From assembly GCA_047495785.1 (NCBI GenBank), contig JBLDXI010000032.1, positions 496,001 through 560,000 on the forward strand: a stretch of DNA of 64,000 bases, in the 5' to 3' direction. This document shows, piece after piece, positions 1 through 64,000 of this stretch. This stretch comes from Lepidodermella squamata (Eukaryota > Animalia > Gastrotricha). The notes beneath the pieces are model-generated. The model did no database searches. It saw only the letters and a list, made by a program, of their open reading frames with translations, and was not told where the DNA came from. How positions within the stretch are numbered: position 1 is the stretch's first letter; each line of letters begins with the position of its first letter. The translations under genes and the position numbers were made by a program.

Positions 1-2032
1 TGGGCCGCTAAGCCAGCCATCCCCTCCGGGTAGCTGTAAAGCAACTCAACAATCTTCATATGACCACCCTTAGCCGCCTCGATTATCATCGTCGAACCGT
101 CCTTCAGCTTGAAAGTCGGGTCAGCTCCATGGCTCAAAAGAGTCTTCACCACCTCGTAATGACCGCCATAACATGCGATTGAAAGGACGTTATGTTCACC
201 GTTAGATGTAGTCCGGTTCACGGAAGCCCCCTTAGCAATCAACATACGCACGGTTTGCACATGTCCCGCTCGAGCAGCCTTCATCAACGGAGTCCGGCCG
301 CCCTCGGATTCGTGCTCGATCTCAGCACCATGCGCCAATAATAACTCCGCAACGCTAGTATGGCCATTCTCGCACGCCATCGTGAAAGCCGTGTCGTTGT
401 TCACCGACTTGGCGTTGACATTTGCCTTCATTTTCAGTAGATACCTCACGATTTCTTCATGACCCTCTTGACTCGCTTCCATTAGCGGGGTCGACGGGCC
501 TAGTTCGATATTAGCGCCGGCTTCAATCAACGTTTCAACAACGTCGAGATAACCGGAGCCACATGCGAGTGTTAAGGCGGTTTCTTGCGTCTCCTCAGCT
601 TGCGCGTTGACATTCGCGCCATGCTCCAGTAACAGCTTCACCATATCGACATGGCCCTCTCGAGCCGCTTCCATCAAAGGCATGTAACCTTCGTCGTTAG
701 CTTCGTCGACATTTGCGTTGCGCTCGAGGAGCAGTTTGGCTAGTTCGATGTGGGCACCACAGGCAGCGAGGGTTAAAGGCGATTCGAAGCTATCAGGCGG
801 CATGTTGACTTGCGCACCTCGATCGATTAGAAGCCGCGCCACGTCGGTGTGGCCGTCCATGGAAGCTTCCATCAGAGCCGTATGCAATTCTTCGGCTCGA
901 TGCTCAGGGTCGGCACCGCCAACGTCTAAAAGATACCGCACAACTTCGATGTGGCCTTTGTAGGCCGCGAGGGTGAGGGCACTTTCTTTGTAGTCGTCGG
1001 AATGAGCGTTGACGCCCGCTCCGGCTTCCACAAGCGCTCGGCATAGCGATAAATGACCAGCGCCCGCAGCATCCATCAATGGAGTGTGGCCGCTTTCATT
1101 CTGCTTCTCTAAATCGGCACCAGCTTCGATAAGAGCCTTCACAATGCCCTCATGACCCGCTTTAGCCGCTATGTGAAGCGCGGTATCACCATTTAGAGTT
1201 TGAAGATTCGGATTTGCGAGGTGCTGAAGTAGAAGGCGAACGATTTCTTCATGGCCACCACTAGCGGCAGCCATTAGAGGAGTAAGGTCACCTTTGGCTC
1301 CTCGGTCATCCACAGGTTGCCTCATGTCAAGTAATACCTGAAAATGAAAAAATGATGACTGCTTCGATTCAACATTGGTGACTAAACGCTTACATGAACA
1401 AGCTCATAACAACCTGCGGAACTTGCGAGGACGAGGAGAGAGTCGCTTTCTTCATGCGGACCTTGGCACTCAAGAAATGTTCTCAAAGCATTGAGGTCGC
1501 TTTCAGCTGCCTCGGGAAAACAGTTATCATGATTATGCGCTTCGGCATCAGAGGCGAGGGCTGTAGCGTTAGCCTGATCAATCATCTGCTGGAAGCAATT
1601 TAGGAAACTCTCGGCAGGAACACTATCGATGGCTATAAAATAGGTAAACCAATCGCTAGATGTTGAAAGCGATGTAGAATAGTTTGACATACCTTTCATC
1701 GCCAGCATTTCACCTAATCGCGTAGGATTCGGCAGAAGCTGGGGAATGACATAATGAACACTATCCGACGAGTCGCCCCTTTCGCTGTTTGTCTAAAAAC
1801 GAAAAAAAATATGATTGAGCACCTTAAAAGCGCCAAGATTCATGAATCTTACACCAACAGCAGCACAATCTGAAAAATTCGAGTCAGCAGGGCGCTTGCG
1901 ACTATCGCGAGAAACGGATTTAGGCTGCAGTGTGCCTTCACTATTACGAAAAACTTTAACACGTTTAGCCAATGCTTTCTTTCCGGCTTCTTCGGCTGCA
2001 GTTTTTGAATCAGCCCCAGAAGCTACCTTCAT
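1..2032 (-). CDS. ANKHD1: Multiple ankyrin repeat protein, ANKHD1/ANKRD17/MASK family (5' part; continues beyond window start)
   Basis: Minus-strand translation of 1-1337 gives tandem ankyrin repeats matching the MASK N-terminal block (TALMEASMDGHTDVARLL, VNMPPDSFESPLTLAACG, EETQETALTLAC, HESEGGRTPLMKAARAGH, LKDGSTMIIEAAKGGH). GT-AG intron at 1338-1393. Further exons run up to a candidate ATG at 2032 (start uncertain). Confidence 0.9.
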
Positions 2033-2763
2033 TATAACACCCTAAACATGAAGAATGAATAAGTAATTGTACAGCGAGTGCGAAACAAAGCATGAAGCAT
2101 GTCTCTTGAAAATAAAAAATGTATAGTAGAATTGAAGAGAAATCTTAAATCAAGGCTGCCATAATGCATGTTACGGTGAGGAGTAACAGAGACGACCAAG
2201 TCACAAATTCGTATGTGGGGTTCCGGCATGCACCTGACAGGTATGTATTTCCGCACTTGTGCCAAAAAAACTGACATGAAACAGGTAAATTTGGCTTGGT
2301 TGCCAGGCATGTTACACTTGCGCACGCAAAGCATGGAAGGTACCGGTAAACGTAGGCCTGTAGTCCACTCAGCCGTGTTTGCATCAGCCGCGTCGTTTTT
2401 TCGAGATCATGGTGGACTAGGAACGAGCTGAGAGCCAGCATCAGCCTTTACCATTCAGTTCACCTTCACCTAAAAATAAAATTAATCACTCAAAAATATA
2501 TATTTGCTAAAAAGTAATAATTTATACAGTCTTGATTTACCGATTTGAATTCACGCGGGAAATGAAAATAGTTAGCCTAAAATCTGTATGCCAAAAATGG
2601 CCCGAAAATAAACCCTGGTAAATCGAGGACATAGATTAGGAAGCAACTTTTATCTACGCTCAAAGCTTCCGACCAACGTCTAATTATCTCAATTGAGTTG
2701 TGAATCAGCTTAGGATTGTTCTATCGAATTCTAAAATGACTCTAGTGCGAGATGAGAGTGTCA

Positions 2764-2960
2764 CTACCTATTGGGGAAATGTTGCCCCAGTTGGGTTCGA
2801 AGGTAATTTTTAATCAATTTCAGACGAGAAAAACGGCGCTCGTTTTCGGCAGTAGTTACCGGTAATGTAAGAAATAGTCTGCACGCCTTGAGGAGGGACG
2901 GAAAACTATCTGTCAAGCAGTACTTCAGAATTGTAGAACTTATTTTATGCACCCCTAGAA
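2764..2960 (-). mobile_element. hAT transposase remnant (C-terminal dimerisation domain only)
   Basis: SFPSLLKACRLFLTLPVTTAENERRFSRLKLIKNYLRTQLGQ matches the hAT dimerisation motif (FP.L...LTLPVT.A..ER.FS.LK.IK..LR). No long ORF or TIRs seen. Confidence 0.85.
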
Positions 2961-3896
2961 CCTCGGGAAATCGGCGGAAAAAACGCATCAGTTTCTTCGT
3001 ACACTAGGAGTCCTAGTGTATAAGGGTCAGCCAAGAGTTGGCGACAACAGTTGGTACGGAGACCTCAAGTTTAGATTACACAGCTGGGGCTAAAATTTCA
3101 ACCGCGTCGGCTGTTAATTCGCCCTCATCATAACCGATGACTTGAGCCATTGGTAGGTAGAGGTAGAGCAGAAAAGCACCTAACGAGACAATTCTGCACA
3201 AGTAAGAGCGTTTGCGGGTTTCATGGGTAGCCAGCTGCTGGATTTCAGCCGCAAAATGGCTGTGCTGAATTCATTCATTGCATTTAAATGGTGTTAAGAA
3301 ATGGAATAATATTTCAGCGTGCCGCTACTCGCCTTATTGAATGATGACGCTACTTGGGTCTTCAGGAATTGTTTTAAAGTCTCAACGAACCGTTCCGCCT
3401 CGTCATTCGCCCTGAGACTGTAATGGGCGATCGGGCTGTGCTTGATGCCTTCCCTTTCACAGTAATAGCCGAATTATTCCGACGCAAAAGGCGTTCCGAC
3501 AACGGATCCCTGTTGCCGTGCGTTGCGCAGGTCGTTTCGCTGAACGACGGTCTACTTTCCTGAGAGTCAGCAGCATAGTAGACTTTTTGAAGGCGAGCTT
3601 GTTGTCGATAGTGAATCCAAGGGTGAAATTTCATTTGAAGGTTGAACAACTATGTCTTCGGTGGTTGCAAAGTTTAAACTGATATTTCTTCTTATTTACC
3701 AAGGAATTGTTTGATAGCCAGGTATGCGTTGTTATGATGCTTCTAGCTTAGACGGATAATTCAATGATTCTAGGTTTCGAAGCCATTGGTCGTGAGGTTT
3801 CATCCCGTTGTATTCCTGTTTGCATCAATTTGTAGCTTTCATTTTCTACATTTTAGTAATATTTTAATTTACCAACTTTACCGAAGTTTGTACAAT

Positions 3897-5370
3897 ATGG
3901 CGAGTGAAAAACTGCCATGTCTTTACAAAGCCCTTCCAGTCCCAAAAGACTTAATTCAGCAAAAGCTACGCGAAGAAGCTCGCGGTCACTTTCTACACCG
4001 ACAGGCAAAGGAAACCTTGACTGAGGAAGAACTTCGCAACTTATGGTTTGTCCTGGAAGAGATGTCAACGCCACCTCCGGCGCTCAATGGCGAGCAGATG
4101 ATCGATTACAACAGCTTCATGAAAATTCAACCACGCCTGAGCGATAAATTCAAGTAAAACAAAGATAATTTATCAACTTCAGCATAAAATTTGCATCTCG
4201 TTGCAGGCCTTTTACAACTCCTTTGGTATACATGAAGCTCATCCACAAGCGAGACCCTGCGGGACGTGTGTGTATCACTGATTTTTTCAATTATGTAAGT
4301 TCTGTTATTGAATACTTGGATATCTTATAATTCTTGGACAGGTTATGCGCAAGAATTGGGTCGTTCAAACGAGGATGGGACTATCGCTTTACGATTTGAA
4401 TGGTCAGGGTTACCTGAGAGAACCGGTAAGCTCGAAATATACAAACACCTTTGATTTTGATTGATATTTTCAAAGGAGATGCAAAGCTACATTATCGACC
4501 TGATTCCAACCATTCCTCAACTGAGCCAAATGGACTCAGACTTCGAGTCATACTACGTGTGTCTAGCTGTTCGAAAATTCTTCTTTTTCCTTGATACGAA
4601 ACGGGCGAAAAGAGTCCGCATCGTTGACGTGATAGGGTCAGGATTTCTTGACGATTTGTTGGAGGTAAATCACAATCGGTCTCATTTGATCTAAAATTAT
4701 TCAATTTATCATTTTTATTCAGCTTCGAAGTGACGATTTGAGCCCAGAACAAATCGAATCAAATTGGTTTTCGCTGGAAAATGCCCTTCAAATAAACGAT
4801 ACTTTCGTGAAATTAGACCGTGATGGCAACGGATTGCTTTCGAAAAGTGAATTATCGATGTATAACGGCGGAACGCTCACGCCCAGCTTCATAAATCGCG
4901 TTTTCGAGGAGTGTCGCACGTATAACGGCGAAATGGACTTCAAAGCATTTGTTGATTTCGTGCTTGCCCTCGAAAACCGAAAAGAACGCCAATCCCTAGC
5001 GTATTTATTCCGAGTTATGGACGTCGACCACGTCGGATATTTAAGCAAATTTACCCTGTGGTACTTTTTCAAGGACATTCAAGAAAAACTGGGCAAAACC
5101 AGCGGCATGGCCGTAGCGTTTGAAGACGTTGTCCATGAAATTTTCGACATTGTCCGACCTTCGAATCGTGATTATATCACTCTAAATGATCTCATCAGAT
5201 GCAGCCAGGGTGATGTTGTGCTTTCAATTGTTATTGACCTTGAAGGCTTTTGGCGGTATGAAAATCGCGAATTGATGCTTGCTCAAGCTGTTGAAGCCGC
5301 TGCTGCAGCGGCTGCTATGCAACAGTCATCGATGTCTTCGACACCAGCTCAATCTTCGTCCAGATTTTGA
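3897..5370 (+). CDS. PPP2R3C: PP2A regulatory subunit B'' gamma (EF-hand), multi-exon
   Basis: QKLREEARGHFL, VRKFFFFLD, NWFS, EF-hands LDRDGNGLLSKSEL and MDVDHVGYLS, ECRTYNGEMDF, GFWRYENRE. Four short GT-AG introns; TGA at 5368-5370. Confidence 0.93.
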
Positions 5371-5692
5371 TGACAAAAAAACAAGCCTTACCCTCAAAAA
5401 TTGTGATCTGCACCGAGTTTTACTGATTCATTTGTTACTTACCCGTCAAATAAACAATGTTTTAAATGAAAAATAACTTTGTTGGTTTTTTGATGACAAT
5501 TCTGAGGGCGCATGAGTCATGTGGTAGGAGTATTACTACGGCAAAAAATGCGAACCGAGTGTCCACGAAAACACGCAGGCGGTGTGGCAGGCTATTAAGA
5601 ACGGAGCGCGCTTGGCATGGCACCAAAAGTGAGCCTATAAAACCTCCCCCGATTGCGGACAGGGTCAAATTATTCAAATTTTCTCACTAAAT

Positions 5693-6415
5693 ATGCAAGT
5701 TTTACAAGAAGCAAAACAGAGCAAGGGCTCTGAGAGTTTTCAGCTCACCCTACACACCACTACTCACAATCCTATTCGGATGGAGTTGATTCGGTATATT
5801 TTACAATACTCCAAGGCTGAGTATCGCGAGAAGACCTATACGCAAAAAGAATGGCTCGCCGCACGGGAGAACATGCCAAGTGGCAAGATGCCAGTTCTCG
5901 AAATCAAGCAGCAGAATGGAGCTAAGCGGTTAATGACTCAAAGTTTGGCGATTGCGAGACATCTCGCGACTCAGTTTGGTCTAAACGGTTCGAATTGGCT
6001 GGAATCAGCGGCGTGTGACGAGGTGGTCGACAGTTTGAACGAGCTCATCAACATGTATATGCTGTACTACCTGGAACCTGACCCAGATCGCAAGGAAAAA
6101 TTACATCGCTGGCTCGTCAACGAAGAATGCCCTCGAATTCTTGGATACCTCGAGCGAAAGCTGAAAGAAAACGGCGGGCAAAATATGGTGGGATCAACTG
6201 TAAGATATTAAAAAAAAAGAAATTCCTCCCTAAAGAAATTGTTTCTTTAACAGTGGACTTGGGCTGATTTTGCAGTCACCACGTTTATTGTTCATCTCAG
6301 GAAAGAAGCTGCTCTGGCGAAAATCGAGAAGCATTACCCTGAACTGGCCAATCTGACAAGAGCAGTGGAAAAACTACCTGATATCGAAAACTATTTGGCG
6401 AAAAATGCAAATTAA
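5693..6415 (+). CDS. Glutathione S-transferase, sigma-class-like (GST-1; catalytic Tyr absent)
   Basis: MPSGKMPVLEI, TQSLAIARHLA, CDEVVD, WTWADF. One intron 6200-6253; TAA 6413-6415. Confidence 0.9.
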
Positions 6416-7390
6416 TTTATCTCAAAACTACAATTTTCTTCAATTTTTAACAATTATATTTTGAAATAAATAATGAGACTTGTATCCTTGTTAGCAGCAG
6501 GGTTTTAGGGGGTAATAATAAAAAACGCAGTCATTAATTATCGTCTCATAAGCACCCTCTCACCACGCACGTATTCTGGTCACGCGTCCGTAAAGGCGCC
6601 GCTTTTTCATTATGAACACCAGTGCTGCGCTGATATATATGAGAGGCGGCCGTCACAAACACGCGCCGCTCTCTAATCTACTTCACTGGCTGGTGCTGTC
6701 ATTCATAAAAAATGGCTGACGCATCTGGTTAAGCCATTTTTTCAAGTCACCCAGTTATAAGTTGAAGAGTAAAGGCGGAAGCGGGCTCAATAATTCGGTA
6801 TTTTATCCAAGAAATTACCTCAATAACCGAAGATGATGAACAGCATCACGCCCAAATAAGGTAAACAATTTTAATATTTTTTTTAAATTTTTAATGCCAA
6901 TTCTATTATTTTTAGTTAGCCGAGTCACGAGCAACGGAATGTAAAAACAATTTGCAAGTCACGAATCAAGCTGGCTGGGATACCTGTGCAATAAAAAAAA
7001 TGGCGCATTTTTCCGATACCGAAATTAACTTCGGCGTTCGTAAATTATGACGTTGTTGTGTAAATAAATTCATTCAGTTGTTTTTTTGCATCTCACCGTG
7101 ACTTTTGAACCCTAGGCAAATTAAGAATGCGGATTAGCCGCGCATATCACCGGAATATTAGCATTATTTCCAGTTCTAACGATAATATTATTAGCCAAGT
7201 TATTGCTACATGTAGGGTGACACACCGCCGGCTATAGATATAACAAGCTTGTTTGCTCAATATAATCCCGAAACATCGCAATATGTGAGGAAATTAGCTC
7301 TATACGCCTCCTTATCTGTGAGACCGGTCGTTATAAAACGCAGCGAGAATAGTCGTTGAGACCACTTACAATCTTCGCAACACTTGAGAT

Positions 7391-8142
7391 ATGGCTGAAG
7401 CTAAAGTTAAACTTCACTACTTCAACTCTCGGTAGGTTCAATAAACAACGTCTAGTTTTCTCGGGAATTAAGGTTGTTATTATCATTTTAGCGGCCGAGC
7501 CGAGTTGATCCGGTACATTTTTCACTACGCCGGCCAACCATTTGAGGACGTCCGCTACACTAAGGAGGAGTGGCCAAGCCACAAAGCCAGTGAGTCCGGG
7601 AAAAATATACCTAAAATGGATTTCAAAATTATTTTTTACTAGATTTCCCAACTGGCCAGCTGCCAGTTCTTGAGATTGAAAAGGATGGCAAGACCCATTT
7701 CCTGTCTCAGAGCCTGACTATCGCCCGTTCGGCGGCCCGCAAGCACGGCCTAACCGGCGCTGACGAGGCAGAAGCTGCCCGATGTGACGAGGTTGCTGAT
7801 TGCCTCCACGAACTGACCAACCTGGCCCTATTGGCTCGGTTCGAACCTGACCCAGAGCGTCAGGAAAAGATCAAGGCCCGCCTTCGCGCTGAGGAGTACC
7901 CGCGCTTATTAGGCTACCTTGAAAAAAAGGTCCGCGAAAACGGCGGTAAACACATTGTTGGCAACAACTGGACGTGGGCTGATTTCGGCATTTCGCTGTT
8001 TGTCAACGCCCTGTTGAAGCTTACTGATGGCAACGCTGGCATTGCCGAGAAGCTGCCGGGTCTTGTTGCCCTGGCTAAGAGCGTTGAGGAGATTCCGCAA
8101 ATCGCCGAGTGGATCAAAAAGCGCCCCGATACGCCGATGTAA
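7391..8142 (+). CDS. Glutathione S-transferase, sigma-class-like (GST-2)
   Basis: [51 protein letters not shown]. Two short introns. Confidence 0.93.
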
Positions 8143-8542
8143 CATACCGCACTTGATTTATGCGCAAAAAAGCTGCCACCTTAATGCTTCCGAGAGAAAT
8201 AAACGCTATTTTGAGTGCATTTTGTTCGCTGTCCTTCAACCGGTATCAAATTACTTATCGTAAGAAATCGTAAGATTATAGGCTTTTTTAGTACCATTTT
8301 CAGTACAAATGCAGATAAAATTATACACTATGCCTACGTGTTACAGCAGCGATAAGGATATTCGGACGTGTTGTGATAAAAAGTGTCGAATCACCGCGGC
8401 AGGTCACGAGTAAACAAAAGTCACTCTTGACTCTTGACACGCCATGAAATCTATTTTACATTTCGCAACATCATAATAATTAGGTCGCGGTTACGGGCAA
8501 ATTGTATCTAGACCCCTAAATTACAGAGTATTTCTCATTATT

Positions 8543-9627
8543 ATGAGTGAAAGCAGCCATAGCAATGATGCCGACGAATCCGCCAGCGAAGCAACAAGTA
8601 AACGAAAATCCGAAGAAACTTGTCATTGTCAAAGTAAGGAAACATTTTTTTCGAATGATTGCTCAACGATTGCTCAACGTCTTACAGACAAAAACCACAA
8701 CGAAAACCGTGGTGAAAACGAGCTTGATAACGCTAAGCTGAAGCTTCATTACTTCAACACCAGAGGTTAGATTTTTTCCAGCTATATGTAACGCCATCAA
8801 CATCTTTATCAAGTAGGGCGTGCCGAGCTAATCCGGTACATTTTGAACTTCGCGAAGAAACCTTTCGAAGATGTCCGCTATTCTAACGTAATTTGCGTCA
8901 ATTTGTGAAATTCAACGTTTTTTTTAATAAATTTTAATTTAGGACAAGTGGCCCGAAGTTCGAAATAGTAAAATTTTACCGAAGCCATATTTCAGTTAAT
9001 TAATCAATCAAAATTCGATAGAATTTCCAGCTAAACAAGTTCCAGCTCTTGAAATCGAAATGGCAGATGGCAAACGAGTATTCCTAACCCAAAGCCTTAC
9101 GATATCCAGATATTTGGCCCAACAGCTAGGTGAGCTCATGAATTTCAATTTTAGGGCTGAATTCAGGTTAAAAAATGAATAGATTTATGCGGAAATAGCG
9201 CTCTTCAAAAAGCTCAATGCGAAGAAGTAGTCGATTGCCTGAACGATTTGGTGAACTTGGTAGTCCTAGCCTTTCTAGAGCAAGACCCGCATCGCAAGGT
9301 TAGTTGACATTAAATTTTCGCAATTTTTTTCTCACCAGAAAAATATTCTAGGAAATAATGAAAAACCGGCTCATGAGCGAAGAATATCCACGAATTTTCG
9401 GCTATTTGGAGGAAAAATTGATTTTAAATGGCGGAAAGCACATTGTTGGGGATCGGTGGACCTTCGCCGATTTAGCAATCGGAAGTTTTCTAGGAAGCCT
9501 TAGATCCCGCGGCGCAGATACCGACCGAATTCAGCAGCGATTTCCGGAGCTCTGCAAACTGTGGAAATCAGTCGAAGCGCAGCCTGAAATCAAAGCCTGG
9601 ATTGAAAAATGTCCTGACGCGGATTAG
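8543..9627 (+). CDS. Glutathione S-transferase, sigma-class-like, with N-terminal extension (GST-3)
   Basis: KLKLHYFNTRG/RAELIRYIL, PAKQVPALEI, TQSLTISRYLA, WTFADLAI. Five short introns. Confidence 0.9.
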
Positions 9628-9892
9628 AAGGACTTCAGTCCTGAATTAGTTTGATTTTAATTCGCAGAATCTCAGGTCGAATTTATCATCGTATCTAAAT
9701 AAGTTTATCGGACCTGAGAGATTAGGCTTGCTCTTGTGACTTCGACATTTTTTTCCCCCATGATTTTTTCAACGAAGAAGCCATTTATTAAAAAATAAAT
9801 CAGTCACGTTTCAATTACCGACGAATACCTAGAAGTTGACCGTCTGATTATATCAAGGATCGAACCAAGTTATTTTCTCAAATTTTATAGCT

Positions 9893-10075
9893 ATGGAATC
9901 GTCTAAATCTCGCGATTGTGCCGAAGGTCACTGCCCGAAATGCAAGGCGAAATATCCGCATGGCGTTACGAAATGCGAAAAGTGCGGAACTGAATGCCCG
10001 AAAACCAAGTCGGCAGCTTGTCCCATCAATAAACCAACAAGCAATGGCGGCGGTTGTCCCTTTGCAAAGCACTAA
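9893..10075 (+). CDS. 60-aa Cys-rich microprotein (CxxC...CxxC zinc-ribbon-like, CP motifs)
   Basis: ATG-to-TAA ORF with 8 Cys (CPKC, CEKCG, CPK, CPI, GGCPF). It is more GC-rich than its AT-rich flanks, with AATAAA about 85 nt downstream. Confidence 0.7.
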   Translation: MESSKSRDCAEGHCPKCKAKYPHGVTKCEKCGTECPKTKSAACPINKPTSNGGGCPFAKH

Positions 10076-10175
10076 ACGTTGGAAAAACGCCCAACAATAT
10101 TTTAACATTTTATTTCTAATATTTTTTTCACATTTTCTAAAGGAAAGCACAGTAATTAAAATAAAATAGGCATTT

Positions 10176-11588
10176 TTATACGTAATTATCTCCCCTGGAC
10201 TTCAGCTCAATATCTTTTTTCAGGTCAACACTCTCCAATTTCGGAGATTCAAAGGGTGAAATTTTAGTGGCCATTTTGACAGGTGACGTCTCAAGATGCG
10301 GGTTCGATTTAATTCTCGATCTTGCGCTGGCATCGATGTAGACTACCACGCCAACAGTGCTGATTGTTAAACCGGTGAAATTCAGCCAGTTGAACACGTA
10401 GTCACCTCCGATGAACATTCCCAAGGCGGTGACTAAAATATTCTGAAAAATTCGGCCGCGTAAAATCCAGGTCATGACGCAAGAGCCTAAAATAACCTAC
10501 CTTAACCACGCCCACTACTGACGTAGTAAGGGCTGAATTAGCCTCTATGCACCAAGCACTAGTTTATAAATACATTTAAACTGATAAAGCTTATCATTTT
10601 GGTATGAGATACCTGGAAAAGAAGATGAGGTAGGCGGAAGGGCATGAAAATAGAAAGAGCAATGTGAAAGACGGATCCTTCCAGGCTGGGTAGGTTGAAA
10701 TCTACGAAAAAATTTACGAATTAATTTTAACTCCATAACAAATTGCTTTTTACCTCTATAATGCTGCTGGAATAGAAGAAAATCACTGTTAGTGGAACGA
10801 TGGCGAGTGCGAAATTGTAAAAGGCTAACGAAATTTTATCAATGTCCTGAAAAATATTCTGAATTACACAAAATTCAGCCGAAAATTGTCTCATTTTTTA
10901 CCATTTTTGAAAGACTTGATTTAAGAAGGACGTTATTAGCAGCAGTCGATAAATTGTTGATCGCAACTAAGGAGTAAGCGATCAAATCGAAATGCAAATC
11001 ACTGTATCCAGCAGTAAGACCGCCGAAGGCAATAAGAAATACTGATAGGCAAACTTTCACAGTTGGCGTAGAGCTGAAAAAATTCAAAAAGTATTTGAGC
11101 TATTTTTATGAATTTTTCCTTACTTGAGAATGAGCTTCTCTAAGATCAGCGTGACAACAATGGCGAGATGTCGTAGAACTACAAACATGGGCAAGCTCAT
11201 GCCTTTTGTCCCACCAAGTCCGAATAGGACATTTATTAGATTTAGAACACAAAGCGGCCATATCTATGGGTCAAATCACAATCAATCAAAAATATCAAAA
11301 TTTTCAATTCGCACCTTTGAGAAAGTTTGTCGAGATAGGGGAGCTATTGTTAATTGCGAGGATGAGTGTAAAAATCCGAGGACGAATACCGCTGAAACCA
11401 TCTGAACCAAGGCAACGAAAGAATACGAGGGAAATCTGGCAAAAATTATAGATAATATTTTAATAAATTGATTGATTACTATATCAGCCTTACGCATAAG
11501 ACGTTAGGATCACTTTGTTAGCTATAGTGACAAAGAAGGAACTGAAGCCATAGAACAGCAGAGGTAGCAAATCCAAATTATTTAGCAT
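10176..11588 (-). CDS. SLC35D-family nucleotide-sugar transporter (frc/sqv-7/SLC35D1-like), multi-exon
   Basis: [91 protein letters not shown]. Start codon tentative. Confidence 0.9.
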
Positions 11589-13342
11589 AACAGATCTATA
11601 CTGAGGAAATATGGCTGAGCGTCGAAAATACCGGGGACTTGATGTAATAATATCCGCTAAAAACTATTAGACAGCATCTGTGCCGCGTGACATTTCATGT
11701 TCCGTACTAATAGGTATGTGTAGCTCAGCATATACCGGTAAACAAATAACATGCCCGCAAACTGAGTCCGGATCTCTCTTGCCCCAAGTTAAGGCTATTT
11801 GCTCGAAGAGTATACTATCGTTCACGCTAAATTAATACTAATTTATTTCCAAAACTATGATGAAAACTTGATGAGATAAAACGATGGGCACTGCGTTATT
11901 TTAATAATTATTCCAGCCGGGTACTAATCGGATCTTGAAAAACTAAGATTGATAACGCGATAAGCTTGTGACCTAATTAAGAAAGCCGACTGAAAAGGGG
12001 CAAGGTCTATCCTTATCATTAGGATAAGACGCCATGGTTTTGGAGATAACGGGAGGGCAAGAAGCTGGCGTAGCTGACCATGACATGCAATGCAATTATT
12101 AATCGCAAATAATTTCTAAATAATTTTTCATAAATTACGCTCAGTAATTGCTTATAAATAGTGGCTCATTTTATTGCATAATTACAATATATATATAGTA
12201 AAATTTTCTTTATTCTTAAAAGCCAAAGAGCCTTTCCACTTTCGTAAACTAATTTTTTTTTTATTTTTGCGCCCTGCGTTTCTCGCGTACCGATTCGAGA
12301 TTGCACATATTATGAAAGCAATACATTTGACTCACGCCGCACGTTTTCGCTACTCATTACCCAGTTCCCTCCTCCGCTATTGGTTCCACGTTCCACGATG
12401 CCTTGCAGTCATTTTAATTCTACAGCGTGTCCAAAAGTGGCGCAACTATTTTTTCAATTTGGCATTTTTTGAAGGAAATTCACGAATTTAAAAAAAATTA
12501 AACCCACCGAGAGAATATTCCATCTTTCATCCACGATTTAACCGAAGAAAACCCGGAAAGCCCGGATGGTAACTGGTTCGGTAATTTTCGGTACTTTACC
12601 TGGTTGGACCAAATTTATCCGGAATTTTTTAATCCCATTAACAAGTGACCTTATACTTCGATTCCTTTTCTCATGATTTTTTGAATTTTTCTAACATTTT
12701 TGTGGCCATGACATGTGACTTCGTCTCACAATTTAGAGTTTCGTGTATTTTCTTAGCTTGCGTTACTTACGGGACACGCTGTATAGGTACGCTGTATATG
12801 TGTTGATTGGGATAGCTTTGTTCCCAAAAATTCGCCCCCTTAATCCTAAATCAATCCTATTCCAGGTTCGACCACTAATCCTTCAATGGCTTTCTAGACC
12901 TCTTCCCTGTCTACCTTTTACGGCCTTTTCCAAGTGCGATCCTACATAAATTCGAGACTCGTACCCAAACCTTGCATTCGAGGTTGTATTTTGTGTTTAC
13001 GGTTTTTCGTCGCTTTTGAGTTTTGATTTCGACCCAACTGCGAGTAATCACCTTCAGATTTGACAAAGATATCAATTTGAGCAGTGAAATAGTCAACTTG
13101 TGAAATTTGTATCACTGGATCGTCACGAGCCGCTTCCCGTGATAACGTGCCAGGTGTTGTCACATGGTGTTATTGCATATTTTTCGAATAAATTCGCCGT
13201 TTCACAAGCTGCAAAAAGACACTAATAGACGGAATAAAGAAAATCTTGCTTAAAAGCAATGGATAAGCATACTCTAGGTCTTACCTTAATAACAGCCGTA
13301 TTTTATTACATTATAAACGTATACCTGAAGCGGGGAGATCCT

Positions 13343-14151
13343 ATGGCCAACGCACACCTCAAACTGCATTACTTCAACGGCAGAGGCCGGGCTGAAGTTT
13401 CGCGCTACATCCTGCATTACGCTGGGGCTGAATTCGAAGACTACAGGTTCGAGATGTCAGAATGGCCGGCGCTTAAACAAAGTAGAAGTTCCTGTGCAAT
13501 TTTTTATTCATTATAATTGATCAATTTTGGCTATTAGATTACCCAAATCTTCAAGTTCCAGCTTTGGAAATCACCAAGGATGGCAAAAGTCTGATGCTAA
13601 CTCAAAGTATGACTATCGCTCGACATCTTGCTAAGCGATTTCGTAAGCGCTTGAATTTAATTATTATTCATCGAAATTTCGTAAAATTATTGTTAGATTT
13701 GGCTGGTTCAAACGTGACTGAAGAAGCGCAGTGTGACGAGGTCATCGATTCGCTTCAGGAAATTCACAATTTCGGGGGAATGACCACGAAAGAAACGGAA
13801 CCTGAACGTAAAGCTCGAAATTTGAAGAAGATAAAAGAGGATGACATCCCGCGCTTATTGGGCCGTCTTGAAAAGCAGCTGATTGCTAATGGCGGCAAGC
13901 ACCTCGTTGGAAATAGCGTGAGAAAAATAAAAAAAATTATCGAATTTTTTTCAATTTTTTTCAAATTTTAGTGGACGTGGGCTGATTTGCATTTAGCGGT
14001 TATTTTCGATGGGATGATCAAGCGACTGGGCGAGGACATTGAAACAATGGTGAAGCAACAATATCCGAACTTGGTCGCCCTTCAAAAGAGCGTCGAGGCC
14101 ATTCCGAAAATTGCTGCTTATCTAGAGAAACGACCAATCACGCCGTTTTAA
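13343..14151 (+). CDS. Glutathione S-transferase, sigma-class-like (GST-4)
   Basis: KLHYFNGRGRAEVSRYILHYAGAEFEDYR, PNLQVPALEI, TQSMTIARHLA, WTWADL, KRPITPF*. Three introns. Confidence 0.93.
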
Positions 14152-14483
14152 AATGTATCGAAATCGAAATCGAACAATTCCTCGAACAAGTTTAACGTTG
14201 ATTGGCTTGAAATGAAAACCCTGCTCTCTGCCGATTCTAAGAAAATAAAACTCGCGATAATTTTTTTTATTATAGCTTTGAAAATAAAAACCGAGGTGAT
14301 CGTATATTTTTTAGTACAGAAGCGACATTAAAAAATGCAAAAAAAACAAGCAATCAGCATGCCGGTAAAAATGATATTTTCGGTGATAAAACCAGTTTTT
14401 TACCTCTCAATTATTGCAATTAAAAAATATCACAGCTTTTTTTGCAAATAAAAAATCACGCGACAAAATTCGAGAAAAAAACG

Positions 14484-15077
14484 TCAACTGACAGCTATGG
14501 CAAAATAGACAATAAATTTACGCAAAAATATTGAGGTCAAATAAACGAAAATGGTGTTAACTGTAACGCGGTCACTATTTGACCTCGCAGGTTTCCGCTT
14601 TTTGTAGCCTAAAAGCCAGGGCAGGGCTGCTTGAGATGATGTTGAATAGTCACCCTCCATCCACGTCGATATAGTAGCAGTCGCTTGATATTCTGACGAA
14701 TCACCGGACTGGCTGTTAAAATTGTGATTTCCACTCTCCACGTCCGCGTAGTTGGCGTCTACACTACCGCCGCTTATTGTATAGTCCTCAGGTATCGCCG
14801 AAGACGAATCAGTCGCATTCAAAAATTCGGCAGAATAATCGGCGTCGAGCTTTTTATCGCTGGTATCGTCGGAGGTTAGAGGTATTTCGGTACCGGATGG
14901 GACGTAAACTGTTTCAAAAATTTCATAGTCGCGCTCGTCGCCAACATCGGCGGCGGCGTGATTGATAAATAGCCGAGTCGTCATCGACGCAGACTGAGCA
15001 ACAGCAGGCAATCTTAGCAGCATCGTTAGTAGGGTGTTCAAAATACAGCTAGCTTCGCTAATGATGCCTAGCCGCAT
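14484..15077 (-). CDS. Hypothetical acidic Ser/Asp-rich protein, possibly secreted or membrane-anchored
   Basis: 197-aa ORF in a GC-elevated patch, with a hydrophobic N-terminus, acidic core, basic KKRK stretch and hydrophobic C-terminus. No family recognised. Confidence 0.5.
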   Translation of the reverse strand: MRLGIISEASCILNTLLTMLLRLPAVAQSASMTTRLFINHAAADVGDERDYEIFETVYVPSGTEIPLTSDDTSDKKLDADYSAEFLNATDSSSAIPEDYTISGGSVDANYADVESGNHNFNSQSGDSSEYQATATISTWMEGDYSTSSQAALPWLLGYKKRKPARSNSDRVTVNTIFVYLTSIFLRKFIVYFAIAVS

Positions 15078-16422
15078 CGCTCGAGGGGAAAACGCTCGAG
15101 TTCAGCGTTACGAATCAATTATTAACGGGTTTAAAATTCTAGCAAAAATTCAATGCAAAAAATATGAAAAAATCACTGAAAGACAGCTTGCATCATGGGC
15201 TTTCTGACGATACAAAACTTGCTATACTTCCTCATTAAATTGATTTTTGAAAAATCATCGCCGAATCTGGCCCAGTTGGAGAGTTATTTTGGGACGGCTT
15301 GCCAAACTGAGACATTTTAAACTAATTTTTTTAAATTAAGGTGAGCTCTAAATTTGACCGTAAATCCGAAATTATTTTGAAAATTTTGAAAATTTTCCAA
15401 ATTTGTAAAAAACCTCCGATGTTTGATTTACAAAAAACACGTTTTCGTTCGCAAGTTGCAGTTTTCCATAGAAAATTGATCACCTGAAATCCAGTCCGAG
15501 TAAAACGAGCGAGTTTTTTTTTGGGTCAAATGCGAAATAATAATACACGTGCGTTGCCCTAAACCGCAAAACTGAGCGGATCGTCACCGATTTTTGGATC
15601 GAAGGTAAGCCATTCGTGTTTGGACGATAGCCAATGGTTAGATTACATGAACGGATGTTTAATATTTGCAATGTGAATTGCAAAATAAATTTGCAAATAT
15701 TTCATAGGGGGCGGATATAAAGTAGAACGTACATTTTTCATAATAGAAATTTTCTAAAATTTTCGAGAAAATGACAAAAAAATTGATGTAACGATGACAA
15801 TTTTGGTGAATTGACCTGATACAATATTTTTTCGATGAAGAAACATGCGGAAATGAAAGCGGAAGTCGCCTAATGATGCTTTGTCGGTGCAGTTGATAGA
15901 AATGAGACGAGGCATTTGTGACGTATACTCTCCGTCTATATAGCGAGACATATAGAGATGAACGAAAGCATGAGCCAAAAAATAGAATCGGGCTCAGAGA
16001 TTGATGCGAGTAATTGTGGCGGCTTAACTATTAACAATGCAGCGTTTATTGTATAGATATAGGCCAATAAAAAGCGCGGGTCATAATATTATCTATATTC
16101 ATAGTTGCAGCCATCGAGTACCGCCAATCGATGACAATGATAAAAAAACGCCTCGTGAAGAGCTGCGCCGTTCGAGTAACGAATTAAACAACTTGGGATT
16201 AAGGAATGATAGTGCGAAAAAAACAACTATGAGAGAATATTCTTAGAATAATTATGGCCACGAGGCGTGCTGCGCTATCAATGAAAAAAATCACGTGCAC
16301 CGAACAATAAAACTCGTTGACCACGCCCTCTTTTCGACGGAAGTAAAACAATATTTCTTCACACCGTTCGATTTTTATAAAATATCAAACAGCTCTAATA
16401 ATAATTGCGGTTCCGCGAAAAA

Positions 16423-17220
16423 ATGGCTGAAAAATATAAGCTGACCTATTTTAATTCAAGAGGCCGGGCTGAGGGGATTCGTTTCATCCTACACTACGCT
16501 GGGGCTGATTTTGAGGATGTTCGTATTGATCGCGAAAACTGGCCAAAACTTAAAGAAGGTAAACATTCCAAATGAAATTCCTAACTTTGACATCATTTTC
16601 CATGCAGCTATGCCGACGAAACAAGTTCCAATTCTGGAAATAACTAAGGCCGATGGAACAAAGCTGTTGTTGACCCAAAGCATAGCGATTGGCCGTTATC
16701 TCGCTCGAAAATTCAGTAAGTTACTTTTCAACAATTTTGTCTGAAATTTTTGAAATTTTTTCCAGATCTCGCGGGCAGCAATGCTTGGGAAGAGGCGCAA
16801 TGCGACGAAGTAATAGACACCTTGGCCGATGTGGCTATGATCGCCGCGCTTGGCTTCTACGAGGAGGATTCCGAACGCAAGCGGCGAATGTTCGAAAAGT
16901 TGAAAAACGAACTATTCCCCCAAAAGCTCGGCTTTTTAGAGGGCCGCCTGAAACAAAACGGCGGCAAGTTTGTCGTAGGGCAACAGGTGTGTTGATAATT
17001 AAATTTTTATCTAAATTTTTAAAATAAGTTTCCCAATTTTTTAGTATACCTGGGCTGATTTTACATGTGCGTGCGTGATGCGGATGTTGCACGATTACGC
17101 TGGCGCAGCCTCGGGAGAATTGGCGACACATTTCCCGCTGCTTACAGACCACACGACTCAAGTCGAACAGCTGCCGGCTATCGCGGCTTATATCGCCAAA
17201 CGACCATCTTCTGATCGCTG
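16423..17220 (+). CDS. Glutathione S-transferase, sigma-class-like (GST-5)
   Basis: [54 protein letters not shown]. Three introns. Confidence 0.93.
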
Positions 17221-19614
17221 ATTATTGCATCGATTAAAACGGCGGCGTGTGAAGAAAAAAAACTGAAAGAACCCTCTGATCTTACGATAAAAAATCGGAA
17301 ATAAAAATCACGCAATTGCAATTTGAACCAATTATAATGGCGGTATTAGCATTTTTTGGCTGAGTAAATAATAAGTATTCGTCCGGGTAAAAAAATGGGT
17401 AAATAGATTCAACTCAATAGAGTAAAATGGGTCCGATGAGTCGCGTCCTCCATTCGTCAACAAAATGCTCTAGATTTTTCCGGCGCGCCCGCACTATGTA
17501 ATTTACGACGTATATAATTCTTGCGATGGCCAATCAACTTGAAAAACAAGCGGCCACTTTGGAGAATTACTGCTGCTTTGTTATTATTATTATTTGTAAT
17601 CGACATATATACCACGCTGTAAGACTGTTGTTGCTCAAGTGACACAGAGACATTTTAAGGGCAATTATATTACAGGCATACTTATTCGCACATCAACTTT
17701 GATATATCTAGAAATTTCCGGTATCATCTGCTGAGTAAAAATCAAGCCAGACAAGAAATATTTACCGAGCTATTTCCGGACATTCGCAAACACCTTGATC
17801 GATGGCGGTTATTTTATTTCGCTAGCTCATATTATATGATTTGAAAGTGAGTAAAAAACTGATGAAAATCTCGCATGTGAAAATTAAGCTGAAGGATGAA
17901 TAATTCCGAGTGAATTGGGTTTCAGAACCAGCGAGTGTATAGCTGATATTCAAACGACGAATAAGCCCGATTGATTTAATTGAGAGTTTCGAGCTGATCA
18001 CTCCGATTCAAGCATCGTATTCGAAAATATTCCAAAAAATTTCGATAAATTGTGAAAATTCCTCCAGCGAAATTCTGCAGCTTTTGAACTTTTTTCACTT
18101 GAAGACAGTTCTAATTGAAGAAATCATGAGAACAATTATCCATTTGGTTAACTTTATTTTGATTATTTGAATTGAATAAATCGGAAAACGAAAGATATAT
18201 CAAGGCTATTGTTGAAAACGCGTGTCGCACGAGTTGTTCTGTGTCGTATTGCGCCGCATATTGTTCTCGAAAGAATCCAGCGCGCCAAATACTGAGCAGC
18301 AGCAACAACATCAGTTTAGTGAATTTGCTGGTTCGGCCGTTGGCGAACGAACAAAATACACAGCAACCCTGGATTTCGGACTATAGAATTATATACATCC
18401 AGGGTTGCTGTGGATCTGTCGAAGAAACACCCTGTCTCCACCCGTTGGCCGCCTCCGAGTGAAGACATCAAATGGTTTAGTGATGGCACATTGCGCGTGA
18501 GTTATTTTTCCAAGGTTCGTAAATCGATTTCATCGCCGACTGTTGTACATTTCCGCTACAAAAAAATCCAATGAAAATTATAAAAAAATATTTCTTGAAA
18601 AACTTACTTTATTATGCGGAAATTCCAACAGCCTGATGATTAGTTGTTAATCATTTTATTTAAAAAATCACTAAATTAAATTTATTAACAGGTGAATGTT
18701 GGCAAAGCACGAAAAAACAGTTCGACTATCGATAGCAAACAATTCGTGATAAAATGCAGCCATGCTTTCGTGTAATGGCGAGCCAACTCGAGGCGTGGTG
18801 AAGGTCGTAAAAATTGGTCGACGGCTCATCGTCCAAACTGACGATTATTACCATCATCGCGGCGCACGTGGCGCAATCACTGTTATGTTTATTGTTGTCT
18901 AATAATAGGAAATCATCATTTGTTGGCCTATAGGCCAGAAATAGCCGTAATATGCGACTTGTAATAAAACGAGGTCAAATTGTTGTTGGCCTGGTCGCCT
19001 TTGTGTGTAGCCGCGTTGGAATTAAATTAAACGTACTCGAAACCTGAAACTCGACGATTCGGCAATAAATGACATGATAAAAAACTGAGTCATGTGAAAT
19101 CATCTATCAGCCAGCAAAATAGTTAAGTAATAAATTATCTTTCAGCTACCGCAGCGCTGATGAAATTTTCAGGGTTGAACGATAAAAACATTCATTAAAT
19201 GCTCAGGTTCTTTTGAATTTGAATTCAATATTTTAAATGAAATTAAGGCAAAATAATTCATTTTTCTTGAGTTGAATTTACGAGGCCGTAGCACAAGAGC
19301 ATAAAAAATTATCCGCTATTTGTCCCAGGTTAGCAAAAAATCCGTTTTAAATTGCCAAAAATAAGGCAGGAACAACAAATTTGTCGCAATTGTTGCAGGA
19401 AAATCAGGTATCACGTTTTTCACATTTCATACAAATTTCAGAACTTCTTTACGGCAGAGGCTATGGTTGCTAACCTTCGAAAAGCCCAAAATTGGCCCAG
19501 AGTTTGGTTTTTTTTATGATAAATGACAAGTGGAACTGGAGCAAGAAAGCAGCTGAAAAATTCTCAAAGTTTTCAAGCTGAAATTGTTGACAAATTCTAT
19601 GAAATTCTACAGCA

Positions 19615-19770
19615 TATTTGGTTCCGCTCACCGTAAATTTGGTTCCGCTAACAGGAGGACCCTTTTGGAATTCCAAATTTTGGTTCCGCTAACTAGTAAA
19701 TCTGGTTCCGCTGCAGCAAATTACATTCCGTTCACCGTAAATGTGGTTCCGATAAAAGGAGGACCCAATT
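19615..19770. repeat. Short interspersed direct-repeat array (TGGTTCCGCT core x5) with a ~104-nt higher-order period
   Basis: TGGTTCCG(C/A)T at ~19619, 19640, 19681, 19703 and 19744. The block CACCGTAAAT.TGGTTCCG.TAA.AGGAGGACCC occurs twice. Confidence 0.7.
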
Positions 19771-20224
19771 TTACTGATTAGGATAATTCTTCCTTTCTGA
19801 CCGTCTCCGACTAGTTCAAAGCAGTGACATTCAATTTGGCATGAGTTGAAAAAGCATCATGAATCATTACTTAGTCATACACGTATATTCAGCGAGATTT
19901 AGCTAAACGTGTGTATAGGTAATATGTATTGAAGACAAAGAAAAATGAAGATGCTTCTGCAATTTTACACGCATAAATCTCACGAATTTCCTTCATAGAA
20001 AAAACAAACAAACGATTAAATGAACACGACACGAACTTGAGTTTAACAGGTAGAGCCGCGTTTCAAGCAGCAGACTTGAGATTCTTTCTAGAAGATGAAA
20101 TTGCTGTTCTAATAAGTCATAAGATTGCACGTTTCCTGACTTGAGAGCCAAATCTTTAAAAATTACTGTTTTCTAGGTGAAATAGACAGACTCTTAATTA
20201 AGTCTTCTTGTTCGGGTGTTTCGA

Positions 20225-23200
20225 ATGCATTTATTGGCGGCGAGCTTTCTTACGATAGCTGTTTTAATAAAACATGTTGACAGCTGCAAGCCATCAACTC
20301 AGGCATCCGGTACGATCAACGGCGGCGGCGGCAGCTCAGGCCCGGCTACCACGTTGGCCCCTTCAGCAAAATCACCCCCAGCGGCGTCTTCAAGCTGCGG
20401 CCATTCACAGTACTATTACAACCAAAATTTGCCCGGAGTTGGCGTAGTCGGCGGAGCTAATGCCCTTCCTAATCAGTGAATACCAAAGTCTTAAAAAATT
20501 TAAACTGAGATATTTGAATGCGGTTAGGTACCCATGGCTGGCGAGGCTGTCGATTACCTCTGGCAGCAGCTCATATATCTGCGGAGCTTCAGTTATCAGC
20601 GAAAAGTTGAAAAATTTACTGTTAAATCCACAAAATCATGCTCTATTCTTCTTTTCAGTTTTCTCATTACAGCAGCTCATTGCGCGTAAATTTTACCTCC
20701 CTTAATAAAATTGTTGTAATGAATAACAAATTTGTATTTATTTAGAAGCATAGCGTCTACTCCGAGTGCAATCACGGCAACTTTCGCTGATCACGATAGG
20801 TTAAGAGCAGATGATGGGCAATTTTCGATCGCTGTTTCTCAAATTACAATCCATCCAAATTGGAATTCAGCCAAGCTGGATTACGACTATGCAATGCTTC
20901 GTCTATCACGTGAGACATTACATACTTGTCAAACAATTCGCATTTGAATTGAATTTTTTCGAGGACCCCTAAACTTCACATCTTCTTGGACCGTGCAAAA
21001 GATTTGTTTGCCAACAACTTGCTCAGACGGATGCAACACTGTCGGCGCTCCCCTATACATAGCAGGCTTTGGCGTAAATAACACCGGTAATAAGAGCTCA
21101 AAATGCGAAAATAAACAGCAGCATATGAAAATCTATGCATTATAGTCACTGGTACTCTTGCGGGTATCCTACAGACCGCCTTGGTTCAATCAGCTGATCG
21201 ATCCATCTGCAGCAAACAGTATGGAACAATTACCGATCAAATGCTCTGCGCGGGTTATATCAGCGGCGGGTATTTTGAAATATTATCTTAAAAGGCCAAC
21301 AGCTCCGCATTTTTGTTACCTTTTCGCAGTATTGACAGTTGTAGCGGAGACTCTGGTGGCCCTTTGATGTCGAACGAGGATGGTTACTTCAAGCTATGCG
21401 GCATCACAAGTTACGGCTCGGGGAAGTGTGGATCCGCAAACGCTTTTGGAGTCTACTCGTAATTTCCGAAGTTTCCAGCCTCAATTATCTATTTCAATAC
21501 TCCTGTGACAGACGGGTCTGTGCAGTTCTCGATTGGATCAAGTTGGTTCAGGATGGAACTTATGTACCTCCAGCAACTACGACAGTATCGAATCAAGCTG
21601 TAACTCCGAAACCACCACCCGCAACAATGGAAACCTGTGGTCATTCCAAATACTACTACAACAATAGCCAACCAGGTGTTCGGGTTGTTGGAGGAGTCGA
21701 CGCGAAGCAAAATCAGTAAGCATATGATAGTATTAATAATTTTTGATGATTCAATTTATCCCGCATAGATATCCATGGTAACGACTGATTTCCGTGGCAA
21801 AGGAATTGTTGTGATTTTAGGGATTATTTCTCAGGCTTGCAAGGCTGACAGTCTTGACGACCCAGCGACGATGTGCAGCCTCGATAGTTAGCGAGAGTTA
21901 CCTCATTACGAGCGCGAATTGCGTTGGGTTAGCATTCAAACATTTGCCGGATTTTCATATTGATAAAACATACTTTTTCCAGATCAATAGCGACAACGCC
22001 TAGGTATGAGCTTTCGAACTTAGCTGATGATTCATATTTTGATCGGATTCTTACAGCAACCTTCAAATAAACATCGCCGATCATAACACATCGATGGTGG
22101 ACGATGGTGAATTCACAGCTACGGCTTCTTCAATCACAATTCATCCATATTACGACTCGTCAACCAGTGAATACGACATTGCTCTGATCAAGCTGAAGGG
22201 TAAATAGGAGTAAAGAAAAGCTTAACTTATTTTTGATCGATTTTTGACCAGATGCCCTGAATTTCACGTCGAGCTGGACGGTTCAGAAAATCTGTCTACC
22301 TTCTTCTTGTAGCGACGGTTGTGCATCGGGTAGCACGGCCTACATTGCTGGATGGGGCACTACAACCTACCGTAAGCCAAGGTTGTGATCATTTGAATTT
22401 CATTAATTGTCTCTTCGAAATAGCTACTGTCTCCTACGCTACCGTTCTACAGTCGGCATATGTCCAGATTGCAAGCCAATCTGTCTGTGTTCAGCAATAT
22501 CCTTACGTTACAGATGCTATGTTTTGTGCTGGTGACCATAAGCCCAACTATTGCTATTTTTGAGGTCTGATTTGTTCTTTTATCGCAGGATACTTACAAG
22601 GCACCGTGGATACTTGCACTGGAGACTCAGGTAAGATTATGACTCCTAATCTGGACTTTCTAACTTTGATGCGGCTTTAAAGGAGCTCCTTTGATGACGA
22701 TGGAAGATGGGTACTACAAACTGTGTGGTATCACCAGTTTTGGACAGTACTGCGCCGTTGCCGGAAATTACGGAGGCTATTCTCGCGTTTGCAGCGCCGT
22801 TACTTGGATCAAGACAGTTATAAGCGGAGGCTCCGCTAGCGCACCGGCTACAACGAAACAACCAGCTATTGTTACTCGCTCCCCGGTCCAGTCCAACGTA
22901 TGCGGCCATTCCCAATATTATCAGGGCTCGGGTAACCCTGGAGCGGGAATTATCGGAGGTGTCAATGCCCAAAGAAATCAGTATGCCGAATTCAAAACCA
23001 AATATTTTCTTGACAAATGAGAATTTTGTTTTCCTTAGATATCCTTGGTTAGGATGCCATATTTCTATATTCATTGGCAAGTTATCCGTTATGTTTTAAT
23101 TGAAGGATTGTTCGTCTCAGCATAAAAAGCGATGGTTCATTATATCTCTGTGGAGCAACGATAATCAGCGCAAACTACTTGCTCACAGCAGCTCACTGCA

Positions 23201-24050
23201 TGTAAGTAGGTTGGAAGAATTATTTCGTTTCCTAAAGATGCCTCTTGCCAGGGAAACTACTATTCCCGGGGATATCACGGCTTATATTGCAGAGCACGAT
23301 AGGACTGTGGCTGACGACGGCGAATTCACGGTCACGGCTTCACAAATCATAAAACACCCGAGTTACAATGCTGTTACGCAAGACTACGATTTCGCTCTCC
23401 TGAAGCTTTCAAGTCAGATTTTATCAAAGCCTTCAAAAATTGTGCGTAAAATGCATTTATTCTTATACAGGGAGTCTAAACTTTACAAGCAGCTGGAAAG
23501 TCCAGAAAATTTGTTTGCCTACGAACTGTACAATCGGCTGCGCGGCGGGATCGACCGTCTACATCGCCGGCTGGGGCATGACATCGTACCCCGTTGGGTC
23601 TAGTTCATCGATTTTGAAAACAGCAAACGTCTTAGTACAGAACCAAGCCACTTGCAAGCAACGCTACTCAAGTTTGACCGACAGGATGATGTGTGCTGGA
23701 TACGACGCAGGAGGTATTTTTGAGGCTATTGGTCTAAAAATTACTTCATTTATGGGTTTTTTCAGGAGTTGACACATGCAGCGGAGATTCGGGTAAGTGT
23801 TTTATTGCATGGGTGACACCAACTGAATCAACGTAAATTCGGAAAGGTGGGCCCTTGATGTCCGTTGAGGATGGGTATTACAAATTATGCGGAGTCACAA
23901 GCTTCGGTAGGGACTGTGCTACGGCAAACTACTACGGTGAGAAAATTGATTTCTTTTGTAAACAAATAACGACACATAATTTTCTTTATAGGTGTTTATG
24001 CCAAAGTCTGCACGGTTCTCGGCTGGATAAGGAGTAACTCGGATGCATGA
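20225..24050 (+). CDS. Secreted polyprotease with three tandem trypsin (S1A) domains (polyserase/ovochymase-like architecture)
   Basis: Signal peptide, then three units each starting CGHS(Q/K)YY...(V/I)(V/I)GG...Q-YPW. His motifs TAAHC/TSANC/TAAHC, Asp motifs DYAML/DIALI/DFALL, Ser motifs GDSGGP/GDSGAP/GDSGGP. Thr/Pro-rich linkers, many short introns, TGA 24048-24050. Confidence 0.88.
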
Positions 24051-24234
24051 TAACATGGCTGGGCTAGAGTCTCTATATTATCCGGTGATTTTTTCATGTG
24101 TTATATGAGTCAACTCGTTCAATCGCTCGCATTTGCAGTCAATTGGAATGATGCTTTATTTAATCTTGCAATAAACAAATCACCGCTAATTACATTTTGT
24201 GGTTGATTTTTGATTATATAGCGAGGAAAAAGGT

Positions 24235-26032
24235 TTATAGTCTGCGTTCAGGTTGTAGCATGATGCTACAATGTGGAGTCCTGAACGACGTGGGCTTCCA
24301 CCTAATAGGTAAATCGGTTTCGGGGGAAATTGTGAATTTGAAACCAAGGATTAGTTTTGCAAGGGCCATTTTAAGCTCTAGAACAGCCAATCGCATCCCA
24401 ATGCAATTCCTATTACCCGCGCCAAACGGAATGAACGCATTCTGTGTCAGGCTTTCCGCGTTTTCTGCGGAGAATCGCTCTGGAATGAATTTATCGACAT
24501 CAGTCCAGTAGTCAGGGTCATGGTGTACGGCATTAACAGGAATGATGACGAGGACCCCTTTTGGTATTCTTATACCATTGATAACAGTTTCAGTGGTGCA
24601 CATTCGATCCACTCTAAATAAATTTCGATCAATCAGGAAATAGTCGTGAAATTTAACGCAATGTTATACCTTAAGACAGGGGTGTAGTAGCGAAGCGTTT
24701 CATTTACGACCATGTCAAGATAGGCTACTTCATTCAAGGCATCTACCGTAAACTCCTTGCCATCTTCCCGGAAAGCTTTGTGCAATTCTTTATAGAGCTT
24801 CTCTTGAACGTGAGGATTTTCGCATAGTGCAAGCAAGGCCATAGTCAGCGTAGTCGCGGTTGATTCATAGCCAGCAAGGAAGAAGAGGACCGATTGTCCG
24901 ATTATTTCATCTCTTGTGAGACCATTTCGAAGCCAAATACCTCCGAGCTCGTCGTATTCAACAAATTCCTTGTTTTTCGGGTCTTTGGGATCTCTTTCGA
25001 GCGGTATCACCAGTGACAAGAAGTCATGACGCTGAGCTCCAACTACTGAATTTTTTCGCCTTTCAATTTCACCTTCAATTACGTCTTGGAAAAATTTGAA
25101 AATCTTAGCAACCATTGACCAGACTGGAAGAATTTTCAGCAACGCTTCCGTGAACCCAGGGAACAGGACTGTGAAAATTAACGTATTTCCTCTAGCAATT
25201 AAGTCTAGCATGGGAAAATATTACGTAGCGAGGCGATGAATGACCCTGTTAGTGGCACCACTGTGAACACTTTCTTCGCATTGGTAACGAAAGGGCTTTG
25301 CTGGTTGTTGAACGAATCTATATCCAATCCGAATGCTACAGATGCGACTGCATCCAGAGTATAAAACCCAGCGTATCTGATGCGATAGTTAACGCAAGTT
25401 GAATAATTGCACAAAAGAACGTGCATCTTACTCTTTAGCATCGAATGGCTTCGAAATTTGTGCCTGCTTTTCAACGTTCGCACAGAGCTGGTCAGCGACC
25501 TTTCGTATCAAAGGCTCCATTCTTCTCATATTAGCAGGGGTAAAGGCTGGCGTTAACTGCTGCCGTACGTGCTTCCATCGCCGGCCGGTCAGAGATGTTA
25601 ACTGAAGGTCCATTGGTCGTTTTCTCGATGCAAAGAACACCCTTCTATCAATGAAGTGGTCGTGATCTTTAATCATGACCTGTTTCAGCAAATCTGGATC
25701 TGCCATCATAATTACAGGCTGGCGTCCTTCAAAATAGCCGAAAACTTTTCCATGTTCTCGTATGAGGCCCATTTCAAGTTCAAACAAGTTTTCTTTCTGC
25801 ACGAGAATCGATTATTTTACACGGATTAGTGCGTTTTCAAATCCTCGCATACCTTTTCCATCCACAAAGCCCAGCCTCCTGTCCATCCTTTCCGAGGCAG
25901 CTCGTGAAGTCCGATCTCCTGAAAGATGTTCCTGTATTTCCTCACATATCGGTAGGCTGCCACAAAAGCCACAATGGCCGTGATCCCTGTTGCGGCCAAA
26001 ACGCCGCCCCAAGGCGTCGAGATAATTGCCAT
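24235..26032 (-). CDS. Cytochrome P450, clan 3 (CYP3A/CYP5-like), copy A
   Basis: WKHVR, I-helix FFLAGYESTATTL, ETLR, PERF, heme motif PFGAGNRNCIG. N-terminal anchor; about four short introns. Confidence 0.95.
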
Positions 26033-26937
26033 AGGTATTTACTTTTATCAGTAGCTATTTTATCCAGAATTGTGAAAGTCACAAAAGGAGTCCAATATAT
26101 AAGCTACGATAACTTGTGGCGGAACTGTTTGTGATAGCCTTATCAGGATGAATAACAGCCGGTATTCGTATTGCGGGAAAAATATGATGCAACATTTTTC
26201 CTAATATGGCATGCTTTTTTGTTATTGAGTGCATTTACCGAGTAGATGATTCACGCCACGCTTTTTCTGAAAGGTGAAATATTCTATCACTCTTGAGACC
26301 GGCGTTAAGAAGGCCGATAACTGTGCGCTGTGCGATAATATGATTAAATAAGTCCGTTGTTAGTGGTAAATTGTGTTCTCATTGTGACTCATCGCGGCCA
26401 TGTGCAGAATACCTTTCTGGCCCTGTCCTATGCCCTAGTTCATTCCAGTATCAATGATACATGGAAAATAGCAACACAGATATAATATGATTTTAATGAC
26501 GTATGGGGCGGTATGAGGCGGTCATAATGCACCCAATTCAATAAATTTCAAGAAGAAAATTGCATCGAAGCATTTGAGCATTGGGGTGACTGAACATTCC
26601 GTTAAGAAGGGTTCAGCAGAAGCTTCCCTGCAGCGCAATCATTAGGCTTTTATTATAATTTCAATCGTACTACAGTCATTACTTAGCGTTTTGATCTATG
26701 TAACAAAGCCACAACAAAGCAGAACGCACGTACACTGCCGTAAGAATTCGTCAAAGGGAAAACGAGGCGTCGTCAACGATTGTGTGGGCTGTTTCAAATT
26801 ACGAGGAAGCAGTTTTGAGTATACAAGGGATTCTATTATACCGTATTGTATATTGTAAGCCTTTTAATACTCACATCGAAACCTTATAGCTTATCTTTTG
26901 GACGTTTATTAGTCAGGTGCTTAAAGTCTTAATCGCG

Positions 26938-28129
26938 ATGGATTATGCCAACGCAACCATCATAGGCGATGCGTGGGTTTCAATGGCGAGTCCTCGCCGG
27001 GGGTATGCCGAACCCCGTCCCTTCTTTGTCGGCTGGTTTCATGATTTTGGTGCCGCGACCCTCGTCGAACGATTGGCCTTCCCTATAGCCTACCTTATCA
27101 TGACAATTTTAGTTATAATAACAAATACAGCTAATTTGATCATTTATCAAAAGCGCCAAGTACGTAAAGATTTCTTCGTTCTGACAGCTTGCCAGGCGGC
27201 ATCGTCCATTATTCACGCGGTTTTTGTTACAATAGGCGTATGGGTGCCTGCGTTATCGGGATTCTGGGATGCCCCTTTTGGGCTGTGTAAAGCTATTTGG
27301 TGGATTTCTTTAACATGCGGCATTCAGGGCACATGGATATTTGTCCTCATCAGTTACGAGCGGCGATTGTGCCTCCTTTCTAACAACTCCAACTCCTCAG
27401 CACAAACGCGTAAAGTAGTGTCTATCGCCCTTTTCATTCTCCTGGTAGGTGTAGTAATATGTGGCATTGTAACTGTAAATCCATTTGATGCCCTTACTGG
27501 TGAATATGCTATAATCCCGGGTATCAATAACGATGAACCGGTTCTTCTTTGCGGTATGTTTGATCACCGAATTTTCGGACGGTTCGACACGTCGTTGCTG
27601 AGCTTGGTTACGTTCACATCAATGGGAGTAATCATACCGAACCATCTGATAGCGCAAAACTACTGGTGAGCAATATATTTTCAGTAAAACGGAATTTTGA
27701 AATGCTCCTTTTCTTCATTTCAGGGTGGTTTTCAAACAGTTCCGACGGTATAGGACGGCAGTCACACCTGGCAACTTGACACCGAGCAATCACACGGCAG
27801 CCAGTAACACGGCACTGCCTGTTTCCACGGCACTGTTGGCCAATTGGCAAAGACGTGAAATATTCTATATGAAGCAGTCGATCGGTTTATTTACGGCGTT
27901 TTCAGTGTTCCATCTTCCAATGGTTTTCTGTTTTCTGTGCGGCGTCTTGTGGGACGGTAGCGGCCCTCATTACCTAACTTCAGCTACCCAAAAAACTAGT
28001 GTACTCCTATACGTGATCGAGACGGCTACCGCTCCGGTCGTGCAGTGTTTGCGACCAGGGTTTTGGAAAGCTTTCAAGAACTACTGGAACAGAATCGCGC
28101 GATGCAGGAAACAGGTGGATGCGTCATGA
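26938..28129 (+). CDS. Orphan rhodopsin-like (class A) GPCR
   Basis: Seven hydrophobic segments, N-terminal N-A-T sequon, TM3 Cys (LCKAI) and ISYERR (DRY-like), TM6 FHLP, TM7 TAPVV. One intron ~27666-27723. Confidence 0.8.
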
Positions 28130-28380
28130 TGTTTTCGATCGAGCGTTTCCTCCTAAGAGATAGTGGGAATGCTCCATGTCTGAATTCTTCCTGAATGCTT
28201 CAGGTTGCATCAAATTCATAAAGCCATGGACATGTGATGTGAAGCACAACAATTCTATTTTCTTTCCGTTAAGCTGAAGCTTTCCTGCAGCAAATTGCAT
28301 TCTTTATTCAGTTGTTCGCAAAGTCATAAGAATCAATTTGCCATGTTGAATTAATAGTCGCATACTATATTTTAAGTACC

Positions 28381-31206
28381 TCATCTGCGCACAGCTTCAA
28401 CGTAAATAGGATTTTCCGCAAATCGCAAATCACTCGGGGCCCATTTGATCGGTTGCTATGATTGAATGGCATTCTCAGTTTCACCAAAAAGAAGAAATTC
28501 AAGTTACCTGTGTTTTCGAAGACAGCGTGAACTCATAATGTAGAATCAAACTCGCGATGAGGAATTTCATCTCCAGTTGAGCCAGCCGCATTCCAATGCA
28601 ATTTCGATTACCCGCCCCAAAAGGTAGATAAGAAAACGGAACTATCCGATCGCGATTTTCGTCAGAGAATCTTTCGGGATCGAACTTTTCCGGCTCAGGC
28701 CACAAATCGGGGTCGTGATGAACCGCGTGAACTGGGATACTAATGCAGACATCTTTCGGGATATGGAGACCATTGACTGTTGTATCCGACGTACACATTC
28801 GATTAACTCTGTAAAACAAATTAGTTTCGGAATTTAAATTTCAGAAATACAGTATGGGGCATAAATATTGAGCCGACTTTATTTATTGACAGCGCGGTCA
28901 TTTCGGCTCCGATTCGCACATACCTTATACCGTTGGAAAGCCAATGAAAAATAGTTCATTCCCCTAAACTTTTGCTCATGGGATCCAGACCTAATCCAAG
29001 TTATAGAAAGTTTAAGAAGTCGAGCTGATCGCACAAAAATCGCCATCTTTCGAAAATTTAAATTCTAGTTTTCGTACATATCAAAGGCAAACTCTGGAAG
29101 CTCCCAAACCCTACAAAATTGACACATCACTACCCCGGCATGGTCCAGGCATCTCTGGCAATGATTTGGGACATTGATATGTGCCCCATTGCGACACGAT
29201 GATGCGATAAAGAGAGGGTATACCATATAGGCACACACCCCCAATATTAGCCAAATAAGCGAGACCCCAGTCCAGAGATAAAGGGCAGATGGATCATTTT
29301 TCGCTCAGAGGGTTAGAAGTCGGCTTCAAAACGTTAATGCGACGACTTTGGCATGAAATATAGCCTACGAACACACGTAGCAAGCTCGCAAGCAAGTGAA
29401 AAAGCTAAAGCTTGTCATCCGTAGCATGCTTGCGCAAGTCTCTTTTGCCACAGAATGTGGCGGATAATGACCTTTTCCGTCAGATTCATGGGTATTTGGG
29501 TCATTTTATAGCTAGCCTAGTTGAAATAGGGACCTTTTAGAGCTCAATGGAGCTCAAAACTCCCTTAGTTATACAATAAATTTACGTGTTTTTGAGCAAC
29601 CAGCTCGACTTCTTGAATTTTCTATAACTTGGATTAGGTCTGGATCCCATGAGCGAAGGTTTAGGGGAATGAACTATTTTTCATTGGCTTTCCAACGGTA
29701 TAAGGTATGTGAGAATCGGAGCCGAAATGACCGCGCTGTCAATAAATAAAGTCGGCTCAATATTTATGCCCCATACTGTAGTAGAATCTCAAACCTCAAA
29801 AATGGGGTGTAATATCTTAATGTTTCACTGATAACCATTTCGAGATACTTCAGCTCCATGAGAGTCTCCATAGTCATCTCTTTACCGCCATCGACGAATG
29901 CCGCTTTCAACTCTTGGTATAGCTTGGTCTGGACATCAGGAAATTGGGACAGGGCAAGCAAAATCATCGTAATAGTATTCGCAGTTGTTTCATAACCAGC
30001 CAAAAAGAAAAGAACGGATTGACCAACAATTTCATCTCGCGTTATGCCTTCTCGGAGCCAAACACCACCGAACTCATCGATTTCTCGAAGATGGGCATTA
30101 GCAGGATCTTTCGGGTCTTTTTCGCTAGGCATTACCACAGCTAAGAAATCAGACCTATTGATATTGCCTTCATTCTTCTGCCGTCTATCCAACTCTTCGT
30201 TGACTACTCGTTCGAAAAAACCCATGATGGTATTCCATTTCTCATTTTGAGGCATGTTTCTTAATAGCCAGCCAGCAAGGTCCGGGAAAGTGACTGATTA
30301 AGTTCAATAATAGAAGATTGGAACATCTAATTCTCATTTAGACTTACAAGCAAGAGCGATGAATGTCCCAGTGATGGTGATTGTAGCGAATGCGGTTCGA
30401 GCTCCGCTAACGAAGGGATTATCGGGGTTATTCAAGGAGTCCAAATCCATAGCAAACGCGACCGAACCAATAACTATTAGGGCACTGCTAATAACTGTCA
30501 AGTTTGTGCTTAAAAGCATTACTGTCGATGGTGTAGCAACCAGCGTATTTCTTAACATCCATAGGCTCTTTCGAATCAGCTGCCTTACCCACGTTAACCA
30601 CAAAGCGGTCAACAATTGTCTTGATGAGTGGTTCCATTTTTCGCATATTGGCAGGCGTGAATGCGGGGGAGATAGTTTGCCGCACGTGCTTCCATCGCTG
30701 GCCGGTAAGGGTGATAAGGCCAAGATGAACCGGCCTGTCTCGTGATACGAACAGCATCTAGATTAACATTATATTTTAAAAAATATTTTCAAACACCCTA
30801 AAAATTACCCTACGATCAATGAAACTTTCATGATACTTCAACATGATTTGCTTCAACATTTCAGGATCAGCCATCGTGATGACCGGCTGGCGCCCTTCGA
30901 AGTAACCGAATACTTTGCCATGCTCTCGAATCAGCTGGCATTCCAGGTCAAACAGGTCTGTTTTCTGGAGCATAGAAAGTAGTGAATTAATTGCGGCAAA
31001 GCTCATAAACTCACAGAATTCTTGTAAAGGTCCCAGCTTCCGATGAATGTCTTCGGCGGTATCTCATGCAGACCCATTTCCTTGAATACACTGCGATACT
31101 TGTGGACGTATCGGTAGGCCTTGATGAATGTCAGAATCGCTGCGATAGCACTACCACCGACAATAATTCCGAGAATCTTGAAGATCGGGCGCGAGAAAAT
31201 TGTCAT
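28381..31206 (-). CDS. Cytochrome P450, clan 3, copy B (transposon in an intron)
   Basis: WKHVR, FFLAGYETTANT, ETLR, DPERF, PFGAGNRNCIG. Close paralog of copy A (shared LIREHGKVFGYFEGRQPVI). Confidence 0.94.
28850..29778. mobile_element. Non-autonomous Tc1/mariner-type DNA transposon (MITE-like), 929 bp
   Basis: ~190-bp near-perfect terminal inverted repeats starting CAGTATGGGGCATAAATATTGAGCCGAC, flanked by TA at 28848-28849 and 29779-29780. No internal ORF. Confidence 0.95.
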
Positions 31207-31506
31207 TTTAAAGACCTTATAGAGATCAAAAATTACAATGAGGTTTTGAAGAAAATCTCACGATATATAGCCGCAGCCCACAGAGCCAGCTCTATCTGAC
31301 CTCTCCTTATCTTATCCTAGAATAATACTGTACAAGCTTATCGCCTAATCTTTTCGCTAAAAGTAGAATATCTAGAGCAGAATACTTTTTTTTCCACACG
31401 GAACTGGAATAATTGCTCTAGGGGATGAGTAAACAAAACACAATTTATCGTAAAGATAATATAGGGCGCTTTGTTTGATTCCATTGCGTCAGCTAACTCG
31501 ACACCG

Positions 31507-31516
31507 GTGAGTCAGC
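31507..31516. promoter_or_regulatory. Candidate AP-1/antioxidant-response (Nrf2/CncC-Maf) element upstream of P450 copy B
   Basis: GTGAGTCAGC matches RTGA(C/G)nnnGC about 300 bp upstream of the ATG, amid several GATA (GATAA/TTATC) sites. Short motif; could be chance. Confidence 0.3.
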
Positions 31517-32373
31517 TGCTCTTTGATAAAGTCTTGAAGAGTATTCCTCAGATCGTCTTATTTACTACGAAATTTAAACTCTAGTGTCGTTGATTTCGAA
31601 ATTGCGAAGTGTCGCCAGCGATACTGAAGATAAGAATAAGATGTTTGGCTAGGAGCGAAGCCTCATGATGCAACAACTTTATGAATGAATAAAAGAAGGA
31701 AATTTTTTTCACATATTGTGAGCGCGTGCGTAACTGCACATCTGGTTCCTCTGCGCTATGTTCTAATAATTTTAAACCGGGTGAGACTTTTTTCATCAGA
31801 CATATGTCTTGAAATATTATCATCCGACGACCTAAAATGTGGCTTAAAAAACCGACAGCAATTGCTATTCGAACCCAAGTTTTCACTGAATTTTCGCAAA
31901 TTAAGGAAATTTAAGAGGGACTCGGCGGTCGTGGTATCGAAAAATAGTGAAGTAGATATCGATGCCGGCAAAGGGTCATAGGGTTGGGATTATGTTTGAG
32001 CTAGAAAAAACCATTCAAAGTCAGGCCTTCGAACACTAAGGAATCCATTTTACGTCACAGGACGTCATTTTGGTGTCCAGATTCTTTCAGTTTTAATTTC
32101 CTTAATTCGCTTTCATGATAATTTCATGATACTTATTTCGGATCTATTCGGATCTATAATATCGCGGCTCTTTTTTTCTTTGCACAATTTTTGGCAGGTT
32201 GCTATACGGCCGCACGGAAAATCCAAGATTTCTGAATGCAGGAATTTATTCAAAATCATATTAGTAAATCACAAAAAAATCATCAGTGGCTTTGCAACAA
32301 GTAGTTATGATTTTATATGATCCATTGTGATTGGGGTGATTTCAGAGTTCATTCGACATCCAAGCCTCACTGT

Positions 32374-33513
32374 CTATTTCTTGCAGCAAGAACCGCCCGG
32401 GCATTTGCACTCGCCAGGCTTGCAGTTGCAAGAAGTACACTTCCCGCTGGCGTCTTTTTTGCAACAAGGCCCATCGGGACATTTGCAGGTGTCAGGAGAG
32501 CAGCCGTCACAGCACTGCTTCTTGCAACACGAACCATCGGAACACTTACATTCACCAGGGGCACAAGAGCACTTGCCACATTTACCAGTTCCTTGCTTCT
32601 TGCAACAAGAATCAGCCGGGCACTTGCACTCCCCTGGTGGGCAGTCTTTGCAACACTCCTTCTTGCAGCACGACCCCTTGGAGCATTTACATTCGCCAGG
32701 CGGGCAGTTGCATTTTCCACACTTGCCATGGCCTTCTTTCTTGCAGCAGGATTTTCCAGGACACTTGCATTGACCAGCGGGGCAGTTGCATTTACCGCAT
32801 TTGCCTCCATTCTTGCAGCACGACTCGGGCGGGCATTTACATTCACCAGGTGGGCAATCCTTGCAACAATCAGCTTTGCAACACGAACCCTTGGAGCATT
32901 TACATTCGCCAGGCGGGCAGTTGCATTTTCCACACTTGCCATGGTCTTCCTTCTTGCAGCACGAATCAGCCGGACATTTGCATTCCCCAGGTGGGCATCC
33001 TTTGCAACAGTCCTTCTTGCAGCACGACCCCTTGGAGCATTTACACTCGCCGGGCGGGCAGTTGCATTTTCCACACTTGCCATGGCCTTCCTTCTTGCAG
33101 CACGAATCAGCCGGACATTTGCATTCACCGGGTGGGCAACCCTTGCAGCAGTCCTTCTTGCAGCATGAATTCGCAGGGCATTTACATTCCCCAGGTGGGC
33201 AGTTGCACTTTCCACATTTACCCTTCTTGCAGCAGGATTCAGGTGGGCACTTGCATTCGCCGGGCGGGCAGTCTTTGCAGCAATCGTTGTGGCAACCAGA
33301 TTCGTGTTTGCACTTGCAGTCACATGGCTTGCAGTTCTTGCAGCAATCTGTTCTGCAGCACGAATTGGCTGGGCATTTGCATTCGCCAGGCTTGCAGTTA
33401 CATTTGCCACATTCGTGATTGGCGTTTCCCTTGCAGCAAGAGCCTTCGGGACATTTGCATTGGCCATCTTGGCAACCATTCTTGCAACATTGCTTTTCGT
33501 TGTTTCCAGACAT
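32374..33513 (-). CDS. Giant multi-module metallothionein-like protein (379 aa, 112 Cys)
   Basis: Intronless ATG-to-TAG ORF with ~30% Cys in CC, CxC and CxxC motifs. Rich in Lys/Gly/Pro, with no aromatic residues and no signal peptide; 16 seven-Cys repeats. Confidence 0.85.
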   Translation of the reverse strand: MSGNNEKQCCKNGCQDGQCKCPEGSCCKGNANHECGKCNCKPGECKCPANSCCRTDCCKNCKPCDCKCKHESGCHNDCCKDCPPGECKCPPESCCKKGKCGKCNCPPGECKCPANSCCKKDCCKGCPPGECKCPADSCCKKEGHGKCGKCNCPPGECKCSKGSCCKKDCCKGCPPGECKCPADSCCKKEDHGKCGKCNCPPGECKCSKGSCCKADCCKDCPPGECKCPPESCCKNGGKCGKCNCPAGQCKCPGKSCCKKEGHGKCGKCNCPPGECKCSKGSCCKKECCKDCPPGECKCPADSCCKKQGTGKCGKCSCAPGECKCSDGSCCKKQCCDGCSPDTCKCPDGPCCKKDASGKCTSCNCKPGECKCPGGSCCKK

Positions 33514-33978
33514 TTCAGAGCGATTGAATACTTTAATTCAGGACAATGAAAATTAGGTGAGTGATATAATGCTATTGTTTTGACTGTTCTTATGGGGTGT
33601 CAGAAGGTTTTATCGTTCTCGAACATTCTTAGAACATACGTGGGTGGGTTGATAAAACGACGCCTGTCATTGTTTACTCCCAAAGGTTAATGCTCAAAAT
33701 AGCGCCGCAAACTCGGTTTATTCGCTTCACAGAGTTTGTTTATGCCCGTATTAATCGGTGTGGCTTGAGTCTGTAAACGACACGACGTTCAGCTGTCTAA
33801 TCTCTTGCTGAAACTGTCTGCTGATACCATTTTTTGAAAACATGCCACAGGCACCTGGTTAAGACTAGCAAATGAGAACAAGAAAAAGTGTTTATGCACG
33901 CTGAATTTATTGCAGGAGATGAATCCTTGATGAATCAGACTTCAAAATGTTCATTTATGAGCCTATTTCCGCCCATTT

Positions 33979-36373
33979 TCATGCAGCATTGCTAGCTGTG
34001 CGCGATTTCGGCTGCGCAAAGCCGACTTTTTTCCCTAACGATGGTGCCGCTAAAATAATGGATGTGAGTACTGAACTCAACATCAGAGTGATGCTTATTG
34101 TCCCATTCTGCGCCGAAGGATGGTTGTCGAATCCGAACAGAAGCAAAACAGCAGCGGCGAATAATGTTAAAAAGTTAAACTGCACTCTTCGCATCGGATT
34201 CATCTCAGGTATCAAAACATCGACTCTTTTGATGCCGGAAATTGCCTTCAGGGAAAAAGCTATCACTGATCCGATGACAAGCATAATCAGGTGAACGGCG
34301 ACTAATGTCCCCAACCACGCGGAAAAAGCATCAGAACTACATGAACCTTCTACAACGGCCACAAACAGGTCTTTATCACTGTCATAAAAGCTGGAAACGT
34401 TGCGAAAATGTAATTTGAGAGGGTCGCTTAAGAACCATATCGTCAGAAACGCGATGTTTGCGAATGTGAATAAGAGTGCACTTTGTGAACTTCTCTTGTC
34501 TTGAAGAGTTTGAATTTGCTCGGGGTACATCTTTTTCAGCCTAATTGATTTCTGCCGTTGCACCTCCGCACTGTTAATGACAAAAATGTCACTCGTCGCT
34601 GGCGTGAATACTTCACGCTGAAACAAATACGAGCGATTTGATAGATAAACTTTGAAATACAACCATAATCTGGTGCAGACAGAGCCGTGGGCGAGGGTTA
34701 AGCCTACGACGGTAAAGATGATTTTGACGTAGCACAACCGTAAATTCAGAGGATTGCTGAGATCTGTTAAGCTGACAAGACCGATTGCGAACGTTGTTGC
34801 TCCTCCATCCATTAGTAAACAAGCGAGCAAAAGGACGATTTGACTGCGCCGTAGAATCTGTTGTTTAAAATATTTTCTAACCAAATAAAAAAAGTCTCGA
34901 AATGTGACCGAAAGCCGAGAGAGCGGAAATGGCGTAAACTGAGATTGAAAGGTCGTCAGTCACATCTTTAGCAATCCTTGTGAATCGGGGCATGTCTGAC
35001 GGGACTTTCTGACCAGGCCACTCGATCTGAGTAATACTCGAAAAGGAATACATCGAGAGATTAGCCGGCTCACCGGCATTAATTTTCCCATTCAGAATCA
35101 GTGCATTCGTCAAATGAGACCAAGTTATAACCAATGTGGGGTAGCCATCCATTTCGAGTCGTTCGGAATATTTCTCGTATCCAACCCGAAGATCGCGGAA
35201 CTCAAGTTCTGCGGTGCTTTGGTTCGCGATTCGGCTCACAAGATTTGGTTGGTCGGCGTAGTCAGATAGCGTCATATTCCTCGAGATTAGGTTCATTTCA
35301 GTCTGATGTAAGGCCATCGTGGCTTGCATTACCACATCATGGCAGGGCAGCCTTCGCGGAAAGTCGGGACTATTTGGGTACATATCGTTAGTGAATTTGG
35401 CGTAGAGTTGCTCGAACCCGTCTCTATCGTAACCAAGAGAGGTATTCCCATTGTTTTCTAACAAAACGGATTGGCCGCCGATGAAAACTGAATACTTCAT
35501 TTGCTCCAATATTATGTTTCTGGTGCAGTTCTTCTTCGGATTGGTGAATGACGGTAACATGGCAGGGTCAGTGAACGTTCCGAGATAAGTGACAAAAACG
35601 TACTTAGATCCAGTCACCCCAAAGTTGAATGCTGCGCAGTAGAACTCGGTGATAGAAAACCAACGCGCTAGCACGACCATGATAATGCGAGCGTTGCTTC
35701 TTCTCAGAGATATCATCATTTCATCGGGGACATCGTTTTCGAAAGCATCTGACCAGCGAATAGCCAGTTTGTGCTTAAAAGTACCTTCGTAGAAACTTTT
35801 TGCCAACTGAAAGTCCAGGGATCGAGTTGAGGTTAGAAGTCCAACGCTTCTCCATCCCATTATGTACTTGATAAAGTAAATCCATGAGCTATGAACGATT
35901 TCTCCTGGAATTTGTTGGCGATACAAGTTAGGGGCAGCTGCTCGATTCGCAGTGAAGATTGGCGAAGCACACCCGGCTGTTACAGCTACCATATTCAATG
36001 GGGCCAAAGTCGCGGCGTACGGCAGGCAACTAGCCGATGAGCTCGGACCGATGGTTATCGGAGACTGATAGATTGTCTTGTTTTCGCTGTTTTCAAACCA
36101 TCGAATGTAGTTTATCAAGCGACTGGTTGCTAGATTTGAGTTCATGGTTTCATCTTGTATGTCAAGAACCAGGTGATAGTTTGGCAATATATCTTTCCTT
36201 GAATTAGCAACTTTAACAACGAATTCCATAGCAGCGGCACAGGCTTTCCCATCCTGAGGTTCATTACCGGTGAAGCCGACTAGAGCTAAGACAGATAACG
36301 TCTTGTTCTTTCGAGCCTGACCTGTAATCGGCGACAGAGCAGATATGGTGAGAATCAGAATGATGATGTTCAT
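33979..36373 (-). CDS. GABA-B-like class C GPCR no.1 (frameshifted at a T7 run: pseudogene or sequencing error)
   Basis: Signal peptide plus Venus flytrap domain (DILPNYHL, PNLYR) in the 523-aa ORF, and TM2-7 in the 301-aa ORF. The frames join if one base is removed from the A-run at 34887-34893. Confidence 0.85.
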
Positions 36374-37049
36374 CTTGTGAGCATAAATTAATGCAACCGA
36401 AATTTTGAACATGTGCGTGAAATAACCCTCGTAAGTCATAAGTGACACTTATTTATGTGTTCGCTTAACTTCTTCCGGCAACATGTTCAATGCATCATCT
36501 CAGTTTCGAGGGCAAGCGTTGGAGATTGCGTTGGCATTTCGTTGAAGTTCCGTTTCGCGTTACATTTCTACTTAGTCTGATGAATTTGATTTGCTTCAGA
36601 ATTATTGAAGCTGGATGATTCAGCATGCATGGATGAGAAAAACGGGCTCTCACGTCTCGCGTTGTTTCGAACTGTAGTAAAGGATAAGTTTCAAAATGAC
36701 TAAAACCATGGTAGCGTCATCGCTGTCTAACCCTGTGAAACCTTACCCTAAAGTAAGCTATAGTCCGTGATCATTATGCAGTGTTTTATTTCAGTGCGCA
36801 TTGCGATTGAAACACAGCCTAATTCGAATGTGTGCGGGTTTTCGCAAAAATGCCAGGACAACACGTGAGAACTGACGGCAGCGTACATTGATACTACGAT
36901 TTACCTACCATGAAGTTTAACACATGTTTATGTCTAACTATGAGCGAATGAACATCGGGCTATCGCACCAGATATTGCGGACTGCGTTACCGACAGGTAA
37001 TTTGAAATGCAACCGACTAATTATTCGCGTTCTCGGGGCGATCTACTCG

Positions 37050-39389
37050 TTAGTACAGGATCTGCTTCAGTGGTGGAATGAAAATGAAGCAGAATGTTGC
37101 CGAGGAATGGCAAAGAAGTGCGATGGATATGACCAAATACTGCCACGTAGGATGACCGTTAAAACCAACAAGAACCAGCATAGTTCCAAAATATGACGTT
37201 ACCGCCACCAAAATTGCTCTACGCAGAGGATTCAATTCAGGAATGACCGATGAGCATTCGAACATCAAGGAAGCTGTTCGCAAAGAGAAAGCCACAAAAG
37301 CTCCACACAGCAAGAGTAAGCCGTGACTTCCAGCAAGACCAGCATACCAACCAATTTCTCCAGGTGACGAGCAAGCGGTTTCTATCACACTGAAGAAGGT
37401 ATCGTTTTCTTCGTCATAATACCTGGAAATTACGTCCGAATAGAATATGAGAGGGTCATGAATAAACCAGGCGATAGCCACACTGATATTGACGAGCGTC
37501 ATCAGTAGAGTTATCAATATGCTACGCCTTTCTTGCTGTTTAATTAGGAAGGATGGGTAAAGCTTCTGAAGGTTGTTCATTTTCGAATCTGTTCGTTCGA
37601 GAGCATCATTAAACACTGCATTTCTACTGTCACCGCCTCCCCGTGTTCTTTTGAACCCACTCAAAAAAGTCAAAAGTATTTGGCCGTGAAGGAATAATTT
37701 CGTGAAGATTGCGCCATGAACCAGAGAAACGCCGATTACTAAAAGTAGTAATCTAGCATGACAAATTACAGCATTGCTTTGGCTTGTTATATTGGTAGTA
37801 TCGACAAAACCGACGGCAAAACAAGCCGCAGATGCATTTATGAATAAAAACCCTGCTGCTAATACTACCTTCCCCAGGATATTACTCATTAGCTTCGCAG
37901 AGTAAAGGAGACGGACGATCGAAGCCGATTGGACCAGCGAAATCCCTGAAATGAGGATTATAATGGCAAGACTTGCCTTAGGGTCGATATCGCGTTGAAT
38001 TTGAACAAATTTAGCCATGTCATTCGGAGCCGCAGCATCTTTGGTAGGCCATTTTATGGGACACTTCATTATGACAGCTCTAAAATCTTCCAATGCGGCC
38101 ACATTTTTTCCCGCTACAATCTTGGTATGGAATTTGATACCCTTTGGTGACCAGGTGAAGAGGTAATTCGGGTAACTATCCATCTCAAGTCGAGCTGAAA
38201 ATGCTTCCAAACCATTTCGGAGCCCGAAGGATGTCGTGAGGCCAGCGCTTTGATTGGCAACTAAACCAACCATTTCCGGCTCAGCTGCGTAGTCGGTCAG
38301 AGTCATGTTCATCTTTTTCAGCAGAATCTCAGTATTATGTAGCACGAGAATCGAGTGAATAGCTATGTCGTAGTATGAATAGCGCCGAGAATAGTCGGAA
38401 AAATTTCGGAAAGAGCTCTTGGTGAAATTGTCATACGTTTCGTCAAATTGAGAAACATTTTCTCCCAGACTGTTGGGTGTTGGGTTATCCAGCTGAACGG
38501 GCGAGGTGCCAATAAAGACTGAATTCTTCATTTGTTCAATAATTACATCACGGGTGCAGTTCCTTCTTTGATTTATGACTTTTGGAAGGGACATAGGATT
38601 GACGTAGGCCGCGGAGTACGTCACAAAAACGTAGTTTGGTCCTGTTATCCCAAATCTGTAAGCGGCACAGAGAAATTCTACATTGCTGAACGATCGTCCT
38701 AAGGAGACAACGATTACCCTGACGTTACTCTTCTTCAGTGAATTCATCATGTCATCACTGACTTCAGTATCAAACGAGTCGAACCACTTGATGGTCACAT
38801 TGTTGGATTGACTGGCTGCGTAAAAGTTATTTGCCAGTTGGAAATCTAACGTTCGCGTTGATGTAATTAGGCCAACGTTCTTCCATTTTTGTACGTATTT
38901 AACGAAGTACAACCACGAACTTACGGTGACATCCCCGGGGTTCGTCATTCTATAGATGTTTGGGTAGGTTTTCCTATTTGCCCCTAAAACAGGTGAGGCG
39001 CATCCAGCAGTGATAGAAACCATATTTAGGTGGGTCAGGACCGAAGCGTATGAGATGCAACCTATTGTTGAGGTCGGGCCAACTGTTACCGGGGACTGGC
39101 AATACGTCTGCTTATCTTCAAACGAACGGGCATATTCCAAAAGTCTGCGCGTGGCTAAATTCGAATTAGCGGCTTCGTCTTGAAAGTCGAACACAACTTG
39201 ATAGTTAGGGAGGATGTCATTCCTGAGATTGATTTGATGCGCAGCGAGTTGCATCGCAGCGACACATGGCCGGCAGTCCTGAGGTTCCATGCCAGTGAAA
39301 CTCATCAAGGCCATCACAGAAAGGGTTTTTGTTTTCTCCGCGTTGAGGCCATCCATGGTAAAGAAAAAAATTATATAAAATGTCAGCAT
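37050..39389 (-). CDS. GABA-B-like class C GPCR no.2, intronless
   Basis: INLRNDILPNY, NRKTYPNIYR, KWP...PND, then 7 TM with WFIHDPL and ECL2 CSS. No cysteine-rich domain. Confidence 0.88.
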   Translation of the reverse strand: MLTFYIIFFFTMDGLNAEKTKTLSVMALMSFTGMEPQDCRPCVAAMQLAAHQINLRNDILPNYQVVFDFQDEAANSNLATRRLLEYARSFEDKQTYCQSPVTVGPTSTIGCISYASVLTHLNMVSITAGCASPVLGANRKTYPNIYRMTNPGDVTVSSWLYFVKYVQKWKNVGLITSTRTLDFQLANNFYAASQSNNVTIKWFDSFDTEVSDDMMNSLKKSNVRVIVVSLGRSFSNVEFLCAAYRFGITGPNYVFVTYSAAYVNPMSLPKVINQRRNCTRDVIIEQMKNSVFIGTSPVQLDNPTPNSLGENVSQFDETYDNFTKSSFRNFSDYSRRYSYYDIAIHSILVLHNTEILLKKMNMTLTDYAAEPEMVGLVANQSAGLTTSFGLRNGLEAFSARLEMDSYPNYLFTWSPKGIKFHTKIVAGKNVAALEDFRAVIMKCPIKWPTKDAAAPNDMAKFVQIQRDIDPKASLAIIILISGISLVQSASIVRLLYSAKLMSNILGKVVLAAGFLFINASAACFAVGFVDTTNITSQSNAVICHARLLLLVIGVSLVHGAIFTKLFLHGQILLTFLSGFKRTRGGGDSRNAVFNDALERTDSKMNNLQKLYPSFLIKQQERRSILITLLMTLVNISVAIAWFIHDPLIFYSDVISRYYDEENDTFFSVIETACSSPGEIGWYAGLAGSHGLLLLCGAFVAFSLRTASLMFECSSVIPELNPLRRAILVAVTSYFGTMLVLVGFNGHPTWQYLVISIALLCHSSATFCFIFIPPLKQILY

Positions 39390-40456
39390 TGTTTGGAAAT
39401 ATGACAAAAATTATCCCGTACAAGCAGCCTTTTATGCCGATGCCGTGGGTGTAATCTTTTCCGCAACGTGCACCGGGGCAAATAGGGCTGCTGCCGAAAT
39501 TAGCCATATATTCGCTAAACAACCCACTAGCAATTACTTGAGGGTTTCGGTATCCTCATTCCTTATGTCAAAGTCACGACAGTATGTGCTTTGCTGGGGC
39601 AAAATGTTCTCCTTTTCTAGCAGATGTGTGAACTTGAAACTGACAGGATATTCACCAGAACCCTCGAACTTGAGACAATCCTTGAGACAATCCTGAGTAC
39701 TCGTTCTGTGACAAGTGATTTTCAGTAATGCTCAAAGATCTCGAATTGAAACCAACCAGTGCCAAGGTTACTCATCCTAGTGCCTCGGTAAGTGACAAGC
39801 TAACCTCAGGTGATGTCCCATAATATTTGAAAGCCTAACTGTAAAAGGAAACGCAGACACCTTCTGCTATCATCTAAAATCTTTGAATCTTTTATGCAGT
39901 AGCAGCAGCAGCAAGCTGCTGCAGAAGCGTAAAGGTTAGGGAACCCTAAATGATCATTAAGTTTATGGCTAGGAGCTTCCATCGGGATTAGTCACGTCCT
40001 TTCCTGGGTTCCGAGCGTTGCTCACTGCAAACATGAAGCCAAAAAGATCCACCCCCTCCAAGACTATATAATGTCCGAATTAAATGTCCGTGGCCACTCG
40101 ATCCTTGATGGCAAGGCGCAAGGAAGCGTATTATAACGCATTGCAAATATGATATCCAGCTGTTATCATTAATTTAATAATTTTTAATGACGTGAAAGGA
40201 AATTGCTGTTGTAATTTTTGGTTTTACAAATCCTGCCCTTCAAATCCACCTCTAACTCTCACTGTTTAAATTCAGATTATCCTAATTGTCAGATTACCAA
40301 AGGTCACTGAAATTCGCAGCATAGCATGCATTACTAGAACATTAATAATAACGTTCTTAACCTCGGCTGAACAACATTTCTGGTCATTTTAAACATGCAG
40401 ACAAGTATTAATTTCATTTATTTATCAGGTCCTCCGCGGCATTATATGCCCTTGTG

Positions 40457-42949
40457 TTATTGATTGTGATTATTAGATAAACTTCCGGATAGTCTACGAC
40501 TGAGGTTGGTCGTTTGATTAGAACGAGGTATGGAAAGGTGGATGGATCCACGAGCGTCCCTAATTCTGGTAACGTGTGAACGATAGCGAAGTGCCGGTGC
40601 GAAAATGAAGCAGAACGTTGAAATCGAATAAATAAGCAGTGCGAAGGACAAGACCAAATACTGGGTTGTTGAATGACCAGCGAAACCGACAAGAATCAAA
40701 ATTGTACCATAAAATAAAGTTACAGCAATCATTTGAGCTCTCCTAAGCGGATTGAACTCAGGTATATATTGCGAGCAGTTCATAATCAACGAAACCGATC
40801 GCAAAGAATAAGCCAAGAAAGCTCCACATAGCAGAATAATGCCTTGACTACCACATAAAATCGCATACCAAACAACAATCTGAGGCGATGAGCATGCCAT
40901 TTCTTTCACTGTAAAAAACGCGTCCTCGCCCTCATCGTAATATTCAGAGACGATCTCTGATGAAAATTCAACTGGGTCATACAGAAACCAGAGAAGAAGA
41001 ATAATGCCATACAGTACAACGATGACCAATGTCGAATGTAGAGTGCGCTTATCGTGGGCTTTCGCGAGTAAATTTGGGTACAACTGGCGCAAATAAGATT
41101 TCGCTGTTGAGTCCATAGCCAGACCTTCATGAAATATTCGCGGATGCTGATTCGTCATATCTCCCCTATGGCTGCCACTACTGTACTGTTTTTTAAAAGC
41201 TCGAATCTTCCCAAGCAGCTCGTTGCCATACAAAACTAACTTGAACACCATGGAACTATGAACAAGAGCCATTCCTATAACGAGGAGACTTATTCTAGCT
41301 CGACATATTGCGTAATTATCTCCATTAATGACCCTATTTCCATCGACCAAACCAACAGCAAAACAAGCTGCTGAAATGTTTATGACTATTACACCAGCTG
41401 TCGACAACATTTTCCCGCGAAAGATCCCTCGATTCGTCCTTTTCGCTAGGACGTAGACAAGCGCAGCGAACTGGGCCAACGAAATGAGAGTTGCAACTAT
41501 CGTTATGGACAAACCTGTCTCAAAGGTTATGTCATCCATAATTTGCACGCTCCTCGCCATATCATTCGGGGCCCGTGCATCTTTAGTTAACCATTTTAGT
41601 TCAGAGTTCATGATGTTCACAGAATAGTTCTCCAAGACTTCAACATTTCTCCCGGCAACAATTTTGTAGTGATAGTTCATGTCGCTTCCATTTCCTGACC
41701 AAGTTGCCACAAAGTTCGGGTAGCTATCCATTTCCATCCGTTGAGAAAACGCCTCGTAACCGTTGCGAAGGCCGTAGAAGCTGGTGAGTCCCGCTGTTTT
41801 GTTCGCGATCGAACCAACAAGCTTCGGCATTAAAGCATAGTCAGAAAGCGTCATATTTTTCTGTGCCAGCAGGCTCTCAGTCTTGTTAAGAACCAGAATA
41901 GCGTGTAAGGTTACGTCGTGACAACTATGGCGTCTGAAGAAGTCAGCTTTGTTCCAGAAAATTCCATTTGTATAATTGTCAAACAACCTTTCAAACTCGT
42001 TCAAAGTGTATCCGAGAGATGTCGTCGTCGGATTTTCCAAAACGACAGAAGAAGTGCCGATGAAGACAGAATACTTTGTTTGCTCGATTACAACATCTCG
42101 GGTGCAATTTTTCTTCTGATTTATAACTTGGGGTAAGGAATAAGGATCTGTGAAAGCGGCGGCATAGGTTATGAATACGTAGTTGGCTCCTGTAATTCCA
42201 AATCTATAAGCAGCGCAAAGAAATTCAACATTTGAGAAAAATCTGCCAAGAGAAACCATGATGACTCGCACGTTACTTTTCTTCAGAGACAGCATCATTT
42301 CATCGCTGACCTCTGTGTCAAACGAGTCAGACCAACGTATTGACACTCCGCTAGCTAGACTAGCCTCATAAAAGTTCTTCGCCAGTTGGAAGTCCAGGGT
42401 TCTGGTGCTCGTTATCAATCCAACGTTTTTCCACTTTTGAATGTATTTGATATAATAGAGCCAAGAGCCGGTAACAGTATCTCCTGGGTTATTCAGTCTA
42501 TAGATGTTTGGGAAGTCTTTCCGGTTCGCTCCAAAAACGGGTGAGCCGCAACCATAAGTTACAGAGACTATATTCACATGTGATAACGCAGTTGCGTATG
42601 GAATGCATCCTATAGTTGAAATCGGGCCTAAGGTAACAGGGGATGGCAGATACGGCTGGGGAGATTCAAACGATCGCACGTAGTCCATTAATCGCCGCGT
42701 TGCGAGATTAGAATTTAAAGTTTCATCCTGCAAGTCCAGTTGAATGCGGTAGTTCGGCAGAATATCGGATCTCCTGTTGACAATGTCGACAACAAAGCGC
42801 ATAGCGGCTGCACAGGTCTTGCCATCTTGTGGCTCACTTCCGGTGAAGGGGACTAAGCCCATTAGAGATAGAGATTTTACTTCAGCTCGGGCTGCCATAC
42901 CGATGCAGCCTATTAGCACCATTGCAAGTGTGAAAATTAGTCGATGCAT
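40457..42949 (-). CDS. GABA-B-like class C GPCR no.3, intronless
   Basis: 830-aa ORF: signal peptide, VFT (VNRRSDILPNY, FPNIYR), 7 TM (WFLYDP, CSS, GAFLAY). Confidence 0.9.
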   Translation of the reverse strand: MHRLIFTLAMVLIGCIGMAARAEVKSLSLMGLVPFTGSEPQDGKTCAAAMRFVVDIVNRRSDILPNYRIQLDLQDETLNSNLATRRLMDYVRSFESPQPYLPSPVTLGPISTIGCIPYATALSHVNIVSVTYGCGSPVFGANRKDFPNIYRLNNPGDTVTGSWLYYIKYIQKWKNVGLITSTRTLDFQLAKNFYEASLASGVSIRWSDSFDTEVSDEMMLSLKKSNVRVIMVSLGRFFSNVEFLCAAYRFGITGANYVFITYAAAFTDPYSLPQVINQKKNCTRDVVIEQTKYSVFIGTSSVVLENPTTTSLGYTLNEFERLFDNYTNGIFWNKADFFRRHSCHDVTLHAILVLNKTESLLAQKNMTLSDYALMPKLVGSIANKTAGLTSFYGLRNGYEAFSQRMEMDSYPNFVATWSGNGSDMNYHYKIVAGRNVEVLENYSVNIMNSELKWLTKDARAPNDMARSVQIMDDITFETGLSITIVATLISLAQFAALVYVLAKRTNRGIFRGKMLSTAGVIVINISAACFAVGLVDGNRVINGDNYAICRARISLLVIGMALVHSSMVFKLVLYGNELLGKIRAFKKQYSSGSHRGDMTNQHPRIFHEGLAMDSTAKSYLRQLYPNLLAKAHDKRTLHSTLVIVVLYGIILLLWFLYDPVEFSSEIVSEYYDEGEDAFFTVKEMACSSPQIVVWYAILCGSQGIILLCGAFLAYSLRSVSLIMNCSQYIPEFNPLRRAQMIAVTLFYGTILILVGFAGHSTTQYLVLSFALLIYSISTFCFIFAPALRYRSHVTRIRDARGSIHLSIPRSNQTTNLSRRLSGSLSNNHNQ

Positions 42950-43334
42950 TTCGAAAGCAAAAGAAACAAGAATGACTCCTACATTAAGAAATCTCCGGGC
43001 ATTATAGCGAACTGCGTGGCTTAGAACGTGATTCTCGCAAATTCCTTTGCTTTGATGGCTAGTGTTAACGCGAACAGCTATCTCGCTGACTATCTTAATG
43101 ATGTCTCGGTCTTCGACATGATTTCGTGTGCTTCACACAAGTTCGGTCACGTACTAGGATGCCAATTACGGAGTTTCTAATGGGATAAGTAACTTCCCGC
43201 TGCAAACATTGATCGTCACTGCACGGATTTTATTAAAGGTTAATCTCAGAAGTTGCTCGGTATAAAATCAAATGACCACACTACAAGGTACAGTACAAAA
43301 TAAGTTTTGGCTCTATTTTTCTCACTCTATTTTT

Positions 43335-45752
43335 TTACTTATTTGAGACCTGATCCATGCGACGAGTTACACCTGGGGAGTTAGGGACCGATGGCAAATC
43401 TTCACTTGCTCGTTTGAAGAACGGTGGAATAAACGTGATAGAGAAGGATGCGACTGAATAGACGATGAGCATCACAGCGACAATGCTGTACTGGCTGGTT
43501 GGTCGCCCATCGAACCCAAGAAGTAGCAAAATAGTACCGGCTACTAAAGTCAGTGAATTAGCAACGGACTTTCTTATAGGATCAAGTTCAGGTATGACAG
43601 CTGAAGACCCTTGAATCGCAGAAATTAAACGCAAAGAATAGGCTAGGAAAGCAGAACCGAGAAGAGCAGCACAGTTAATTCCAACTAGTGTTAACAGCCA
43701 AATCAGAATATCCCTTGACAAGCAAGTGCCCTCTTCAATCGCAACAAAAGTATCGTTTTCCACCTCATAATAAAAATTGACCCGCTTTTTGGAGAAGGTT
43801 AACGGGTCGCTGAGAAACCACGTTATTAGTACAAAACAATTCAGCAGGGTGAAACCGAAGCTGAACGCTGCACTTAACTTGTCATGCTTATGCATAAGAT
43901 TCCTCTTGTACAGTTGTTGCAGCAACAAGAAATGCTTGTTATCAGCGCATAGATCGATGACGAATTTGTATTTTCCATTGCTTTTGCCAATTTCTGCGAA
44001 GGCATTGATCTTGCCCAACAACGCGTGCCCATATTGGGCTAATTTTGCGAGTTGAACGCCGTGGACTAGCGACAGCCCTATTACGGCAAAGATGATGCGT
44101 AGGTGGCAGGATATCAAATTAGGTCGACTGCATGTGTTATCGTCATCAATCAATCCGGCGGCAAATAGAGCTGCTGACAAATCGACGAATAGCAAGCCGA
44201 CCAGCAAAATCACCTTGCCCCATCGGCATTTTTTATCAAGTCCGTTTTTGATCGCTAAGAACCCGACGCTAATTTGACACGTTGCAACCACACTTGCTAT
44301 GGCGTAAATGGCTATAGTCAAGCTGTCTTCTATATCTGTAACCAAAACGACGCGCCTAGCTGTATCTAAGGGTGGCTGTCCGTTTTTCGTGCCCCAGCGA
44401 AACTGCTGAACTGTTTTGGCTGAATAATTTGGTATGCTCAAAATATCGCGCCCAGCTTGTATTTTCGAGTAAACCTGGAGCGAGTTGTTTTTTCGGGACC
44501 AAATCATAGCATAGCTGAAGTAGTTATCCATTTCGAGACGGTTTGAAAACTTTTCATAACCTCTTTGGAGTCCATAGAAGCCAGCCTCAGCAACAGATTG
44601 ATTAGCTACTAGGCTTACTTCATACGGATTTGTCGTGTAATCTGATAGGGTCATGTTCAAGCTTTGAAGAACTGATTCAGTCCGATTAAGCGCGAGAACA
44701 GCCTGAAGTGCGACATCATGACACTTGTGGCGATTCGGAAAGTCAGCTGTACCTTTAAAGGAACCATCTGTGAAAGTATCAAACATGTTTTCGAAGCCAT
44801 CCCGATCGTAACCAAGTGATGTGTAACCGTTGTTTTCAATGGGAACGGATGGTCCACCGATGAAAATCGTGTATTTTAGCTGTTCAAGGTAAATTTCACG
44901 CGAGCATTGTATCTTCGGATTCAGCATTCTTGGTAAGGTTGTAGGGTCAACGTAAGCATTAGTATAGGCCAGGAATACAAAATTAGGCCCAGTCATCCCA
45001 TATCGATGTGCCATGCAAAGTACCTCAGCGAGCATGATCCACCTACCTAGAATGACAGCGATAACTCGAGAGTTACTTGCCTTGAGTGAGAGCATCATTT
45101 CATCAGTTATTTCCGTGTCATATGAATCGGACCAACGAACGTTAATACCGTTTGAAGCCGCAGTTTCGAGAAACGTTTTCGCCAATTGAAAATCAAGGGT
45201 TCGAGTCGATGAGATAACAGCCGTGTTTTTCCAGTGGCCGATGAATTTAACGAAATACACCCAGGTGTAAATAGCCACCTCGCCTGGTAACTGTTGCCTG
45301 TAAATATTTGGATAGGCCACTCTGTTACCTGAGAAAACAGGAGACGCACAGCCCCAGGTGATTGAGACCATATTCAAGGGTTTCAAGCTAGATGCGTACG
45401 ACATGCATCCTACCGAGGAACTTGGTCCTATTGTGATCGGGGATTGGGTGAAGTTTTCATTCGGCACGAAGTTACGCGTGTATTGAACTAGCCGCCTTGA
45501 TGCCAGATTAGAACTGCCTGCTTCGTCTTGAACATCGAATTCAATGCGGTAGTTGGGCAATATATCGTCTCTTTTGTTGACGACATCGGCGACGAACCTG
45601 TAAGCCGCGGCACAAGCCCTGCCGTCTTGAGGTTCATTTCCAGTGTATTGGGCAAGTGCTAGTACGGAGAGTGTTGATGGCTTTACTATGCTCTGCCCGT
45701 TGATTTCGGGCAGGTGGGCTAAACTCAGAATAATAGCTGTAAGAAATTTCAT
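43335..45752 (-). CDS. GABA-B-like class C GPCR no.4, intronless
   Basis: ~805-aa ORF: signal peptide, VFT (VNKRDDILPNY, YPNIYR), 7 TM (WFLSDPL). Confidence 0.9.
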   Translation of the reverse strand: MKFLTAIILSLAHLPEINGQSIVKPSTLSVLALAQYTGNEPQDGRACAAAYRFVADVVNKRDDILPNYRIEFDVQDEAGSSNLASRRLVQYTRNFVPNENFTQSPITIGPSSSVGCMSYASSLKPLNMVSITWGCASPVFSGNRVAYPNIYRQQLPGEVAIYTWVYFVKFIGHWKNTAVISSTRTLDFQLAKTFLETAASNGINVRWSDSYDTEITDEMMLSLKASNSRVIAVILGRWIMLAEVLCMAHRYGMTGPNFVFLAYTNAYVDPTTLPRMLNPKIQCSREIYLEQLKYTIFIGGPSVPIENNGYTSLGYDRDGFENMFDTFTDGSFKGTADFPNRHKCHDVALQAVLALNRTESVLQSLNMTLSDYTTNPYEVSLVANQSVAEAGFYGLQRGYEKFSNRLEMDNYFSYAMIWSRKNNSLQVYSKIQAGRDILSIPNYSAKTVQQFRWGTKNGQPPLDTARRVVLVTDIEDSLTIAIYAIASVVATCQISVGFLAIKNGLDKKCRWGKVILLVGLLFVDLSAALFAAGLIDDDNTCSRPNLISCHLRIIFAVIGLSLVHGVQLAKLAQYGHALLGKINAFAEIGKSNGKYKFVIDLCADNKHFLLLQQLYKRNLMHKHDKLSAAFSFGFTLLNCFVLITWFLSDPLTFSKKRVNFYYEVENDTFVAIEEGTCLSRDILIWLLTLVGINCAALLGSAFLAYSLRLISAIQGSSAVIPELDPIRKSVANSLTLVAGTILLLLGFDGRPTSQYSIVAVMLIVYSVASFSITFIPPFFKRASEDLPSVPNSPGVTRRMDQVSNK

Positions 45753-46148
45753 AACTTTCAAAGGATTGTGTCATGTGGTAAAATTCCTCTGGCTTATATT
45801 GGTCTCTGTGGACATCCCTAATTGCCGATATTTCTTATGCATTTCGCAATTAATCATTTTAATCATTTAGAAAAAGTCCCCGTCTGGCGGCTCACGTGAG
45901 ATCCTTGATAATTGGCATAGTGGCGTAATCTTATTGAGATCAGAGTTTTGATTTTACTGCAGGGTAACAGACGTCATTCTTCAAAATTAAAGTCACATGA
46001 TCGAACGAGCCATGCTGTAAACGAGATTTTGTCACAAAAAGACGAACAAATTACCATGATGTCCTAATTGGTTCAGACTTCGTAACGAATGCTCTCATTA
46101 AAAGTTATATGGCGAATTAATAATATACACTAGATAAAGACGAGTTCA

Positions 46149-48619
46149 TCAAATATGCTGAGTGTCGTCTGGTGATTGTCTACGAAAGATGAGGTTGAAA
46201 GCTGACTCGAATACATCAAAGAAGCAAATCGCAAGACTCGACCAAGAGTTCACCATTAGCGCTAATGCGATAACAGCCTGCTGTGTAGTAGGACCGTCGA
46301 CTGCAATCAGCATTAGCGTCGTCGCAATATACAGCGTCACCGAGTTCCCGCTAGCCATGCGAGCTTTCTTGACTTCTCTCTCCTGCTCTTTTGACATTTC
46401 TACATTAGAAAGATGCCTCAACGAGTATGACAGGTAGCAAGATATTATCAACGGGATGAAATTAACAGCGGCTAACACTATATACCAGATCGACCCTTTA
46501 GACGAACGGCAAATATTAGCATATTCGAAAGTTACAGTATCAACGATTTCGTCATGAATTCCGTCTCGAAGTGTCACTTGAAATTTGAGCAAAGGATCTA
46601 GACCTATCCATACGCAAATTATGACAAATGTGACAAGAAGCCATAGCGACGTCATGAGAACAACCCCGCCATCGGAAACATTATCCAAAACTATTGGAGC
46701 AGATTGCTTTGATACTTGAGTTCCATTTGTAAAATGACGCTCAGTGGTAAACGCATTTCCGTAACGCAAGCTTGCCGTTCGAGTAATTTGCCCTGGTCTT
46801 CGAGGCGTGCGACGGTCAGAATGCTGCCGCTGCGAGCCGTTCCGATTCAAATATCTCGCGAACTTGCCGAAATGCACGGGTGTAACTTTTTGATGAACTG
46901 AGAAAAGATGACCGAAGATATTCCCGTGAAGCAGAGCGATTCCGAAGGCCGCTAATATGGGCCCGATAGAGCATAAAGCATCTGACGCAAGACTGGTCGG
47001 TATGACGAAAGCAACCGACGAGACCTCCATCAAAACTAAGCCAACCAAACATGCTCTTCTGGCATTCTTGAAGGCAGCCAAATCAGCATCGTATCGCTTC
47101 ACGATTGAGTGAATCCATATCGCAAATTTCAAAAGCATCCCCAGTGCAGCCAAGACAATTATCAAGATAAAAATCTCAAATTGAATAGTCTTAGTAGTGA
47201 CGATTTTCAGCGCTCTGTCGTTAGGTGGCAAACCGTCTGGAGTTTGCCATGCCATTGGAAGGAGCGGAGTCAAAATCGATGAAAAATTGTCACCGGGACC
47301 AGACACGTTATCAGCCACCTTAACAAAGAAAGTATTCTGGTAAGATCCTTCACTCGAATTCCAGTAGGCTATAACATGGGGCTCGTTATCCAACTCAAGT
47401 CTTGACGAATATCCTATACGGCCAACTCTCAAGCCAACAAGATCCACTGAAGCCATACTTCTGTTCACAACTTCAGAAACGGCTTTAGGGTTGGTTGCAA
47501 AATCAGATAGTCTCAAATCTTTCGAACGAAGTGCCTCTTCCGACATGTTCAAGGCAACAATTGCTTGAAGCATGGCGTCGTGGCACCAATGCCGATTTCC
47601 GTAATCGGGTGTTCTTGAGGTATTGGTCAAGTTATCAAATGCTTTTTCAAAACCAATCCGATCGTAGCCTAGGCTAGTTCTGCCGAAATCTGTGGGTGCA
47701 GCTGTAGCAACTCCAATCCAATAAACATATCGAAATTGCTCGATTACGATGTTTTTGGAGCATGGTAATACGGATGAGTTCGGATCTGCAAAAGCCTGAG
47801 TAGCAGCCATGAAAATGTACCTCGATCCCGTTATTCCATACTTGTACGCCTGGCAAACCACACTGAAAACAAACGCAGCTCTACTACCAACGTCTATCAT
47901 CACAATTCGAGCCTCGCTTTGCTTCAAAGACTCCATCGCGTCGTCTGTTACCGTTGAAACTGTATTGAACCAAGCAACTTCGATACCCGCTGAGCTAGCT
48001 GCTTGCGAGAACAAAGAAGCTGTTGTGTAGTCGAAAACATTTTCAGCACTTGTTATTATTGCGATTCTACTCCATTTGCCAATCGTTCGAATGAAACTTA
48101 GACGAGATGGAATGTCGAGTTCTGCCGAGGCTCTGTGACGGTACAGATTAGGATAGCTTTTGCGGTTATTTGTGAATAAGGTTGCACCACAGCCAACGCC
48201 AAGCTGTGTCATATTGAGATGATGGCTGGAACTCGCCAAAGCCTTGCAACCTGGTGTGAAATAAGGTCCAACGACAATCGGTGCAGCTGAAGGAGTTGAT
48301 CGCATGAATTCAACAGTGTGCTTCACAGCTTGCATTGAGTTGGACCCTTCATCTTTGAATGAAGCGGATAAACGGTAACCGGGCAGTATATTGGGCGATT
48401 TGTTCGCAGCCTCAATTGCTATCTCCATCCCAGCTCGGCAAAGCTTTCCATCTTTCGGATCGTTGCCTGATGAAAGAAATGAAAAACAACTTGCGGCATT
48501 TATGGAAATCACAAACCTGTGAATGGAATCAACGCAAGAATGGTTAATTCCCGATTATCGGCAATGACGTTTTTGAGAAACAAAAAAGTCGCCAAAAGGC
48601 TGTTAATATGCAAAAGCAT
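46149..48619 (-). CDS. GABA-B-like class C GPCR no.5 (one 50-nt intron, 48467-48516)
   Basis: Exon 1 MLLHINSLLATFLFLKNVIADNRELTILALIPFTG splices (phase 1) to NDPKDGKLC; VFT plus 7 TM (WIGLDPL). Confidence 0.87.
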
Positions 48620-49949
48620 GGCAATATCTGAACGCGATTCGTTTTCGGCTGTGAAGAGGCTAATAATAATTTCTATCAAAGTTATAAATAAAGTTGCTAT
48701 TCAGAAGCACGCTAATCATGAAAGATGTTCTGTGTAGGATCAGTTCAACCCTGAAAATGTGATGCCGACTTTACTTAAAATGATTAACTGAAATTGATAC
48801 GAAATGGATTAACCTGAGTCCCTCCGCAGAGTTAAGAATGTGATTAACCTTGATAGCTGATAGCTTGATAGCTAACAATAAATTGAAGAAGCAGCTTGTT
48901 TAGTCATCCCAAATTTCCAAGTCACAAGGATGGTAGTGAGCACTTATAGCTTGCACTTCAAATTTGAGAGACGTGTTATTGTATAGGTAATTCTTTGGCT
49001 GAAGTTCTCGTTTGTTTGCGACAATCAAACGCAATCAAACGGGAATGCTCGATAGGAATTTGTCTTGAGTGGGAAAAGTTTATCATTGCTCTAAAAGCTA
49101 AAGAAAACGGACTAGGGACTCAGGGCAGACGCAACATTTTTTTCCGCATCACTTATGAGGAAATGGGTAAACAGAGTTTGAACATTGCGGAAATAAGCCT
49201 AAATATCAATTGAAATAGATGACGGGTCGCACGCTGACTACTTCGAATGAGTTATACTGCAAGCCATCAACAAATTGCCGAAATTAAGTAAAGCTACATA
49301 CGAAATTCAAGAGCCACAGACACTTCGTCCAACAGTCGGTTTTTCTAGAATGACGTTTCTCTCAAGCTCTTTGTAGTGGCTTAGATCACAACGGAGGAAA
49401 CGGCAAAAATAGCTCACAACAGGTTTATGCCCGGCGCAGATATTTTGGTGAAATGTAGAATCGATATCTTGTTACAGATTGGCAAATTTGGATAGTTAAT
49501 TTTCTTACTAGATAAATAGTTTAGTAATCAACTTTTAATACGAAAGAAAGCAACTCAACATATAAGATTAATCAGCCATGGTAATGTTTTTTAATTTCAT
49601 AGTGCTCAGTGATTATTTTACATGATAACCATAATTAATAACCCTAATGGCTCCTAAGTGATGTGTAGGTCTTCAGGAACATGAGCTATTGCTGCTCTTT
49701 GAAAGAAATATCCATAGAGATCGAAGAACGAAATATCCATGCACCTGACTTGATAGATGATCCTAGATCATTCTGGCAGATTTTTCAGTTCTATGAGAAT
49801 TCTGAAATAGACCAAGCCGGAAAGTCAATGCTGGGACAGTTGGTAGAAACCCGAGATATTGATTGCGCCTGACATAGGCGATAGACGTATTTCACGACAT
49901 CGACGTGCTATAAGTTTAAAGGTATATGGCAGTCACTATTTCCAAGCAC

Positions 49950-50260
49950 AGAAAATACGTGCTGTCCGGTGCTTTCGAAAATAATATATTAAAAAAAGTA
50001 ACACAACGTGAAATGAAGAGGTGATACAACATCGGGGACAAAACAAGTCCGCTCGAAATTTATGAAAACTTCGAAGCCGAGAACAAGAACGAGGGCAGCG
50101 ATTACAGCTCGGAAAACCGTCGAAGAACATGGTCGACGCGGCATCCTTTCGTAAAATGCAAGAGATCGTCAATTAATGGAACAACCTACCACGCGATGCC
50201 TTATTCCCTGACATCGTCAACATCATCACAATTTGAAGGAAAAGATGAACGTCCTAGGGC
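49950..50260 (+). mobile_element. Possible degraded 3' end of a CR1/L2-type LINE
   Basis: Stop-interrupted translation RGQRLQLGK...SFRKMQEIVN*WNNLPRDA resembles the RGH..KL.K...F..RVVN.WN.LP tail of CR1/L2 ORF2. Confidence 0.35.
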
Positions 50261-51959
50261 GTTGATATGAGCCTACTTGTGCGCCTGAATTATTTGTTCG
50301 TAATTAAAAACAAAACATACAAGTGACTTTCAGTCTCGTCACCTTTTACTATGAAACTGACATGAAGAAGCAAATAACCCGAGTTATTCAGCGACGCTAA
50401 CGAAAACGTCTCAGGGATAGAAAACGCAGACGCTCGTAGGTTCTTAGCATTGTTTTTCGATAGGTCGGGGTATAGGCAGCTGTACTCGGTTGCCGCATCA
50501 CTTGACAGTATGTGAGGCTAAAATAGACCTAACATTGCGGAAACGCATAAATCCTGAATCGAATATAGATGACGGGCCCAAGATTATTTTGGCTGCTTTT
50601 TTCGCACAAAGCCCTCGACGACACATTTGAATACAGTACAGTACACTCGAGAGCAGCAGACAGTCTTTCAGAAACTCGTGTCTGTGACGTTTCTCTGTTC
50701 TGAAAAGCGTCTGTTATCCTCGTATGATGCTTATTCTATGCAGTTCTCATAAAAATGGCTTTGCACTGATTATTTTGCAAGATATCTGAACTTCAAGAAA
50801 TGGCAGGATCAGTTGTCCATCTTGACGGAACAGGATGATGCCTGGATTACGGACTGGGATTCGCTGGAAAATTTACGAGCGTTGGTGACAGATTAGCAAA
50901 TTCAGCAGATAATTTCAGCGGACATTACTAGCTCAATGTGTGCCAGCTAACAGAATACACGACTTGAAAAGGACTTGAACACGACTTGAAAACTGGAAAC
51001 CCATTTGTTTTTATTATGCGCAGTGATTGCCTCGAGGGGCCTCAAGCTAAAATTAGACTTAAAGTTGCAGACAGTTAACGTTGAGCATAGTTACAGGCCA
51101 TTGCTATCCAGTTGTTCCTGAACTGCTGTGGCTAAAACGAAGAGGATCACCGACGCGCATGGACAGGGCGTAATGTTTGTCACAAGATACTGAACCCCAG
51201 ACGGAAATCAGCAGATAATCTAGAGCTCAATTGATCATGCGTAGGTCTAAATGCAAAACATCCGTCCAAAATGGCTAAATTCATGACCTATTAGGTATTA
51301 TAACTAATAGACTGGATCATGCGCAGCTCCTAATTTTAACATTTACCATCTGCGTAGTGGTACATTTTGAAAATTTAGATCTAGCCATAGTCTATCTTTT
51401 TACGACTGGAACTGAGGGATCAATAAGCAACTAAAAATAGTTCACTTCAACTTCGATCATAAGTATCTAAATTTAGCCGTAGTATTGCTACGCAAACGTT
51501 CAGTAGATTTTATAATGGCTACATAATTCATGAGGATCATCAGATAATGAAAGCTGGAAAGTTTTTGATAGGATAATTTTCAAAATTTCGTTGCGTCTGA
51601 TGGATGATAGCGCATCGCATGCCAATAAGATAGGTTTGTGAGAAAAATCGGTTTCTCGTGATCAAAATGTCCAAAACCCAGTCAAAAGGCGTGTCGCTCG
51701 TTACTTCCGAACATGCCTTTCAGAGAATATAAATACAACCGCTGCGACAAAGCGTGACGAGCCACAGGAACATGTAAAGGTACATGACTGTAGGCGAATC
51801 GCTGTTTTTCCAATGGGGCGTGTATCATCTGACGCGAAGGTGTACTACAACAGGAAACTTCGAGTGGTTCGCACCAGGAAGCCGCTGAAATCTTCGCATT
51901 TGAAGCATTTGAAATGCACTCATCAAAAGTCCGAGACATATCTTCTTCATTCCCAGCAA

Positions 51960-54374
51960 ATGCGCAATAAAATAAGCTTGGTCTTTACTTTTTTAATCGC
52001 GGTATGCAAAGCTCCAAAATCGACTGATTTGTACATCTTATCCCTGGTTGCCTACACGGGTTCGTATTCATTGGAGTTGCCATATTTTTCTGAGTTTTTC
52101 CTTTCAGGCAATGAGCCGAGGGATGGTAAGCTTTGCCAAGCAGCAATGGAAGTTGCTGTTAACATGGCAAACGAAGATGTGAACTTTCTTCCAAGTTACA
52201 AGGTCATCCCTGTCTTTAAGAACGAAGCAACCAGCGCGACACAAAGTGTTAAACACGCCATTGAATTCTGGCGAGATGTCAGTTATAAAGTCAAATCTCC
52301 GATCATTGTCGGACCGTATTTCAGCCCAGGCTGCCAACGATTGGCTGCTATGTTGCACCATATCGACATGTTCGCGGTAGGGCTTGCTTGTTCGACACCG
52401 TTTTTCACCGACAATCGAAAGACTTACCCGAATCTATACCGACTTCGGGTTCCTGGGGAGTATGTCATTTACCCAAGATTGGTCTTCATTCAAGCCATCG
52501 GAAAATGGAGCAACGTTGCGATAATAACTAATGCCGATTCAGTCTATGACTACACAGTGGCTACAATTTTCTCTCAAGCAGCAACGGCCAGAGGAATCAA
52601 GGTGGCTTGGCTTGATATCGTGACTGATGTAAGCGATGGAGTTATCGCATCTTTGAAAGCGAGTAATTCGAGGATAATCGATGTAGATGTCGGCAATAAA
52701 CCAGCCTTTCTGCAGCGATTCCTATGCCAGGCCTACAACGTTGGCATGACTGGGCAAAGATACGTTTTCATAGCTCAAAATCCAGCATTTGTCGAACCGG
52801 GCACGCTTCCGCTCGAAATTTATCCCGGTTGTACGAGGGAAATTATCAAAGCGCAGTATAAATACACGTTTTGGATGGGCGCTGTAGCGACGTCTACCCG
52901 AAGTTACGGATCAACACCGCTTGGCTACGACATTTTCGGGTTCGAAAGAAAACTTGATCGAATCACGAATGGACTAAGAACTCCAGATTACGTAATGAGG
53001 CATCTCTGCCATGACGCGATGATGGAAGCCCTTGTTGCGTTGAACAAATCTCTCCCGTTATCAAATAATTCCTCTGTTGTTCTAGCAACAACCAACAACT
53101 CTCTTGCAAAGACTGATTTCATTGGGCTAAGAGTCGGAAGAATTCGCTACTCATCACGGTTAGAGATGGATTACGAGCCTCAAGTAATTTCTTATTGGAC
53201 AGAGCAAGAGTCAATGTACGACATCATGATGGTAACAGTTAACAGTGAGAAATCACCGGATAGCAACTTGACCACGACAAAACTAAGACCGTTCATATGG
53301 CCAACTTTAGACGGGACCCCTCCGAGAGATTCTAAGCAGATCGAGGTAGTAATGGAAGACGTCGATCTTGCTCTATCAATTGTTGTCATATGCTTGTCAT
53401 CTATTTTGCTAATAGTTACCGGCGCAAATATCATCTTTTTATTACGGCAAAAATTAGTAATTTCAACGGCGTTGAGATGCTACAAACTGCTCTTGGCTTT
53501 ATCTAGTTTGATAATGTTAACAGCCGCAATAATTTTTATATTGCCTCAGGAGGTGAATCGCCACTTCAGTTCAAATGTTTGTTCCATCCTAATAATTTTG
53601 ACCGGTCTGGGCTTGGCAGTTTTCCATTCATGCTTAGCATCTATGGCTACCCTGATCTGCCGCACTGTTTCGAATGAGGCTTTGGCAAGAGTCAGTAGAG
53701 CTGCCCAAGTCAAGGAGCCGATTTGTATTGATTCCGCAGCAAGAGGTAGTATCAACTCACAAAAGAATGTTTCTCTGGCGATACCATCAGTGGCTAGATC
53801 ATCTAGACGAGCCTCGAGATCATCGTCCAACATTCCGCCAGTGGAGTTTATCTTGGCCGTTATAAGCTGGAGTAAAATCCTAGGCTCAACATCAGGTTAT
53901 ACCGCATTATGTGGCGCATTGACATTCACTTGGGTTGGGATCTTTCCCGTCGCATTCACCATCGAGAAATCTGGACTAAACTCGCATTATGATGTTGATA
54001 CAGACATTTATTGGGAAGTTTCTTCGGCGGGATGCACCTTTGACGAGTCGACAACATGGGTCTATTCTTTAACTGCTGTAATTGCAATCCCTGTAATATT
54101 GGCATCTTTACGAGCTTATCGAGTCTTTTCCCGGACAAAACACAGTCGAACGATTATTAATAAGCTCAACTCTGAGTACGAGTTAAGGATTTTGTTTCTA
54201 ACAGTTTGCAACGCGCTGAGTGTATTCATTGCTACGATATTGATTCTTCTCATTGTTGACACGCATAAAATGCACCAAACTGTGATTTCCGTTGCACTTC
54301 TCGTGGATGCAGGAGTTGCCAGTGTTGGGAATTTGCGCTATTTTGTTAAAAACATCCGACATAATAGCAGCTAA
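51960..54374 (+). CDS. GABA-B-like class C GPCR no.6 (probable 48-nt in-frame intron, 52060-52107)
   Basis: MRNKISLVFTFLIAVC signal peptide, VFT (NRKTYPNLYR), WPTLDGTPPRD, 7 TM. The GT..AG segment interrupts YTG|NEP at the same site as the intron in no.5. Confidence 0.87.
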   Translation: MRNKISLVFTFLIAVCKAPKSTDLYILSLVAYTGSYSLELPYFSEFFLSGNEPRDGKLCQAAMEVAVNMANEDVNFLPSYKVIPVFKNEATSATQSVKHAIEFWRDVSYKVKSPIIVGPYFSPGCQRLAAMLHHIDMFAVGLACSTPFFTDNRKTYPNLYRLRVPGEYVIYPRLVFIQAIGKWSNVAIITNADSVYDYTVATIFSQAATARGIKVAWLDIVTDVSDGVIASLKASNSRIIDVDVGNKPAFLQRFLCQAYNVGMTGQRYVFIAQNPAFVEPGTLPLEIYPGCTREIIKAQYKYTFWMGAVATSTRSYGSTPLGYDIFGFERKLDRITNGLRTPDYVMRHLCHDAMMEALVALNKSLPLSNNSSVVLATTNNSLAKTDFIGLRVGRIRYSSRLEMDYEPQVISYWTEQESMYDIMMVTVNSEKSPDSNLTTTKLRPFIWPTLDGTPPRDSKQIEVVMEDVDLALSIVVICLSSILLIVTGANIIFLLRQKLVISTALRCYKLLLALSSLIMLTAAIIFILPQEVNRHFSSNVCSILIILTGLGLAVFHSCLASMATLICRTVSNEALARVSRAAQVKEPICIDSAARGSINSQKNVSLAIPSVARSSRRASRSSSNIPPVEFILAVISWSKILGSTSGYTALCGALTFTWVGIFPVAFTIEKSGLNSHYDVDTDIYWEVSSAGCTFDESTTWVYSLTAVIAIPVILASLRAYRVFSRTKHSRTIINKLNSEYELRILFLTVCNALSVFIATILILLIVDTHKMHQTVISVALLVDAGVASVGNLRYFVKNIRHNSS

Positions 54375-54716
54375 TCCCTATTAGGAGTTTTTCACACATG
54401 AGTTCATCGGAAATAAAATCGAATCTTGAAAAATTCCAAGAATGAAACAGGAAGGTAGTACCAGAGAACAAAATCCCCACAATTAAATTGAGCTCTCTCT
54501 TTCAACACGCGACTCGATGTTTATACGTGATAGATTGTATTGTAGCGGTCCGTTATCACTGAAATAACGTCAGCGAATGATATTTTTTATCTTCAACACA
54601 TGCCTGCGTTTCATTCATTATTTTATTAGCATTTAGTTGCTGCACTCTCCACACCCTCTAAACAGAGATCCTAACGTATAGCGTGCTCGAAGTTGTATTT
54701 CTGTAATTCATATATA

Positions 54717-55584
54717 ATGCCGAGCAAATACAAGCTGCATTATTTCGATGTAACGGAACTCGGAAATCGGTTAATTAAAAACCAAATTTGTTCTTATTTT
54801 TGATGAATCCAGGTTCGAGGTCGGGCTGAAGCCATAAGGTACTTGTTCCACTACGCTGGAGTCGAGTTCGAAGATTACAGATTTACTATTCCACAATGGC
54901 TGGCGAGAGATCCGACAAGTAAGCTCTGTGGAAGCCTTTCAGTTCAACTAAAGAAATTCTTTCTACAGTTCCGTTCTCTCTCTACGAAAATGGGAAGGTT
55001 CCTTTGCTGGAAATTACCGAAAACGGCACCACTCATAAATTAGCGCAATCTGTAGCAATTTCCCGATTTCTGGCGAGGCGATTCGGTTCGTAAAGCCTTC
55101 TGCCTTGATTTAAACTGAGACTGATTTTCTTCAGGCCTGTGTGGCTCTTCCGACATTGAAGCAGCTATTTGCGACGAAATAGTTGACTCCCTGCAGGAGC
55201 CGTTCAACAAAGCTATTCCAGTTTACTACAGCGAGGATGAGCAGTTCAAACAATCAACAATTGAACTACTCAAAACTAAAGAGTATCCCAGAATTTTCGG
55301 TGCATTGGAAAAGCGGCTTGTCGAAAATGGCGGTAAATACATGGTTGGCAATCAAGTAAGAAAGCTAATGTGATAAATTGTCTAATATCACGACTCTTTC
55401 ATTGTAGCTAACATGGGCGGATTTCTGTGTCGCTTGGATCATTCGCGGTTGTCAAGACTACGCGAAGTGTCTCGCTGATTTCATCGAATCGCAGTACCCA
55501 AGTCTCATCAAATTGGCCAAGTCAATCGAAGAAATTCCCAAAATCGCCCAGTACATTACTGAACGTCCGAAAACGGATCGTTAG
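54717..55584 (+). CDS. Glutathione S-transferase, sigma-class-like (GST-6)
   Basis: YKLHYFD/VRGRAEAIRYLF, GKVPLLEI, AQSVAISRFLA, LTWADF, ERPKTDR*. Four introns. Confidence 0.93.
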
Positions 55585-56591
55585 TGATCCTACCGGATAA
55601 CGAATACAGCTCGGTTAAACGTTATACTACATGCATGCGTGATTTCTGATTTATTCAATGAATAATGAATGCTATCAAACCTAACAGCAAACATTTATTT
55701 CAAAAATAATAAAAATGAACACTTCGGCGGAGCGTCGGTTAAGACACTCTATTAGCGATGCAGCACAGTGAGTTGCATTTTCCGAAAACTTCGGATGCTT
55801 CGCCCTATAGTTCGCGCCGTCCGACGGTTAACACTTTATAAACAATGCTCACTTTTTTGTACGACCAACTTCAGCGACTTCGGCCCTCCGAACTCCGGAA
55901 ACTTTTCCGAAGTCGTGTGTATATCCCGCATAAGCCAAGCTCAGTAACCGCGGAGAAAAGATTACGCGATCTCTATCTCGAAAAATAGGAATCAATGACG
56001 AGAAAAGCTGCTGTAAAACTGAACTCTTGATGCAATTTTCAGCGTATGAAAGCACAAACAAGCGACTGCAGTTGTGATGGCAAGCTTCTCTAGTCTATGC
56101 TATGACCGATATTCTGACCATAACACGGTGTAATTCGTGGCGATTAATCGGAATGCGAACTCATTTTTCTGTCTGACTGACCAAGCAATGAGATTAGCTA
56201 CAAATCAATCGATATCGATTATCGAAAATCTGTTGCCCCAAAATTACTACAAACTTTACTAATTTACAAATTTTTAAAGCCACACGTAGTTGAGCAGAAA
56301 CCAATCACGACAACGGCTAATTATTGGCAAGCTATTGGGCAATAATTTCGTGGTTAAAAAAATGCATGCGCGATTTACCTCGATTGGAGAGCCTGGAGTT
56401 AGCGCATTATAATTGCGGCACGAGTGCCTTATCACTGAAATAAAAACCGCTGATGTAATACATTTAATCTTTCGTACTTGCGCTTATAGTTCATTCATTA
56501 ATGAATTAGTTGCTGCAATCTCCGCACTTTTTTTCATTTTGCAGCGGCGAAAAGGGTGTTCAAATCCTGTATTTTATTCAGATATCAATTT

Positions 56592-57485
56592 ATGATGTCT
56601 ACCACATACAAGCTGCATTATTTCGATGTATGGATATTCTGCTTTGGAAGCGTTGATTTTCGCCTTTTTTTTCGCAACCTTTTCGCAAATTTAGGTTCGA
56701 GGGCGGGTAGAGGCTATAAGGTACCTTTGTCATTATGCTGGGGTTGAGTTCGAGGATTACCGATTCACTATTCCGCAATGGATAGCAACAGACCCGACAA
56801 GTATAAGGCTGAAATTATAGTAATTTCAGCTTACAGTCTAACTTGTAACATTCTCTTCTTCAGTTCCATTCTCTCTTTACGAAAATGGGAGGGTTCCTTT
56901 GCTGGAAATTACCGAAAACGGCACCACTCATAAATTAGCGCAATCTGTGGCGATTACCCGTTTTCTGGCGAAACGGTTCGGTGGGTTTGGTTTTTCATTT
57001 TCTACTGCAACTGTAGCGCTTCTGTTTCAGGCTTGTGCGGTTCATCCGACATTGAAGCAGCGACATGCGATGAAATCGCTGACTCATTGCAGGAACCCTT
57101 TCTCAAAGCGTGTCCAGTATACTACAGCCAGGATGAGCAATTCAAAAAATCAACAATTGAGTTACTCAAGACTAAAGAGTATCCAAGAATTTTCGGTGCG
57201 TTGGAAAAACGGCTTGTCGAAAATGGTGGCAAGCACATGGTTGGCAATCAAGTAAGGAAATATGTTGCATAATAATAATCATCATTATTTATGATTCTCT
57301 CACCGTAGCTAACATGGGCTGATTTTTGTGTGGCTTGGATTATTCGCGGTTGCCAAGACTACGTTAATTGCCTGGCTGATTTTATTGAGACGCAGTATCC
57401 AAATCTCATCAAACTGGCCAAGTCAATTGAAGAGATTCCTGCCATCGCCAAATACATTGCCGAACGCCCAAAAACGGATCGTTAG
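56592..57485 (+). CDS. Glutathione S-transferase, sigma-class-like (GST-7; tandem duplicate of GST-6)
   Basis: YKLHYFD/VRGRVEAIRYLC, GRVPLLEI, AQSVAITRFLA, LTWADF, ERPKTDR*. Same four intron positions as GST-6. Confidence 0.93.
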
Positions 57486-59469
57486 TTACCGCTGAAACTG
57501 TGGTTGTGAACTTTATAGCGCTCTAATAGCTCGCAGTCGATTACAGCATATGTGGCAATAAATTTGTGATTTTATAGCTTTCATTTATACATATTGGGTG
57601 TCATCAGACCAAAGACCGATGATGAAAATGTGACCCAGATCTTCATAGGAAACCAGGTTTTGGAGAAACCTAGTAGGAAAAGATTGCGGAGCAACCTTGC
57701 AATATGCACCATTATTGATGACTTGCCTCCGTTGTTTTTTGGGCTCCGTTCATCTTTTGTCCTAGTTAGAAGAGTTTTCCCCTTTGGGAAAGCGTGTTCG
57801 GCAGATCCGTGTTGAAAAAACCGGACATTCGAAGGGCCAGACTCCTACTTCCTATCTGCGTCATGTGGCTTAATTAAATCAACGGACTGGTTTGAAATAT
57901 CACACCTTGTTGGTTGGATTTTTTGCTGGCGGTAACGGAAGCACTCAGGAACCTTTTCGCTGATTATGTGATGTGCATTCGGTCACGTCAAGAATTTTGG
58001 CCTGAATTACCGGAAATGGGCCTATGATAATCCGGATCCTGTCACAGACGAAGCATCCATCGAATGTATTATAAGACGAGTTATGAGGGAGTGAAATATT
58101 CACTGACTGCTTCATCCGTGACCGCTATGGTAGCACGTTTTTAAAGGAGAGGCACAAGCTGGCAATAAAAAGAAGGTGAATTCCTTTATTTGGGACTAAT
58201 ACGCAAGTAAGGGCTGATTTGCACAACTTTGCGATCGAATTATTTGTGAGCTTTTTAAGAAGAATCGCCAAAATGTATCTGCTCCTTTCTTGCGGACATT
58301 GATGCTCGCCAAAATTGTTTGCTATATTTTCCAGCGAATCGAATTACAATTTAAAGACCTGGCACCGTTTAAAAATGTTTTTCATAGATCTTAAAAATTG
58401 ATTGAATCCTGAAAACATTCTATCCCATCAAAATTAGTCTATGATCATCAGTCGTAGGTCTTGGCTTTATTTTCTCATTCTATGAATATGGATAGCGTGC
58501 AAGCAAAATCACGCTTCACACCACAGACCTAGCCTGAAAACCCCTTAGAAGCGCTTAAAGATATGTCTTCACACTTAAAACGCACTTAATCTGTGAAACA
58601 CGACGGGCTTAATTGTTGATTTGTTATGTTTCTATTAAAACAGGAAATATTTGACAGCTATTTTTGGTAATATGGTAATTTCTCACGTGTGTCGTTTTTG
58701 AACTTCCGCGACTTTCTTTCATCTAAAACGCACCTTTTGTTCAATGAAGACCCGAGAAGCGACGGGAAAAGGCCATCTCTTCCCCAAGTAATTAAAAACA
58801 TCAGCTGACTTGGAATCAGTTTTGCGCAAATACCCCGTTTATTTTATGACTCATTTTTGCCAAGTCAGAAGGCAGGAGAGCATAACCGAATCGTTTTAAC
58901 CCAAAACAGCTGAATATTTTCTTCCAGCTGAAGGTGTAACTTCTCAATATTGCCTGCTGAAGCAAACAAATCAAAGACTAGATCCTAGTTTAGAAAGTGT
59001 TAACAGATAAAACCAAGCAGAATGAATGGTCTGCTAGGTGAGATTTTAAACTCCAATCTTCATCCTCTAGAAAGTTGCTATTCAAATCATTCAATATTTG
59101 CAAGAAAATGTGTCCTTTCCACAGGTAGCAACTCATACGTGAGAGAATTTAGGATGTTGATTTCCACCAAATTATTTATTAATATTCACCCAAACTCGAA
59201 GTTAATGCTCACGTGCTCACGTCTATGATTTATCAAAGATGCTCCTATTTGGCTAGATGGTCAAAATGTTCTTAGCTATTTAGCTTGATTAAAAATCATA
59301 TCTTGTTCGAAACTTAATTTAGCTTTAATTTAACAGATGAGCTTGTTTTGCGAAAGTGAATCTACGTGTCACCAAGGATGCGAAAAACCCCGCCCATATA
59401 TTAGCAGAATTAATATCACGTATTCTTCACTCGCTGCATTTTCACCCGTAGAACTGTATTAAATCGAAC

Positions 59470-62022
59470 ATGCTCTTCTCGCAAGCTTCGGCTTTGGCCT
59501 TGTTAGTGATCAGCATGAAGGTCACGGCGCAGACTAGGCCTGTTCCACTTGATAAGCCCTATCGGCTTCAAGTGCTGACCACCTTCCCTCTTAGTGGACC
59601 TAACCCGGTCACATTCCCAGAAACTTGCATGACTGCGACTCGATTTCTCGCCGATGTAGTCAACTCTCGATCTGATATCTTGCCGGATTATAAACTAGAA
59701 ATCTACATCGTCGATGAGTGGAGCGACTCAACTTGGGCGTCTCGTGTACTCGTCGAATACGTCGAGAAGTTTCGTAACAACAACGATTCTACTCTATTTC
59801 AATCACCGACAGTTCTGGGCGCATCATCAAGTCTAGGATGCGCTCCATTCGCGCAGTTGTTGAAACCTCTGAACATGATCGCAACTACGTCAGGATGTGG
59901 AGCTCCGTCATTCATTGCTGACAGGGTACGTTATCCTAACCTTTACCGTCTTCAAACTCCTGGGGATATCGCAGCGCTACAAACCATTCGATTTATCAAA
60001 TCAGTGGGAAATTGGAGGCGCATTGGGGTTCTCATGATTCGGAATCCAACTGATATCGCATTGGCTACAACCTTCTATCAAAATGCAATCGCACTAGGTT
60101 TGACCATCGCCTATTTCGACTCGGTCGAAACTGTTGCTCTCGAGACTGTCCAGGCCTATAAGGACAACGACATCCGCATTTTTGTAACATTTTTTCAACG
60201 AAATACTGTTCTAATGGATTTCCTATGCTTTGCCTATGAACTCGGCATAACTGGACCCAAATACTACTTCATCGCCAGGGCTTACTCATTCATCAACCCG
60301 TCAACTATCACGAAAGACCCTCGTCCCGGATGCACTGTTGCAATCATAAGGCAGCAACTCAGAACGACCGTTTTCATCGCAGGCATTGGTGGAGTCCCGA
60401 AATCACCCGGAAATCAGGGTCCTACTTCTCTGGGATACGATCTTGTAGAATTCGAGGCTGCCTACGACCTTTATACGAACAAGTCACGCCCAGCTGATTA
60501 CACAAAGAGGCTGGAATGTCATGACGCAGCCTTGCAAATGGCAATTACTTTAAATGACACTGAGACACGGCTTAAGAAAATGAATCTCTCTCTGAAAGAC
60601 TACGCCAAATATCCCGAGACTGTTATGAAGGTCGCTAATGAGAGTGCTGGGGCGGTTGAATTGAGGACGCTGAGGTATGGCTACGAGCGCTACTCGTCCC
60701 GGATGGAAGTTGACAGCGAGCCAAACTACGTATTTTCATGGAACTTGGTTGGTGAATTTGTGTATAACTACAAAACATTCGCCAGAAGAGATTCGGTCCT
60801 CCTCAATCCGGATACGTATGAATTCCAATTGATGAGACCAATAGAGTGGGTAACAAGTGATGCGAAACCACCTAGAGATGCTGCTAGGGTGACTCATGTG
60901 AAGCACAATGAAGACCCAAGGCTTTTCTACGGTACTGTTTCTATCGGAGCTTTTCTGTCTATTCCACAGCTTGCTATCGTACTGAAGCTACTTTTCTCAC
61001 GCCACTCCGTTGGATTGGATAAGGATCGAATTGGTAGGGCCATTTTCATCTTTGGCTGCATCCTCCTTAACGTCGCATCGATGATTTTTGCGGGTAACAG
61101 CATACCGAACTCGAACCAAAGTCGGGTAATAATGTGTAGCGTGAAAATGGTCCTAGCCATCGTAGGATTTGCGACTATGCACGCTTACATATTTTCAAGG
61201 CTGTATTTCCTAAACCAAGATCTAGAAAGGGAGATTCATAGTCACAGGCCGAGAAGAACGATGCAAACCATCTTGGGTACGACTTTTGGTCGCACGAAAC
61301 GATCTAAAACAGTGCTAGTAGCTTCTAAAACGGCACAGAATATCCAAGAATCGACCTCCAAAGCACCTCCAAAAAGCACAGACAGCGACCCGAGGAGACC
61401 AAGTATACTTCGAACTAACCCTACCGATGCAGCAAGGAAGGTTTCGAGTCTGATAAGAGTCAAGCCTCCTGGAAAAGGTCATGAAAAATTCATATTCCTA
61501 TTTACTCTAGTCTTTGTTGCCATCAACTCTGCTTTGCTTTGTGCATGGCTTGTAACTGAGAAACAGTATTACGTCGTGGAAGATACTGGTCGTTCTTATG
61601 ACATAAAGGCTGATTTGTGGACGATATCCATGGAAGGCGAGTGCCACGCTGATCACAACATTTACTGGCTGGCATGCTTCGTCGCACTCCATGGGTGTCT
61701 CTTATTCTACGGAGGCTTCATCGCTTACAAATTGCGGCAGTTGACATCGAATAACACGCGGTTATCACCCGAACTTGCGCAGATGGCGACGCTCAGCATA
61801 GAAACAAGGCTTGCTGCTCTGAATTGCTTAACAATGCTTGCTGCTGGCATTCTGATCATCATCGGACTGCAGAACCCGACAGCTCAGAATGCTTTCATCG
61901 TCGGGATATTCCTATTTGAATCTCTCAGTGGCTTCATTGCTATTTCCTTCTCGCTCTTCAAAGACGCGGCCAAATTTATCTGCAGGAAGCCAGTTGACGT
62001 TCATTTCACTGACTCCTATTAA
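59470..62022 (+). CDS. GABA-B-like class C GPCR no.7, intronless
   Basis: 850-aa ORF: signal peptide, VFT (VNSRSDILPDY, DRVRYPNLYR), EWVTSDAKPPRD, 7 TM. Confidence 0.9.
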   Translation: MLFSQASALALLVISMKVTAQTRPVPLDKPYRLQVLTTFPLSGPNPVTFPETCMTATRFLADVVNSRSDILPDYKLEIYIVDEWSDSTWASRVLVEYVEKFRNNNDSTLFQSPTVLGASSSLGCAPFAQLLKPLNMIATTSGCGAPSFIADRVRYPNLYRLQTPGDIAALQTIRFIKSVGNWRRIGVLMIRNPTDIALATTFYQNAIALGLTIAYFDSVETVALETVQAYKDNDIRIFVTFFQRNTVLMDFLCFAYELGITGPKYYFIARAYSFINPSTITKDPRPGCTVAIIRQQLRTTVFIAGIGGVPKSPGNQGPTSLGYDLVEFEAAYDLYTNKSRPADYTKRLECHDAALQMAITLNDTETRLKKMNLSLKDYAKYPETVMKVANESAGAVELRTLRYGYERYSSRMEVDSEPNYVFSWNLVGEFVYNYKTFARRDSVLLNPDTYEFQLMRPIEWVTSDAKPPRDAARVTHVKHNEDPRLFYGTVSIGAFLSIPQLAIVLKLLFSRHSVGLDKDRIGRAIFIFGCILLNVASMIFAGNSIPNSNQSRVIMCSVKMVLAIVGFATMHAYIFSRLYFLNQDLEREIHSHRPRRTMQTILGTTFGRTKRSKTVLVASKTAQNIQESTSKAPPKSTDSDPRRPSILRTNPTDAARKVSSLIRVKPPGKGHEKFIFLFTLVFVAINSALLCAWLVTEKQYYVVEDTGRSYDIKADLWTISMEGECHADHNIYWLACFVALHGCLLFYGGFIAYKLRQLTSNNTRLSPELAQMATLSIETRLAALNCLTMLAAGILIIIGLQNPTAQNAFIVGIFLFESLSGFIAISFSLFKDAAKFICRKPVDVHFTDSY

Positions 62023-63097
62023 CAGACTTTAGCTAGCTGCTCGACTTTTCGAAGTCTATAATTATTGGTTTGTACTTGTATCCGTGTGAGTCGAAGTACA
62101 ATGTTGTGAGCGAATTTTAATAATAAATTTTTTAATTTATCATCTTTTGTGACTGAAGTGCTTTCGATTCAAAGCTGGCTCGATGCGTAATCAAATGGAT
62201 TCGAACTCTTGAGCGAACGGAACGGGACATTCAGTGTATTTTTAGCGTTAACTGGAATAATTATAAATGTCGGGGGGTTTTAATTCCATTAATACCCTTG
62301 CCTGCTTCCTCGTATCTGGAAATAGCATCTGAAAATCCGGACAGCTGAAAATAACCCCCACGATTTGGTTGGGATTTGAGTGTCGTATGTCACCAACTTG
62401 AAAGACTCGAAAATTACGTTAATCCCTTCCTCACTCTGGCTTGCTTTCGAATTTGAATACTTTTGCAATGTCCCCGGGCAGCTTTCAAGTTGAGATTTTG
62501 CTTACACAGGCGTAAAGACTGAGTCGTGGTAATCACCTGGAATCCAAGACATGTTTGTTTTCAAACGTATACGGGGTGCATTAGCAAGATTGAAGAGATC
62601 GAGTAAAAGTCGGACACCCGTTTGGGCGGCGTCTTTAGCAACATTTTTTAGGACTACCCGGACTTGCTCCTATCTTTTGATCAATCAAACTGATCAATCC
62701 GATGAAATTCTTTGAAATAAACTTGTCAACTTGTATGAAATGGATGCATGGCTTATAAAACCCCGTTTGAAGCCCAACTAATGATGAAAGCTGTTTCCGT
62801 GAAGGCTTTGTCATTGGCGAACTTCGGACTTCGATGGTTCTGATGATTAAGAATAAGCATCACCAAATAGCCAGTCCGGTAAAAAATGACCGTGTTAGGT
62901 ATTATAGCTTGGATATTAATAAATAATCTCCAAGTTCTATCACTGCTCGCTCTATTATAGACACCCGGCTGATACCGCCGTGGGAGAGCTGATAAGGAAC
63001 GAGATTAAGGTGACCGGTTGTCCACAATTTTTTAACCACTTCGGTGCAAGCACACTAAAGTCAAGAGTAAAAAAGAAATTATACTTTGATCGTGTCC

Positions 63098-63790
63098 ATG
63101 GATCAGCCAAATTACACTCTACATTACTTCCACGCCCGCGGTCGAGGCGAGTTGGTTCGCTACATGTTCACCTACAGCAAGATTCCATTCATCGACCGCC
63201 GATTCACTATGCAAGAATGGCCTCCGATCAAAACTCTGACGCCTTTGGGTCAGGTTCCTATCCTAGAGTGGCGTAAGGATGGAAAAAAGCAAGCTATCAT
63301 CCAAAGCGGCGCTATCATCCGCCACGTCGCAGCTGTCGCTGGGCTGTACGGAAGCAGTGACGAAGAGGCTGCTCGAGCCGATGAAGCCTACGAAAGCTTG
63401 AAGGAAGTACAGGAAGCTATGTACAAAGCCATTTTCGAACCTGACCCAGCCAGGAAGGAGGCGAACAGGACTGCGCTTCGGGAGAACGTCCTCCCGCGTG
63501 TTTTCAAGTTCCTAGAGAAGAAACTGCAAGAAAACAACGGAAAAAATCTTGCCGGTGGTGAAAACGTGAGCTTTTAATTTCTGTCTGTACCTATTACAAA
63601 TTTTCCTACGTAACAGTACACATACGCTGACATCTATTTGGCACAGTACTTTGACTCATTGAGACGAAGCGGGACGGTCGAAGATTCAGACTGGGACATT
63701 GCCCCAGGTCTTGTGGCCTTGGGAAAGACAATAGAAGCAACGCCTGAAATCGCGGCATACCTTGCGAAACGCGAAAATACTCCATTTTAA
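63098..63790 (+). CDS. Glutathione S-transferase, sigma-class-like (GST-8)
   Basis: YTLHYFHARGRGELVRYMF, TPLGQVPILE, IQSGAIIRHVA, YTYADI, KRENTPF*. One intron near 63566-63616. Confidence 0.93.
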
Positions 63791-64000
63791 GACGACATCG
63801 TAACAGTGACAATCAAATGCCAAGAAACATTTAGCGCTTAAAAACGTAATAAAAATTAACGATGCTAGCAAATGCTGCCTCGACTAGAAACGTGAAGCTC
63901 AGGGTGACTTGTTTGTCTAGTGGCTCCGTGAGAATCAACAGAATAAGCACCGTCGCAGTTATGAGAGTTATTGAGTTGATCAAAGTGCTGACAATGTTGC

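Follow-up and report, generated by a model that had tools for sequence, protein, structure and literature searches.

A gene of the gastrotrich Lepidodermella squamata encodes a protein of 379 residues in which 112 are cysteines. Is it a metallothionein, and if so, how did it come to be so large and to what is it related? The gene lies on the reverse strand of the stretch of DNA that we analysed, a 64-kb window (G000:C32:496001-560000) of an assembly of 121.2 Mb in 151 contigs (GC ~43%). The primary assembly of the species has been described as 122.8 Mb in 157 contigs, with a GC content of 43.28%, an N50 of 3.9 Mb and a heterozygosity of 2.99% (PMC11660948). The open reading frame is uninterrupted from ATG to TAG, and an in-frame TGA stands nine codons 5' of the ATG. 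Its length and its cysteine count agree with the original prediction for this locus, which was made from the sequence alone and proposed a modular, metallothionein-like protein. The features discussed below are collected in Table 1, where C7 denotes the contig that carries a second copy of the gene.

Table 1 Features of the locus, in window coordinates
Feature	Position	Strand	Basis or remark
Coding sequence of the 16-module cysteine-rich protein, intronless, 379 codons plus TAG	32374..33513	-	Open reading frame and codon-position test against the C7 copy
Diverged N-terminal modules 1-4 (A, B, A', A; aa 1-95)	33229..33513	-	54-81% DNA identity to modules of the same type; module 3 irregular
Central array, modules 5-13 (B A B A B A B B A; aa 96-304), with 141-nt B+A units	32602..33228	-	DNA identity among modules
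Diverged C-terminal modules 14-16 (B, A, B; aa 305-377), followed by KK	32383..32601	-	54-77% DNA identity to other modules
Perfect three-unit heat-shock element GAAnnTTCnnGAA	33616..33628	-	-115 to -103 from the ATG; kept in both copies
TATA-like TATATC, candidate core promoter	33563..33568	-	About 50 bp upstream of the ATG; kept in the C7 copy; putative function
AATAAA polyadenylation signal	32245..32250	-	124 nt past the stop; same position in the C7 copy

Module architecture

When the protein is cut after each terminal CC, its 112 cysteines fall into 16 modules of seven, and the resulting order, A B A' A B A B A B A B B A B A B, is exactly the one that had been proposed. Modules of type A have the cysteine spacing CC-2-C-4-CxC-4-CC and those of type B the spacing C-2-CxC-4-CxC-4-CC, whereas module 3 (A') is irregular (CC-2-C-2-CxCxC-5-C). 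Linkers of the form KK or KKx stand between the modules, and a KK tail closes the C-terminus. One B+A pair comprises 14 cysteines, 47 residues and 141 nt. Five canonical pairs of this kind are present, and the remaining six modules include the one irregular A' and a B-B junction. Tandem Repeats Finder reported periods of 141, 213 and 78 nt.

The central units had been called nearly identical at the DNA level and the terminal ones diverged. The second part of this statement is borne out by identities of 54-81% for the terminal modules, whereas the first is too strong, given that the central ones share 85-96%. Modules 7, 9 and 12 are 93-96% identical to one another and modules 6 and 8 are 91% identical, and the B+A unit formed by modules 7+8 is 86.5% identical to that formed by 9+10. 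Each terminal module keeps all seven of its cysteines despite DNA identities that can be as low as 54-65%.

Composition and predicted biochemical character

Four residues dominate the protein: cysteine (29.6%), lysine (71 residues, 19%), glycine (48, 13%) and proline (38, 10%). Phenylalanine, tryptophan, tyrosine, leucine, isoleucine and valine are all absent, methionine occurs only as the initiator, and there are one arginine and six histidines. The cysteines are arranged in 25 CxC, 23 CC and 16 CxxC motifs, there are 16 CKC motifs, and lysine adjoins cysteine 71 times.

Metallothioneins, an operational class rather than a family of homologues, are recognized by a cysteine content of ~15-35% in CxC, CC and CxxC motifs, by a lack of aromatic residues, by few histidines and hydrophobic residues and, classically, by a mass below 10 kDa. 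The present protein falls within all of these bounds except the last, its predicted mass being 39.2 kDa, but accepted multimodular metallothioneins of 257-399 aa also exceed the classical size. By composition and cysteine motifs, it is thus metallothionein-like, as had been suggested. Because hydrophobic residues and stretches are entirely absent, the protein can have neither a signal peptide nor a membrane anchor, and it would be expected to remain in the cytosol in reduced form. AlphaFold2, run on the single sequence, gave no confident fold (mean pLDDT 49, pTM 0.25). Such low confidence is what would be expected of an apo-thionein, although we treat it as weak evidence.

Two features bear on which metal may be preferred. 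The K:N ratio is 71:17, which would point to Cd/Zn under a rule derived from gastropods, but this rule fails in tunicates. A CxC-PPGx-CxC core recalls the Cu-thionein box of fungi.

Search for relatives

Profile and similarity searches brought to light no known metallothionein family, or any other protein, that is detectably related. We searched Pfam with the whole protein and with pieces of 47, 94 and 95 aa and found no family at E <= 10. No chain among the PDB sequences matched at E <= 10, and the ESM Atlas yielded no usable match. No true relative emerged when 1.84 billion representative proteins were searched exhaustively with HMMER. The one match (P0002, E = 7e-4) is an EGF/FN3-type repeat protein and was set aside as spurious.

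A word-index search of 5.8 billion proteins gave a single weak match to the full protein and none to the 94-aa piece, and two metagenome scans, one with a DNA pattern and one with a profile, returned only this same match. The protein in question (P0001, SDBT01794285.1) is 212 aa long and comes from a deep-sea sediment metagenome. In it, a rhodanese domain is fused to repeats of the types CGNCNCAPGACKC and PGECKC, and the motifs CGxCNCxPGxCKC and PGECKC are shared with the present protein. We rejected it as a relative and treat it as convergent, because it is without CC doublets, aligns only with many gaps and carries the rhodanese fusion.

With no relative in the Pfam, PDB, word-index or exhaustive HMMER searches, the proposal of a new modular family is fair. 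Since neither a Pfam metallothionein family nor a solved metallothionein was matched, the assignment to the metallothioneins is one of composition and motif logic, not of homology. Our search of the literature turned up no work on metallothioneins in gastrotrichs, and metallothionein is unmentioned in the L. squamata genome paper (PMC11660948).

Promoter signals and alternative functions

The window and C7 copies have in common, at -115 to -103, the heat-shock element GAAtgTTCgaGAA. Elements of this type consist of three contiguous inverted nGAAn units, and they drive the yeast metallothionein gene CUP1 (PMC10815948). There are four perfect three-unit elements in the 64-kb window and two in 50 kb of C7, a local density at which the odds of a chance element in a 300-bp promoter are ~2%. 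A reading as a perfect four-unit element was rejected, because the last unit is shifted by one base from the register of the others. The metal-response core TGCRCNC does not occur within 380 bp of the ATG. Three such sites are found farther upstream, none of them conserved in the C7 copy.

A promoter that has a heat-shock element but lacks a metal-response element close to the gene would also suit a cytosolic thiol reservoir induced by stress, that is, a redox or radical buffer or a store of cysteine and sulfur for which metal handling is secondary. A protein that is 30% cysteine and that has no fold of its own in the AlphaFold2 prediction would fit this role as well. We nevertheless regard it as improbable. 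The CxC and CC spacing is kept across diverged modules, which corresponds to the geometry of metal clusters and would be needless in a thiol store. Known metallothioneins scavenge radicals too, so that this explanation overlaps with that of a metallothionein and is inseparable from it by sequence.

The original prediction had itself raised the possibility of a disulfide-bonded structural protein. Such a protein might be of the keratin-associated ultra-high-sulfur type or belong to a cuticle or scale matrix. The very high cysteine content and the repetitive architecture agree with this, and Lepidodermella bears cuticular scales. We judge it unlikely all the same, because a protein with no signal peptide and not one hydrophobic residue could hardly be secreted into the cuticle. 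Nor was there a match in Pfam to keratin-associated or cuticle families. The composition also argues against it: high-sulfur structural proteins are rich in Ser, Pro, Gln and Arg, whereas the present protein is rich in Lys, Gly, Pro and Glu and has a single Arg. Its abundance of Lys and Glu/Asp, together with its CKC motifs, is typical of metallothioneins.

The KK and KKx linkers resemble dibasic processing sites, and a polyprotein precursor could in principle be cut there into sixteen small cysteine-rich peptides of an antimicrobial or toxin-like kind. This is very unlikely, given that such processing takes place in the secretory pathway, for which the protein has no signal peptide, that an odd number of cysteines (seven) in each module is awkward for a peptide in which all cysteines form disulfides, and that lysine is abundant within the modules too.

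A second copy and the coding frame

The second copy of the gene is located at G000:C7:1818602-1819600 and encodes 332 aa. As the DNA is repetitive, other frames are open too, and the coding frame needed testing: four further open reading frames, 210-370 aa long and lying on both strands, overlap the region. The cysteine-rich frame is the only one that begins with ATG, runs the full length and has the same extent in both copies.

Across 996 aligned bases the two copies show 32 DNA differences, distributed over codon positions 3, 1 and 2 as 26:4:2 (chi-square p = 6e-8). Of these, 25 are synonymous and seven non-synonymous, which corresponds to a dS of 0.151, a dN of 0.0087 and a dN/dS of 0.057. 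This ratio is the lowest of the six gene pairs in the duplicated block, the five neighbouring pairs having values of 0.09-0.25 at a dS of 0.03-0.18, and the cysteine-rich frame is thus the most constrained locally. Based on the excess of third-position differences and the low dN/dS, the comparison of the two copies indicates that the cysteine-rich frame is the coding frame and is under strong purifying selection. It is accordingly most improbable that the locus is an untranslated or non-functional tandem repeat, open by chance as the overlapping frames might suggest, the more so as the copies differ by an in-frame indel of exactly 141 nt.

Codon choice differs from that of the neighbouring genes, with TGC at 72% (64% in the neighbours), AAG at 59% (40%) and AAC at 71% (49%). 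This shift toward codons ending in C or G may be read as a weak hint of high expression.

History of the repeat array

Aligned with the window copy, the C7 copy shows a clean gap of 47 aa in the central array, which corresponds to exactly one B+A unit. The earlier suggestion of a 14-cysteine building block therefore gains support, with the B+A pair as the unit of change. Beyond this gap there are seven protein substitutions, two of which (C9R and C64G) each cost the C7 copy a cysteine, leaving it with 96 cysteines in 14 modules. The rule of exactly seven cysteines per module thus holds for all 16 modules of the window copy but not for the C7 copy. In the latter, module 3 has the regular A spacing but is without one cysteine of the final doublet and has six in all. 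The same module of the window copy has regained its seventh cysteine through a change from Gly to Cys at residue 64.

The single unit of the C7 copy is 97.9% identical to the window unit 9+10 and 85.8% identical to unit 7+8; of the sites that tell the two apart, only the first agrees with unit 7. The two window units are 13.5% apart and the two genomic copies only 3.2%, so that both units must be older than the split of the copies. It follows that the C7 copy lost one unit, through unequal recombination close to where a B module begins, and not that the window copy gained one. The recent internal expansion that had been proposed is therefore overstated: the central units differ by 4-14%, as against 3.2% between the copies, and the only change since the split is the loss of the C7 unit.

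When the L. squamata genome was searched with a B+A profile, the two large copies were joined by just one more relative, short and degenerate, at ~C7:1256826-1256996. A further match, on C25, was spurious. The short relative has a 94-aa open reading frame with 19 cysteines and has gained Leu, Ile, Tyr and Arg, and from its sequence it is probably decaying.

Genomic context

The window between 15 and 58 kb and C7:1.79-1.84 Mb are collinear and run in opposite directions, and their identity is 85-96%. A probe from C32:200-204 kb has its partner near C7:2.173 Mb, and no partner was found for a probe at C32:900 kb. Both C32 and C7 are ~4.5 Mb long. From this arrangement the two copies look more like the product of a large, young segmental duplication than like haplotigs, since the block of at least 360 kb lies inside otherwise unrelated multi-megabase contigs.

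The published assembly was built from amplified DNA of one animal with HiFi reads averaging 13.4 kb (PMC11660948). It is unlikely that the repeat number is an artefact of assembly, because two independent genomic copies have a common architecture and, if the present assembly is the published one, reads of this length span the 1.1-kb gene.

No other gene shares the 1.7-kb gap in which the gene lies. On its upstream side, at a distance of 465 bp, is the stop codon of a class C (GABA-B-like) GPCR gene, and on its downstream side are exons of a cytochrome P450 gene. This GPCR gene is one of seven or more tandemly arrayed paralogues, most of them without introns, whose best matches outside are only 23% identical. 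Elsewhere in the genome, the many matches to PF00061 are ApoD-like lipocalins and not tardigrade SAHS proteins. Chitin_bind_4, nematode Str receptors and cellulose synthase were not found in the genome, nor was mitochondrial COX1 in the assembly.

Comparison with known giant and modular metallothioneins

Giant modular metallothioneins have been reported from some chordates, molluscs, fungi and ciliates (PMC4755600; PMC11645667), and a paper of 2024 gives them as occurring only in some chordates, molluscs and fungi (PMC11645667). OdiMT2 of the tunicate Oikopleura dioica has 399 aa and 123 cysteines (31%), with 3-7 repeat units whose number varies between populations (PMC8283569). Its unit pairs a 7-Cys (trimmed) domain with a second domain (12-Cys + 7-Cys; PMC8476144). 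Like the present protein, it is a giant metallothionein made of tandem repeats, and it gains and loses whole pairs, a behaviour comparable to the one-pair difference between our two copies. However, its cysteine pattern, CX3Cx2Cx2Cx3Cx2[CxC]x2Cx4[CxC]xCC, differs from the two CC-ended 7-Cys modules found here, its gene contains introns whereas the gastrotrich gene is intronless, and there is no detectable sequence similarity between them. As OdiMT2 belongs to a different phylum, the two are of independent origin.

BscMT1 of the ascidian Botryllus schlosseri has 365 aa, 105 cysteines (29%) and nine tandem domains and has been found experimentally to bind 36 divalent ions. The last seven cysteines of the ascidian 12-Cys domain, Cx2[CxC]x4[CxC]x3-6CC, are spaced as in type B. 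The unit of BscMT1 is nevertheless the 12-Cys domain, no type A module is present and no sequence similarity can be detected, and the match in spacing is probably convergent. When compared with the published patterns, neither type A nor type B matches the tunicate 12-Cys domain.

Among fungi, the 7-Cys Cu-thioneins (Neurospora MT, Cryptococcus CnMT1/2 and Tremella TmMT) are composed of tandem 7-Cys boxes that bind five Cu(I) each (PMC4755600); TmMT has 257 aa, 57 cysteines and 10 exons (PMC4755600). The Tremella box, CXCX3CSCPPGXCXCAXCP, has the CxC-PPGx-CxC core in common with type B (CNCPPGECKC). In contrast to the modules described here, the fungal box ([CxC]x5[CxC]x3[CxC]x2C) is without CC doublets, and spacers lie between the boxes. 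The fungal proteins also differ in their length of 122-257 aa, in their cysteine content of 23% and in being Lys-poor, and no homology was detected.

Within the Spiralia, AbiMT4 of the snail Alinda biplicata is likewise a large metallothionein that arose by domain duplication. It has 319 aa, 85 cysteines and nine beta3 domains, the product of repeated duplication of one domain (PMC7826182; PMC11645667). Gastropod metallothioneins are, however, built of 9-Cys beta domains (Cx3Cx4[CxC]x3[CxC]x3[CxC]x2C), and none of the published molluscan motifs matches type A or type B (PMC7826182).

Giant modular metallothioneins are thus already known, as are 7-Cys building blocks, both in fungi and in the C7 subunits of Oikopleura. 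What is new, on the evidence of the cysteine patterns, is the alternating pair of CC-ended 7-Cys modules, which is matched by no published tunicate, molluscan or fungal motif. Also new, as judged from the sequence searches and the upstream region, are the phylum, Gastrotricha, the lack of sequence relatives among the proteins searched and the promoter of heat-shock type.

Proposed nature and mechanism

We consider it most likely, with a probability of about 0.75, that the locus is a functional, intronless gene for a cytosolic metallothionein of a new, lineage-specific family, its metal binding being predicted from sequence. The apo-protein would be unstructured and would fold around metal ions in cysteine-thiolate clusters, with the lysines beside the cysteines offsetting the negative charge of the clusters. 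The B+A pair (14 Cys, 47 aa) is probably both the working and the evolving unit. We infer its functional role from its being the unit of duplication and loss, as are the paired domains of OdiMT2.

By analogy with other giant metallothioneins, one molecule may bind ~35-40 divalent ions (Zn or Cd) or up to ~80 Cu(I). The first estimate derives from BscMT1, in which 36 Zn for 105 cysteines would translate to ~38 divalent ions here, and the second from the fungal 7-Cys boxes, which at five Cu(I) each would give up to ~80 Cu(I). The array would have grown by unequal recombination of 141-nt units, and the number of units may still be changing. Heat-shock factor, acting in a general response to stress, probably controls transcription in place of an MTF-1/MRE switch.

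A bolder version of this proposal is more doubtful and we put it forward only tentatively. It would see here a gastrotrich metallothionein family that arose de novo, with CC-ended 7-Cys A and B modules forming a kind of metal-thiolate cluster that has not been described, with heat-shock factor in place of MTF-1 and with a metal load among the highest of any animal (~40 divalent ions or ~80 Cu(I)). It would then be the first metallothionein of the Gastrotricha-Platyhelminthes branch.

Significance

The finding should be of solid interest to those who study metallothioneins and protein modularity, and of moderate interest beyond that field. The protein may also be of use as a compact metal binder of high predicted capacity. 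Because the sister copy records a length change of one unit, the pair of genes offers a natural test of how capacity depends on module number and of whether the minimal cluster has 7 or 14 cysteines. Metallothioneins arose many times, and how new ones originate and become enlarged is an open question in protein evolution. The L. squamata gene would add an independent case of a giant metallothionein, close in size to the largest known, in a phylum from which no metallothionein had been described.

A block shared by contigs C32 and C7

Positions 14989-57671 of the window are collinear, in inverted orientation, with 1790000-1840000 of contig C7 of the same assembly, which carries the second large copy of the giant metallothionein-like gene. 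Identity is 85-96%, and the gene pairs of the block have dS values of 0.03-0.18 and dN/dS ratios of 0.09-0.25. The block extends to at least 204 kb on C32, where its partner lies near 2.173 Mb on C7, and it does not extend to 900 kb on C32. The alternatives for its origin are a large segmental duplication and a pair of uncollapsed haplotypes. Two copies of a gene for the largest RNA polymerase subunit lie inverted on a single contig, C42, about 55 kb apart; the pair may reflect a genuine palindromic duplication, or else a chimera that arose during the whole-genome amplification behind the assembly.

Features described in this section
Feature	Location	Strand	Details
Short degenerate relative of the giant gene	L004:1393-1677 = G000:C7, ~1256826-1256996	-	94-aa ORF
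Class C GPCR tandem array	window 33979-62022		at least 7 genes, mostly intronless
Lipocalin genes	G000:C31:651980-695058 and other sites (L013-L016)		
RNA polymerase largest subunit (Rpb1-type domain 1), copy 1	G000:C42:2636640-2637660	+	
RNA polymerase largest subunit (Rpb1-type domain 1), copy 2	G000:C42:2691441-2692459	-	
P0001	L005 / L017 = SDBT01794285.1		212 aa; deep-sea sediment metagenome

Neighboring and related genes

The product of the short relative on C7 begins MSGN-EKQ, as that of the giant gene does. One intact B module and fragments of A modules are left in it, with 19 Cys, and Leu, Ile, Tyr and Arg have been gained. It is probably a copy in decay.

The GPCRs encoded beside the giant gene are GABA-B-like proteins of ~790-850 aa with ANF_receptor and 7tm_3 domains, and their best outside matches, to fish GABA-B R1, reach an identity of only 23%. 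In the GPCR gene that adjoins the giant gene, the coding sequence falls into two ORFs that overlap (34877-36448 and 33979-34884), a sign of either a frameshift or a very small intron. Elsewhere, the assembly contains more than 30 intronless lipocalin genes, the majority within one tandem cluster; for the one lipocalin tested, the nearest solved structure is apolipoprotein D (E = 2.5e-11).

In the metagenomic protein P0001, an N-terminal metallothionein-like region, containing CGNCNCAPGACKC and repeated PGECKC, is fused to a rhodanese domain. P0001 thus resembles an unusual fusion protein for the handling of metal or sulfur, from an uncultured organism.
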